Of a stretch of 64,000 bases of DNA, positions 1 through 64,000 are shown one piece after another. Numbering within the stretch: the stretch's first letter is position 1; each line of letters opens with the position of its first letter. The stretch is taken from assembly GCA_000004985.1 (NCBI GenBank), contig GG738850.1; one strand, given 5' to 3'. The position numbers and the translations under genes were made by a program. The DNA is from Naegleria gruberi (taxonomy: Eukaryota). The notes under the pieces are model-generated. The model searched no databases and was not told the origin of the DNA. It saw nothing but the letters and a program-made list of their open reading frames with translations.

Positions 1-347
1 TTCATTTGGAGCAAAGAGTTTCGTATTGGTATAAGAAATTGTTTGTGAGAGAAAACCCGAATTGTTGACAGGATCAGAAAATATATCCATTGATGGATAA
101 TAGAAAAGAATGGATGAATGTTGATTATGCCAAAAATCAGGAATTGCCATCACATAGTCTGTTTCATGCGAACGAATTTCCTTCACATTCGGCTGGTTTA
201 TATTCGAAAGTGCACAATAAGAATATAAAGATCTAGCTTGCATCACATAATCATAATGAAGAGAGTCGGTCTTTGGTTCCTCTCTGAGTCTACTTGTTGA
301 AATTTCATAAAGGCGGTTGCGGTTTGGGTTTGTAAACATTTTTTTTG
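1..347 (-). CDS. partial CDS (N-terminal ~115 codons, gene continues beyond window start); hypothetical protein
   Basis: Minus-strand ATG at 347-345 with A-rich upstream context. The frame is stop-free to position 1 and translates MFTNPNRNRLYEISTSRLREEPKTDSLHYDYVMQARSLYSYCALSNINQPNVKEIRSHETDYVMAIPDFWHN... It is absent from the ORF track only because it has no in-window stop. I recognise no family. Confidence 0.3.
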
Positions 348-520
348 ATTTGGTTTACCAAAGATTCGAATACACACGTGTGAAAGAAACTACTAGTAGA
401 ACTTGCAATGAACACAAAGATTCTTGAACATCCTATTCCTCCTGAGAGAAGATGAATATTTTGTTGTTTGTCATTAATTTTCAAAATTTATAAAACCTTT
501 TGTTGTTTAGTATAACAATA

Positions 521-973
521 CTAAAGTACAAAACAAGTAAAAATCAAAGCCACAACAATTACCAATTGAACCAATTCTCTACTGAGTGCACTATCTTTCA
601 CTCCCATCCCTGTTCTTGTTCCATTTCCATTTCCATCCACAACTGCAAAACTTGTTGCTCCACCAATTGCATTCTTATCATTACACAATTGACTAGCACA
701 ACAAACCAAATTTGGATAGGCAGCAGGTTGTGCCCTCCATGAATTACAGTTCGATTCTGGTGTAAATCCATATATTTTCTCTCCCATATTTGGATCTTTG
801 AGGTCATATCTGTAACAAACAAATCCGGATGGACAGGATTGTGTGGCGCCATAGTAATTTCCTAATTTGTCGTATCCAACATTACAGGAAAATGCATGGC
901 AGGAGAGTGTCAAGCCAATGAATATTAAAAAAATTAAAATTGTGAGAGTTGAGTGATGGTTGCGTTGTTGCAT
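521..973 (-). CDS. small secreted cysteine-rich protein with Ly6/uPAR (three-finger)-like domain and predicted GPI-anchor signal
   Basis: 150-aa ORF with an N-terminal hydrophobic signal (TLTILIFLIFIGLTLSCHA). The mature region has about 7 Cys and ends in LVCCASQLCN, the CCxxxxCN hallmark of LU/snake-toxin-like domains. A Gly/Asn-rich stretch and then the hydrophobic C-terminus LVQLVIVVALIFTCFVL form a typical GPI-attachment signal. ATG at 973-971 is preceded by an A-run. Confidence 0.5.
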   Translation of the reverse strand: MQQRNHHSTLTILIFLIFIGLTLSCHAFSCNVGYDKLGNYYGATQSCPSGFVCYRYDLKDPNMGEKIYGFTPESNCNSWRAQPAAYPNLVCCASQLCNDKNAIGGATSFAVVDGNGNGTRTGMGVKDSALSRELVQLVIVVALIFTCFVL

Positions 974-1508
974 TTTTTTTTAATGGAATGTAAATGTCAC
1001 TATTCAAATTGATGATTGATTCAATAGATCTGCTGGTATTTCCCTTTGCGGATTCTAATTGGATAACTTCCAACATAATCAAACCATTACAACCTTTCAA
1101 ACAACTTTTCAACTATTCTATTGTTGCGCTTTTTCTCACCAAATGTTGTGAATAATTTAAGGATTTAAGAGACACCTTATTATCACAGCGTGTAGGGGAA
1201 ACAGTCGTTTTTAAGGTCCCTACCTTTCCAGTGGCGAAGACCAGCATTTGTAGTAGGGGGATCAATATATTAGCATTGTAAATTCAGTTCCGCTGAAGGA
1301 GCTCCTCTTCAAATAAGGCAACGTAATGTTCACCAAGATGCAAAATACCAAGCAACACATTTTCTAAGGAACGCACAATAGGTGTGTATGTTGGCAAGCT
1401 TAACACTGTTTGTTATTTGAAGAATCAACAATCTTAATAAGTGAAAGGTATTTACTCTTTGTGGCGAGTGGAGGTTTGTGCAAAAAAACAAAATTATTGG
1501 TGAGCTCA

Positions 1509-1998
1509 ATGCATCCACATACAATGACTCTTATTAGTAACATGGTGAGGAATCAACAATACGAAGATGAGGACAGTGTCAATCAAAGTGTTGTTATTTT
1601 GGAGAGTTGGTGCTCCGTGGGACAGAGAAGAGAAGGTGTTGAGAGAGGAGCTTTTCATTTACTTGACACACAACAATTAAATCACTTGCCGATCATTAGA
1701 ATCGATCAGGAGAATAGTAGTAGCACAACAAGTAGTCCAGACAGTGCTTTGTGCAATAGAGCAATTGTTGCGGAAGAGGAGATTTGTCATAATCAGAGGA
1801 GGGTTGCTTCTTTCAATCAACAAATTGCTCAAACAATTGATAATTTATTTAACACAACGAGTGAGAAGAAACCTTTTATTGTAAATATTGGTGGAGATCA
1901 TTCAGTTGCCATTGGTTCAATTTATGCAATGATGAAGCAATATCCAGATTTGAGAGTATTGTGGGTGGATGCACATGCAGACATTAATACACCAAAAG
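1509..1998 (+). CDS. arginase family protein (ureohydrolase), exon 1
   Basis: Translation contains GGDHSVAIGSI and LWVDAHADINTP, the arginase/agmatinase Mn-binding signatures. The first in-frame ATG is at 1509 (the ORF-track start at 1410 is TTG). GT donor at 1999 after codon phase 1. Confidence 0.8.
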
Positions 1999-2082
1999 GT
2001 TTGTTTTCAACTCTTTTTACGATATTAATTTGAATACTTCCTGAATTCTATTGAATATGTAAAACATGATAATTTCACATAG

Positions 2083-2624
2083 GTTCAATGAGTAAGAACA
2101 TGCATGGAATGCCACTTGCTTTTCTCTGTGGAGAATCAATTTTAGGTCAAGAAAGAAAATCACTTGTTGGTTTTGAATGGATGAATGAAGAGATTAGTCT
2201 TGATGTTTCTTCTCGGTTAGCCTATCTTGGTCTTCGAGATGTTGATGATTTTGAACATGGAATCTTGGAAAAATTCAATATCAAACATTTCACAGCAAGC
2301 CAAATTCATCAATTTGGAATTGGTAATTGCTTGGAAGAATGTTTTACTCATTTGAATTTGAAAAACAGTCAACTTCCTTTATTTTTGAGTTTTGACGTGG
2401 ATGGCATAGATCCAGAATTCACACCTAGCACTGGAACTGCAGTGGAGAATGGAATTTCACATCAAGATGGAATAATGATTTGTAAAAAGTGTGGAGAATA
2501 TTCTAATTTTGTAGGAATGGATTTGGTTGAGGTAAATCCATCGATTGGTGATGAAGAACAAGTGGAAAAGACAATACTAAATTCCATGCATTACATTACA
2601 ACTGCAGTTGAACGAAGATTATAG
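2083..2624 (+). CDS. arginase family protein, exon 2
   Basis: 84-nt intron 1999..2082 (GT..AG) keeps the frame. Exon 2 encodes NMHGMPLAFL, GLRDVDD and SFDVDGIDPEFTPSTGTAVENGIS, which match the arginase SxDxDxxDP motif. Stop at 2622-2624. Confidence 0.8.
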
Positions 2625-2914
2625 GTATTTCATGACAGTTGTCATGTGTTAATCTTTATAGACTTGGAAGCATTGTTCACACTTTTTGTAAGGTTGTATA
2701 AATTGATAGCCTCCTTTGCCTCTAGTGGAGGTCAAAGAGTCCGTAACTCCTATTGTAGAATTTCCTATCACGAGTACCAAGTTCCTTACTATGATGTTCC
2801 AAGTTATTAAGAAATTTTCTTTTAAAACACAAAATTTTCAATTTTTTACAAATTTTCAAAAAAAAATCCTTAAACCATCTCAATACACAGCTCAATTCAA
2901 ACTCTTATTACAAA

Positions 2915-4406
2915 ATGATCGTCATTAGGAAACAAATGATTGATAAGGTAACCTACAGAAGGGAATATAAAGATCGATATATTCCCTTAATTGAATATTA
3001 TCGTAAGAAATATCATTTAAAGATTGAAGAGAATTGTTCCTTGCCTTCCTCCTTTGTGGCTTCAGAGAATGAGAAGAATATTGCTAAAGTTTTCATTAGA
3101 AAGAGACCTATGTTTGAGAATGAGTTTTCGAATAGACAATTTGATGTTGTAACATGCAAGAATGATGGAATTATTCTTTCATGAATGCAAGATTCATACA
3201 TTATTCAGACCTGAACTTTCTTATATTGAATCGGTCAATTTTTCCCTTCCATTGGGAAGTTTTCAATGAAGAGACAACAACTCACGACTTGTCCGAATCT
3301 TCAGTCAAATCTATTCTTTATAATCATGTTCTTTCATTGGAAAGTTTGGAACTGTTTTTTGCTTTGGACAAACTGGAAGTGGCAAAACATTTACAATGAG
3401 TGGAATGATCAACTTGTTTTCTGAGGATTTGTTTACACAATTACCTTCTTCCAAGAGAGTGACCATGACATATGTCGAGCTAATTGGTGAGTCAGTTTAT
3501 GATTTATTGAATGAACATAAGGAAGTGGAGGTGAGAGATGGTGGAGAGGGAGAATTTGTATTGTGTGAAAATGTTTGGGTTGATATTAAGGACAGTACAG
3601 AGTTGCAACGAAATTATCATTTGGCGGGAAGTTTGAGAGAAACTCATGCAACAAGAGTCAATTCAAACTCTTCACGTTCCCATTACATTTGTAGATTGTC
3701 AATTCTGGATCAAGACAATTCAGAATTTGCAAGATTGACATTTTGTGATTTGGCAGGTTCAGAAAGAAATATCGATTCTTTCTATCACAATTCAGAAAGA
3801 TTGAAGGAATCAGCAGCGATCAATTCCTCTCTGATGGCTCTCAAAGATGTCATGAGGGCACTTGTTCTCAAGAAACAAGGAACCAATGTCAGAATTCCTT
3901 ACAGAGCTAGTAAACTCACCAGAATTCTAAAAGATGGATTTGAAACATTGGAAAAACCAACTCAAACAATTCTAATTTCAACAATTTCTCCACAAGCTTG
4001 TGATGCAGAGCATACAATGAATACTTTGAAACATGTTTGTGCTATTGGAAATCATTCGTATCATGCTGAAAATGGGAAATTAATTTTCAGAGAAGTGATT
4101 TCAGAACCAAAGTTAGCACATTACAAAATTGAAGATCAATTAAAACCACTTACAAAAATGGATAGATCAGAAACCTTGGAATGGCTCAGTAAGGTTAGAG
4201 GTGGAATTTTAAAATCTGATTTGAAAAAGTTTCCAAGCAATATGGATGGGAAAATGTTAACTAAACAAGCAGAAAAAAGATTACAACAATTATTAGAAAG
4301 TGAAATATTGGGAAGTCAATTGAGACAAGAAATTATTGATTATACAAATAAGTGTAATCAGCAAAAGGTGGAACACATTGAAACTATTAAAAGAATAAAC
4401 AAATAA
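2915..4406 (+). CDS. kinesin-13-like motor protein (frame-disrupted between ~3180 and ~3335)
   Basis: KVFIRKRPM (neck/N-terminus), P-loop FGQTGSGKTFTM at 3363-3398, switch I NSSRSH, switch II DLAGSE, and INSSLMALKDVMRAL resembling the kinesin-13 SLLALKECIRAL signature. The reading frame changes 2 to 0 (or 1) to 1 to 0 within 3180-3335; see findings. Confidence 0.75.
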
Positions 4407-4582
4407 AAGTGCTCACAAGGAAAAGTTCTCTAAATTTCCATGTAAATATGAAGAAAATGAATTAGTTTGATGTTAAAATGAAATTAATTATTGAACTAGA
4501 TTTATTTTACACATATATTGATATTGCTGAACTCGAATTAAAGTGGAAATATACCACCATTTTTGTAATATTTCACTGTCTA

Positions 4583-5024
4583 TTAACAATTACAAATACT
4601 CCATTGATTTCCTGGTGTAACAGGAGGTTTTGTAATATCAATTGGTCTAGGTTGTGGTGGAACAATATCAGGAGGATTGACAATATTTTTTGGAGGAGTC
4701 TTTGAGTGAATTTCGTTCATAATCGTATTAAATGCCAGTTCAACATTATGTGCATTGAGTGCTGAAGTTTCCATATAAGCACTTCCAATAGATTTGGCAT
4801 ATTCTGTTGCTTCTTCAATTGAAACTTGTCTCAAATGATTCAAATCACACTTATTTCCTACGAGTACCTTTTTACACTCTTGATCTCCATATTTGATTAA
4901 TTGATTTGCCCATTTACCAGCATTGTCGAAACTTTCCTTATTTGTAATATCAAAGACAACCATACAACCTTGAGCTCCACGATACATTGCAGGCATTACA
5001 GCTTGATACTTTTCCTGTCCAGCA
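4583..5024 (-). CDS. Rab-family small GTPase, exon 3 (last)
   Basis: Encodes AGQEKYQAVMPAMYRGAQG, VGNKCDL and ETSALN (G3, G4 and G5 motifs). The C-terminus CNC is a prenylation-type motif. AG acceptor at plus 5025-5026. Confidence 0.85.
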
Positions 5025-5087
5025 CTTTAAGTATTTTACAATTTTTGTAAATATATTAAATATTAAATAATTGAAACTCTTACTTAC

Positions 5088-5247
5088 GTATCCCAAATTT
5101 GAGCATGTACAGTATTTCCCTTAATTTGAATTTCCTTTGAAGCAAAATCAACTCCAATTGTTGGTTTAGTATTCAAATTAAACTTGTTATGAGCAGCTCG
5201 AACAATCAATGATGATTTTCCAACTCCTGAATCTCCAATCACAATAA
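5088..5247 (-). CDS. Rab-family small GTPase, exon 2
   Basis: Encodes [53 protein letters not shown] (P-loop and the RabF motif IGVDF). Donor GTAAGTA on minus = plus 5081-5087. Confidence 0.85.
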
Positions 5248-5355
5248 CTATTTTATATTACATTAACGAAATATCATCACGTGGTCGTGATTATTAAACA
5301 ATTCCGATCAAAATTATTAAATATTATATAAATATTAAATAGTATTATAACTTAC

Positions 5356-5404
5356 GCTTGTAGGAATATCTAATTTCCTCTTCAACATTTCCCGATGACG
5401 ACAT
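5356..5404 (-). CDS. Rab-family small GTPase, exon 1
   Basis: ATG at 5404-5402 gives MSSSGNVEEEIRYSYK followed by a GTAAG donor. The intron 5248..5355 is AT-rich. Confidence 0.7.
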
Positions 5405-6692
5405 TCTTAATTATTATTAGTATTTATAAATTAGTATGAATTGTTAGCAGTGTAGCAATTCGCTTTGTTTTTTTTAACTTTGTTATCTGGTTGAACTCTG
5501 AATTTCCCGCCTTTTTAAAAAATCATAAATTTACGCTACAACGTCTATTTCAAAGATATTTATAGATTTGCCACGTTGTTTTCAACGGCAACAGAAAATA
5601 ATGGAAATTGCACAACATGAAGAGAGAACACAATAAATAATTATGTTGTTGAGCTTTTTCAAATAGGAAGTTTTAGGTTGTTGTGTTACAATACAAATCA
5701 GAGTTAACTCTTTATCGAGATTACAAAGTTGAAACTCTGTTTCTCAATTAAACTTTTGGTAAAGAAGTAAACAACTGTAAATTCCTTGACAATCTATCAT
5801 TCTAAATAAATTGAAAAGTTGTGGACTATATCGAAACCATATTGACAAATGACTTGTTGTTAATTACATCTTGGTGAAGAGTGATTCCAATCCAACATTC
5901 AAGAATCAAAAGGTAAAATAGAATTCTTATTGATTGAATTGACTCGTTGATTATTTTTGGTTCTTTCTTTGTGTTACAACTTATATACTGAGATAGTTAG
6001 GAAAGAAAGGATTCGTTCAGGGTCGTATTTAGTGACAAATAAAATCTCTCATGGTTACAACAGAATTATTAAAAATTCCCATTTAGTTAGTTATTTATTA
6101 TTCTGTCTTCACATTCTAATCCTTTCCAATAACTTCAATATTCACAATTATACAACAAACAACAATACAACCAAACTGAAACTTACTTTGAAACCCACAA
6201 TTGAGTAAATAACATCAGAACTCAATTACGAATCGTATTTCTTTAAAAGTACTGACTTACTTGCGACGTCAGCCCTTAAATTCTTAACCACCAAATCAAA
6301 TTAATTGTGGCCTCTCGGAAATAATCACACGGAAAGAAAAAGAATTTCTCTTTGGAATGTTTGTGCTGGAAGGAGTTTGTGATAGACGAAATAAATACGA
6401 AACCAGACGAATGGCAAAATCATCAGTGATGAAGAGGCAGAGACGCATAAATTGACACAATTAACCACAAAAAATTGCAGTAACAAGAAACCTTGCACGT
6501 TTGTTAAAAGCAAATATCAAAACTAAACTCTTAAAACGTCTGTTAGATATTTTGCTATTCTCGCTCTAAATTTTAAATCACCATTCTAGAAGGCAATCAA
6601 TTCAAGAAAAAAAAAACACAATCAACACTATCATCGTTACTTTACTTTCTTGCAAATATTTCCATTTTAGCTCCTTTCGAATAAATAACACA
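5405..6692. promoter_or_regulatory. divergent intergenic/promoter region between the Rab gene (-) and the PH-LRR-ANK gene (+)
   Basis: 1.3-kb AT-rich region with no homology-supported ORF, flanked by two diverging start codons. Confidence 0.25.
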
Positions 6693-8537
6693 ATGGGTTA
6701 CGAAGAATTAATTCAACAGAAACGAATTGAATCCTGTCTAAAGAAACTAAAGGCAGGTTTCACATGTCTCAAACACGGAAGATATGGTAGTCCTCATCAA
6801 AGAACAGTCTACGTCAATTCCACAGTTGACAAAGTCATGTGGAAAGACGAAAAAGATAAAAAATCAAGCGAACCACTTTCGTCTTTTGTTAAAATGCAGA
6901 AAGGAACCGATACTCCTGTATTTAAACGAAAGAAAGACGTGAAAGAAGAGTTGTGTTTTTCATTGGTTGGTGATGATCGAACTCTTGATTTGGAATTTAC
7001 AAAAAGTGAAGATCGTGATTTTTGGTATGATGTTTTTCAATCCATTTTGAGATATTTCAGACAAAAGACACATGGATTGACAAGTATGGAAAAGGAAGCA
7101 GAGAAGGATTTGCAAGTTTTGGCAAAAAGATGGAATTTTGATATTGAATCGAATAATTGGAAGTTTAGTAAATTTTTGACAAAGGGTACAGTTTTTGAAG
7201 AGAGTGATTACATTACTTTGGGAAGAGCATTGAGTGGGAATAATAGTTTGGAAACACTAGAGTTGACTGAACTCAAGATGGTTGATTCATTGTTTATGAA
7301 GGCATTTGGTTCATTGAAGAGTTCACTAAGAGGATTGACATCACTCATTCTGTCAAATAATGATCTGTCAGATGAAGCTGCTTCAGCTATTGCTTTAATG
7401 GTGAAAGATTGTAAAAAGCTGACACTATTGGACTTGTCTCGTAATGTTATTACAGATCAAGGATTTGAAGATATTGCTCATGCCATTGAATCAAATCCAA
7501 GTTTGAAAACAATCATTTTTGATGATAATCAAGTTTCAGATGCTGGTGCTTTGGTCGTGTGTGAATGTATTCCTCATTCCAAATTGGAAAAATTAACACT
7601 CAATGATAATAACATTTCCAATGAAGGAGCAAAACAGTTAGCTATCCTATTGAAGAAGAAACAACCTTTGAAACATTTGGAATTGGCAAGAAATTCAATT
7701 CAATTCCCAGAACCAGGAGATGATGATGAAAGTTTAGAATTGGCTGCAAGCTTATTGGAAGCAGTCGATACTGATAATTATGCATCTCTACTATTGACAA
7801 GTTTGGAAGGTGCTGACCCTAATTGTCAAAGTGAAGAAGATGGAAAGTCACCACTCCACGTTGCATCAATCAGAGGAGATCGATTAATGTTGGATTATCT
7901 TATCGAACATCCGTACATTGACATTAATACTCAAGATGACCACAAGAAGACTCCACTCTACTATGCTATGTTTTTAAAGCAATTTGAAATTGCCAAATTA
8001 TTGTTGGATAAGGGAGCTGATTTTAAGATTCCAGACGAGAATAATAGAACAATTCTTCACATTGCTGCAGAGTTGGGTTGTAAGGCAATTTGTAAAGATT
8101 TGTTGGACAAGTTTGGAGATGATTGGAAAGCACTCACCAATGACAAGATGACTCCACTCCACTTTGCCTGTAAATATTCGCAGAAAGATGTGGCTTCACT
8201 CTTATTGGAAAGGGATTTGAAAGAAATGGAAAAATCGAGAAAGGACATTGCTCAAGATGATAATTCATCACCTCCGTCCACTTCCAGTACTCAAACTATT
8301 AGTAGTGAATTACTCTATACCAATTGTCAAGATACTTTGGGAAGAACTGCTCTTCACTATGTTCTGATGGCTCAGGAACCAGATGTTGAACTTGCCAAAA
8401 TGTTAGTGAGATTTGGTTCAGATATTTCTATAATTGACAATGTTGGAAGAACTCCTCTCCACAATATTCCAGAAAACTTGAAGCAAATATTATTAAGTGA
8501 AACTCGTCACTTTATGGCTAGAAAGTTTTCCATTTAA
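6693..8537 (+). CDS. PH-like / ribonuclease-inhibitor-type LRR / ankyrin-repeat protein
   Basis: The N-terminal ~120 aa have a PH-like pattern (..VMWKDEKDKK...FWYDVFQSIL). Then come RI-type LRRs (LTSLILSNNDLSDEAASAIA.., LTLLDLSRNVITDQGFEDIA.., LKTIIFDDNQVSDAGA..), then ankyrin repeats (DGKSPLHVASIRGD.., TPLYYAMF.., NNRTILHIAAELG.., MTPLHFACKYS..). Confidence 0.8.
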   Translation: MGYEELIQQKRIESCLKKLKAGFTCLKHGRYGSPHQRTVYVNSTVDKVMWKDEKDKKSSEPLSSFVKMQKGTDTPVFKRKKDVKEELCFSLVGDDRTLDLEFTKSEDRDFWYDVFQSILRYFRQKTHGLTSMEKEAEKDLQVLAKRWNFDIESNNWKFSKFLTKGTVFEESDYITLGRALSGNNSLETLELTELKMVDSLFMKAFGSLKSSLRGLTSLILSNNDLSDEAASAIALMVKDCKKLTLLDLSRNVITDQGFEDIAHAIESNPSLKTIIFDDNQVSDAGALVVCECIPHSKLEKLTLNDNNISNEGAKQLAILLKKKQPLKHLELARNSIQFPEPGDDDESLELAASLLEAVDTDNYASLLLTSLEGADPNCQSEEDGKSPLHVASIRGDRLMLDYLIEHPYIDINTQDDHKKTPLYYAMFLKQFEIAKLLLDKGADFKIPDENNRTILHIAAELGCKAICKDLLDKFGDDWKALTNDKMTPLHFACKYSQKDVASLLLERDLKEMEKSRKDIAQDDNSSPPSTSSTQTISSELLYTNCQDTLGRTALHYVLMAQEPDVELAKMLVRFGSDISIIDNVGRTPLHNIPENLKQILLSETRHFMARKFSI

Positions 8538-8563
8538 TTTTGTTGTACCATAAACAATTCGAA

Positions 8564-10591
8564 TTATAAATAATTAAAGGCGAAAATAGCTTCTTCTGTA
8601 ATGCTTGCTGTGCTAGCATTTCTTGACACTACTCTGACTAGATAACTATCTTGATTTGAAATTGGTTTTGGAGGTACTCTGAATCCGATTGCGTTTGTTG
8701 AGATTACTCCTCCACTTGAAGCAAGCTCAATTCCATTAAACAAAACACTGAATGACATTGAGCTGGTAAGATTATTGTTTGGTGTTTGAATACAAACAAA
8801 TGTTCCTTCAACTCCTTGGTTTGGAACTAGACCACTGAAATGAACAGGAATAGATTGAGACGGGGATTCAGCTCCACTTCTCTCCAACAAGTCGATCAAT
8901 GTTTGAGATTTGATTTCGAATTCCTTCTGAAGGTATATTTGCTGTTCCATATATTTGGAAAATTCATTTCTCATTTCCACCAAAGATTGAATCAAATTAC
9001 TCTTTTCATTGTTGGTCTTCTTTGCCTCTGTTGGATGAATAAATGAAGAGTATGTTGTCGAAGTTGGTGTAATTGTAGTATTGAAACAAGTCCACCCTAT
9101 TTTTGATTGAGGAGTGGGAGGTGGAGATTCATCCACGATAGAGCTTGTTACAACACTCGCACAATCAGAACCTTCCAGTTCGTTTCTTCCTCTCTTTGAA
9201 CCTTTAAGGCAAATCTCTTGTCTCGTTGCACAGGAGAATTGTGTAGTTTCTGACCATGCCACAATAGATTTACCATTGTTTGATGTTTTGAATTTGATAA
9301 TCTTTTTAGAAAAGTCCTTATTCTTCACCATAAATTTGGTTGTCAATGCTATACCCAATCTGAATTTTGATTTTTGAGGTTTCTTCTCTCCCTTCTCCAA
9401 CTTTCCCAGTTCTTCATCAATGGAGTATGTGTAAATATCTGGTCTGAGTTTGAAAATACTATGTTTTAACAAACAGTACTGATCAGAATGGTTATGTTCC
9501 ATGAAAGAATCACATGAGATTCCATCTTCTCCTCTAACATACACATTCAAATACAATTCCTTCATGCCTGAATTGAAACATTGGTCCATCAATTTTTTAG
9601 AGAGTTTGACTGAAATTGGAGAGGGTAGTTTCTTAGTGCCTTTTTTAATTAGGGAATCTGAACGGCCAGCAAGTGAGCCTATAATATATTTGGAGGAGGA
9701 AGAGAAATCTTCCTTCATTGAAATGCTAACATTGGGAATCTTGAAGGGAGCAAGTGATATTTGGTCAATTAGTGAATTGCAATTGCAAATCAGTTGAAAG
9801 TTAATAGTAAAATGTGAGTACATAGATAACTCCATATCAGAGGGGAGTATGGAACCTCTTGGATGAAATTCAATGTTGATAACACCTCCTTCTCGAACAG
9901 GTGATGTTACATGTTTCTGTAATAACTCTTCAAAGCTCATGTCTTGGTTGAGTGGCCCCTCATTGAAAGTAATGACATCAAATTTACCATCCACCTTAAA
10001 AGCAGCAATATGACAACTCAGAGAAATTTGGTTGTTTTCCTCTAAGAGTTTGAGAAGGACATTGCAATTTTGAATGGTAATTATGAATAAAGGCAATCTA
10101 GGATAAATAATCTTGAACTTGTCCGAGGAAAGAGCAAACATGCCATTGGCAGGCAGATCTTTAGCAATACTAAAGAATGGATGTTGTTGGTCATAACATG
10201 TTGGTTGGAAGGCTGTAGATGTGGTTTGCATACATGTGTTAGATGCACTTCCAGATGTCACATCAAAATTTGAAATAAATGACGAAAGGATATCAGAAGT
10301 ATTTTGAATATTCGAATGTAGGATATGTGTTGAGATTCCATCGAGTGTATCTGATCCAAGTAAAGCACATGTACCATCCGAAACATTCAATTCAAACTGC
10401 TGGTTACATGTATCCATGTTATTACGATGATGGCTATCAGATGCAGAAAGATACTTGTGTGATGATGACGAATCATCTGTGGACACGATATTGTTCCTAT
10501 TATTTCTCTGCAGACCTGACATTTCTAATGGGGTCTTTTTTTGTGACGTAATTTTGAAGACAGAAGAAATATCCACGGAAGGGTCAAACAA
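8564..10591 (-). CDS. hypothetical protein (~650 aa) with PH-like segment and Ig-like C-terminus; probable start ATG at 10522
   Basis: Long minus-strand ORF. The track start at 10591 is TTG; the first ATG (MSGLQRNN) is at 10522-10520. The middle segment KFRLGIALTTKFMVKNKDFSKKIIKFKTSNNGKSIVAWSETTQF is PH-like. The C-terminal ~100 aa look beta-rich. I recognise no family. Confidence 0.55.
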   Translation of the reverse strand: MFDPSVDISSVFKITSQKKTPLEMSGLQRNNRNNIVSTDDSSSSHKYLSASDSHHRNNMDTCNQQFELNVSDGTCALLGSDTLDGISTHILHSNIQNTSDILSSFISNFDVTSGSASNTCMQTTSTAFQPTCYDQQHPFFSIAKDLPANGMFALSSDKFKIIYPRLPLFIITIQNCNVLLKLLEENNQISLSCHIAAFKVDGKFDVITFNEGPLNQDMSFEELLQKHVTSPVREGGVINIEFHPRGSILPSDMELSMYSHFTINFQLICNCNSLIDQISLAPFKIPNVSISMKEDFSSSSKYIIGSLAGRSDSLIKKGTKKLPSPISVKLSKKLMDQCFNSGMKELYLNVYVRGEDGISCDSFMEHNHSDQYCLLKHSIFKLRPDIYTYSIDEELGKLEKGEKKPQKSKFRLGIALTTKFMVKNKDFSKKIIKFKTSNNGKSIVAWSETTQFSCATRQEICLKGSKRGRNELEGSDCASVVTSSIVDESPPPTPQSKIGWTCFNTTITPTSTTYSSFIHPTEAKKTNNEKSNLIQSLVEMRNEFSKYMEQQIYLQKEFEIKSQTLIDLLERSGAESPSQSIPVHFSGLVPNQGVEGTFVCIQTPNNNLTSSMSFSVLFNGIELASSGGVISTNAIGFRVPPKPISNQDSYLVRVVSRNASTASITEEAIFAFNYL

Positions 10592-11036
10592 GGCTTGATG
10601 GTTCCAGTTGTGTTGTTGAAGTTATTGTTATTTGGACAACAACATGTTGTGTGAACCTCAGAGATGAGCCTTTCTTTTTCGATTCCGTATCATTTGAATC
10701 CTATTGACAGTAAGGGTATGATCGGAAGATTTGATAGTACTGGAGTAACTAACTCACTGAGCACTGACTCACTGAATTGCATGGTTTTGTTCTCTACATA
10801 TTTGTTTTTGCAAATCACTGATGCACCAGAACACAGATTCAAACAGGTGAAAGGCTTTGATGTAAGTTTTTTGTTCTTAGTGTAGACCCTACCTTAATAA
10901 TTTAGGATTTTTACAACGTTAAGTTTACTCAAAAATCTCGATTTCTTACTTTCCTATTTAAATGTCATGATAATAATTGTTGTAAAGACTGTGATCAAGA
11001 TTGGAATTGAAAATTACTTTATTTTCGAAAATAAAA

Positions 11037-14000
11037 ATGCATAAATCATCATCTACGCAATCCCTCTCATCTTCTTCATCAACACCATCTCCTCAAATGG
11101 TGGCCACCACTTCCTCTTCATCAAGATCGGAATCACCAAGAGGATCTGCAAGTAAATTACTGAGTCAAACATTGTACGATTTTAGTAGTGGAGTGGGTCT
11201 TCAATTGAAAAATCTTGTCATTACTTTGGATAAGAATAATTATCGTGGAAATGTTTCGGAAATTGAAAAGGTTTGTTTATAAATATTTGGAATAATTTTG
11301 GATTGATCATCTTTAATATAATTCGATAATTATTAATACCTAATTCAATAATAATTATTATTTTATTCTAATCATCAACAACATCAATCACAAATAATTT
11401 ATTTAATTGCGGAATTGAAATCACTGACCAGATTCTTAAACAATATGGATTTGAAGCTTATAGAACCTTTCTTACCATTCTGTTGACATCACTCAATTTC
11501 TACAACATTACCCAAAAAGACAAACCAAAACTTCAATTACTTAGTCAGGAGTTTGCTAAATTAACAACCCAGACAAACTTTTCTTCCATCATCTTGAAAG
11601 CCTTCTCCGAAGGTGTAACAGAGAATGGATTAAAAGTGGAATTTATTTCACAATTTTCCAGAACACTCAACCTTCCTCTTTCACAACAGGTCTTGTTGGG
11701 TATTGCCCTGGCTGAATCACATTCACCAAATGTTCAAAAAGAAGGTAAGTTTGTTCATCTAAACTGGCATTGTTAATATTATATTATATTTATAATATTA
11801 TAATTATTACTTCAATTTCATAATTTTCATCGAATGAACAACAGGTTTCATCTTCCTCAAGACAAAATTACAGGAAATGTTGGATGAAGGTCTTGTCAAC
11901 TTGCTTCCCGAAAATCTTGCCCACAAATTCCTCTTCCTTGTCAATACTAATGTCAACAATTTCAGCTCGGATGAGTTGGATCGTTTGAAGGATTACTTTT
12001 TGAGAGCAACCATTCCTTCACCAAATACTTCCTCCATCATTACTACTACCACCAACAATAATGGTAGCAGCAGAGGTTCCTCCGCCAACATTGTCTCCTC
12101 TCCTTCAATGGCCCATACCTCTGGTCAACATTCTATTAGTATTCTTCCACAAATTATTAAATCCTCCACAGCTATCAATTCTCTCAGGTAAGTAGTTGAT
12201 TTAGCTTCATGTTGTTAACATATGGTGTTATACTTCTTGACTACTTGTTCAATTTTATAATGTTGTTGTGATTTTGATGCTGATCAACAACAATATTGAT
12301 GACTATGATTCTTTTCTTCACTGTGCTGGCATTTTATTACCTTTACTTCCTTTGTGCTACCTCTAAAATTTTTTATTTTTAAAAATTACAAAAAAATTTT
12401 CCAAACAACACGCTCTATACAACCTTCCCTTCATCATCATAACAACAATACATCATTGTTATTTTGATTAAACATCCAAACAATTCTCTACAACAACAAC
12501 AATACTTTAAAAACTACCTAAATAATAACAATAATAATATGGCTCCTAAAAGAAACGAGACTCACATAAATACAACAAATCTGGCGGATAGCATTAGTCT
12601 GGGTAACTTCATCAAAGAGTTGGGCTATCCAACCATGTCTACAACGGATATATTCAACAAACTTACATTACAATTTCCTCACTTGACTGAGCAAGATGTG
12701 GGTGAATTAATTGGTATGATGGTAATGAATCATACAGGATTACAAGCAAGAACAGAAATTCCATCATTTATGCAATCTATTGGTATTGCAAAGTATGACT
12801 TTAAAGAAAATGTATCATCATGGAATTTAGATAATTTTGTTTCCGTGATGAAGAACAAGGACTTGAACTGGAAACAAGTAGTAGCCTGTTTAGATTACCC
12901 AAACTTTAAATTCAGAGATCAAAAAGGATTATCAATGGTTGTAACCTTATACAAAAAGTTAACAGGAGAAAAGCTCCCACTCGATGTTTTTGTTTGTAGA
13001 AAGTGGAACAATACTGAAGCACAATTATCTTTTATCCTTCTTGCCCTTGATGCACCTCCTGATATTATCGACTTTACATCAGACAAGCTTCGACATGTAG
13101 ATATTTCCTTCCTTCCTTCACACAAAAACCAAAACACAACCTGGGGTACAATTGATTTGATAGAAACTCTTATCAATTTGGCTGATAATGAAAATATTGT
13201 TGCCATTAGAAAAGTTTTTGAAGCACCAATCAAACAATGTCCTGAACAATTTTTACTTGCTTTGGCACAGTCAAAACCTACCAATGCTTTCTTACAACAA
13301 GAATTCATCTCTCAAATTGTACCAATCTTTGTCAAACCACACAAAAATTCTTTCCCTGTTCTTCACAAGTTGTGTGAAGTAAATCAATCTCTTCTCATTG
13401 CTTCACTCTCTGATTCTTACAGAAAGGATGCAACACAATTGAGAAGAATTTTAGATATTGCTCAAGAGTTGAAAATTCTTGATGCAATCCTTGAATCCAG
13501 ACCATTCCGTTTTGCTATTGAAATTGCTGTATTAGCATCAAAGAGAGATCACCTCAACTTGGAATTATGGTTATTAAATAACTTGGAGAGGTACACTAGT
13601 GAATTTGCTCAAGAGGTAATTTCATATTTAACAGACGGTATTACATCATGGAAAGAAAAGAATTCACAATCTTCTTTCACTGTTGATTCTGCTAAAATCA
13701 TTTTCAAATGTTTGGATAAGGCTAGATCTATCATTGTTAATGAAGTACTTGAACAAGCTTACCAAGTTTATCAAACACTTGATGATAGTATTAAGAAGGA
13801 AATTTCATCATCAGAATTCCAACTCTCACCAGAAGTTGAACAAAAAACCAATCAATTCTTCCTCTCCATGTTCCGTGCAGAGATTACAGTTGAAGCTGGT
13901 ATTGAAAAATTGAAAGATTTGAAACTTTCAAAGAGTAAGGCTGACCAAGAAATGTTTGCCTGTGTTATTCACAACTTATTTGATGAATATCGTTTCTTTA

Positions 14001-17000
14001 ACTTGTATCCTGATGATGTTTTGGGAGTAATGGCCAAATTATATGGTTACATTATTCAACATAATATTATTGTTGCTAAAACTTTAAAGTATGGCTTGAT
14101 TTGTGTCTTGACTGCCTTGTCAAGTACAGAAGTTAAAATGTTCCAATTTGGTCTTATTGCTCTCTCACTCTTCAAGACTAGAGTTTCCGAGTGGCCACAA
14201 TTCTGTGCTCACTTGAGAACAAAGGTACCACAAGTTTTTACTCACATTCCAGACTTGGCTCAACATGCTGCAAAGGGCTTTAGTATGGTTGATTCAATGC
14301 TACCAACAGATCAAATGACCATTCAATCTCCAACACTTCCTCCTACCTCTCTTTCTCCACAACCAATGATACAACCAAATACTGGTATGTCTTCTCCACT
14401 CAATGCTGGTTATTCTCAAATGCCAATTTCTCCACCAGTTTCTGCATCACAAGCTGGTATTTCAATGACAAGTTCTCCACCTCCACCAGTACAACAACCA
14501 ACCAAGGAAGATCCTCAAACTCCAACAAAGATTAAAAAGGAAGAAGAAAAAGATAGAGCCTCACCAGGCATTGGATTCCAATTGGATATTAGTACTCTTA
14601 CTAATCATGCTAACACTCAAGAAATTGAAAAACCTGACAATGACACTGCAGATAAGATTTTCTTTGTCATTAACAATCTCTCTCTTACCAATATGGACAA
14701 GTGTGCAGAATTGAAACAACTCTTGGCACCTAACCTCTATCCATACTTTTCTAGATATATTGTTGTTAATAGAGCAAGTTTGGAACCTAACTTCCATGCT
14801 GTTTACAGCAAAATGTTGGCTACTCTCCAAATAGAATCATTGGATAAATGTATCTTGAAACAGACTTATGAAGCCATTTCTGCCTTGTTAGATTCTGAAA
14901 GAATTACAACTAGCTTGTCAGAAAGATCACTCCTCAAAAATTTGGGAAGTTGGCTCGGTTTACACACTGTAGCAAAGAACAAACCAGTTTTACAAAAGGA
15001 TTTAGACATTAAGACTCTCTTGTTCAATGCTTATGAAAAGGGAAGGCTCATTGCTGTTATTCCATTTGTTTGCAAGATTTTGAACAATTGTTCCAAGTCT
15101 AAAGTTTTTGTACCACCAAATCCTTGGGTCATGGGTATTGTTTCATTGCTAGTTGAGATTCACTCCATTCCTGAATTGAAGCTTAACTTGAAGTTTGAAG
15201 TTGAAATGTTGTGCAAGACTCTCAAGCTCACACTCTCACAAGTTGAACAACAAAACAAGGAGAAGGGTGTACAACTTCTTGCAGGAAAGGTTCAAGTCAA
15301 GAAGAATAATCCAGATATTAACGCTCAAACAGGAGCTGAACAACCAACTACAAATGCTCCAACTACAGTACCTACTACTACTGGCACAACTTCAACCAAC
15401 AAGGCTGAAAAATTATTCAACATTCTCAAGATTTCAGATGCCAGTGTGGTAATTGCTGATTTACAAGACCAAGTCAAGATTTCAGACAGTCTTACCATCT
15501 TTAAGGATCAACCAGAGTTGAGAAAACTTGTTGTTATTGCCCTTGATCAAACAATTCGTGAGATTATTGCTCCAGTTGTCAAGAGAGCAGTTACAATTTC
15601 TTGTAGAACAACTGGTGAATTGATCATTAAGGACTTTATTGCCGAACCAGATTATCAAAAACTTGCTCGTTCTGCCAACTTGATGGTTTCCAATCTCGCT
15701 GCCAAGCTTGCTAAGGTATCATGCAAGGATTTACTCAAGTCTAGTTTGCAAGGTCATTTGAAGAGACTTTTGGAAACAGCCTGTATTAATCCAACTGAAA
15801 AGGTCAAGACATTGATCGAACAAGTTGTTAATGTTGTCAGTAATGATAATATTAATGTTGGTACTGCCTATGTTGAACAGGCAGCCAGAGACAAGAGTAT
15901 GATTGATGTAGCTGAAACACTTCAATCCGAAATTGAACTCAGAAAGGGACACCAAAATGGAGCTATTGGACCTTGGACCAACTATACCATGCCACCAGCA
16001 ATTCAAAGACTTCCTGACTTGTTGGCTCCAAAGAATGGACTCCACAGAAATCATCTCCAAGTTTATGAAGATTTTGAAAGAAAGATTCACTCTGAAAAAC
16101 CAAGAGAAGATATGTTACCAATCAATGTAGCTATTGATCAAGGAAAGGTAACACTTGCCAAGATTTTCGATTTTATCAACCAAGCTAAGAAGCAAGTTCC
16201 TTCTCTCTTGTTTATTCCTCCTCAAAGCGAACTCTACACAAACATTGCCAAGCTCAGATCCGTCTTGACCCAATCTGTCCAAGGTGGCGAAACTGCTGAA
16301 GAGCTTGTATCTGATTTGTTCAACAAGCTTTATGAAAATGATTTACCTATTGTCAAGGAGACTTGTGTTCTCTTGATGATGATTATCAGAGATATGGAAT
16401 CAGAATCCTCCATCCAACAAGTCACCAATCTTTGGAAGGGAATGAAGAATCAACAAAAGCTTGAAAAGGATATTACAACAGCATTGATTAGAGCAGACTT
16501 GTTAGATTTACCAAGTGTAGATAACGAATTGGTTTCCCTCTTGGCCGACCAATCTTGTGCTAACTTGACCCTTTCTTTATTATTGCACCTTATTCAAAAG
16601 CTCGTCTCTCATAAGAGTACTATCATGTTGAATGACTTACCAAAGTGTAGCAGCTTTATCCAAAATCATTTGAAGAACCTTCCTGAAAGCAATCATATTG
16701 CTTTAATGTTAGATCAAGCTTTGAAGACTGCAACTGCTTTACCTGAAAATACTTTGACTATCATGTTCAATGCTTCCTCAGATTTTGAATCCCAAGATAG
16801 ATTCATGATGAGAGATCAACTCACCAAGAAGCTTTTGGCTTGGGTTCACTTGTTTGATGCTCCAGTTAATCCAGGATTCCTTGGTATTGATTTGAGAAGC
16901 ACATCAGCATCTCTCTACCAATTGATCAATGAAAATAAGGAAATTTTATTGGCTGAATTGAAGGAAATTTCAAAGAATGATAAGTTCTTTGAAGAATTAA

Positions 17001-18376
17001 TTTTGAACATGCTCCAAATCACTTTGGAATACTATTACAAGTGTATTACTCCAGTTCCAGGTCAACAACAATTCAAGTTTGCTGATGCCTTTTCTGAATT
17101 GATTGGTAATTTGATCTTTGGTGAAAGTTATCGTGCCAAGATTGTTACTAGATTCCACATTACTCTCACAACTATCAAGCAATTCATCATTAGAGATCAT
17201 GACCTCCAACAAACCAACTTTAATCAAAGAATCTACTTGAGATTATTGTCCAACCTTCTCACTCAAATCAATACATTCTTGCCACAACCTGTTATCCAAA
17301 GTGCTGACTATCAAATTGATGAAAGAATTATTGAATTGAATGTTGAATTATTGAGTGCCTTTGCTGATGCCTTGAGTGAATTGGAACCATCTGCCTATCC
17401 TGGATTTGTATTTGGTTGGTTAGATTTGATTGCTCACAGACACTTTATGCCAAAACTTCTGTCACCTGTAGGCAAGAAGGGTATGCCAAAATTCCACGCT
17501 CTTGTTATGCACTTGTTCAAGTTCTTGGAACCATACTTGAGAAACATTTCCTTGAGCAATCCAGTCAAGCTCGTCTATAGAGCATCACTCAAGATTTTAT
17601 TGGTTCTCTTGCACGACTTCCCAGAATTCTTGTGTGACTATCACTTCTCTCTCTGCAATGTTATTCCAAGTACTTGCATCCAAATGAGAAACTTGATCCT
17701 CTCTGCCTTCCCTCGTCACATGAAGCTTCCAGACCCATTCACTCAAAATCTCAAGGTTGATTTGCTTCCAGAAATTAATGAACCTCCAAATATCCTCAGT
17801 GACTATATGTCCTACTTCACCAAGGATTTGAATGCTGATATTTTGGATAGCTTTGTTCTTACCAGAGATGTTAATATTTTGAATCAACTTTCAGCCAAGT
17901 TGAAGCTTTCTCCTCAAGAAGCTGAAGAAGTAGGAACAGCCTACAATGTCCCACTTATTAATGCTATTGTCATTTACACTGGTATCATTGCTACAAGACA
18001 ACAAAGTAATCCAGTCATTAATACTCCAGCCACTGATATTCTTCGTAAATTAATTTTCGAATTGGACTCTGAGGGACGTTATTTGGTTTTGAACTCACTT
18101 GCCAATCAATTGAGATATCCTAACATTCATACTCACTTCTTTAGTTGTGTAATTTTGAACTTGTTCCTTGAAACTGTTGATAAGGAATTCATCCAAGAAC
18201 AAATTACCAGAGTTCTCATTGAACGTTTGATTGCCAGTAGACCACATCCATGGGGCTTGTTGATTACCTTCATTGAATTAGTCAAAAATAGCAGATACAA
18301 GTTCTGGGAAAAGCCATTCATTCACTGCTCTGGTGATATTGATACCATGTTTCAAAATGTTAGATTTTCACTTTAA
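11037..18376 (+). CDS. CNOT1: CCR4-NOT transcription complex subunit 1 (Not1), multi-exon; at least 3 N-terminal exons lie upstream of the 1970-aa ORF
   Basis: The N-terminal exons (11037..~11273, ~11405..~11746, ~11846..~12187) give LSQTLYDFSSGVGLQLKNLVITLDKNNYRGNVSEIEK and ITDQILKQYGFEAYRTFLTILLTSLNF.., which align to the human CNOT1 N-terminus ([43 protein letters not shown]...). The large ORF 12464..18376 carries the MIF4G-like, Not1 and C-terminal regions. Introns have GTTTGT/GTAAGT donors. Confidence 0.9.
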
Positions 18377-18442
18377 ATAAATAATTGATATCAATTGATT
18401 GAAAATTCTCACTATTATTCAGTACAACTTCAATAAGTTATG

Positions 18443-19957
18443 TTAATTTATTGAAGTTTCATTCTTCATCTTCTCGTGTTGCATTCTCTTATAGTTTGGC
18501 TTGACTAAAAGTAAGCAAATAACTGAGAGAGCATAACAAGATAACAAAAACCACATTGAGTTTTGCATGGAAACAACTCTTGTTTTGTGATTAATAGGAT
18601 TGGTATGAGTTGTTTTGAGTGCTTCTGCTATGAAGATGAAAATTGCACTTGTCATTGACATGATTCCCAACATTAATCCACTGCTATATGACTCAGCAAC
18701 TGGGAATGTCAATTCAGTAGCTGTTTCCAAAATCAATGGAAGAGTTGGAACAGAGCAGAACCCAACAATATTCACAGCACACATGGCCATAATGAATGTT
18801 ACTTCTGATCGATCAGATAACAAATTGATTGAGAACCACACGTAACATCCCATTGTAATAAGGGAACAAAATGTTAAAATTGTCTTGAACCATTTCGTAC
18901 ATTCAGCAATAGTTCCAAATCTAATAATTGAATAAGTAAATGAGTTAAAACACTTAAAAGTACTTACATAAAACAACCCAAAACACCAGAGGCGATTACA
19001 GAAACACCCATATAGGCTACATCTGTCACCAAATAATTTTTTGGCATGACAAGTGAATTCAATTCAGTCAAGAAACAATTTAATGATCCAATTCCAGTAC
19101 TAAAAGAAATTAATAGTAGCCAAAAAGGAATATTCTTTGCCAAAGATTTCAATTGTTCAACAGTTGACATTGGCTTTTGAATTAACAGAGTTGATTCCTC
19201 AATTTCACCTTTTTCATTCGAAACTGAATTACTTGTTTCAATATTTGTAGTTTTCTTATCTTTAAAGAAGGCAATAACTAAAATCAACAAGATACTCGAT
19301 AATAATGCTTGTAATAATAGCAATCCAATCATTCCAAGATCATTATTGTAAGTGGCGTCACCTGCCAAAGCTGCCGAAATTCCAAAACTTGCTCCAGTGC
19401 CAAGAACGTTCAATAAAGATGAAAGAGTGGTGGCTATTGTTCTCTGTTGGGCTGGAAACCAAGTATTAGAAAGTTGAGTAATTGTATTGACCTATTTCGA
19501 ATAAAACAAGATTAAATTATCCTTCCATTCCAATATACTTACAATAAAAGGAGGTGCAACAGCTCCCACAACATATCCACTAAATCCAATCCAGAAATAC
19601 ATTTCATTTCCAGATCTAAATCCAGCAAATCTCATCCAAGCTCCAATAAAACTATTCTTCTCAATTAGTTCACTTTCTAATTTCAACTACTTACGACAAG
19701 ATTGACCCAAAAACAATAGTTTTCCTCAATCCCCACCGATTGACCAAATAAGCAGACAGTAAACTAGCTGGAAAATTCAACAATAAGAAAATTGTTGCTG
19801 TCATTGAAACTTTCCAACCTTCAACCTGTCTCATGTCATAATATTTCAACACTGAACTTGTAATGGAGGTAAAGTAGGTTTGATAGAATGCAGCCATGAA
19901 TGCTTGACTGGATTGCAACAATAAAATTATCCATTTTTGGTAGGATTTTTCTGACAT
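18443..19957 (-). CDS. major facilitator superfamily transporter (FLVCR/MFSD7-like?), about 4 exons
   Basis: Four consecutive minus-strand ORFs (19957-19691, 19686-19492, 19413-18964, 18976-18443) all encode multi-pass hydrophobic segments, e.g. FPAQQRTIATTLSSLLNVLGTGASFGISA. They are separated by GTAAGT-type donors (e.g. plus 19688-19693). ATG at 19957. Confidence 0.7.
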
Positions 19958-20445
19958 GTTCCGTTAAATTATATTAAAAATTTAAAAATTGAAAAGAAAT
20001 AAATAATGATAGGAATGAATTATGGTACAAGATGGGCACGGGAAGGTATGGTACAAGTGGCGCTTATTTTTTTCTAATGAAAATGGTTCAAAAATTGATG
20101 ATGAACAATCGTCTTGGATAAATTAGGTTGGGTCCGCAATTCCGAAAGCCGAGCTCTCCAGGATTCCAGAGATCAAAAGAAGGCCATGGGACAACGTTGG
20201 ACAGACTTCATTATTGAGGTTGTGGATGCATTTCCTTGATTCAAATGGTTCTTATAAGTGGAAGGAGATGATTCCTGAATGAGCAGTTGAATGACTAAGA
20301 ACCCCAATAAAAATCCTTAAACAAATCATACAGCACCTCTGTTCCCAAGAAGAGAGAAACATTCATTGACTGGTTTCCTTAAAACTCCACATTTGAAATT
20401 CCAAATGAACTTGAGAATCCTCAACTCAGTTCTCAACAAAAAAAA

Positions 20446-21771
20446 ATGTCCACGCACCAATCGCTTCCTTCTTCTTCTTCCTCTCTTCAGCATATTGAAC
20501 CTCATCAGCATCATCAACCTCATGAGAAGAAAGCCAATGATGATAATCATCAAAAAATACATAAATCAGAATGTTGTTGTGGAAAATCTAACAAAAAGGA
20601 AAATGTGATTTCGGAAAAGACATCTAGTTGTGGTTGTGGTTGTAAATGTGATCGTGTAAATAATAATATTAATAATATTAATAATATTAATAATAAGAAT
20701 GGAGTGGTGAATAGTAGGAATGAAGAGGAGAAGGAGCAACAACAACCAATTGTGAATAGTAATCATCAGCAATTGATAATTGTTCAAGATCAAGAGAATA
20801 GACCAAAACCAATACCAGCACCTCCGATGAATGATCAGTGTAGGGAATATTGTAAGAAGGTTTTAGATGGTTTATTGGAGGAATATGAATTGTTGAATGA
20901 TTCGAATAGTGAAGAGTCTTGTTGTGATAAAATTCAAACTAATCTCAATTCTAAATGGCCTAAACATATAACAATATGTGGAATTGGAAGTTTACTTTCT
21001 GAAAAATCAGCCAGAAGAACTTTTCCTAATTTAATCAACTTTAGAAAGGCAATTGTAAAAAATTATGTCAGATGTTTCAATTTGGTGGCAATTTCTAGTT
21101 TAAATTTTGGTGATTTGGAAAAGAGGAAAATTGCATCAGTTGCTGCAGTTCATCAATCAGATTTAGAAGAAGAAACTATTAGAAAAATTATTCGATTACA
21201 AAGTCAAGACGAAACAAGACAAGAAATTGAAATGCACTGCTCAGTTTTTGAAATTCCTTTGACAGAGGAAATTTGGTGTGCATACATGACACGTGAACAT
21301 CGATACGAATTCAAATTTATCACAATTGACCAAGATTTTCAAAATGGAGTCATGCAAGCATCATGTTCCTGTTGTGAAAATAACTGTCAATGTTCTGAGT
21401 TTTCCTCCTGTGGATGCAAAGCACTCATGTGTTGTCAATTCAACGATGATTCGTATAGAATTGAACGATGTTCCAGTTACGAAAATGAATATCATGAAAG
21501 AGTAGCTCAACACTTTCAAGGTCGATTATGGTACCACACCAAACATGTACAAAACGAGAAACACATTCACAATAATGAAATTCCCATCAAACCAATTCCA
21601 AAATATTTGGAATTATGTTTCAATGCTGCTCTAGAAATGGGAAGATCAGCATTTGAGAATTTTCTCCAAACAAGTGTGATGGCAGATGGTGTAACCTTAC
21701 TGGAAGATTATCTGAAAGTAGAAGAACCTGAATTGTATCAGAAATTTATTGGAAATCAACAAGATTTGTGA
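20446..21771 (+). CDS. cysteine-cluster protein (CCCGK.., CGCGCKC, SCSCCENNCQCSEFSSCGCKALMCC) with a central [FY]xYGS-like core (possible GGCT/AIG2-like fold)
   Basis: 441-aa ORF with an A-run before the ATG. Two metallothionein-like Cys clusters flank a central region ITICGIGSLLSEKSARRTFP. The GGCT-like call is weak. Confidence 0.55.
   Translation: MSTHQSLPSSSSSLQHIEPHQHHQPHEKKANDDNHQKIHKSECCCGKSNKKENVISEKTSSCGCGCKCDRVNNNINNINNINNKNGVVNSRNEEEKEQQQPIVNSNHQQLIIVQDQENRPKPIPAPPMNDQCREYCKKVLDGLLEEYELLNDSNSEESCCDKIQTNLNSKWPKHITICGIGSLLSEKSARRTFPNLINFRKAIVKNYVRCFNLVAISSLNFGDLEKRKIASVAAVHQSDLEEETIRKIIRLQSQDETRQEIEMHCSVFEIPLTEEIWCAYMTREHRYEFKFITIDQDFQNGVMQASCSCCENNCQCSEFSSCGCKALMCCQFNDDSYRIERCSSYENEYHERVAQHFQGRLWYHTKHVQNEKHIHNNEIPIKPIPKYLELCFNAALEMGRSAFENFLQTSVMADGVTLLEDYLKVEEPELYQKFIGNQQDL
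20662..20696 (+). repeat. 9-bp tandem repeat (aataatatt) x ~3.8 inside coding sequence, encoding NNINNINNINN
   Basis: Direct read of 20662-20696. Confidence 0.7.
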
Positions 21772-22031
21772 AATTCGAATGAGGACTGCCTTTTCAATTT
21801 CGAAATCAACTTTGAAGCTCATCAAATTCCTCCTTGGAAGCTCAAATTTTCAGACGCACAATTATAAATTTAAACACGCACTCCACACAAACAATAATTT
21901 TTCCTTATTTGAAATGTGTGCGACTGTAAAATAAATTACAACGAGGAAATTGATAGAAATTACGCACGCTGGAGGATATTTAAATGAATCCGCTAACATG
22001 TTTCATCCACAAACAATAAACTCAAAAAAAA

Positions 22032-22697
22032 ATGTTTCAATCCTCCTTGTTCAATTTCAATAGAGAATATTACACTTCCAATAAACGAAAGAAGAATAAT
22101 CACAATACGAAAGTGAAAGAAAGTAATGATGTGATGGGAATGCCAATCGATTTTTCGATACCTGTGACTTTGACAGATCATAACGAGAAGGATTTTAATA
22201 CCAATTCCTCCTTTTGGAGTTCGAATGGAATGTTTGGACTTTCGAATAATGCTTTTGCACATTTAAATAATACTCTACAAACCACTCAATATACATCCAG
22301 CAATATGAATCAAGATTCTCCAAATACATCCCCTGCATCATCATCCACCACCATTCCAATGCAAATGATTCAAGAACGAGTAGAAACTAGTTTACCTAAA
22401 CATTATTCGATACATATCGAATTGGATCATGAACAACAACATTATCCACAATCAAATATTGATCATCAACAGCAGCATCACCAACATTTGAATCAGAAAT
22501 TCGTTTCACAAGAAGAATTTTTCCAACAAGTTTATGCTAGATATCAATCCACAGATTCAGATGCACTTTCGAATAATTCATACCATTCAAATACATGTAG
22601 CAATAGTACACTCAGTAGTAGTACAAGTGGTAACAACAATCTTGATGGACAGGAGGTTGCCACAAGTATCTTTACTTCATTCTCATTTTGGGGTTAA
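22032..22697 (+). CDS. hypothetical low-complexity (Ser/Asn/Gln/His-rich) protein
   Basis: 221-aa ORF with the aaaaaaaATG context typical of genes in this window. I see no recognisable domain. Confidence 0.4.
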   Translation: MFQSSLFNFNREYYTSNKRKKNNHNTKVKESNDVMGMPIDFSIPVTLTDHNEKDFNTNSSFWSSNGMFGLSNNAFAHLNNTLQTTQYTSSNMNQDSPNTSPASSSTTIPMQMIQERVETSLPKHYSIHIELDHEQQHYPQSNIDHQQQHHQHLNQKFVSQEEFFQQVYARYQSTDSDALSNNSYHSNTCSNSTLSSSTSGNNNLDGQEVATSIFTSFSFWG

Positions 22698-22993
22698 CCA
22701 TTTTATTCGAAACACCACAAAACTAATGTTGTACACTAAATGTAAATAAAATTTCATTTTGATAAAAGATTCACTTCGATCAAAAAGTTCATTTAATTGA
22801 AACTTTAGTAACATTTAATGATAATTCTTTTTTAGTGTCTTGAGCTGTCCACAACTTATTGTAAAGTCTTTGTCAACTGCTCTTTTGACAAAAGTTCGCC
22901 CAAATTATTCGCTCTTTCCATTTCAACCTTCAATTTTAAGCGAAATAAAAACCTGCCCATGGTTGCAAAGAGTGAAATTTTCAAACAAAAAAA

Positions 22994-23410
22994 ATGAAAC
23001 TCTTCATTGTGTGCGTTGTAATGATCATCTTTATGGTCGTCTCGTGTGAAATTGTTCAGTGTCAACTTTATTCCTATTCAACAAATGCGTTTTATTCTAC
23101 TGTTACTGTTACTGACGATTGTTTCGTCAATATTGCCGAATCTTTCACTATTCGAAACTTTGGTTCCAATCCAATTACACAATTTTCCAGATTTATTAAA
23201 AGAGATGATGATAGGAATGTCGAAGTTGTTCAACGTTCCATCCAAGTTCAATCATTCAATAATAATAATGTTGTGAACACTTCACTTGTTTACAATGATG
23301 AATTTATTGAATTGCAATTTTCTTTGAAAGATCCAATTGGGAGATATGGTGGCACTGCAAGCATTCAATTGAGTTATCAAATGTCTGGTCCCTTAATTGT
23401 TGGTAATATT
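22994..23410 (+). CDS. secreted/membrane protein, exon 1 (signal peptide)
   Basis: MKLFIVCVVMIIFMVVSCEIVQC is a signal peptide. The exon ends at a GTAAGT donor at 23411. Confidence 0.55.
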
Positions 23411-23455
23411 GTAAGTTGTAAATACTTTACAAAATATTTAAAAATATTATTATAG

Positions 23456-23872
23456 AATGATATGGTAAAATTGAATTATACTGGTCCAGTGGAGATATCC
23501 CCAAGTAGTATTGCCATTAAATTTACAGATCAAGTTAACAATTTACATGGTTATAGACAATTTCAAATTCTACCATATATAGAAGGTATTACAACAATTA
23601 CTGAAAATTCAGTTACTTGGGCTTTTAATGAAAAGGGTTACAAAAATCCAAGTGTACAAGTTGAATTTCCATCCTTGAAAACATTTGATATTTGTAGAAC
23701 AATTCCAATCGGTTCCTTGCTATCGATTAGTATTGTAAACTTGATGGCAATTATATTGTTAAATATTATGCAATTTATTATAATTATTGGCATGTGTATT
23801 TCCAAGTTTAGAAGTGGTAAGGCCTATGGTTTTGTTGGAAATGAAAATATTGGTTATGGCTCTTCACATTAA
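23456..23872 (+). CDS. secreted/membrane protein, exon 2 (C-terminal TM helix)
   Basis: 45-nt intron 23411..23455 (GTAAGT...TATAG) joins in frame. The C-terminus has the hydrophobic segment LLSISIVNLMAIILLNIMQFIIIIGMCI. Confidence 0.55.
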   Translation, partial: NDMVKLNYTGPVEISPSSIAIKFTDQVNNLHGYRQFQILPYIEGITTITENSVTWAFNEKGYKNPSVQVEFPSLKTFDICRTIPIGSLLSISIVNLMAIILLNIMQFIIIIGMCISKFRSGKAYGFVGNENIGYGSSH

Positions 23873-24106
23873 ATTATTCAATTGTTCAACTATTCTTGTA
23901 AAATTAATCTTTTTCCATAAATCTTGAATAAATATAAATAAAAATAAAATACCACCACAGCTGTATGTTTAACAATTCCCTCCCTTATATCCTGGTAAAC
24001 AACTACAAAAATCAGAATTACAAGATCAATGTCCAAACACTTTCTAGAACAAATGGATTTCAATTTTGAGTGTCACTAAAATAGTTTTGCAATAAAAGAG
24101 ATAAAT

Positions 24107-25546
24107 TTATCTTCTACGAGCAGATACAGGAGCTGCAGCTCTATGAACAACAGCAGCACGATGAACCACTGGAGGTGGTCTGGCAGCTCTTGGTGCTGGA
24201 TTACTGACTCTAGGTCTGCTTGCATGAGTGACTGGTCTAACATGATTGACAGCACCTGCTCCAGTTGTTTTTCTGGTATTTCTTGGTGAAGGAGAGGGTC
24301 TATTATTGCTCAATCTTAATGGTTTATGTGCTCTAGCATTATTTCTTGGTTTTGGACCATTAATGATTGATGGTTGACTTGGTCGATTTCTATTGCCTCT
24401 ATTACCAGCAGGAACACGCATTGGTTTAGTATTATTGACAGATCCATTTGGAGCATTTCGTATCTTCTTACTCAATTGGGAGATTACATTCTTCAAACTT
24501 CCTTTCATTTCTTGATATTTTGGCGGTAATGAAACTTTCTTAAATGCACTCGATTTACTAATACTTCCAGTGAGCAAACCAATTGATTCAGTAATAGGTG
24601 TTGCACTCTTAACAACTCTTGGCATGACACTGCTTTTCACAGTAGCTTCCAATGGTGCCAATTTACTTTGGGAGAATTTAGTAATGGATTTTCCTAATAA
24701 GGAAGCAATTTGACTGGATTGAGGAAAACCCAAACGTTCCAATGTTTCAGCAATATTACCTCCCAATTGAACTCCCATTAAATTCACACCACCTGCATAA
24801 CTTCCAAATTTATCCATAATTTCTTTAATTTTTTCTGGAGTGAAAGTTGAAGCTCCACCAGTTTGTCCTCCGTCAAGCATTTGTCCCAATTGACCACCGA
24901 TTTGACCACTTACTTGTCCAATAATTTGATTTGTGATTCTTCCAATTTGAGAAGAAATAATAGATCCAAGACCCTTGAACATGGTTTCAGCGCCTCCACT
25001 AGTTTCCTCAATTGAAACAGGACCATTTGGTCCCAATTGACCAGAAGCAGAATTTGAATTTTCTGAATTCATTGCAATATCTTTCAAGGAACCTTTCAAA
25101 ATATCAGAAGCTGGATGAGCTGATCTTTTAGAAAATAATTGAATGTACTGAGCTAACAATTTCTTCAAATTACTTGTCTTGTCATTGTCAGGAAGTTGAT
25201 TGTAAATTTCTTGAAGTTTTGAAGCAAATAGAAGATACTTTTCTGCAATGACAGTTTCGTCTGATTTGGAAATTATGTTCTTGGCTGTTTTGATTACATC
25301 TCTACTTTCGTTTGCGATTTCTCTGCTGACTGTTTGTTGTGGTTTCGAATAGTTTGGAGTTTCGTCCAATTGCATGTCCACATGCTTTCTTGTCTCAGGT
25401 CTGTGAGTAATGGAAACATGCTTCTTTCCCCCTGAAATATTCACATTCACATCCATGCGAATATCTAACGCGCGACTTGCCTCAAGATGACACAAAACTG
25501 TCAACGCAACAACTGTCAAAACTGTCAGAACTGTTGTAGCTTTCAT
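24107..25546 (-). CDS. secreted Ser/Gly-rich protein with Arg/Pro-rich basic C-terminal tail
   Basis: ATG at 25546 followed by a signal peptide (MKATTVLTVLTVVALTVLCHLEA). GC-rich 3' end encodes RPRVSNPAPRAARPPPVVHRAAVVHRAAAPVSARRR. Confidence 0.55.
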   Translation of the reverse strand: MKATTVLTVLTVVALTVLCHLEASRALDIRMDVNVNISGGKKHVSITHRPETRKHVDMQLDETPNYSKPQQTVSREIANESRDVIKTAKNIISKSDETVIAEKYLLFASKLQEIYNQLPDNDKTSNLKKLLAQYIQLFSKRSAHPASDILKGSLKDIAMNSENSNSASGQLGPNGPVSIEETSGGAETMFKGLGSIISSQIGRITNQIIGQVSGQIGGQLGQMLDGGQTGGASTFTPEKIKEIMDKFGSYAGGVNLMGVQLGGNIAETLERLGFPQSSQIASLLGKSITKFSQSKLAPLEATVKSSVMPRVVKSATPITESIGLLTGSISKSSAFKKVSLPPKYQEMKGSLKNVISQLSKKIRNAPNGSVNNTKPMRVPAGNRGNRNRPSQPSIINGPKPRNNARAHKPLRLSNNRPSPSPRNTRKTTGAGAVNHVRPVTHASRPRVSNPAPRAARPPPVVHRAAVVHRAAAPVSARRR

Positions 25547-25694
25547 GTTGTGGAATTTTTTTGTTGATATCTAACCAAAGCTCAATCTGATTTGTTGGTT
25601 GACCTTTGCTTTTCACTTTCTTTTTGGTTCGATTATAATCATGTTACTTATCCGAATAGGTTTTGGACAATTTATCCAAGGCAAGAAGATTATA

Positions 25695-25772
25695 TTTGGA
25701 CATTTATTGGATTAAGCCATTTAGATGTCAACAAAACCATTAAAAATATATTATTTACAATAGAAATTTAAA
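25695..25772 (+). repeat. ~70-bp direct repeat, copy A (about 90% identical to copy B at 27678..27740)
   Basis: ttattggattaagccatttagatgtcaacaaaaccattaaaaatatattatttacaatagaaatttaaag matches ttattggattagaccatttagatgtaaacaaaccattaaaatatatttacaaagaaatttaaat. Confidence 0.6.
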
Positions 25773-26138
25773 GTACTCGTGGACAAACTATTCGAAAGAT
25801 ACTTCAAAGTTAAAGTAATAGATCTATACAACGTGTCTACAATTAATCTTTAATATGAACTTAAAAAGTAGGTCATACCCTTTGAATGTTTTTAAAAACT
25901 CACCTTTCTAACATATCAGTAGAATTAGGATGTTGAACTGAGCTAGAATTCTTTCCTTACTTTTAAAAGTCGACAGGTCCTTATTCGTCTTATTGGTCAC
26001 ACAACACTAAATCCTGACATATGACTCTTAATAGATCGTTGAGTCATTTAATTTCTATGCCTTATCTGTTAATTGGTTTTCTCGTGTCCTTTCTTTCAGT
26101 CTTTATCAAATCTAAATAAAAGAACAACTTTAAAAAAA

Positions 26139-27689
26139 ATGAGCAAACGCAACAGACAAGATTTTGAAAAGCAAACAATTTCGGAGGAGGAGGACTACCT
26201 ATTCATGATCAATAATAATAATAATACTGACAACAACACGGAGAAAGCAAAAAAGAAAAAACCTTTTCAAGAAATATTTTCAGATGATGTTTGTTTTGAA
26301 ATAATTTCCATGATGATCAATGATTCGTGGTTTATTTTGAATAATTGTTCCTTGATTTCAAAACAATTCTTTAATGTGATCAAGGAACGTTCAAAACTTG
26401 TTATTCAATTTAAAAAAAAATTTACAGAGAAAAGAATTGAATTATTCATGAAAAGTCAATTTATGAATAGTATTGTTCATGTTAAATTTTCTAGAAGGTT
26501 GCTTGACTCAATAGAACAAGCCAAATTCATAACTGAAATGAAACAATTAAAATCACTTGATATTAGTGGAAATCGAATTGGAGATGAAGGAGCCAAATCA
26601 ATAAGCGAGATGAAACAATTAACATCACTTGATATTGATAACAATCAAGTTGGCGATGAAGGAGCCAAATCTATAATTGAAATGAAACAATTAACATCAC
26701 TTGATATTGCTGGCAATCAAATTGGAGATGAAGGAGTCAAATCAATAAGTGAAATGAAACAATTAACATCACTTAGTATATGTTACAATCAAATTGGAGA
26801 TGAAGGAGTCAAGTCAATAAGTGAAATTAAACAATTAAAATCACTTGATATTGATAACAATCAAATTGGAGATGAAGGAGCCAAATCTATAATTGAAATG
26901 AAACAATTAACATCACTTGATATTAGTGGAAATCAAATTGGAGATGAAGGAGCCAAATCAATAAGCGAGATGAAACAATTAACATCACTTAGTATATGTT
27001 ACAATCAAATTGGTGATGAAGGAGCCAAGTCAATAAGTGAAATTAAACAATTAACATCACTTATTATTAATAACAATCAACTTGGTGTAGCAGGAGCCAA
27101 ATCAATAAGTGAATCGAAACAATTAACATCACTTGATATTGGTAGAAATCGAATTGGTGATGAAGGAGTCAAGTCAATAAGTGAAATGAAACAATTAACA
27201 TCACTTAATATACGTTACAATCAAATTGGTGATGAAGGAACCAAATCTATAAGTGAAATGAAACAATTAACATCACTTGATATTGATAACAATCAAATTG
27301 GTGATGAAGGAGCCAAATCAATAAGTGAAATGAAACAATTAACATCACTTGATATTTATAACAATCAAGTTGGCGATGAAGGAGCCAAATCTATAATTGA
27401 AATGAAACAATTAACATCACTTAATATTGCTGGCAATCAAATTGGAGATGAAGGAGCCAAATCAATAAGTGAAATGAAACAATTAACATCACTTGATATT
27501 TATAACAATCAAGTTGGCGATGAAGGAGCCAAATCAATAAGTGAAATGAAACAATTAACATCACTTAATATATGCTACAATCAAATTGGAGATGAAGGAG
27601 TCAAGTCAATAAGTGAAATGAAACAATTAAAATCACTTATTATTATTAACCAACGGACGAAATCTAATATATCCAAGTTATTGGATTAG
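26139..27689 (+). CDS. F-box-like / RNI-type leucine-rich-repeat protein
   Basis: ATG at 26139 (aaaaaaaATG; the ORF-track start at 26073 is TTG). An F-box-like N-terminus (FQEIFSDDVCFEIISMMINDSWFILNNCSLISKQFF) is followed by about 15.5 copies of the 24-aa unit KSISEMKQLTSLDIxNNQIGDEGA. Confidence 0.8.
   Translation: MSKRNRQDFEKQTISEEEDYLFMINNNNNTDNNTEKAKKKKPFQEIFSDDVCFEIISMMINDSWFILNNCSLISKQFFNVIKERSKLVIQFKKKFTEKRIELFMKSQFMNSIVHVKFSRRLLDSIEQAKFITEMKQLKSLDISGNRIGDEGAKSISEMKQLTSLDIDNNQVGDEGAKSIIEMKQLTSLDIAGNQIGDEGVKSISEMKQLTSLSICYNQIGDEGVKSISEIKQLKSLDIDNNQIGDEGAKSIIEMKQLTSLDISGNQIGDEGAKSISEMKQLTSLSICYNQIGDEGAKSISEIKQLTSLIINNNQLGVAGAKSISESKQLTSLDIGRNRIGDEGVKSISEMKQLTSLNIRYNQIGDEGTKSISEMKQLTSLDIDNNQIGDEGAKSISEMKQLTSLDIYNNQVGDEGAKSIIEMKQLTSLNIAGNQIGDEGAKSISEMKQLTSLDIYNNQVGDEGAKSISEMKQLTSLNICYNQIGDEGVKSISEMKQLKSLIIINQRTKSNISKLLD
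26530..27650 (+). repeat. tandem array of ~15.5 near-identical 72-bp units (coding LRRs)
   Basis: The unit gaaatgaaacaattaacatcacttgatatt..aatcaaattggagatgaaggagccaaatcaataagt is repeated head-to-tail, with only a few substitutions per unit. Confidence 0.9.
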
Positions 27690-27740
27690 ACCATTTAGAT
27701 GTAAACAAACCATTAAAATATATTTACAAAGAAATTTAAA
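27678..27740 (+). repeat. ~70-bp direct repeat, copy B; overlaps the last 4 codons and 3' UTR of the LRR gene
   Basis: See copy A. Confidence 0.6.
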
Positions 27741-27926
27741 TGGATAAAATAGCTCCCAAAATAGAATCTCGTTGTTTAGAAACACCTCCTACATAATTTT
27801 CCAAGACAATTTTGCACAGTTGAAAGCAAGGAACATAACCATTTGATTGTGCAGTTTTGAAAGTGCACATGCAACGTGGCGACAATGAAATTTCTTTTGT
27901 AATCTTTTTAAGGAAATTAAAAAAAA

Positions 27927-29555
27927 ATGTCAAAACAAAGTGTCACCATTCAATTAATTGATATTTCGGAATTTGATTCGAATAATCATTATTTTTCACT
28001 CTTGAAAAGAAAATTCACAAATCAACAAAAAGGGAAAATATTATGGTTGAAAAGAAGAGATGACATACCTCCAGAAATGAAAGGTTTCCTTCCGATTGAA
28101 TTTGCAAAGGAAGTTTCGATTGCCACTCGATTTTTACATGACAATCTCCCAACTTACAAGTGTAGTAAAACCTTGCTTGATTTACATGCACAATTGGCAA
28201 AAGAAGTTGGATTTGAAACTAATATATTCGAATATATTATTGCAAATGAACAAGTTATTAGAAATATGATCATTTTGAGAGGAAGAGAATTTTTGAAAAA
28301 CATACCAATGAAATGTGCGGACATTGATAGAATTGCAGATTCAGGAAAATTAGAATTCACAAGAAATGATGTCCATTTATTTAATTTATTGCTCGACTCG
28401 CAAGGAAGTCAGTCGTTTCTTTATTTGGATGATGATTTGAAGAAAGATGTGAAAATACTACGGAAAATATTCGAACGCTACAAGTTTTGTTGTTTGGATC
28501 ATTTCAATGAAGAATTTCGAACAAATAGAGACATTGTTAAGGAGGCAATGGTTTACCAACCACTTCTCTATCGATATATAGATGAAAAATTGAAATTTGA
28601 CAGAGAAATTGTTAAATTGGCACTTGAAAGGGATGGATCTATATTGAAATTTGTTCCTCCAAAGACTAAATTTCATTCAGATATTGAACTTGCCTCCATA
28701 GCAATTCGAAACAATCATTTAGCATTTGAATTCGTCTCACCAAAGGTGAAGGATCGATTGGAATCGAATTATCAAATTAGTTTGGATTTATATCAATTGA
28801 AATATTGGAATACAAAAGAGAAAGTTTTAGAAATTTGGGAAAATTCACAATTTAAACTAGAAAAGGAAATTGCCTTGGCGGGAATTAAGCAAAACTGTGA
28901 AATTTATTTCCAACTCCCTCAAGATTTGCAACAAGATTCAAACATAATTCTCAAATACATTGTTTCAAGTGGAAAGATACTCAACGATAGTTTGAATGAT
29001 TGGATAGTTTTAGAACTTGCTAAGAATCATGATACTAGTTTATTTATGTTACTACCAGACAAGTATAGAAATGATTTTCATTACAATGAAATATTAATCA
29101 AAAGAAATGCACGTTTTTTAAGATTTCTAACTACTGAAATGAAAAACAATTATTTACTTGTCATGCAAGCTGTCAAAAATGATGGAAGTACCTTAGAATA
29201 TGCTTCTGAGGAATTGAGAAATGATTTGGAAATATGCAAACAAGCAATTTACAATAATGGAGCTGCATTTAAACATGTTGGGCCATTACAGGAACATAAT
29301 TATGATTTACTCTTGCTTTCGTTTATTTCTAATAACCAAAACTCTGTACAAAATTTGAAACAGGCAGAATATGATCCAGAAATAATTAAACTGGTTTATC
29401 AATTTGATCCAACAGTTACTGGAAAAAAGAATTCCAAATTTACAAAGGAGGAATGGATTGAATTTACTATTCGAAAGGGATATTGTATTACATTTAGTGA
29501 GGAATTATTCAATGCTCGATTGGATTTTGAATATTTTGGCGCCAAAATTTATTAA
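27927..29555 (+). CDS. DUF4116-repeat protein
   Basis: Repeated about 40-aa units match the DUF4116 consensus (..NDxEIVLxAVKQNGxALxYAS..), e.g. NYLLVMQAVKNDGSTLEYASEELRNDLEICKQAIYNNGAAFKHV and FDREIVKLALERDGSILKFVPPKTKFHSDIELASIAIRNNHLAFEFVSPKV. A-run before ATG. Confidence 0.65.
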   Translation: MSKQSVTIQLIDISEFDSNNHYFSLLKRKFTNQQKGKILWLKRRDDIPPEMKGFLPIEFAKEVSIATRFLHDNLPTYKCSKTLLDLHAQLAKEVGFETNIFEYIIANEQVIRNMIILRGREFLKNIPMKCADIDRIADSGKLEFTRNDVHLFNLLLDSQGSQSFLYLDDDLKKDVKILRKIFERYKFCCLDHFNEEFRTNRDIVKEAMVYQPLLYRYIDEKLKFDREIVKLALERDGSILKFVPPKTKFHSDIELASIAIRNNHLAFEFVSPKVKDRLESNYQISLDLYQLKYWNTKEKVLEIWENSQFKLEKEIALAGIKQNCEIYFQLPQDLQQDSNIILKYIVSSGKILNDSLNDWIVLELAKNHDTSLFMLLPDKYRNDFHYNEILIKRNARFLRFLTTEMKNNYLLVMQAVKNDGSTLEYASEELRNDLEICKQAIYNNGAAFKHVGPLQEHNYDLLLLSFISNNQNSVQNLKQAEYDPEIIKLVYQFDPTVTGKKNSKFTKEEWIEFTIRKGYCITFSEELFNARLDFEYFGAKIY

Positions 29556-29806
29556 ATTATCAAAAGAACCTCAAGAAAATAGACTTTCGAATAAACATTT
29601 GATATCAATTCTATTGTATAAACTAACCCACCAATCATTCCTCAATAACATCCCAAAACGCCAATCTTTTCACATAAACAGAAACAATCAAACACTTTCG
29701 TCTACTGTCATTTACTGACATTTAACACACAAACAACCGAAAGAGCCGTTGTGTGGTTAACAAAAAATTGCAAACTGTCAACCAACAATTCGTATTTAAA
29801 AAAAAA

Positions 29807-31560
29807 ATGGGCAACAAACAAGCAAAGAAACACGCAACCTCCCATCTACAAACTTTCCACGGAATTTTCTCACATTACGGAATGATAAATTTCGATGAGC
29901 AAAATTTGCAACAAAATTCAAATACTTCCTCAGCAACTCCACAACAAGAGAGTACTAGTATTGTAAGGAATTTGAAGGAAATTCTGGAGGGAAAACATCA
30001 AATCAAGTTGAATCCCGAGATGGAAGATAAAATTTGTGGATGGATTATTAAGAATTTTACCGATTTGGAAAAGTGGAAAAAAGTTGAAGTTTCCCGACAA
30101 GTTGTTTCGAGCTTTGAAAAGTTGTTTGATGGAAAAGTTGGACAGAAGGGTGAGAAGGAGTGGAAGAGTGTTGTTTTGGATATGATAAATTACATCATTC
30201 CGAAATATTTGAAAGGTTTTGGAGTTGGAAATAGACAATTGTGTGAAGTTACAATATTTAATAGTGATTTGAGAGGTGAAATGCCGAATATTGACTTGTT
30301 AACAACACTTGACAAGGCACATAAATTGCAGGATTTAGATTTTTCGATTAATAATTTGACAAGTTTGAATGAAGATTGGTTTATTGGAAAATTATCACAA
30401 AATGGAGAATCAGATTTGAAGAAATTAGCACTCTCTGGAAATATGTTTGAACATTTGAATTTACCAAAGGGAGAATGTGCCATCTTTCCAAATTTGAAGA
30501 ATATATACTTGCATAATAACATCATGCTGAAAACATTCCCTAAATGGGTTTGTTATCAACCAAAGATTGAGATTTTGAAATTATACGAATGCCAAATTGA
30601 AGGACTAATTCCAAAAGAATTATTTATTCATGCCAAGACAATGCTTACTTTGGAAATGTACAATAATAATTTGGATGGGTTTGAAACATTCAATGATGAA
30701 GACTTGAATAGATTGGAATTGTTAAAATTGTCAACTCTAGTGTTGCATTCCAATAATATTTCACAACTCCCTTCCACTCTGTTCAATGGTAATATTTTTG
30801 GCAATTTGAAGGAATTGTTCGTTTCATTCAATAACTTGACAGCTTTCCCAGAAAGCATGGGAGATTTGAATCATTTACACACTATTATTGCAGAATCAAA
30901 CCAAATTGCTGACATCCCATCTTCCTTTGCCAAATTGAGCGTACTCAGAGAACTCAACTTGGCCTTCAACAAACTCACACGATTCCCAACCGAACTCTTG
31001 GAATTGGAAAGTTTGGAAACACTCGAAATTAACAATAATGCCATTGAACAAGTTCCTCTGGAAGCATCTGAGTGGAGTAAATTACGTCGGTTAGCAAAAT
31101 TGACCCTCTCTAGAAATTTGATTAAAAAACTACCAGAGAATTGGATCTCAGAGTCATGCCTATTCTCAATGCAAAGATTAAATGTGGGATATAACCAAAT
31201 TGAGGAATTGAACATTTTTGGAACATTTGACTCCAACCTAATGTATGACGAGAAACCAATCATTCCAAGACTCTCACAATTCATATCTTGTGGTAATCGA
31301 GTGAAGCAATTCCCAACAGCCCTAGTGGAGATTTTCAAGGAAACACTACAAGTGATTTACTTGGGTCACAATGAAATGCAATCCATTCCTGATATGAGTT
31401 CAGTTTCGAGATTAGTTCACTTGAATTTGTGTTACAATAATATTGAAGGCGAGTTGAGAGATGTCTTACAAAAGATCATGACATCCAAGTTGAAATATCT
31501 CAACTTGGAAGGAAATTGCATTACTGGAACCACCAATATTGAAAATTACATCAATTCGCA
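29807..31560 (+). CDS. leucine-rich-repeat protein (typical LxxLxLxxNxL repeats), 3' end lost in assembly gap
   Basis: ATG at 29807 (MGNKQAKK, A-run context). At least 15 LRRs (LRELNLAFNKLTRFP, LETLEINNNAIEQVP, LVHLNLCYNNIEGEL). The ORF runs into the N-run at 31561 without a stop. Confidence 0.75.
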
Positions 31561-31610
31561 NNNNNNNNNNNNNNNNNNNNNNNNNNNNNNNNNNNNNNNN
31601 NNNNNNNNNN
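31561..31610. other. assembly gap (50 N)
   Basis: A run of 50 n characters. The ORF-track continuations across it on both strands are artefacts. Confidence 0.99.
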
Positions 31611-32686
31611 CTGGAATGGGCTCTGTTGATGAAAGCCGTAAATATTTCGTCTCCATTGACTACACATTGAGATTGACGTTTAGTTATTTCTTCAAAGAAC
31701 AATGTTTTATCCAAATTTGTTGCACCATTTCCAATGAATGAAGGATAACATTCAAATTGTATATAATTGCTTCTGATCTTCTCTTGTTCCATCTCACTAT
31801 CATCCCGTAAATAATTGATAGCCTCAGGTAAATAGGTTTTTAAAATTCTAATTTTCAACTTCTCACTACGAGTAATCTCTTTGCTAAGATTACATTTATA
31901 CACTGATAATTCTTTGTTTAGGATAGAAATGTCGATGCTTTGGAGGTTTTCTGGAAGATTTATACCTCTTGCCAGGTTAGTAATTGTGTGCAACACTGTT
32001 TGTTGTTTGGCACTGATGCTGTATTTTGGCCCTTCAGAAAATTCCAAATTGTCGTTGTAATAAAAGACTAATTGGTTGTTGTTTTTCAGGGAAGAATCGA
32101 ATATGTTTATTCGATTAGCCATATACTTTACCAAGTGTGAGTCAACGGTTTTGTAAGAAGAACTCAACCCCAACTTGCAAAGTAAATCCACATCTCTTGC
32201 ACTGACGCCTGTAGATATCAAAAACACACCAATTACTGAGGAGAATAGGGTAGCCCTTTCATTCATAGCATTGGCCAAAAGATTCATGGCAACAGAGATC
32301 ATGCGAGTCTTTCTTTGGTAGAGTTGGAGGTTTTCTTTCTTGAGAGTTGAAAGTTTGGAGGAGTATTTTCGGCCAAAGCATATACGAGAAAGCATGTTGA
32401 AGAGAGTAACATATATCTGCACTGGTTCATCACATAGGTCGAGAATGGAGGTGCTGGTGGAGAGGTGTTGTGTATTGCGATTTGCCAATTTCTCTAGTTC
32501 TGATGATGATGTGTTGAATATTGTTTCCAAAGGAGATTGGTTAGATGCTCGGGCAATGTTAGGATTAGAGTAGAATATCTCTAGTGAATTGTTAACAGTG
32601 GTGCTCAGGTTGTTAACATCTGCACCTTTGGCCACCATTAACTCGAAAACCTTGTTGCTAATACGAAGGGGCTTGTTGGAGGCCAT
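31611..32686 (-). CDS. hypothetical protein (at least 358 aa), 3' end lost in assembly gap
   Basis: ATG at 32686 (MASNKPLRISNKVFELMVAKGADVNNL...). The long ORF has coding-like composition. I recognise no domain. Confidence 0.45.
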
Positions 32687-33671
32687 TTTTTTGTTAAAAA
32701 TATGTTTTTAAATTTAACGGTTATTTTCCTAAAGATTCAGCGGCAACTGCTGGGCGCGAAATTACCGTGGTGTAACATTTTTTCCATCACCTCCCTCGGT
32801 CTATCTATTTGAATTTCCTTTTGACGAATTTTCTCTTTCTAAATGGGATATTCACTATTAATCCTCATTATTCCTGCAATTTATACCGCTTCATCTCAAT
32901 CATTTTCATAGTTTTTCAATTAGCTTCTTCATTATCTTCATTATCTTCTTAGTATTAATTTCATAATTGTTTAATAATCACCATCATCATCATGTGATTC
33001 CAAATAGCACTTTGAAGGCCCGATTAATTCCAACACCATAACAAGACAACAAATAGAAGAATAGCTTCGCGCCTCCTACCCAGTGTCGTCTTCCTCACAC
33101 TATTCTATTACTCTCTCTGCTCTCCTTATTCAAACACCACTTGCCATTCAAGAGTTTCATTATTTTTTCTTCTTCAACTCCTCTCTCTTCGTTAGTGCAA
33201 CACCCATTACAGTGAGAAGCATAGCAAGATCTTCTTTAAAAAAAAACAATCAAAATCTCCCGCTAATAGCGCATTAGAGAAAAAGCTTTTGTTGCGTTTT
33301 TTAAAGTGGTGCGCTTGCAAGTTCTATTCAGGTTCATCAAGTAGAGTTTGAAGAAGATTTTTTCGGTTTGCGACACAAGTGGTGATATATTGTTTGATAT
33401 TACTTGTTCATCATATTGTTGTTATTGGTGCTATTTTTTGAGTGTGGTGGTTAATTAGTAGAATAGTAGTAATACAACATCAGTTCATTGGATTTTTTGT
33501 AAATATTCGCTCCGAATCTAAATTTCAACTGGTTGGATATAGATAGTATTTGTAATTGTGTGATAATAGTTAGTGATATTCGGTTAGCACGACAACCCCT
33601 CTAATAGTACTATTACTTTTTAGTGTAAATATATTATCTATTGGTAAATATTTAAGAACTCGGAACTAGAA
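32687..33671. promoter_or_regulatory. divergent intergenic/promoter region
   Basis: Lies between the minus-strand start at 32686 and the plus-strand start at 33672. AT-rich and T-rich tracts, no supported ORF. Confidence 0.25.
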
Positions 33672-34613
33672 ATGGAGATTACAACAACTTCATATATTAA
33701 TACTTCGTTTGATTGTATGTGTTGTAACGAATCGGAGCAATGCACTTGTTGTATTGAGATTACAACAACAATCAATATGACTACGACTACATGTTTTGAA
33801 TCGAATGAATCTAATTTTGTAAATAATCAAAAAAGGGCTTTGAAAAGACAAGCCAATTCATGCAATCACTCACGAACTAACAGTTATAGCTCATCTTGCA
33901 GTAGTACAAATAGTCATACTATGGAAGATCAAGATTTAACTCCTTTGTGTGGACTCTATCAAAACGATTATAATGAAAACGATTATTGGAGTGATGATTT
34001 GGAAGAAAATCTCTTCTCACCTATATATTATGATTCCTCAAAAATCAAACTGAGAAAGACGCCATTCCTTAACAAAAATGTTTGTCTAGACGAAAAAAAG
34101 ATATTATTTGTAGATAATGTACAAAATTGCGTAATTGAAATACCTGAAAATCATTCTTCCAATCCACCATCCATACTGACAAGATTTTTCAAACATCCAG
34201 AGAGAATTTGCTCCCACCAAACTCTTGTTTCCCTTCTATTTATTCTCACCATGGTTGGGGAGTTATTTGATCCTCACTATTCCTCTTTTATAGCCATTCA
34301 GGCTGTTTTAGCAACACTGTTGGGTATATTTGCAATTTATCGCCGAAATCAAACATTGGTGACCATTCATTCAGTATGGATTTCCGCCATTACCTCATTT
34401 ATGCTTTTACAATTTGTATTTTACATTGTTTTTGATTTTGCACAGGCTGTACATGACTATCAATTGAGTACAGGGGACTTGTTGCATTTGTGGCGATTTG
34501 GCTCTTCTCTCACTCTAATCTTTCTCGTTTTCCTTGAGTCAATCAAAGCCAGTAAAGAGTTATCAATTGTTGACACTCTGAGGAATGCTTTGAACAACAA
34601 GACCAAAAATTGA
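33672..34613 (+). CDS. hypothetical multi-pass membrane protein with N-terminal Cys cluster (CMCCNESEQCTCC)
   Basis: 313-aa ORF. The C-terminal half has 4-5 hydrophobic helices (LVSLLFILTMVGELF.., AIQAVLATLLGIFAIY.., VWISAITSFMLLQFVFYIVF.., LTLIFLVFLESI). Confidence 0.5.
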   Translation: MEITTTSYINTSFDCMCCNESEQCTCCIEITTTINMTTTTCFESNESNFVNNQKRALKRQANSCNHSRTNSYSSSCSSTNSHTMEDQDLTPLCGLYQNDYNENDYWSDDLEENLFSPIYYDSSKIKLRKTPFLNKNVCLDEKKILFVDNVQNCVIEIPENHSSNPPSILTRFFKHPERICSHQTLVSLLFILTMVGELFDPHYSSFIAIQAVLATLLGIFAIYRRNQTLVTIHSVWISAITSFMLLQFVFYIVFDFAQAVHDYQLSTGDLLHLWRFGSSLTLIFLVFLESIKASKELSIVDTLRNALNNKTKN

Positions 34614-34780
34614 ACATAACATGAAGACTTGAGCTGAGTCATTTGGTTTCTGATAGGTCCAATCAAACATGAATCATCAATGAAAATAAGAAAATATTCA
34701 AATGTTATGATTTCTGTAAAAGGAATTGGTCATGAATAAACTTGTTTATTTTACATTGATAATATTTTGTACATTAAATT

Positions 34781-37700
34781 TTACATCTTCTTAATAAAAA
34801 GTGGCAGGCTACTGATAGCCATTCCTTTACAATATCTACTCTCAAACAAGTAGGAAACAAATTCAAAATTGGAAAAATCAGGTGAAACTCTAAGGGTCAA
34901 TAAATAACTTTCTTCATCACACCCACCAGTAAATCCACTACATTCATATTTGATTTTTAGGTAGTAGTGATAAATGTGACTGTCAACATGTTTGCTTCTA
35001 TAATCCAAGATCCATTGTTGAAGCCTTTCTCTTGATGCTTCTGGATCTGTGCATATGGTATCCAATTGATCATTTTCCATCATTTCATGAAGAGAAGTAA
35101 CCCCAAAGTACAACTCTGAACGATCATACATTGGGCCTGTACAAATAAAAAAGAGCAGCTTTAGCACATACTGCAAGACAAACTCAATTTGATAGAGTCC
35201 CAATTTTTGCAACTCACAAATCCATTTAGAGATTGTACCATTAAATTGTTCACAAAGTTCAGGATCAGCCAATTTGATACTAGGATATTCACCGTGTGGA
35301 TCATTTCGGAATTGGGTCATTTCATGGTAGCAGTGCTCAATATTGGAGGTAATTCTATTCGTTTTATCGGTAGCCTTACTAGCAGAAAAAGGTATAGGAG
35401 AAGGACAATCCTCATCTTCTGGAAAAACTACCTCATTCTTCATTCGGGCCAAACTGAATTGAGAAAAGTATTTGACAATCTTTTCGTGAACCAATATTGG
35501 TTTTTCATGATGATGGTGATGACCTGTTGTGACAATAGTTTGATGATGGTTATGTTGAGAGTTGGGTGATGGTGTTGGATAGGCTCTGTCTTGCATATCT
35601 GATTGATCCTTATCGATGGTTCCATAAGCAAAGAACCAACATGTCTTGATTTCATTAATCATATCAACAAGAGTACTTTGATGTTGTGCCAACTGTTTGG
35701 TGGAGGGAGAGGTGGATGTGGTGCTGAAATTCAAAAGTGGAGAGTTTGGAGGATTGAGAGTGCTCGATTGTGTTGTTGAAGATTCAGTCCTATCGGGAGA
35801 ATAATCATTCAATGTACGAGTATCTACAGATCGAAGAAGTGGGCTATTTGCCACGAGGGAGAGTTTTCTAGTTGGATTAACATTTGGAGAGAGGGTTGGA
35901 GAGGCACATGCACTATTCACACCACTACCTGGTGGTCCACTTAAAGATAAAAAGGCTTGTGAAGGTGAAATAGTTTCCTCGTGATTATATTTGATTTTCA
36001 GCAAGACTTGAACACGTTGTTGGAATTCACCATCAACCTTTTCCACAAATCTCAAGCTTCTCTTGGCAAGATACAAATAGATAGGGCACTGGAAGTGTTC
36101 ATAGGGAGAGAACCAAGTTGGAGAGGTGAGCTTGTAGAACATGTTTGCCTTATCCGTGAGTCCCAACAAGTCAGGAACCTCTGATCGAAGAACCTCCTTA
36201 AAAACTGCACGATTGAAAATCTTTTCCTTATGTAAGGATCTTCTGTAGAGGCCGAATAGAACCATCAGCATTCGTTTGGACATTTCCAAATGTGATAAAT
36301 TTCTGGCAATTTGGGTGGCAAGCATAATTTGCAACTCATCCTTTTCTTCCCACACCGAGATGGAAGATAAGAGTTGAGGAAGGAAGTAGATGAAATTCTC
36401 TTTAGAGTGTGAAATTCTCAAATGCCATGCCCTACATACAAGGTCACATCTCAAAACGTCCTTATACGAGAGGAAACCTCCTAAAACAACGGTCCTAAAG
36501 ATATTTTCATTGGGTGAGTTTGGAAGCTTGAATTCATCTCCATATTCAATGCCAACATGTTGTGGTAATTGTTGTTGTAATGATGCTTGTGGTTGGAATT
36601 GTGGTGAATAATTAGATACAGTTGAATAGGATTGTTCAGTTTCTTCCTCTTCTGTACTGGTTGATGTAGAAATGATACTCATCGATTCAGGAGAGAGAGG
36701 AGATGCAGCTCTTGCACTATCCGCACCTTTCATTGATGAAGTTGGTGTTGATAGTAATTTGTTTTCATTCGTATTACTACTTTGTGAATTATTAGAACTA
36801 CTGGTATTAATATTATTACTATTATTTGCAAGTGTTGAACTGGTAATAGCAGTTGTGGTATTAACACATAATATTTCCTTCCACTTTCTTCTATTGACAA
36901 AAACATCCAATAATTGTTGTGTTCCTGTTGCTCTTTGTGTGCCACTTTGACCCATTATTGATGATGACGACTGTTGAGAATTAATATTAGACCCTACAGA
37001 ATAGTATTGTTGCTGATTATGATTACCCAATGATGATGACGACGATGTTGAATTATTCAATAATGGACTTTGTGAGGCCATCATAAGCATCATGGAGGGT
37101 GAGTGAGGCTCAAAGAAACTTGGGGAGCAATGATTGCTTCCACTACTACCTGTACCAATATATGAATTATTTGTTGTTGTTGTTGCTGAATATGTTGTTG
37201 TTGAAGAATAATTGCTGGAATAATGTTGCTGTTGTTGACTCGCAGATGGTGTTGTTGCTGAGGATTGAGTGTGGCTATTAGAGAGTCCCACTGTAATAAC
37301 ATTTAGACTTTTTCTTTTACTGTTATTGTTGTTGTTGTTATTGCTAGTAGTGGATGAAGAAGATGATGAGACTTGTTCTGTTCCCGCCAAAATGGGAGTT
37401 GCTGTAAAGGAGGAAAGTAAGTGGGGTTGTAAGGATTGATGTTGGGCATGATGATGATGAGGTTGAGCAGAGGCGAAGGAGAGAGGGCTCATTGGACTGG
37501 TTGGAGGAGAGTTTGGAGTGTACAAGAGTTGGTCTGGATTTTGATTGTTATTATAGCCCAGATAATTGGAATTATTATTGTTTTGTGTGGTGGTACTTGC
37601 TGTGGAGGAGAGAATGCTATTACTCGAGGAGAAGGAACCTCCATAATTATTGTTATTATTATGATTATGGATTGGAATGGAAGAGGTGGATGAAGATTGA

Positions 37701-38545
37701 CTCATCATTAAATCAGCAAAATTAATTGGTAAGCCAATTACACCGGCAGACATTGTGTCTGAATGTTGTTGTTGGTAAGTAGTAGCATTATTGGCTGATG
37801 AACTCTTCTTCAGTGAGAGCCTTCGTAGGGCATTCGATAAGGAAGAACGTCTCTTTGGTGTTATATTACCAGCCGTAGTACCTCCTGGTGTTGAGGAAGA
37901 AGGAGATGGTGATGATTGACCATTATTGTTCATATAATGATGATGATTACTAACATCAGAAGACGATGAGGAAGTATTACCACGTGGAGAGTGTTGCATC
38001 ACATTGGGACTACTCCTTGTCTGTACAACCAATGACGAATCAGTGCCACCATTCGAAGAGGAGGACAACACACTCGAATTACTCGACTGTTTCGAAAGGT
38101 TCGTATTAAAGTATTGATGACCACCATTGGTATGGCCGTAGCTACTCGAGAGGGCATTCAAACTCTGTGGATATTGTACATTGGAAGCAGAGGCACCTGA
38201 TAGATAATTTGCCTCAGCATCATGATGATGATCAAATTCTTCTCCACCATCTGAATCATCCTCCAAACCACTGTCATCAGGCCTAGCGAGACAACCTGTT
38301 GTGTTGGAGTGATGTTGTTGTTGGGAGGCAACTCTTTGATGATAATTAGTGGTAGCCGAAGAGGATGGCAACTGCGAGGATGAAGATGAGAAGAGGGATT
38401 TGGTTCTATGTGATGATTTCTTCTTCTTCTTTGAATCATCATCCTTATTATTGTTGTTGTTGTTGTTTGAGTTTGCATCAATCATATCATCGACAGCTCT
38501 ATTGTGAGCACTGCCTGGAAGGAGATTTCTCAATAGGGCTTTCAT
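34781..38545 (-). CDS. large low-complexity (N/S/Q/H/T-rich) protein with an F-box-like motif
   Basis: 1254-aa ORF. The central F-box-like segment is FLSYKDVLRCDLVCRAWHLRISHSKENFIYFLP. The C-terminal ~450 aa are non-repetitive. Many homopolymeric codon runs (poly-N, poly-Q, poly-H, poly-S). Confidence 0.55.
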   Translation of the reverse strand: MKALLRNLLPGSAHNRAVDDMIDANSNNNNNNNKDDDSKKKKKSSHRTKSLFSSSSSQLPSSSATTNYHQRVASQQQHHSNTTGCLARPDDSGLEDDSDGGEEFDHHHDAEANYLSGASASNVQYPQSLNALSSSYGHTNGGHQYFNTNLSKQSSNSSVLSSSSNGGTDSSLVVQTRSSPNVMQHSPRGNTSSSSSDVSNHHHYMNNNGQSSPSPSSSTPGGTTAGNITPKRRSSLSNALRRLSLKKSSSANNATTYQQQHSDTMSAGVIGLPINFADLMMSQSSSTSSIPIHNHNNNNNYGGSFSSSNSILSSTASTTTQNNNNSNYLGYNNNQNPDQLLYTPNSPPTSPMSPLSFASAQPHHHHAQHQSLQPHLLSSFTATPILAGTEQVSSSSSSTTSNNNNNNNSKRKSLNVITVGLSNSHTQSSATTPSASQQQQHYSSNYSSTTTYSATTTTNNSYIGTGSSGSNHCSPSFFEPHSPSMMLMMASQSPLLNNSTSSSSSLGNHNQQQYYSVGSNINSQQSSSSIMGQSGTQRATGTQQLLDVFVNRRKWKEILCVNTTTAITSSTLANNSNNINTSSSNNSQSSNTNENKLLSTPTSSMKGADSARAASPLSPESMSIISTSTSTEEEETEQSYSTVSNYSPQFQPQASLQQQLPQHVGIEYGDEFKLPNSPNENIFRTVVLGGFLSYKDVLRCDLVCRAWHLRISHSKENFIYFLPQLLSSISVWEEKDELQIMLATQIARNLSHLEMSKRMLMVLFGLYRRSLHKEKIFNRAVFKEVLRSEVPDLLGLTDKANMFYKLTSPTWFSPYEHFQCPIYLYLAKRSLRFVEKVDGEFQQRVQVLLKIKYNHEETISPSQAFLSLSGPPGSGVNSACASPTLSPNVNPTRKLSLVANSPLLRSVDTRTLNDYSPDRTESSTTQSSTLNPPNSPLLNFSTTSTSPSTKQLAQHQSTLVDMINEIKTCWFFAYGTIDKDQSDMQDRAYPTPSPNSQHNHHQTIVTTGHHHHHEKPILVHEKIVKYFSQFSLARMKNEVVFPEDEDCPSPIPFSASKATDKTNRITSNIEHCYHEMTQFRNDPHGEYPSIKLADPELCEQFNGTISKWICELQKLGLYQIEFVLQYVLKLLFFICTGPMYDRSELYFGVTSLHEMMENDQLDTICTDPEASRERLQQWILDYRSKHVDSHIYHYYLKIKYECSGFTGGCDEESYLLTLRVSPDFSNFEFVSYLFESRYCKGMAISSLPLFIKKM

Positions 38546-39588
38546 TGTGTAAATTTTGGTCTGAATGATTGTGTTATATTAAATGATTATTGTTGTACAA
38601 TTTGATTAATTATTAATTATTATTATTTGAAATATAATAATAAAAGTGATGATGATTAATATTTGGATTCAGGTAAATATTAAAGAGGTGATGAGAAGGA
38701 AATCAGCATTGATGTTGTTGTGGTTTTTAAAATCGTGCAGTGTCAACCAATTGTTGTTGAATTGTTTCGTCTAGGTGATATGAGAGTTTCAAGATCACTC
38801 CTCGTTCTTGCTTGTTACGTATCAAAGCAGATAGAGTTTCTCTCAGCTCGGCTGGTTGTTATAATTCGTTTCGGTAAGTTTCTCTCGAGTTGTTGTAATA
38901 ATTCAATGTTGTTGTTCTTCAAGAGAGATGAAAGAGAGAATTAATACTTCTCAAAATGTTCGTATTGACTCTTGAAAATCTCAGAACAAAAGAGGAATCA
39001 GACTTCAAATAGATGATTCGACTTGGATTTGTATTTTGTTTTTTTTCTTTAGTTTTATTGAAAGCTAAACACAATAGGTTGTGATGGTAAGAAGTGGAGC
39101 TGAGTGTTGTTAGGTTATTCATTCACCTGTTTTTACCTCGTATCAAGAAAGAGGTTTTCACTTTAGGAAACTTGTCAAAAAAATTAATATGATTAAAGGC
39201 ATACAATTCAGTGTTCAGGAAAGCACTTCTCTTTACCCTAGCAAGGCTTTGGTGTTGATTTTCAAAGGAGAACTTGCATTTACAATACTAATCGTGTTGT
39301 ATCATTGTTTTTTTCATTTGCTGCTATTTTGGGCCCTAGGACTAAGGTTTGAATCAAGTCTAAATTTAAGAGAATTTGAAATGATATTAGTTGCATATGG
39401 AAGACAAGCATGATTTATTCTAGAATTGAAACTTCTCTTCATCTCAATGAATATCAAAATTCGTTTGATCAACTCAATATTTGGTGAGGAAGGCGAGCAG
39501 ATGATAACCGCTTGAATTTGGCGCCAAAAATCAGTTGTATGGAAGTAAATGTAGTTCGTGCAAAACTACAGAAAATACAACTAAAAAA
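38546..39588. promoter_or_regulatory. divergent intergenic/promoter region
   Basis: Lies between the minus-strand start at 38545 and the dynein start at 39589. Confidence 0.25.
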
Positions 39589-39722
39589 ATGCCCCCAAAA
39601 CAAGAAGTTGACGATAGCAAAATTCTTGATGAGAGGCAAGCTTGGATTGAAAGGGCTGTGAGGAATACATTCAGAGTCTCTGAGAAGGATACTAAAAAAT
39701 TGTTAGAAACTGAGGATTATAG
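39589..39722 (+). CDS. axonemal dynein heavy chain, exon 1
   Basis: ATG at 39589 (ctaaaaaaATG) gives MPPKQEVDDSKILDERQAWIERAVRNTFRVSEKDTKKLLETEDY. GTATGT donor at 39723 (phase 2). Confidence 0.7.
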
Positions 39723-39857
39723 GTATGTAGAATTCAGTTCAAGAACTGTTGAGCTAATTATTAATGCTGTAAATTGAATCAAATCTCCGTTCTTCTTCTA
39801 TTTATTATTGTGATGATATCATTCTTGAATATACAACAACAATAGAAAAATAACAAG

Positions 39858-42800
39858 TACCTTCTTTGAGAATGCTGAAGCAAAGCAAATTTTCATTTTC
39901 ATCAATAGTACTGGATCATTCCAGATTTCAATCTCAATGCCTTCTCAATATTCAAAGAAAGTCATCTGCTTCTTTAAAAAGACTAAAGTTAGTATTACAC
40001 CTGAAAATATTGGAACTGCACTTATTCATTTTGAAGTGTTGGAATCACCTCTAGAAACACTTTCACTTATTTCCAACAAATTGTTCTTACCAATTTTAAA
40101 AAATAGTGTAGAACAAACATCAGCATCCGACCAAGAGGATGAAGATAAAGTCTCCCGTGATGTTGTTACCTATTTCCAAAAATTCATAGCTTCTACCTAT
40201 GTTACATCAGGACAAGTTGAAGGAAAGACACTATTGCCAATTCCACCAGATGATGTTATTCAAGAAACTTCATCCGAAAATTCGGATCAAGATAAGGATA
40301 TGATCCACACACTCGAAACAGCAGTAGTAAATTGGGCAAATCAAATCAAGGAAGTTTTAAACAAGGATCCAGAATCATTATTTGTACCAAATTATAATCC
40401 TGGTCCTCTAGATGAAATGAATTTTTGGAATTCAAAATATCTTGACTTGGAATCTGTAGCCAAACAATTAGCTGGTGAAAAGGTTACTAAAGTAATTGAA
40501 ATTTTGAAGGAAAATCAAAGTACATATATTCCATCCTTTTTAAAGATGGTCGAAGAAGTTGAAATTAGAAAACATGAAGCCTTTGAAAATCACAGATTTT
40601 TAAAACCTCTCCGTAAATATTTCGAAAGTGTAAATTTAAAGAGTGACAATCATGCAGAATATTCAGAATTACCAAATGTCTTTAGAAGTATTTTCCATTT
40701 AATTTTCATGATTTGGAAAACATCTACAACCTATAACAAGAGCGAACGTCTTGTTGTTCTTGTAAGAGAATTGTGTAATGATCTTATTGATCACTCTAGA
40801 GAATATATTGGTGGTAGAGAAATTTTCAATATGGAATTCCCAGATGCTGTTGAAAAATTTGAAAATACTCTCTCAACCTGTGGTTTGGTTAAAAAGTATT
40901 ACTTTGCTTACAAGTTAAAGGTAGAACAAGAGTGTCCAACAAATCAATGGAGAGTTCCTCCTGCTTCTCTCTTCCACAGACTTGATCACTTTTTGGAAAG
41001 ATGTAGAGATATTCTTAATATTTTTAATCAAGGTAGATTATTCGGTAAATTGGCAACACTCCAAATTGGTGGTACTAAGGGTGATTCACTCAGTAGAGAA
41101 GTTAAGGATATTTATGTACATTTCAGTGAAGAAATTGCCAAGTTTAAGGAAATTCAATATGATGCATTGGTAGTTGAAGAACAAAAGTTTGAAGAAGATT
41201 TCTATCATTTTAAGAATCAAATTAAGGAATTTGAAAAGAAAATTGGTTCTATCATTTCTAAGAGTTTTGAAGATTGTAGTACTATTCATGCTGGTGTAAA
41301 GGTTATTGAAAGTTTTGAAGGTTTACTTGATCGTGAGGCTGTTCAACAAGAAATTGTCAAAAAGCAAGGTGATTTATTACAAACCTATAGAAAAGAATTG
41401 AAGAGAGTTCAACAAACATTTACAGAATCAAAGACTAGTCCAATTATTTTCCATAACATGCCTCCAGTAACAGGAGCTATTCAATGGGCTGAATCTTTAT
41501 TGGAAAGAATTAATGGACCAATGAATAGATTAATTTCTTTGAGTAAGACCATCTTTGATAACTCTGAAGGAAAGGAAACTGTAAAACTCCATTCAAACAT
41601 TGTTGGAAAGATTAAACAATACCAACAACAAAAGTATGCTGAATGGGCCAAATCAGTTGGTGAAATTTCCGAAACTAAACTCAATGAAATGTTATTGAAG
41701 AGAACTGATGATGGAATGGTTATTGTAAATTTTGATCCTGCCCTTGTTAAACTTTTGAGAGAAGTAAATTATCTCCAAAAGATTAATACTCTCCATGAAG
41801 GAGAACCAGCATGGTCCATTCCACAAGAAGCTATTGATCTCTTTTCCAAGAATGAAAAATATAGAACTCAAACTGGTAGTTTGGAATATATTGTAAATAT
41901 GTATAACATTGTCCAAGGTTCTCTTACTCCAGTTGAAAGACCTTTATTCCAAACACAAATCCAAAAGATTGATGGTATTCTTGAAAGAGCTTTGAATAGT
42001 CTCAGTTGGAAGAATGATGTTGAAATTGATTCATTCTTATCTGAAGCCATGAATTCTGTCAAATTGGCCAGTACAACTTTATCAATTATCAAGAAGAATA
42101 CTGGAGAAATTGAAAAGGCTTTAATGAAATGGGAAAAGAACCCAATGTTCCAAAGAAAGGAAACTAGAACTTTGACAATGAAGGAGCTCGACGGAAGAAA
42201 TAAGGAAATGAAGGTTACATATGAAAAGATGGTTAAAAAGACAGGTGAACTCATTGTTGCTAAGCTTTCAGACTGTTTAGAAGTTTTGAAAGGAGGTAAA
42301 CAAAAATCTTCGGAAGAACAACTTCCAGAAGAACTAGGTTGTATCGGAGTTGATGAAAGTGCTGAGCCATGGAAGAATTTTGTCAAGCATATTAACGATA
42401 TTGTTGTAGATGGTATTTGTAAATCAGTTATTGCTTCTGTAAGAGCTCTCATGGATCAAATGAATGTTGAATATTTACTCAAGACTGAACAAAGTCCATT
42501 CCTTGAAATTTCTCTTAACCTTGTAAAGAAACCAAATAGTGAAGTGCACTTTGCTACTTTCACTCCTAGCTTGGATGAAAAGGGTGAAAATTCATTTGTA
42601 CATGTTGTTGATTCATGGATTAATGATTTTACAACAGTATCAGCTTCGATACCTAGATTGGATTCATCTTCTGGTGATTACATTAAGGAAGTTAAATCTA
42701 ATACTGATGTCATTTCTACCATTTCTCAAATTCATGAAAGTATCAAGACTGTTACAGTCGAATGTAACAAATTTGCTGAGCAATTTATTGCTCAAAAGGC

Positions 42801-45800
42801 TATTTATGAGACTGACCAAAAGGAATTCTTTGATGAATTCTTAGAAGTTAACTTCCCTCATGGCTCTCATGGTAAATCTCATCATGTTGAATTGCCAAAG
42901 TTTGATGAACAAATCAAAAAGTATCACAACATTCATGAACAAATCAAAGAACTTACTGCTTGTGATAATGCTGGTTGGTTGAGAGTCGATGCTAAACCAA
43001 TCAAGCAAGAATTACTCAAGATTTGTACCTCTTGGGAAAAGCTCTTCTCTAACTTCTTGGTACAAAACGTTTCTGAAAGATTGAACGATATTTATCAATT
43101 CATGAATACTGTTGAAAGTGGTATTGATAAAGAAGTTACTGATGGTGATATTACAACTCTCAGAGAAGTTATCAGATATATCAGAGATATTAAATCTGAA
43201 ACAGAGAGCGAAAATGGTATCTTCCAACCTCTTCAAGAAATTGTAGTTTTGCTTTCTCAATACGGAATTGAACTTGCTCCAAATCTTGTTCATACACTAG
43301 AACAAGCTCCAGTTAAATGGGATGGCCTCTATAAGAGATCATTGGTCAGAAGAACAGAACTTAGTGACTTGCAAGATAAGGAATCTCAAAAGGTTAAGGA
43401 ACAAGGTTTACAATTTGGTAAGAGGGTTTTGAAATTCCAAGAAGAATTCAGAGATATGGCTGCTTTCTTCTACAAGTCGGGTTCTCAAGATGCTTATAAA
43501 TCAATTGATAAGTGGCAAGTACTTTTGGTGGATATGGAAAAGGAAGCAACAAAGTTGAGAGAATTGCAAGACTTGTTTGAAATTACAGTAAGCGAATATA
43601 ATGCCCTCAAGACTTGTCGTGAAGAAGTTATGCTGCTCAAGTCTTTGTGGGATATCATTTCTCATATCTTGTCATTGTTCAAGGATTGGATGAAGACTTC
43701 CTTCAAGAAGGTAGATGTTGACGCACTCGTTGAAGAATCAAAGAAACTTAAAAAGACTATTCAAAACTTTAATACCAAGGCAAGAGCATGGGACAGTTAT
43801 TCAGGACTTAACAATGCTGTTAATAACATGCTTACCTCACTTCCTCTTGTTCAAGATTTGAGAAATCCTGCAATGAGAAGAAGACATTGGGATGAATTGC
43901 TCGAAGAAACTCACAAGAAGGGTGCTATTGATCCTGATGATAACTTTAATTTGGATCAATTGCTAGATCTTGGTTTGCACAGTTATGTAGATACAGTTCA
44001 AACTATTGTTGATAAGGCCAGCAAGGAATTAATTATTGAAAAGGCCCTCACAAAGGTTGAAAGTGTATGGTCTACACTCAATTTTGACTTTGGCTATGAT
44101 GGTGAATTGAAGTGTTCAATTATGGGAGCAGTAGAAGATATTGTTGAAATTCTCCAAGACAATCAAGTTCAATTGCAAAATATGTCCACTATGAAATATG
44201 TTGAATTCTTTATAGAATCATTGACCAAGTGGCAAATTGCTCTCTCCACAATTGATAGTATTATTACTGAATGGGTTGGTGTTCAAAAGAAGTGGCAAAA
44301 CCTTTATCCAATCTTTATGATGTCAAAGGATATCAAGGAAAAGTTGCACGAAGATGCTGTTCGTTTCGCTGAAGCCGATACTGAATGGAGAAACTTTATG
44401 GAAGTTGCTAAAGCTGTTCCAAAAATTGTTGAAGCTTGTACTGAACCAACTATTCGTACCAAGTTAGATACAAGTAAGGACGTTTTAGAAATCCTTCAAC
44501 ACATTGAAGAAAAGCTTGAATTGTGTCAAAAATCCTTGTCTGAATATCTTGAAACTAAGTGTAAAGCTTTCCCAAGATTCTATTTCATCAAAGCTGGTGA
44601 CGTTATTGATATTTTATCAAAGGGTTCATTCCCAAAGCTTGTCATGAAACACATGTCAAAGATTGTAGAAGCTGTTGAAACCTTAACTTTTGATGAAAAT
44701 AGTGATCTTACTAATGGTATGATTAGTAAGGAAGATGAAATCATTACCTTCCCAGATAAGTATGAATGTAAAGGACCTGTTGAAGATTGGCTCAATGGAG
44801 TTTTGAATACTATTGTTAGTTCATTGACTCATACCTTAGGTGATGCTCATGCCGCCTACGTTGAACAACAAAGAGATCAATGGGTATTCCAATTCCCTGC
44901 TCAAATTGTCATTGTTGCTTCTCGTGTTTGGTTCACAAGTGAAGTTAATTCTGCCTTTGAAAGACAAGAAGAAGGTAACAAGAATGCCTTGAAGGATTAT
45001 TACAATCAATTGAAAGATCAATTGGCTAAATTAACAACACTTGTTCAAGGTGAATTAACTCCAGGAGACAGAAAGAAGATTATTACCTTGATTACTGTCG
45101 ATGTCCACAATAGAGATATTGTTTTGAAACTTATTGAAGAAAAGGCAGAAAGCTCTCAGGTATTTACCTGGCAATCACAACTCAGATACAGTTGGGATGA
45201 TACAAAGGGTTGTACTATTAATATTGCTGATGCTGAATTTAAATATGGTTATGAATATATTGGTAACTGTGGTTGTTTGGTTATTACACCACTTACTGAC
45301 AGATGTTATATTACATTGACACAATCACTCAGATTGATTATGGGTGGTGCTCCAGCTGGTCCTGCTGGTACTGGTAAAACAGAAACAACTAAAGATTTGG
45401 GTAGAGCACTTGGTATTCAAGTCTACGTCTTTAACTGTACTGAACAAATGAATCCAGCTTCTCTTGGTAATATTTTCAAGGGTTTGTCAATGACTGGTAC
45501 ATGGGGTTGTTTCGACGAATTCAATCGTATTAGAGTTGGTGTCTTGTCTGTCGTTGCTACTCAATTCAAGTCTATTCTTGATGCTATCAAGGCTCAAAAG
45601 AAGGAATTTTTGTTTGAACAAGAAACTATTTCCCTCATTCCAACTTGTGGTGTCTTTATTACCATGAATCCTGGTTATAAGGGTCGTACTGAATTGCCAG
45701 AAAATCTTAAAGCATTGTTTAGACCATGTGCTATGATTGTTCCTGACTTTATGAATATTTGCGAAATCATGTTGGCTTCTGAAGGTTTTATCAATGCAAA

Positions 45801-48800
45801 GGAATTGGCTAAGAAATTCGTTACCTTGTATAGATTGAACAAGGAATTGCTCTCAAAACAAGATCACTACGATTGGGGTCTCCGTGCCGTTAAATCTGTA
45901 TTAGTTATTGCTGGTGGTTTGAAGAGAGCTGAACCTCAAGTTTCTGAAGACAGAATTCTCATGAGAGCTCTCAGAGATACCAATTTGGCCAAACTTTCAA
46001 GAGATGATATTGAAATCTTCAGAGGTTTAATTAGAGATTTGTTCCCAAAGATTGAAATTGAAGCAAAGAGTGATCCAGAATTGGTCAAGGCTGTCAAACA
46101 AGCAACTGAAGAAAAAAGATTACAAACAGGTGAAAATGATATTTTCATTGGAAAGGTTGTACAATTTAAGGAATTGCTTGATGTTAGACACTCTGTCTTT
46201 GTTTTAGGTCCTGCAGGTTCTGGTAAATCATGTGTTTGGAAAACTTTATCTAAGGCCTTTGAAATTCAAGGTCGTAGAACTTGGGCACACGTACTTAATC
46301 CAAAATCTGTTACCAGTGGTGAACTTTATGGTTATACTCACCCAGTTTCAAAGGATTGGAAGGATGGTCTGCTCTCCAATACTATGAGAGAAATGTACGA
46401 AACCAAGACACCATTACCAAAATGGATTGTTTTGGATGGTGATATCGATGCTGAATGGATTGAATCTATGAATACAGTCATGGACGACAATAAGGTTTTG
46501 ACATTGGCAAACAATGAAAGAATTCCTTTGAGTCCAAGTATGAGAATGCTTTTCGAAATTGATCACTTGAGAAATGCTACTCCTGCAACTGTATCAAGAG
46601 CCGGTATCTTGTTCTTGAACGAAACTGATATTGGTTGGAATCCATTCAAGGAAAGTTGGATTGAAACAAGATCTGTTGAAAAGGAAAAGCAAAATCTTGA
46701 TCGTTTGTTCTATACTTATGCACCACACATTTTGTTCTGGTTGAAGAAACACAATCACATTATTCCAAGACAAGATATCAGCATGATTCAAACATTGTGC
46801 TACTTGTTAGAAGGTTTGATTACACCAGAATCTTGTCCACCAGGTTGTTCTCATGAAATTTATGAATATTACTTTGCTTTTGCTTGTATTTGGGCATTTG
46901 GTGGTGCTTTGGAAGATGATGAAAGAGTTTTATTCAATGCCATGTTCAAGAAAGACTTCCCTCAAGTTAAATTCCCTGAAAATGCAACTGTATTTGATTA
47001 CTTTGTTGTTACTGAAGGTGAAACTGTTAGACTTGAACCTTGGGCTACAAAAGTTAAGGAATATAATCATGACTTTGAATTGCCATTCAATGAAATTGTC
47101 GTCTCTACAGCTGATACAGCACGTTTAACTTATTTGATGGACTTGTTGGCTGACAGAAGAAGACCTGTATTACTTGTTGGTACTGCTGGTACTGGTAAGA
47201 CAACCATTGTTAAGGGTAAATTGAGAAGTCTTGATGAAGAAACTCTCTACACTACAATTAACTTTAACAGTAATACTGATGCTGAATCATTCCAAAATAT
47301 TCTTGAACAATCTATTACCAAGAAGGCTGGTAAAATGTACGGTCCACCAGGTAGAAAGAAGCTTATTTACTTTATTGACGATCTTAACATGCCTAATCCT
47401 GACAAATATGGTACTCAATCTGCTGTTGAATTCCTCCGTCAACATATGGACTATGGATTTTGGTATGATAGAAATAATATGGGAGTCAAGGAAGTTACCA
47501 ATGTTCAATACCTTGCCGCTATGAATCCAAAGGCTGGTTCTTTCACAGTTACTGGTAGATTACAAAGACATTTTGGTATGTTTGCTTGTACATTCCCTGC
47601 AGATGCTGATTTGAAGACAATTTATTCTCAAATCATTTCTGCTCACGTTGAATCATTCGATAGAAGAGTTCAAACAATTAGTACTAAATTGGTTGATGCT
47701 ACAATCAAACTTCATAAGGAAGTTGCCAAGTTCTTCTTGCCAACTGCTGTCAAGTTCCACTACCAATTCAATCTCAGAGAAATTTCAAACATTTTCCAAG
47801 GTTTGTGCCGTTCTACTAAGGAACACTACAGTGATCCTGTTCACATGATTAGATTGTGGATGCACGAAGCTTTCAGAGTTTTCTCTGACAGAATGACAGA
47901 ACAAGATGATGTTAACAAATTCTCTGCTATGGCTACAAAGATTAGTAAGGATGTTCTCGATTGTGAAATTCAAGATGGGCAAAGCTTGTTGTTCAGCTCT
48001 TTCGTTGTTGAAAGTGATAACGGTACTGGTGTCTATTGTGAAGCCAATGATTTTAACAAGTTGAAGCTAGTTTTAGAAAAGAAGCTCGAAGAATACAATT
48101 CATCAAGATCAATTATGAATCTAGAATTGTTTAAGCAAGCTATTTGGCACGTTTGTAGAATTAGTCGTATTTTGTCAAATCCAAGAGGTAATGCCTTGCT
48201 GGTTGGTGTAGGTGGTAGTGGTAAACAAAGTTTGGCTAAATTGGCATCATTCATTAATAATTATGAAATTTCTCAAATCACTGTCACACCTTCCTACAAG
48301 ATTATCGATTTTAAGAAGGATCTTTTGGAATTGTACAAGAAATCTGGTGAAAAGGATATGAAGATTTCATTCATTCTTACAGATTCTCAAATCTTTGACC
48401 AAAAGCAATTGGTCTTTATTAACGACTTTTTGTCTTCTGGTTTCATTCCAGAATTGTTCACTCCTGATGATGTTGAAAAGTCAATTCAAGCTGTTCAACC
48501 TGCAGTTAAATATGCTGGTAAGGATCACAATGATAAGAAGGTTTGTTGGGACTTCTTCTTGGAAAAGGTCAAGAAGAATTTGCACTTGGTTCTTTGCTTC
48601 TCACCTGTTGGTGAACAATTGCGTGTTTGGTGCAGAAAATTCCCAGCCATTATGAACTGCTCTGTTATCGATTGGTTCCACGAATGGCCAAGAGATGCTT
48701 TAATTTCTGTTGCCTATAGATTCTTGACTGATGCTGATATGAATTTGGGTGATGACGAAATGATTAAGAATATTTCAGAACATATGGCCTTTGCTCACGA

Positions 48801-51800
48801 ATCTGTCTCAATGGCTTGTAAGAGCTATCAACACATTGAAAGAAGATACAATTATACCACACCAAAGAGTTTCTTGGAACTTATTGAAGTATACAAGACA
48901 TTGTTGGCCAAGAAGAGAGAAGAATTGAACGGAACAATTGAACGTTTGAGTAATGGTTTGACCAAGATTAATGAATCTGAAGAAAAGGTCAAGGAATTAT
49001 CAACTGTACTTGCTCAAGAAGCTATCATTGTCGAAGAAAAGAAGAGAGCAACAGAAGAACTCTTGGCTAAGGTTACAAAAGAAAATACCTTCTTAGCCAG
49101 TCAGCAAAAGATTGTCGAAGAGGAAGAAGTTAAACAAAACAAGGTTGTTGATGAAGTTAATGCCCTTGCTAAGGTCTGTACAGATGAATTGAAACAAGCT
49201 GAACCTCTTATTGAAAAGGCTAAGAAGTCATTGGAAGTTTTGAATGTTAAAGATTTCCAAGAATTGAAGTCATTTACCAATCCTCCAGCATTTGTCGACG
49301 TTGTTTTGTCTGCTGTCATGATTTTGAAGGCACAAAGAGGTGTACCAAAGAATGTTGTTTGGGCTGAATCCAAGAAGATGATGAATAATCCAAACCAATT
49401 CATGGTTGAATTAGTTTCTTACAATGCTGAATCCATTCCAAAGATTCCACAAGAAAATATTGATGCTTTGAAGAATAGCAAATATCTTCAACATCCAAAC
49501 TTTGTTCCATCCTTCATTGAAAGCAAGTCAACAGCTGCTGCTGGTTTGTGCGATTGGGTTATTAACGTTGTTGCTTTCTATGATTTGGACAAACAAATTG
49601 AACCAAAGAGACAAAAGTTGTCCCAAGCTATGGAAGAAAAGGAAAAGAACGAATCTCACTTGAAGAAGATTAGTGACAAATTGAACACACTCAGAAAGGC
49701 AAAGGAGCAAGCTGAAACTGAACACAATAATGCTGCTCAAGAATTGGTTAGAATTGAAAAGCAAAGAAAGAAGACTGAAGACAAATTGAATCTTGCTCAC
49801 AGATTGGTCAATGGTTTGTCTGATGAAAAGATCAGATGGGCTGAATCTATCAAGGATTTAAGAGAAAGAGAAAAGACTCTCGTTGGTGATGTATTGTTGG
49901 CCGCTGCTTTCCTTTCATATGTCGGTCCTTTCACCAAAAAGTATAGAAATATGCTTATTGAAGAAAAGTGGATTATCGATCTCAAAGAAAGAAAGATTCC
50001 AACATCAGAAGGTATTGATCCTCTCTTTGGTGTACTTGCTGAAGAAGCTCAAGTTGCCCAATGGAACAACGAAGGTTTGCCATCAGATAGAGTTTCAGTT
50101 GAAAATGGTTCCATTGTTACCAATTGTAAACGTTGGCCATTGTTGATTGATCCACAATTGCAAGGTGTTAAATGGATTAAGAATATGGAAAGTAAGAATA
50201 ACTTGCAAGTCATTCAATTGACAAAGAAGGGATATTTGGAAACTCTTATCCACGCTATTATGAATGGTTATCCTGTTTTGATCGAAAATATTGGAGAAAA
50301 TATTGATCCAATTCTTGATCCATTGCTTGCACAAAGTTATACAAGAAAGGGTAACTCTGTATCTATCAAGCTTGGTAATCGTGAAGTTGATTTTGATCCT
50401 AAATTCAGACTTTACCTTCAAACCAAATTACCAAATCCTCACTATAGACCTGAAATTGTTGCTCAAACAACCTTGTTGAACTTTATGGTCACTGAACAAG
50501 GTTTGGATGATCAATTGCTTGGTACTGTTGTCAATAAGGAAAGACCTGACTTGGAAGAATTGAGACTTTCATATTTGAGACAACTTAGACAATTCAAGAT
50601 TGAACTTAAGGGGTGTGAAGATGCTCTTAGAAATGAATTGTCAAATGCCAAGGGTGATTATTTGGAAAATCACAGACTTATTGATAACTTGGAAGCAACC
50701 AAGAAGAAATCTCAACAAATCAACGTCAGTCTTAAAGAAATTCTTGAAAATAACAAGATGATTGATGAAAGTCGTTCAGTTTATAGAACCGTTTCTACAA
50801 GAGGTTCCATGTTGTATTTCCTTATTGACCAATTGTCAAAGATTGACCACATGTATCAATATTCTCTTGAAGCCTTTATGGTTGTATTTAACAAGGCTCT
50901 TGAAAAGGCTGAACCAGCTGATAATGTAGATAAGAGAGTTGAAAACATTGTCGATAGTATTACAGAAACATTGTTCAGTTACGTTTCTAGAGGTCTCTTT
51001 GAAAGACACAAGCTCATCTTCTCAATGATGTTGTGTATTGAAATTATGAGAAAGAAGGGAGAAATTGAACCAAACCAAATTGACTTTTTACTTAGAGCTC
51101 CTAGAGTTGATGGTGTTGAAAGAAAGGAAACTGTTATTGGTTGGTGTTCTGAATTGAGTTGGGCCTATGTACAAGCACTTACTGCTATTGAAGGTACTAG
51201 TCCAGCATTCTCACTCTTACCAGATGATATGGCTGGTTCTTGGAGAAGATGGAAAGAATGGACTGAATTTGAAAAGCCAGAAGAAAAACCATTACCATTA
51301 GAATGGAAGAACTTGTTACCATTCCAAAAGTTGTTGATTATCAGATGTCTCAGACCTGACAGATTAACTATGGCTGTAACAAACTTTGTAAAGGAGAGAA
51401 TTGGTGAGAAATACGTTAAGGATATTCCTGTTGACCTTGAAGTTTCATATGGTGATGCAGGTCCTACTACACCATTATTCTTTATCCTTTCTCCTGGTGT
51501 TGACCCTGTAAAGGCTGTTGAAAGAATTGGTGAAAAGTTTGGTTTTACAGAATCTGCAGGTAAATTCAAGAACGTTTCTTTGGGTGAAGGTCAAACAGTT
51601 GTTGCCGAAAATGCCCTTCAACATGCTTTCAGAACTGGTGGTTGGGTCATGTTGAACAATCTTCACTTGACTCCTGAATGGTTAGGTGCTTTGGAAAAGA
51701 AATTGGATCAATATGCTGAACAATATGGTAGACAAGAAATGAGAGAAAAGAAGAGAAGAGAAAAGGAAGGATTAAAGAGATCATCCTCTGCTGCTGCTTC

Positions 51801-53472
51801 CAGGAGATTAGAAGAGGAAGAACAAGTTGAAGGTGAAAAGGGAGAAGAACCTGAAGTTGGTATTTCTATTGATCCAACCTCCCCACAAGAAGATAAGAAA
51901 GCAGAAATTCCAGAGGTTGAAGAAGATTCTGAAGAATCAGATGAAGAAGAAGATTTGGGACATCCAGACTTTAGAGTATTCCTTTCAGCTGAACCTTCTA
52001 ACCAAATTCCAATTGGTATCTTGCAAAGATCTATTAAGCTAACTAACGAACCTCCAAGTGGTTTGAGAGCCAACTTGTTCAGATCCCTTATGCAATTTGA
52101 TGATAATATTTGGGAAGGAAGTTCCAAACAAACAGAATTCAAGGGAATCTTGTTCTCACTCTGTTTCTTCCATGCTTGTATTGTTGAAAGAAAGAAGTTC
52201 GGTCCTCAAGGTTGGAACAGAAACTATCCATTTAACCTTGGTGATTTAATTACCTGTATTCACGTCTTGAACAATTACTTGGAAGATAGACCAAAGGTTC
52301 CATGGGAAGATTTGAGATACGTTTTTGGTGAAATTATGTATGGTGGCCACATTACTGATGACTGGGATAGAAAACTCTGTAAGACCTATTTGGAGAAGTT
52401 TATTAGACCTGATGTTGTTGATCAACTTGAGTTGTGTCCAGAATTCCTTTCACCTCCAACCAACTTGACTTATAAGGGATATTTGGAATATGTTGAAAAG
52501 GTTTTGCCACCTGAAAGTCCAGTTGCCTTTGGTTTGCATCCTAACGCTGAAATTGGTTTCAGAACCACTCAAGGTGAAAATATGTTCAACATGATTGCAG
52601 AAATGCAACCTCGTTCAACTTCTGCTGGTGATGGTATGTCCTACCAAGATAAGGTTCAAGCAGGTATTCGTAGAATTTTGGACACTTTACCAGAACCATT
52701 TAACCTTGAAGAAATTGCTGATAGACTTGATGAAGAAAGAACTCCATACCAAAACTCATTCTATCAAGAATGTGAATACATGAATAGATTATTGGTAGAA
52801 TTAGATAGATCACTCAAGGAATTGCAAAGTGGTTTGGATGGTTTGTTGACAATTACTGAAAAGATGACCATTCTCCAAGATTGTATCTATCAAAATAAGG
52901 TTCCAGAAACTTGGTCATCTCTTGCTTATCCATCTCCAAGAAAATTGGACTCATGGTTTGATGACTTGATGCAAAGATATGCACAATTATTGAATTGGAC
53001 AGGAGACTTGCAAACACCAAAGGTTGTTTGGATTTCTGGATTGTTCAATCCTCAATCATTCTTGACTGCCATTATGCAAACTATTGCCAGACAAAAGACT
53101 TGGGCTCTAGATGAAATGACTCTAGTTGCTGAAGTAACAAAGAAGTATGCTGTAGATGAAATTGAACAATCTGCCAGAGAAGGTGCCTATGTTACTGGTA
53201 TGTTCTTGGAAGGTGCTGGTTGGGATCCAAAGAAGAATCACTTGATCGACTCCAAATTGAAGGATTTGCATCCAAGAATGCCAATTATCCACATTAAGGC
53301 TGTTCAAAATGAAAAGTCTGATCCAAACAGCTTCTACGATTGTCCTGTTTACAGAACACCTGATAGAGGTCCTGATTATATTTTCACATGCAAGTTAAAG
53401 ACTCGTGATCATCCAAGTAAATGGATTATGGGTGGTGTTGCTATGATTTTGGATCAAGTGGATACATTGTAA
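39858..53472 (+). CDS. axonemal dynein heavy chain, exon 2 (acceptor at 39857 or alternatively 39908; both keep the frame)
   Basis: Continuous ~4,530-codon frame. The DHC N-terminal region reads ..KVICFFKKTKVSITPENI... AAA1 is [31 protein letters not shown]; the TETTKDL form fits axonemal rather than cytoplasmic dynein. AAA2 is GPAGSGKS, AAA3 is GTAGTGKT, AAA4 is GVGGSGKQS. It also has the coiled-coil stalk, AAA5/6 and a C-terminal domain. Confidence 0.95.
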
Positions 53473-53596
53473 ATAAACAATTTATTATTTAATTAAAAAC
53501 GTTTTTCTAATTTTTGAGGAGTTTTTATGTTCTAAACTTTGAATACTTATGGTATATACGAGTAGCCGAATTTAAATTATTAAGATTAAAAAGGTG

Positions 53597-53667
53597 TAGG
53601 AAGACAGGGAATCGAACCCTGATCTTAGGAACCACAATCCCATGTTCTACCACTGAACTATCTCCCT
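53597..53667 (-). tRNA. tRNA-His (anticodon GUG)
   Basis: Reverse complement AGGGAGA-TA-GTTC-AGTGGTA-GAAC-A-TGGGA-TTGTGGT-TCCTA-AGAT-CAGGG-TTCGATT-CCCTG-TCTTCCT-A. The 7-bp acceptor has one G-U pair, the D-stem is a perfect 4 bp, the anticodon loop is U-U-GUG-G-U, the T-loop is TTCGATT and the discriminator is A. No G(-1) is encoded, as expected in eukaryotes. Confidence 0.85.
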
Positions 53668-53729
53668 TCTTGCTTAAAACTAAATGAATTCATAATTTTA
53701 AAACCTCAAACTCGTCAACTCTCCGATTA

Positions 53730-53738
53730 AGGTGGCGG
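53730..53738 (+). repeat. left terminal inverted repeat GGTGGCGGT
   Basis: Direct read; preceded by TTAA (53726-53729). Confidence 0.6.
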
Positions 53739-54145
53739 TAGGTGTTTCCGAAAATATTCCTTCAATAAAAAAAAAAATTGTTGTGATGAAATACTTTTCT
53801 GTTCCTTTGCTCTCCTTTCCGTCTGCTAATAGTGAACCAATATGTGCTAATCTTTTATATCGTAAATAATATTATTGTCTAGTTGTTTTTCAAATTTTGA
53901 TCAATAGATACTAGCTTTCACAGAGAAAATTTAGAGTTTTACATTTAAAAATTAAATTAGATTTTTCACTATTTGATCCTCCTTGATCCCACGATCGGAA
54001 GAGTTTCTAAATTCAAAATAATGTAGACTGTGTGTTGGTTACTTTTCGTCATGCTTTGTCATGCTTTAATTGTGATTTTACCTTCAGTTCCACAAGAACG
54101 AAAATTGGCAAACAAAGAACAACAACAACAAACAATCACAAAAAA

Positions 54146-56044
54146 ATGCAAAGAAAATTTTGTTTTGTTTGTGGAGTCTTGACAGGTGTTTTTGCAGCAA
54201 AATTCTACACAGTTAAGAATGGATTTGTTGGTAAAATACCTATTCATCATGCATGCCACGATGGTATAATTTGTGGAAAACATTATAACATATTCAGGAG
54301 ACAATTTAATAATTTAGATGAGAACTTTACAAATATTGAATTTGGAACAAATGAAACAGTACAACATAATCACTCTAACAAAACTCAATCATATCAATTT
54401 CACATTCATAATGAAAGTAACATTTTACCCTTAGACCCACAGTCATTTAAAAGTTTAGAAAATCAAAATATCGGCCTTACCATTATTCCAACTGACCACT
54501 TGATTCGTATTGTGAAACCAGTACAGTGTAAAATCTGTGAGAGCACAAATATACATTTAAGAGAAATTACTAAAAATGGATTTGAACAGATATTCCGTTT
54601 TACTTGTTTGGCTTGTAATACGGTATTTGTTTTTAGAACATGTCCAAGGAATCTTAAATTGAATAGACATATTATTCAATCATTTGAACTCTCGAACTCT
54701 ACCTATGAATCATTTAAAACATTTACAACCCTTGTCGGATTGCCAATAATTAATAAGAAATCATATTATCAAGCAACAAACAAGTTATGGAGCAGTAGTA
54801 GTCAAGTATTAAATCAAGAAATGGACAAGGAATTGGAAAAGATTGCAAATCAGAAAATGAAACAAGTGCTTGGTCCTTTAATTTCTGCATTTGAACTGGG
54901 AAGAGAAGTTCCGGCATTGATTTACTCCTTCATTCATGATGCAATATTTTTGGATATATCAGTTGATGCAAGATATTCATCTAGGAGAAATGTTTACGAA
55001 TGTACTCTTGTGGTATTCGAAACAAAGGCAAAAAAAACAATTGAACGATCACACGTTATCAAGAAAAGAGCATCTAATAGAAAAAGTGCCTTACAATGGT
55101 TTATGGGAGCCTCTAAATTAATGGAGCCAGAAGCATGTCGTTTAGCAATTACATCTTTGAAACACAAGTCATTTCCAGTAATGGGTTATGGTATTTTACA
55201 TTTCAAAATTGGCTCTTTTGTTCATGACAAAGACTCAACTGTGGCAGCAGTCATCAAGAAATTAGAACCAACAGCATTAGAAAAGTTAGATCCAAATCAT
55301 GTAATCAAAAATCTGAGCAAGGAAGTAGAAGAAAAAGCACCCCGTATTGCCAGTATTATTGTATCATCCTTTAGGAAAGCTCTAAAATTAGCCAACACCA
55401 CCACTAATTCAAATGAGAAACTCCAAGCATTATTGAAAGCTTATCCACAACATTTACAAAATAACCATTCTCTGTGCGATTCAGGTTGTCCACACACAAT
55501 TAAACCAGAAAAATTGATCACTAAAGAGGAAGCACAAGTTGTTAAAGAAATATTTGACAAACGAATCAAATATAGTCACAAATTTTGTGATATTGCATGC
55601 AATAGCCAAAACAATGAGTCCATACATAGTACTATTTGTCATACAACACCAAAGACATTAGATTTCAGTCGAAATTATTGTGGAAGAGCTGATCTGGCAA
55701 TAGGTGAACGATTGCTTGGAAAATTTGCACAATTAAGAAAAATTCAAAGATTTATTGGTAGTCTCTTCGTGATTCCAAAAGAGCAGGCCATCAAGTTAGA
55801 TACTCAATATCATCAGGATAAAATAAGGAAACAGTCTAAAGCTTATAAGGAAAGAAGAGTGGAGCTTCGGAAAACAAAACTTAAGGTAAAAGAATCTCCA
55901 CAGCCAAAGGGAACAATTGGAAGTTGCACATGTTCGAAGGGTTCGACATGTACAAAAGCTTGTCCATGCAGAAAAGCCGGGAAATCATGTACTTCCAAAT
56001 GCTCTTGTTCCCTTACCAAATGTTCAAACAACAAAAAAGTTTGA
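54146..56044 (+). CDS. element-encoded protein (632 aa) with N-terminal zinc-finger motifs and C-terminal CXC-type cysteine cluster; putative transposase
   Basis: ATG at 54146 (cacaaaaaaATG; the ORF-track start at 54032 is TTG). It has CFVCGV...HHACHDGIICGKH (C2-CH/THAP-like spacing) and CKICESTN...CLACN (C2C2). The central ~350 aa contain acidic motifs FLDISVDARYSSRRN and SFVHDKDS, possibly DDE/DDD catalytic residues. The C-terminus CTCSKGSTCTKACPCRKAGKSCTSKCSCSLTKC fits the CXC/tesmin-like pattern CxCx5Cx3CxCx6Cx3CxCx4C. Confidence 0.65.
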   Translation: MQRKFCFVCGVLTGVFAAKFYTVKNGFVGKIPIHHACHDGIICGKHYNIFRRQFNNLDENFTNIEFGTNETVQHNHSNKTQSYQFHIHNESNILPLDPQSFKSLENQNIGLTIIPTDHLIRIVKPVQCKICESTNIHLREITKNGFEQIFRFTCLACNTVFVFRTCPRNLKLNRHIIQSFELSNSTYESFKTFTTLVGLPIINKKSYYQATNKLWSSSSQVLNQEMDKELEKIANQKMKQVLGPLISAFELGREVPALIYSFIHDAIFLDISVDARYSSRRNVYECTLVVFETKAKKTIERSHVIKKRASNRKSALQWFMGASKLMEPEACRLAITSLKHKSFPVMGYGILHFKIGSFVHDKDSTVAAVIKKLEPTALEKLDPNHVIKNLSKEVEEKAPRIASIIVSSFRKALKLANTTTNSNEKLQALLKAYPQHLQNNHSLCDSGCPHTIKPEKLITKEEAQVVKEIFDKRIKYSHKFCDIACNSQNNESIHSTICHTTPKTLDFSRNYCGRADLAIGERLLGKFAQLRKIQRFIGSLFVIPKEQAIKLDTQYHQDKIRKQSKAYKERRVELRKTKLKVKESPQPKGTIGSCTCSKGSTCTKACPCRKAGKSCTSKCSCSLTKCSNNKKV

Positions 56045-56155
56045 CTTGTAATAATAAATGATTTTTTATTAAAATTGCTAAATTTGTAATTTTGCCAATA
56101 ATAGATATTCGAATATTTGTAAACCAACATTTGCACTTCCAATTAAAATAGGTAG

Positions 56156-56164
56156 ACCGCCACC
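56156..56164 (-). repeat. right terminal inverted repeat (reverse complement GGTGGCGGT)
   Basis: Direct read; followed by TTAA (56165-56168). Confidence 0.6.
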
Positions 56165-56250
56165 TTAAAATCGTTTACTTAACTTTCGAATAACTTACTC
56201 CGTGCCATGAACACATATCAAAATTTAATTTACAATTAAAGATTTATTAT

Positions 56251-57585
56251 TTAATTTACTCTTTGGAGAATTGCTTGGTGAACATCGTTAAGTTTGACAG
56301 TCCATTGGCTCAAAGCCTTGTATCGGGTCAATTCTTGTCCTTGTGAAGAAAGTGTGATCATTTGGTTGACTTGATCAACATAACCATCCAATTTACCATC
56401 CAAAATCATGTCAATAACTAAAGCTTCAACATCTTCAGCAGAAATGCTCAATTCCTTTCCTAAGAAGGTCATCTTGATACGAGTGTATGGCTTCATAATC
56501 TTACCCAAGACACGTGTACGAATTGTCTTTAACAAATCTTCAATATATTCCTTCATGAAATTGTCTTCTAAAATAGCCTTCTTGTTATTCTTCAAAACCT
56601 TGTCGAATTCCTTGATATTGGCTTGTTGGTAGTGTTGAACAAGATCAGTCATGGCTACAATATCAGAGTGACCCTTGTATGGTTTAGCTTCGTTGGCATC
56701 AAAAGGATTGATAGAAGATTGAGACAAGATTGAAGCCAAAACCAAATACTTCAAACAATCAATACGACGTGGATTACCAGCTTCATCATATGATTTGAAA
56801 GCTTCGAAAAAGTCATTAAAAGCTTCACTCCACTTCTTTTCACGCATATACATTTTACCACCACATTCACGAATAATACCAGTAATACGAGGATTCAAAA
56901 CGACAGCACCTCCTGAAATGATACCAATACATCTTTGATAAAGTTGGGCAAGTTTCTTGAGTTGATTTTGTTCACTGTACATTTGAATTTCAAGAACATA
57001 AACATCCAACATGTTAGATGACTTCTTTTCATCGGGCGTAACACCATCTTCTAACATACACCACTTTTTAAGATCGGTAATACAAGTGTTGAGCTTTTCA
57101 AAATCACGTGTTTGTGTAAACAATTGACCTTGCTTGAGTTTGGTATTAAACCACAACTTTTCATTGTTAGCCTTTAACAAAACTTCAAGAGTCATTCCGT
57201 AGATTTGATCAAGCATATTCTTATCTGTTGATGATGATACCATAGATAAAACCTTGTTGATAGCCTTTTCACTTTCATTTCTAGAAACAATACTCATGTA
57301 GGTGAGCAATTCCTTGTAACGTTGTACCATTTGTTCCATCATACCAGCCTTGAAAAGAGTCTTGACCATTTGCTTGAGTGATTTAAAACCCCATTGTCCC
57401 TTCTCTTCTTCCAAGTCAAGGACAGTTTGGAAAAGTTCGAGGGCTTCATCCAAGTTTTCATCAACTTCACCCTTGGCAGTGTAGTAAGTATTTTCGACAA
57501 GGTTTTCATCGACTTCATCGTCCAACATTTCATCATCTCCCTTGTCATTATCATCGAGACCTACAACTTCACCTTCATCATCTTC
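56251..57585 (-). CDS. CSN2: COP9 signalosome complex subunit 2 (PCI-domain protein), exon 2
   Basis: Collinear with human CSN2: [21 protein letters not shown] against LDLEEEKGQWGFKSLKQMVKT, GVIRECGGKMHLRE against GIIRECGGKMYMRE, and PRRTTCLKYLVLANML against PRRIDCLKYLVLASIL. It then has the PCI domain and the C-terminal WTNQLNSLNQAV-like tail. Confidence 0.9.
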   Translation of the reverse strand, partial: EDDEGEVVGLDDNDKGDDEMLDDEVDENLVENTYYTAKGEVDENLDEALELFQTVLDLEEEKGQWGFKSLKQMVKTLFKAGMMEQMVQRYKELLTYMSIVSRNESEKAINKVLSMVSSSTDKNMLDQIYGMTLEVLLKANNEKLWFNTKLKQGQLFTQTRDFEKLNTCITDLKKWCMLEDGVTPDEKKSSNMLDVYVLEIQMYSEQNQLKKLAQLYQRCIGIISGGAVVLNPRITGIIRECGGKMYMREKKWSEAFNDFFEAFKSYDEAGNPRRIDCLKYLVLASILSQSSINPFDANEAKPYKGHSDIVAMTDLVQHYQQANIKEFDKVLKNNKKAILEDNFMKEYIEDLLKTIRTRVLGKIMKPYTRIKMTFLGKELSISAEDVEALVIDMILDGKLDGYVDQVNQMITLSSQGQELTRYKALSQWTVKLNDVHQAILQRVN

Positions 57586-57820
57586 CTATTATTATTATTT
57601 TGTTATTAATGAATTAGTATTTTCATGATGATCAGAGAATATGTTGAGATATGGAAATTGTTAAATTCAACAATATAATGATCAGCAAGAGAAAATATAT
57701 TCATATATGATAATATTAAAAAATCATGAATTAAATGTTGAATATTTTTGATCATTATCAAAATACATCATCATAAAAGATCTTGATCAATCACTACTAT
57801 CAAAAAACATTACTACGTAC

Positions 57821-57850
57821 AATTTCGAATTCAACATCATCATCAGCCAT
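57821..57850 (-). CDS. CSN2: COP9 signalosome subunit 2, exon 1
   Basis: ATG at 57850 gives MADDDVEFEI, then a GTACGT donor. The 235-nt intron 57586..57820 ends ..AATAG. The spliced N-terminus MADDDVEFEIEDDEGEVVGLDD.. is acidic, like the human CSN2 N-terminus. Confidence 0.7.
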
Positions 57851-58269
57851 TTTGTGTGTGTTTATAGAGTACAAGGATACCAAGTGGTAATTATTTTTTA
57901 AAAATAAAAATTGATGATCTTTTTTTGCTGTGTGTTGTTGGGTGGAACTCGTTACAAAGTCGAACAAGCCACTGATTTCCACTGTGCAAGTTCACTTTAA
58001 AAAAATATTTTTAGAACACCTGATCCGATGAGCAGAAGAAAACAATCATCTACTTTTGACTAAATTACAAATAATAAATATTGGTGGTAGATTAATAAGT
58101 AGATTATCAAGAATTTATAATGTAATTTATGTTGTAGAATATTGTGGATCATCGCGATGATGATTATTATTTGTGAATATATTTAATTACCATAAATGAG
58201 GATTGTTTTGTAGTAAAATAATTTCATCATGATGGTTGTTATCATTAATCTTTATTACTCTAAACGTCT

Positions 58270-58410
58270 TGTAACCTGGAAGTTTTCTCTTGAAAGAGGG
58301 CCTTCCATTCATGGAGAGACCATACAGAGAGCTGTGGTTTCCATCGCGGACAGAGAATAAGGTCACACGCCTAATTTCTGTGGTACTACCCGCTTACATA
58401 CTCAAATTTT
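58270..58410. ncRNA. candidate structured small RNA (unclassified); GC-rich island in AT-rich intergenic DNA
   Basis: Local hairpins CTCTTGAAAGAG and CCATTCATGG, an ACAGAGA heptamer, an Sm-site-like AATTTCTGTGG, and a T-run (ATTTTATTACTTTT) downstream. It does not match the conserved U6 core AGAUUAGCA. Confidence 0.15.
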
Positions 58411-58880
58411 ATTACTTTTACACTTATTAAGCATTATCAATCATTTATTGATTGTACTTTGAATGAAACAGGAGTTGACAAGAAGCTCAATTCACTTTTT
58501 ATTAGAAATTTTATGAAAGCTTATCAAATGTTGAGCTCAATGGACCAATGTCACTGATACCAAAAAGGATGGAATAGTTGATAGCTTGGCAGCAAGCTCT
58601 TTACTCTTGAAATTTGATTGTCATCACCTCTTCAAAACAATAACTGAAATTCTATCATTGTGAACAATAGCATTCAATGATTTTAGTCGCTAGTAGTGAT
58701 TGCTATGTTTCTTTCTTTTTTATTACATGAGGTAATTTGAAATGATTTACTTTCCTCTTGCTATTTATTTGATAAACGAACTATTGATTTACCTTCAGTT
58801 TACAATTTTCATTCATGTTGTACATCATTTTCTTTTGTGTGGATTCAGCAATAAGAATAATAGAAACAGGACAGCTTTAT

Positions 58881-61800
58881 TTACACATAAATTTCATCAC
58901 CAACAGCAAGGGATACGTGAAGTGGTTTGGACCATGTTTCTTCATTACAAAAATTTAGAGGGAATACACACAAATTTCCTTTCAATTGTTTCAATAGCTT
59001 TCGTTTTTCCTTTTCAGAGAGAGTTGAATCAATTTGCTTACTACTTCCAAAGTTCATGGATCTTAGACGAATATCATTGAAGGAATCTTTTGATTCTTCA
59101 TGAATTTCAATTTCTTCCTCTTTTGATTTCTTTGGCTCCTTTGCATCTGACGATTTCTCCTTCTTCTTTTCTTCCTTTACACTACCTTCCTTATTGACAT
59201 TTAATCGGGCAGATTGTAAATATTGTTCCATTGTTTTAAACTTGTCAGAAATGACAGAGTCTGGAAAGACAGTTTCATAGATCTGTGAATTATGTTTGGC
59301 TGTTTTTATCCAAACCTCCTTATAGGTTGCATCACATATTGGATCGTTTCTAATGAGCTTTTTAATCTTGTTTTGTTCTCTCTGCTTTTGCCACTTTTTC
59401 CATCTATCTTGACCTTTGTATCTACCAATTTTCAAATTCAAAATCTTTGGATCATCATCAGAGTCAGATTCATGTTCATTATCATTCTCTTCCTCAGATT
59501 CAACACGAGAACTTGAGGCTGGTTCATTATCATAGTCATATTCATCCTCATTTTGAGATGGAAGCAAGCCCAAGTGTTCTCTCCAACATCTAATTCTCAA
59601 ACTGTGAGCAAATTTACCAGACTTGTAATGTCTACCATTCATCTTGGTGTGAATGACACTAGTTGGATGATCTTGAATCACCACAGCAATTTCAGAATCT
59701 CTCGTGCCGAGCATACTTCTATCGTTAATGTTGGCACTTCCAATAATTGTAATATAATCGTCAACAATCATCATCTTGCTATGTACATAGATATGCTCAG
59801 TAACAGCCTTTTTGCCATAATCAGTTGTTTTCATCATCATGAGAGCTCTGAATCTATCACTGTTAGTTGTGAAGGAATCTTCACTCGATTCTTCTTGATC
59901 TTCAATGTCTGTATATGCATCTGACCCCAATCTGATAGTATTGGTGTCCTCGAGAGAGCCTCTCCAATCATTATTTACAAATCCATAGTTTCTCAATGTA
60001 CAAAAGAAGATGTAATTTTCAATGTCCTTATCTGTGGCACCAGTTACATGTTTCTTAATGTAACTGAACATTGAGTTTGGACCATTCTTGATGGTATTAT
60101 ACGAGTATTTCATAATTTGCTGTGTTGTTGATGCAGCCATATCGCCTTCAGGATGTGATGGAACAACAATAATTACTCTGAAAACTTCCTTTGCTTTCAT
60201 CTTTTCAACAACCTTTCTAGCAATATATTCTGGAATGACATTTTTTGGCAAATCTGATGTAGAACCAATAAAGTATTGGTTCTCAATATAAATATAATGT
60301 TTGGCATTATCTATGAGATGGAGATAGGCTGCATAGACACTCTGTTCATCTCGAGGCGAACCACTCCACTTACACAGAGATCTCACTAACTGGGCATTGC
60401 ACAGGAAACCTTCATCTGCGCACTGGAACTTTTTAATCTTTTGCTCCCGAGAATTTCTGGAGGAGTTTACGTTGGCTACTGGAAGGAGGGTCTTGGATTT
60501 GTTGTGGTTGAGATGTTTTTTCTTAATCTTGGGGGCTGAATCAAAAACACTCTTATGTTGATCGATTGATTTGATAACTGGCGAAATCACATCAACATCT
60601 GATGGATCAGTATCAGAGTATTCGAAGTTTTTCTTGAATTGTTCATCGACCTTTTCTTTCAAATCCTGTTCGATTTGCGCCAACTTGTTATCTTCATCCT
60701 CGTACTTTCTTCTTCTATTTCTTGGATCCAATTCGGTGAGTTTGCTGATAATTTCCTTAGCTCTATTACCATCATCATCATCTCCAGATTTAGTACCCTG
60801 AAGAGCTTCATTGAGCGTATTCAAATTGAAGGGATTCAAAAGGAGGTTCTTCTTTTTCTTAATGTCGTAATATTCCAATAGAGGATTCTTTCCAGGATTT
60901 TTCAAAATTAGAGTTTTAAGACTCTTATTTTCCTTTGAATCTTTTGAGCCATTAATTGAAAAATTCCATCTCTCAACAAAATTGAATGAGCAATCTTTGG
61001 CAGCAAGTCCAGTTACACTGCAATGAATATCGTGCCAAGCTTGTCTGGTCGAATATTCTCTATCAATAACATCAGTAAAACTGTCCAATTTATCTGCGTA
61101 CTTGTAGTAGGCGTGATAATTTGGATTTTGGTAATCATTTCCTGGATATTTTGAGTGGGAATGATTCATATCAGTAATGTTATGCTTATAGTCATCCCAC
61201 CTTCCATAACACATGTCCAAACCCCCAAGAAATCCAATCGATTGGTCAATAACAACTAATTTCTGATGGTGAGACCACTCGACTGGATACTGCTTTGGAT
61301 GAGTCTTGACATAAATATTCTTTGGATACAAACTTTTCAGATAATTCTTTGTTTTCTTTGTGTTCAAATTGAGCCCAGCCAAAGATGTTTCATTCCATAA
61401 GAGAATGTATATTCTAACACCTTGACTTGCTTTCTTTTTCAGTAAAATATCCAATCTCGAGTCGGCAACTTCCTTACCATCACCTCTCAAAAGATAAAGA
61501 GTTGGGTGTAGACACCAATCGGCAATGAAAATTTCCTCCTTTGCCAAACTAATAGCAAGTGCAATATCTTGGAAGGCATCCTTTCCGTCGACATACCATT
61601 TGGCTCTAACTTTTTGTCTCTCTGGGGCATATGAATTGAATCTACAAGCTTCACCTTCGGCACCCTTTCTATTATCCAAATGATACATGAGAACGGTGAA
61701 AATCCACTTCATTTTCAATTCTGATGACTCAGAAACAAGGAGGAGCTTTCGTTTTTCATTCTTACTTGCCTTCTTTTTCTTCTCGGATTGAGATCGAACT

Positions 61801-63302
61801 GGAACAATAGGATTCAAAACTAAGCCATCAAACATTTCATCGAAAAATATTTTTGAAAGAGTGATACTGAAAGTGGGAGAAAGAGCCATTGAATTGGTGG
61901 GTCTAGTCGGGAATGAACTAGTTCTATTATGGTTTGGTCTAGAAAAAATTAAAGTGGGGCTGTGTATTTCTGGCTCTTTCTCACCTTCTGAGTCTGATTC
62001 CTCAATATTAATTTGGGATTTTTCAATTTCTTTCAATAGTGGCACAGTAACTATTTGAGTTTCATTTTCAACAGAGTCGATTTTTCTCAAATCAACACTT
62101 AAAACTTTTCTTCTGTCCATGCCCCCAATTGTAAAGTGCTCAGCATCCGTGGTCATATATCCGTTGAGAAAACCTCCTCTAATTTCGATATGAAGTTTAA
62201 CGAACTTGTTATGATCGGCAATATCAGCTGCTATTGACAAATCTCTATCAACAATATCAGAATAGGAGAGGTATAGCTCTCCCTCAAACTCGTATGGATT
62301 TTCACATCTGACAAATTCATCAATTGGTCTCAAAATTGGTAAAAAGAAATTCTCAACAATACCCATCCCATTGAGGAATGTTTGATCCTCCTTGCAAACT
62401 GTCACAAATGTATGTAAATCCATTTTATCCGTAGCTGATTCGGGTGGTGAACCAGTTTCAACTTTTTTGAAAAGTGTCCTGTCATTTTGTGTTGATTTTG
62501 CCTTTTCAAAAAATGATTCCACAACTTGCTCAATATCAGAAGTTTTAGAATTCTTAATAGTTAAAATTCCTACATGTTTTAAGGCTCGCATTAAATTCAC
62601 TAATTTAGATTTTGTAATAAAACCCTCATGGTTATGATCATATAATCCAAAACACCACTCGGCTCTCTCCTCTATTGTTCCTCTACACATTGTACTAATA
62701 GTAACTACAAATCTGTGAAATGTCAAATACTTTCTCTTATTAAAATCACTTGTTGCATTAAATAGGGAATTAATCACAATTTTTTCATAGTCAGTATATG
62801 CATCCTCATATGAAGTTGGTAGTTCCTTATGTGATTTTTCAAAATTTCCTAGATCTAACGAAAATTTATCCATTAATTTTGGAAAGAATATTTTGGCAAA
62901 CTCTCCCACACTTAAATAGAGTGAATAATCCTCTGATTTCTTTGTTGTCTTTTTTGATGGGGTATTCGAGGATTTGTTGGGTGATTGTCCATCACCATCA
63001 TTTAAACATTCCTTACAGAATGATGTAAACAAGCTCCGCAACATTCGGAATTCATCCTTAGCTAAATGTGTTTTCGATAACAATTCCATATCGTTCTTGT
63101 ATCTCTCCAATCTTGCTTGCATGGCTTTTAATTGCTGTTGAAACCTTACATTCTTCTTGCCTGGTGCCAAAATTGCAGGTAACATGGCAAAATCATCTCC
63201 CACATCTCCAGACACAGATGAAATAAAAGCACTAGTCTTGGCACTTTGTGATGATGTTGGTTTCCGATCGGAATCCTTTGATTTTGGAGGTCTTTGTCCC
63301 AT
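58881..63302 (-). CDS. phospholipase D (two HKD motifs) with N-terminal recoverin/NCS-like EF-hand domain
   Basis: HKD1 is HHQKLVVIDQSIGFLGGLDMCYGRWDD. HKD2 is YVHSKMMIVDDYITIIGSANINDRSMLGTRDSE. The N-terminal ~250 aa align to neuronal calcium sensor proteins: FCKECLNDG against FLKECPSG, EFAKIFFPK against EFQTIYSKFFPE, and CRGTIEERAEWCFGLYDHNHEGFITKSKLVNLMRAL against [31 protein letters not shown]. First ATG at 63302 (MGQRPPK); the track start at 63317 is TTG. Confidence 0.9.
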   Translation of the reverse strand: MGQRPPKSKDSDRKPTSSQSAKTSAFISSVSGDVGDDFAMLPAILAPGKKNVRFQQQLKAMQARLERYKNDMELLSKTHLAKDEFRMLRSLFTSFCKECLNDGDGQSPNKSSNTPSKKTTKKSEDYSLYLSVGEFAKIFFPKLMDKFSLDLGNFEKSHKELPTSYEDAYTDYEKIVINSLFNATSDFNKRKYLTFHRFVVTISTMCRGTIEERAEWCFGLYDHNHEGFITKSKLVNLMRALKHVGILTIKNSKTSDIEQVVESFFEKAKSTQNDRTLFKKVETGSPPESATDKMDLHTFVTVCKEDQTFLNGMGIVENFFLPILRPIDEFVRCENPYEFEGELYLSYSDIVDRDLSIAADIADHNKFVKLHIEIRGGFLNGYMTTDAEHFTIGGMDRRKVLSVDLRKIDSVENETQIVTVPLLKEIEKSQINIEESDSEGEKEPEIHSPTLIFSRPNHNRTSSFPTRPTNSMALSPTFSITLSKIFFDEMFDGLVLNPIVPVRSQSEKKKKASKNEKRKLLLVSESSELKMKWIFTVLMYHLDNRKGAEGEACRFNSYAPERQKVRAKWYVDGKDAFQDIALAISLAKEEIFIADWCLHPTLYLLRGDGKEVADSRLDILLKKKASQGVRIYILLWNETSLAGLNLNTKKTKNYLKSLYPKNIYVKTHPKQYPVEWSHHQKLVVIDQSIGFLGGLDMCYGRWDDYKHNITDMNHSHSKYPGNDYQNPNYHAYYKYADKLDSFTDVIDREYSTRQAWHDIHCSVTGLAAKDCSFNFVERWNFSINGSKDSKENKSLKTLILKNPGKNPLLEYYDIKKKKNLLLNPFNLNTLNEALQGTKSGDDDDGNRAKEIISKLTELDPRNRRRKYEDEDNKLAQIEQDLKEKVDEQFKKNFEYSDTDPSDVDVISPVIKSIDQHKSVFDSAPKIKKKHLNHNKSKTLLPVANVNSSRNSREQKIKKFQCADEGFLCNAQLVRSLCKWSGSPRDEQSVYAAYLHLIDNAKHYIYIENQYFIGSTSDLPKNVIPEYIARKVVEKMKAKEVFRVIIVVPSHPEGDMAASTTQQIMKYSYNTIKNGPNSMFSYIKKHVTGATDKDIENYIFFCTLRNYGFVNNDWRGSLEDTNTIRLGSDAYTDIEDQEESSEDSFTTNSDRFRALMMMKTTDYGKKAVTEHIYVHSKMMIVDDYITIIGSANINDRSMLGTRDSEIAVVIQDHPTSVIHTKMNGRHYKSGKFAHSLRIRCWREHLGLLPSQNEDEYDYDNEPASSSRVESEEENDNEHESDSDDDPKILNLKIGRYKGQDRWKKWQKQREQNKIKKLIRNDPICDATYKEVWIKTAKHNSQIYETVFPDSVISDKFKTMEQYLQSARLNVNKEGSVKEEKKKEKSSDAKEPKKSKEEEIEIHEESKDSFNDIRLRSMNFGSSKQIDSTLSEKEKRKLLKQLKGNLCVFPLNFCNEETWSKPLHVSLAVGDEIYV

Positions 63303-63770
63303 TCTCACTTTTATCAACTTGATACAAAATATATCAACAAAATATTCTGATTCCTACAAAATATCAACAATTGTTAACTTGTTGATGATAACACTGGTGT
63401 GATACAATGAACTTTCCTCTTTAAATATCTCAATTGTTTCCAAGTTCTTTGTTGTTTCTTTCTTGATGACCTATTGTTATTTGTTGTTGCTTTTTTTCTT
63501 ATTAAAAAGAGCGAACTGTTTTCTCCTCAACAGCTATTACACTACAAAAATACAATTTCTAAAGTTCAAGCGGGAAAATTTCAAGCAAGGAAAATTCCAA
63601 AACTGAATTTACTTACCCCTTAACTGTATTTCGTTTGTTAGAAATAATGATTTGATGAAGAAGGGAATAAGGTGTTATGAAACATTAAGGGATGGATAAT
63701 GAACAAGATAAATAATAAAACGTCTTCGAGCATAATAGAAATAATGAAGCAACCTGAAGGCCAAAAGCAA

Positions 63771-63843
63771 CTCCCCCTGGTGGGCTCGAACCACCGACCT
63801 GCAGATTAACAGTCTGACGCTCTACCGACTGAGCTAAGGGGGA
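63771..63843 (-). tRNA. tRNA-Asn (anticodon GUU)
   Basis: Reverse complement TCCCCCT-TA-GCTC-AGTCGGTA-GAGC-G-TCAGA-CTGTTAA-TCTGC-AGGTC-GGTGG-TTCGAGC-CCACC-AGGGGGA-G. The acceptor stem is a perfect 7 bp, the D-stem 4 bp, the T-stem 5 bp with TTCGAGC loop, and the anticodon loop is C-U-GUU-A-A. Position 27-43 is a U-C mismatch. Confidence 0.8.
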
Positions 63844-64000
63844 TCACATCAAACTGTTAAAATAAGAAAACAAAGAAATTACAAGTATTTACACCCAAAT
63901 TGTATGTAATCTTTTTCTTCCTGTCATCAGTATTTAATATTCCAAGTATTCCAATACTTTATTCATGTGAATTAGCAATTTGTTTAGCTTTTTTCATTTT

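What the first reader, a model, noticed from the sequence alone, without database searches (positions are those of the whole stretch)
53726..56168. TTAA-flanked, TIR-bounded 2.4-kb single-ORF unit next to tRNA-His: candidate autonomous DNA transposon
A perfect 9-bp terminal inverted repeat (GGTGGCGGT at 53730-53738; ACCGCCACC at 56156-56164) abuts TTAA on each side. The TIR is GC-rich against an AT-rich genome, which makes a chance match unlikely. The unit carries one 632-aa ORF with two N-terminal zinc-finger-like motifs, acidic motifs compatible with a DDE/DDD catalytic core, and a C-terminal cysteine cluster with tesmin-like CXC spacing. It sits in a convergent 3'/3' intergenic spacer between the dynein heavy chain gene and CSN2, about 60 bp from a tRNA gene, which is a classic safe-haven insertion site in compact protist genomes. 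Size, TTAA flanks, short TIRs and a transposase of about 600 aa with a C-terminal Cys-rich domain resemble the piggyBac architecture. The termini lack the canonical CCC..GGG, and the CXC cluster is more reminiscent of KDZ-type (Kyakuja/Dileera/Zisupton) transposases. I cannot assign a superfamily from sequence alone. If TTAA belongs to the TIR rather than to a target-site duplication, a TA duplication (Tc1/mariner-like) is an alternative reading.
Basis: partly seen in the sequence, partly recalled or inferred. Interest (0 to 1): 0.65.

Follow-up and report, generated by a model that had tools for sequence, protein, structure and literature searches.

The report
Known Kolobok DNA transposon in Naegleria
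The 2.4-kb unit is an intact copy of Kolobok-1_NaeGru, an already catalogued cut-and-paste DNA transposon of the amoeba Naegleria gruberi; it is absent from the same site in a second strain, so it is a real mobile element but an ordinary, known one.

Summary
TTAAGGTGGCGGT (53727-53739) and its exact reverse complement (56156-56168) bracket a single intact 632-aa ORF (54146-56044). The unit lies 59 nt from tRNA-His, between a dynein heavy chain gene and CSN2.

It is a DNA transposon, but not piggyBac, KDZ or Tc1/mariner. The protein is 100% identical to N. gruberi XP_002681291.1. Its catalytic core matches, letter for letter apart from PDF-reading errors, 'Kolobok_1_NaeGru_1p' in the Kolobok alignment of Kojima & Bao 2022.

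Four defining Kolobok features are met:
- TTAA flanks.
- 5'-GG...CC-3' (RR..YY) termini.
- A DDE triad (D274, D361, E491) with the C/DxxH signature (D382-H385).
- An H2CH-type zinc finger.

The AlphaFold model (pLDDT 82.6) is closest to IS256/Mutator, hAT and P transposases.

A contig from another N. gruberi isolate, 99.6% identical in the flanks, has the site empty (…CCGA-ATAA-AATCG…). Its breakpoints fall exactly at the TIR/TTAA boundaries, so the insertion is polymorphic.

The 13-bp inverted repeat alone is only marginally unusual (p≈0.03). The C-terminal cluster is a tesmin-type CXC domain shared by distant relatives. tRNA targeting could not be tested. Already known; low interest.

The parts
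53727..53730 (.). Left TTAA, read as one copy of the target-site duplication
   Evidence: The empty allele L001 has a single tetranucleotide (ATAA) here. Kolobok makes TTAA duplications (PMC9587614).
53731..53739 (+). Left terminal inverted repeat GGTGGCGGT (5'-GG = the RR terminus)
53740..54145 (+). 5' non-coding part of the element; presumably holds the promoter and subterminal transposase-binding sites (inferred)
   Evidence: No ORF or RNA family found. Its function was not tested.
54146..56044 (+). Transposase gene, 632 aa, intact. Identical to XP_002681291.1 (NAEGRDRAFT_63184) and to the Kolobok-1_NaeGru transposase
54161..54283 (+). N-terminal Cys/His motif (C6, C9 ... C43, H46; C2CH spacing). 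Possible degenerate THAP-like DNA-binding finger
   Evidence: These residues are invariant between the two N. gruberi families. There is no Pfam THAP hit and model confidence is low here.
54485..55483 (+). Region matching Pfam PF20700 (residues 114-446). It includes the CCCC zinc ribbon (C128, C131, C154, C157) and the first two catalytic Asp residues
   Evidence: E=4.5e-17, profile positions 5-351 of 357. Curated KolobokP transposases hit the same profile at 7.5e-67 and 9.2e-82.
54965..54967 (+). Catalytic D274 (first D; VDARYSS)
   Evidence: Nearly invariant in alignment A1. It is the first column of the published Kolobok core alignment.
55226..55228 (+). Catalytic D361 (second D; VHDKD)
   Evidence: At least 90% conserved in the 58-sequence alignment A3. 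Aligned to the GDGD/HD column of published Kolobok sequences.
55289..55300 (+). C/DxxH signature (D382-P-N-H385)
   Evidence: [quoted passage not shown]
55451..55495 (+). H2CH-type zinc finger between the signature and the catalytic E (H436, H441, C444, C448/H450)
   Evidence: Consensus HxxGNHxxCxxxC in alignment A1. Described for Kolobok in PMC9587614 and PMC6004289.
55616..55618 (+). Catalytic E491 (NNESIHS)
   Evidence: Invariant in A1 and at least 90% conserved in A3. It is the last column of the published core alignment.
55925..56029 (+). C-terminal tesmin/TSO1-type CXC domain (C594-N628)
   Evidence: The window fragment scores E=0.016 against PF03638, below the family cut-off. The equivalent C-termini of distant homologues score 1e-07 and 2.2e-06, above the cut-off. 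The Cys pattern is conserved in A1.
56045..56155 (+). 3' non-coding part of the element. It contains a 12-bp palindrome ATATTCGAATAT at 56105-56116
   Evidence: Its function was not tested.
56156..56164 (-). Right terminal inverted repeat ACCGCCACC (...CC-3' = the YY terminus)
56165..56168 (.). Right TTAA, the second copy of the target-site duplication
53596..53667 (-). tRNA-His(GTG). This is a neighbouring host gene, not part of the element. Its 5' end is 59 nt from the insertion

Best explanation
Window 53731-56164 is a full-length, apparently functional copy of Kolobok-1_NaeGru. This is an autonomous class II (cut-and-paste) DNA transposon of the Kolobok superfamily in Naegleria gruberi. 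It is inserted at a TTAA between the dynein heavy chain/tRNA-His genes and CSN2.

Proposed mechanism:
1. The single 632-aa protein is a DDE transposase.
2. It recognises the element ends: the 9-bp TIR GGTGGCGGT plus subterminal sequence. Recognition is probably through its N-terminal Cys/His finger(s) and/or its C-terminal CXC domain.
3. Its RNase-H-like core (D274, D361, E491) cuts the element out. [quoted passage not shown]
4. It joins the element into a new TTAA with a 4-bp stagger. Repair of the stagger gives the TTAA on each side.

Shown here:
- The ends and the TTAA flanks.
- The intact ORF with conserved catalytic and signature residues.
- The fold.
- Identity to the curated Kolobok family.
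- Presence/absence polymorphism with breakpoints exactly at the ends.

Inferred:
- Which domain binds the ends.
- The chemistry of excision. By analogy with hAT and MULE relatives this would proceed through hairpins on the flanking DNA.
- Whether this copy is active today.
For: Identity:
- The ORF is 632/632 identical to P0096 = XP_002681291.1 / EFC48547.1 (NAEGRDRAFT_63184) on a 707,703-bp N. gruberi contig.
- Residues 268-495 match the text of 'Kolobok_1_NaeGru_1p' in Data S5 of Kojima & Bao 2022 (PMC9587614) at 224/228. The four differences are machine-reading errors.
- The 59%-identical paralogue P0001 is 'Kolobok_2_NaeGru_1p' in the same file.

Family features:
- The paper states that Kolobok makes TTAA duplications, ends in 5'-RR...YY-3', carries C/DxxH, and is known from Naegleria.
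- Here the flanks are TTAA, the ends are GG...CC, the signature is D382xxH385 and the DDE triad is present.

Profile:
- PF20700 is hit at 4.5e-17 over almost its whole length.
- Two curated KolobokP transposases hit the same profile at 7.5e-67 and 9.2e-82.
- 32 of 58 distant homologues also hit it.

Fold:
- The AF2 model built on a 58-sequence alignment has pLDDT 82.6 and pTM 0.76.
- The best Foldseek hit is ISCth4 (IS256 family) transposase at E=6.5e-05.

Mobility:
- L001 and L002 (ENA ERZ929261 and Logan ERR1078381) carry an identical CSN2.
- Their flanks differ from the window at 13 of 3,253 aligned positions.
- They lack exactly 53731-56168, reading ...CTCTCCGA-ATAA-AATCGTTT....

Second copy:
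- P0002 (NAEGRDRAFT_54896, on a 3,888-bp contig) is 98.7% identical over 315 aa.
- Its C-terminal extension is not encoded anywhere in the window.
Against: - The empty allele reads ATAA, not TTAA. Either the target tetranucleotide carries a SNP in one lineage (three of the 13 mismatches lie in this 63-nt spacer) or the site is an excision footprint. The two cannot be told apart here.
- One locus cannot separate a TTAA duplication from a TA duplication with a 10-bp TIR. Both predict the same empty site. TTAA is preferred only because the transposase family is Kolobok.
- No THAP domain was detected, although Kolobok transposases 'usually' have one.
- The TIR is very short (9 bp) and by itself only marginally non-random.
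- Other genomic copies could not be fetched, so copy number, independent TTAA duplications and current activity are unverified.
- I could not read the Repbase DNA consensus to compare termini.
Confidence: 0.95

Rival explanations
1. A Mutator-like element (MULE) in the strict sense, as the Pfam family name 'Mutator-like transposase' suggests.
For: - The only significant Pfam hit is PF20700 'Mutator'.
- The closest solved fold is the IS256/Mutator-family transposase ISCth4.
- IS256 transposases are related to MULEs (PMC7780238).
- One distant homologue weakly hits PF10551 MULE at 5.9e-4.
Against: - Curated Kolobok transposases hit PF20700 at 1e-67 to 1e-82, so the profile models the Kolobok core.
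- The window protein is itself listed as Kolobok_1_NaeGru.
- It has no hit to PF10551 or any other Mutator family at E≤1.
- The flanks show a 4-bp TTAA, not the 8-11-bp duplication typical of MULEs (established knowledge). No 8-11-bp direct repeat flanks the unit.
- The difference is partly one of classification, because Kolobok, MuDR, hAT and P are sister groups sharing C/DxxH.
Confidence: 0.03
2. A piggyBac-like element, based on the TTAA target, short TIRs, a transposase of about 600 aa and a C-terminal Cys-rich domain.
For: TTAA flanks, element size and a C-terminal cysteine cluster.
Against: - There is no hit to any piggyBac transposase profile at E≤1.
- The termini are GGT...ACC, not CCC...GGG.
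- The Cys cluster is a tesmin-type CXC, not the piggyBac CRD.
- The protein is a curated Kolobok.
Confidence: 0.005
3. A host gene, either an ordinary or a domesticated transposase, that happens to be flanked by a chance inverted repeat.
For: - NCBI annotates it only as 'predicted/uncharacterized protein'.
- 13-mer inverted repeats at this spacing are common in the window.
- Kolobok transposases have been domesticated repeatedly in Xenopus (PMC6004289).
Against: - The whole unit is absent from the orthologous site of a 99.6%-identical isolate, with breakpoints exactly at the inverted repeat and TTAA.
- A 99%-identical second copy lies on another contig.
- The TIRs are perfect and the catalytic residues are intact.
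Confidence: 0.015
4. A Tc1/mariner-type or other TA-duplicating element with a 10-bp TIR (AGGTGGCGGT...ACCGCCACCT), or a KDZ-type element.
For: The empty site is equally compatible with a TA duplication.
Against: - No Tc1/mariner, pogo or KDZ profile is hit at E≤1.
- The fold and the signature (C/DxxH plus H2CH) place it with MuDR, hAT, P and Kolobok.
- The protein is a curated Kolobok.
Confidence: 0.005

Closest known systems
Kolobok-1_NaeGru (Repbase family; transposase core printed in Kojima & Bao 2022, Mob DNA 13:24, Data S5)
   Same: - The transposase core is identical (224/228, with the differences being PDF-reading errors).
- Same organism.
- TTAA flanks and RR..YY termini, as defined for the superfamily.
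   Different: As far as can be tested, nothing. I could not read the Repbase DNA consensus, so the termini and full length of the deposited family were not compared with this copy. The presence/absence polymorphism at this locus and the NCBI label 'predicted protein' are merely additional facts.
Kolobok-2_NaeGru (P0001, same 707,703-bp N. gruberi contig length)
   Same: - 59-61% identical over the full length.
- Same architecture: N-terminal C2CH motif, zinc ribbon, DDE core with DPNH and H2CH, and a C-terminal CXC.
   Different: A separate family. Its DNA and ends could not be retrieved.
Animal Kolobok elements (Xenopus XKol/T2-MITE; KolobokP of bivalves)
   Same: - TTAA target and purine-purine termini.
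- DDE with C/DxxH and an H2CH-type finger.
- The same Pfam profile, PF20700.
   Different: - Only profile-level similarity; pairwise BLAST gives E=0.047.
- Xenopus elements are 7-14 kb with AG(G) termini and a clear THAP domain.
- KolobokP has long terminal direct repeats and a His-Me nuclease.
- The Naegleria element is compact (2.4 kb), encodes one protein, has no detectable THAP domain, and carries a C-terminal CXC domain.
piggyBac
   Same: TTAA target-site duplication, short TIRs, and a transposase of about 600 aa with a C-terminal Cys-rich domain.
   Different: A different transposase family and fold neighbourhood, termini that are not CCC...GGG, and a different kind of Cys domain.
IS256 / Mutator (MuDR), hAT and P transposases
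   Different: Those families make 8-11-bp, 8-bp and 7-8-bp duplications respectively (established knowledge), not TTAA. There is no significant sequence match to their Pfam profiles.

Membership tests
Kolobok superfamily | [quoted passage not shown] | tested here: met
   TTAA lies directly outside both TIRs. The empty allele has one tetranucleotide at the junction, reading ATAA with one mismatch. Caveat: a single locus cannot exclude a TA duplication with a TIR one base longer.
Kolobok superfamily | Termini 5'-RR ... YY-3' | tested here: met
   5'-GGTGGCGGT ... ACCGCCACC-3'. The criterion comes from PMC9587614.
Kolobok superfamily | DDD/E transposase with an RNase-H-like core | tested here: met
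   D274, D361 and E491 are conserved. The AF2 model has pLDDT 82.6. Fold matches are to ISCth4, Hermes, P element transposase and integrases.
Kolobok superfamily | [quoted passage not shown] | tested here: met
   D382-P-N-H385. H385 is at least 90% conserved in 58 homologues.
Kolobok superfamily | Zinc finger (H2CH type) downstream of C/DxxH and upstream of the E (present in all lineages except Kolobok1) | tested here: met
   H436, H441, C444, C448/H450, with family consensus HxxGNHxxCxxxC. Described. Metal binding was not tested.
Kolobok superfamily | Sequence homology to curated Kolobok transposases | tested here: met
   Identical to Kolobok_1_NaeGru_1p. It hits the same Pfam profile as KolobokP transposases.
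Kolobok superfamily | N-terminal THAP DNA-binding domain (usual, not universal) | tested here: inconclusive
   There is no PF05485 hit even at E≤10 on the isolated N-terminus. C6-x2-C9-x33-C43-x2-H46 has THAP-like C2CH spacing. The AF2 model has low confidence for residues 1-110.
piggyBac | piggyBac-type transposase domain (Pfam DDE_Tnp_1_7) | tested here: not met
   No hit at E≤1. No piggyBac chain appears among the listed fold matches.
piggyBac | Termini 5'-CCC ... GGG-3' next to TTAA | tested here: not met
   The termini are GGT ... ACC.
Mutator/MULE | 8-11-bp target-site duplication | tested here: not met
   No 8-11-bp direct repeat flanks the unit. The empty site accounts for only 4 bp.
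Mutator/MULE | MURA-type transposase (Pfam MULE PF10551 / Transposase_mut) | tested here: not met
   Only PF20700 is hit, and curated Kolobok proteins match that profile at 1e-67 to 1e-82.
KDZ (Kyakuja/Dileera/Zisupton) | KDZ transposase domain with associated CxC clusters | tested here: not met
   No Pfam family other than PF20700 at E≤1 on the full protein. The Cys cluster matches tesmin/TSO1 CXC, PF03638.
Tc1/mariner | Tc1/mariner-type DDE/D transposase and TA duplication | tested here: not met
tRNA-gene-targeted mobile elements (e.g. Dictyostelium TRE, yeast Ty3) | Consistent insertion at a fixed distance from tRNA genes across many copies | not testable with these tools
   Only one insertion could be seen, 59 nt from the 5' end of tRNA-His. 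Other N. gruberi copies could not be retrieved.

The most novel reading that the evidence does not exclude
Kolobok-1_NaeGru may still be active in N. gruberi. Supporting this are a polymorphic insertion, perfect TIRs, an intact ORF and a 99%-identical second copy. Its lineage-specific C-terminal tesmin-type CXC domain might then steer integration to TTAA sites just upstream of tRNA genes. That would be a DNA-transposon counterpart of the tRNA-targeted retroelements of compact protist and yeast genomes.
Probability: 0.06. Interest if true: 0.5.

Novelty: already known. Interest (0 to 1): 0.12.

Why it matters
Little is new for transposon biology. The family is already in Repbase and in a published Kolobok alignment. 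Three modest practical points follow.

1. The NCBI gene NAEGRDRAFT_63184, annotated as 'predicted protein', can be labelled a Kolobok transposase. NAEGRDRAFT_54896 and the paralogue P0001 can be labelled the same way.
2. The Pfam name 'Mutator-like transposase' for PF20700 can mislead annotators. Curated Kolobok transposases match that profile full-length.
3. The empty site in a second isolate shows the element moved recently enough to be polymorphic within the species. An intact, compact, TTAA-targeting native transposon could be of some use as a genetic tool in Naegleria if it proves active.

Tried and rejected
- Exact-protein look-ups for the window transposase, P0001, P0002 and P0096 found no contig. 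Other N. gruberi copies and their flanks therefore could not be examined.
- A scan of JGI metagenome contigs for the 24-nt left end found nothing. A protein-pattern scan with alignment A2 gave 600 pattern matches but no confirmed relative. Alignment A1 was too divergent to search with.
- Project accession PRJEB11402, which holds the empty-site contig, is not mentioned in the paper library. The isolate is therefore unidentified.
- The first AF2 run, on a 2-sequence alignment, was useless (pLDDT 30.4). It was replaced by the 58-sequence run.
- A profile search of PDB sequences found no significant relative (best E=0.17). Only fold comparison linked the protein to solved transposases.
- Direct BLASTP against a KolobokP transposase was barely significant (E=0.047). 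The link to animal Kolobok is at profile level only.
- No extended or subterminal inverted repeats lie beyond the 13 nt, and there are no meaningful tandem repeats.
- The bacterial promoter/terminator scan is not informative for a eukaryote.
- Rfam finds only the tRNA.
- Considered and rejected: piggyBac, strict MULE, KDZ, Tc1/mariner and host gene. See the rival explanations.
Full report
**Observation.**
- TTAA is at 53727-53730 and GGTGGCGGT at 53731-53739.
- ACCGCCACC is at 56156-56164 and TTAA at 56165-56168.
- Together they make a perfect 13/13 inverted repeat. Beyond the 9-bp GC-rich core the two ends are unrelated.
- The unit (2,434 bp without the TTAAs, 32.5% GC) contains one long ORF, from the ATG at 54146 to the stop at 56044, encoding 632 aa.
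- It lies between a 4,511-aa dynein heavy chain ORF ending at 53472 and a PCI-domain (CSN2-like) ORF on the opposite strand at 56251-57528.
- tRNA-His(GTG) is at 53596-53667 on the minus strand. Its 5' end is 59 nt from the left TTAA.

**Is the repeat more than chance?** Only marginally on its own.
- The 64-kb window contains 35 perfect 13-mer inverted pairs at 0.5-6 kb spacing, about what Markov-1 random sequences give. This pair is the most GC-rich of them.
- When only the two non-coding flanks of this ORF are shuffled, a perfect inverted match of 13 nt or more appears in 51 of 2,000 trials (p≈0.026).
- The case for a mobile element therefore rests on other evidence.

**Identity of the protein.**
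- The ORF hits one Pfam family, PF20700 'Mutator-like transposase'. The match is E=4.5e-17 and 62.5 bits against a cut-off of 26.5, covering residues 114-446 and profile positions 5-351 of 357. Nothing else scores at E≤1.
- A word-indexed search of 5.8 billion proteins found only two clusters, both 'predicted protein [Naegleria gruberi]'.
- Cluster membership showed that the window protein is 632/632 identical to XP_002681291.1 / EFC48547.1 (NAEGRDRAFT_63184) on a 707,703-bp contig. The window is therefore N. gruberi.
- P0002 (NAEGRDRAFT_54896) is 98.7% identical over 315 aa and sits on a 3,888-bp contig. Its divergent C-terminal 55 residues are not encoded anywhere in the window, so it represents a second copy elsewhere.
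- P0001 is a 59%-identical paralogue with the same architecture.

**Link to a named family.**
- A literature search led to Kojima & Bao 2022 (PMC9587614). It states that Kolobok elements make TTAA-specific 4-bp duplications and, unlike piggyBac, end in 5'-RR...YY-3'. They share a C/DxxH signature with hAT, P, MuDR and Dada, and are known from Naegleria.
- The paper's supplementary alignment of Kolobok cores (Data S5) contains 'Kolobok_1_NaeGru_1p'. That text equals window residues 268-495 at 224/228 positions. The four differences are dropped or swapped letters from machine reading of the PDF.
- 'Kolobok_2_NaeGru_1p' in the same file is P0001.
- Two KolobokP transposases copied from the same supplement hit PF20700 over its full length at 7.5e-67 and 9.2e-82. 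The Pfam profile called 'Mutator' therefore models the Kolobok transposase core.
- Direct BLASTP between the Naegleria protein and KolobokP is barely significant (E=0.047, around the NES motif). The relationship to animal Kolobok is at profile level.

**Anatomy of the transposase.** An exhaustive HMMER search of 1.84 billion representatives gave 95 hits at E≤1e-3, but only the two N. gruberi relatives below 1e-30. Alignments of these hits show:
- the catalytic D274 (VDARY), D361 (VHDKD) and E491 (NNESIHS);
- the C/DxxH signature D382-P-N-H385;
- an H2CH-type finger (H436, H441, C444, C448/H450) between the signature and the E. This is the position described for nearly all Kolobok lineages.

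Upstream of the core lies a CCCC zinc ribbon (C128, C131, C154, C157) inside the PF20700 match.

The extreme N-terminus has C6-x2-C9-x33-C43-x2-H46, a THAP-like C2CH spacing. No Pfam THAP hit was obtained and model confidence there is low.

The C-terminal cluster C594-C626 has the tesmin/TSO1 CXC pattern.
- The window fragment scores E=0.016 against PF03638, below the cut-off.
- The equivalent C-termini of distant homologues score 1e-07 and 2.2e-06, above it.
- The pattern is conserved in homologues of 22-40% identity, including one from the amoebozoan Stenamoeba.

**Fold.**
- With a 2-sequence alignment AlphaFold failed (pLDDT 30.4).
- With 58 homologues it gave pLDDT 82.6 and pTM 0.76, with residues 110-580 confident.
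- The best Foldseek hit in the PDB is the IS256-family transposase ISCth4 (E=6.5e-05).
- IS256 transposases are the bacterial relatives of Mutator (PMC7780238).
- This is the neighbourhood expected for Kolobok, which groups with MuDR, hAT and P. No piggyBac structure is among the listed matches.

**Mobility.**
- The neighbouring CSN2 protein is found, identical, on two short contigs from one public sample: L001 (ENA ERZ929261) and L002 (Logan ERR1078381).
- In window orientation these read ...AACTCGTCAACTCTCCGA-ATAA-AATCGTTTACTTAAC.... The sequence runs straight from the tRNA-His spacer into the CSN2 3' flank.
- After deleting 53731-56168 from the window, L001 aligns end to end with 13 mismatches in 3,253 columns. 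Two are in CSN2, none in the dynein 3' end or the tRNA, and three in the 63-nt spacer next to the insertion.
- The isolate is therefore the same species, and the unit is missing with breakpoints exactly at the TIR/TTAA boundaries.
- One of the three spacer mismatches is the first base of the target: ATAA in the empty allele, TTAA on both sides of the element. This is either an ordinary SNP in a locally variable spacer or an excision footprint. The data do not decide between them.
- A TA duplication with a 10-bp TIR predicts the same empty site as a TTAA duplication with a 9-bp TIR. TTAA is preferred because the transposase is a Kolobok.

**Explanation.** The unit is an intact autonomous copy of Kolobok-1_NaeGru.
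- Its transposase is expected to bind the short TIRs and subterminal DNA through its zinc-finger and/or CXC domains.
- It would excise the element using the DDE core and integrate it at TTAA with a 4-bp stagger.
- The ends, flanks, intact catalytic and signature residues, fold, family identity and polymorphism are shown.
- The roles of the DNA-binding domains, the excision chemistry and present-day activity are inferred.
- Alternatives are rejected or strongly disfavoured by profile, fold, termini and the empty site: strict MULE, piggyBac, KDZ, Tc1/mariner and host or domesticated gene.

**What could not be done.**
- Other genomic copies could not be fetched, and metagenome scans found nothing. 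Copy number, independent TTAA duplications and any preference for tRNA-proximal sites remain untested.
- The 'tRNA safe haven' idea rests on one insertion.

**Verdict.** The reading as a DNA transposon is right, but the superfamily leads were wrong. The element is an already catalogued Kolobok family of N. gruberi, so novelty is nil and interest is low. The small additions here are the insertion polymorphism, the functional label for three 'predicted protein' genes, and the note that Pfam's 'Mutator' profile PF20700 covers Kolobok transposases.

Noticed in passing
window 54485-55483 (PF20700 match): Pfam PF20700 is named 'Mutator-like transposase', yet curated Kolobok transposases match it full-length at 1e-67 to 1e-82. 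The name can send annotators to the wrong superfamily.
   Followed up: yes
window 56105-56116: A perfect 12-bp palindrome, ATATTCGAATAT, lies about 48 bp inside the right end and contains TTCGAA. The left end has a loosely similar CCGAAAATATTCC at about 53749-53761. From memory, LIN54-type CXC domains bind TTYGAA, so these could be binding sites for the transposase's CXC domain. Such palindromes are also common in AT-rich DNA.
   Followed up: no
window 53596-53730: The element sits 59 nt from the 5' end of tRNA-His. The 63-nt spacer between the tRNA and the insertion carries 3 of the 13 differences from the other isolate, including the first base of the target tetranucleotide (T53727 versus A).
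   Followed up: partly
P0002 and P0003 (N. gruberi contigs of 3,888 and 3,659 bp): Two further N. gruberi PF20700 proteins lie on very small contigs, probably unplaced repeat copies. P0002 is a 99% copy of this transposase with a mis-modelled N- and C-terminus. P0003 (NAEGRDRAFT_54899) is a third, 28%-identical family that lacks the CXC tail.
   Followed up: partly
homologues in alignment A3: Individual distant homologues carry extra domains: RNase_T/DEDDh exonuclease (as described for the KolobokD lineage), Ulp1 peptidase C48 (P0024), UCH, CAP-Gly and SAP. These are either real accessory fusions or gene-model artefacts on short metagenomic contigs.
   Followed up: no
window 56150-56165 (minus strand): The right terminus can fold into a small hairpin (AGGTGG-CGGT-CTACCT). 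The bacterial terminator scan flagged it. It is probably incidental.
   Followed up: no
window 39937-53472: The 4,511-aa dynein heavy chain is encoded by a single uninterrupted 13.5-kb ORF. Most large ORFs in the window are likewise uninterrupted, consistent with the intron-poor N. gruberi genome.
   Followed up: no
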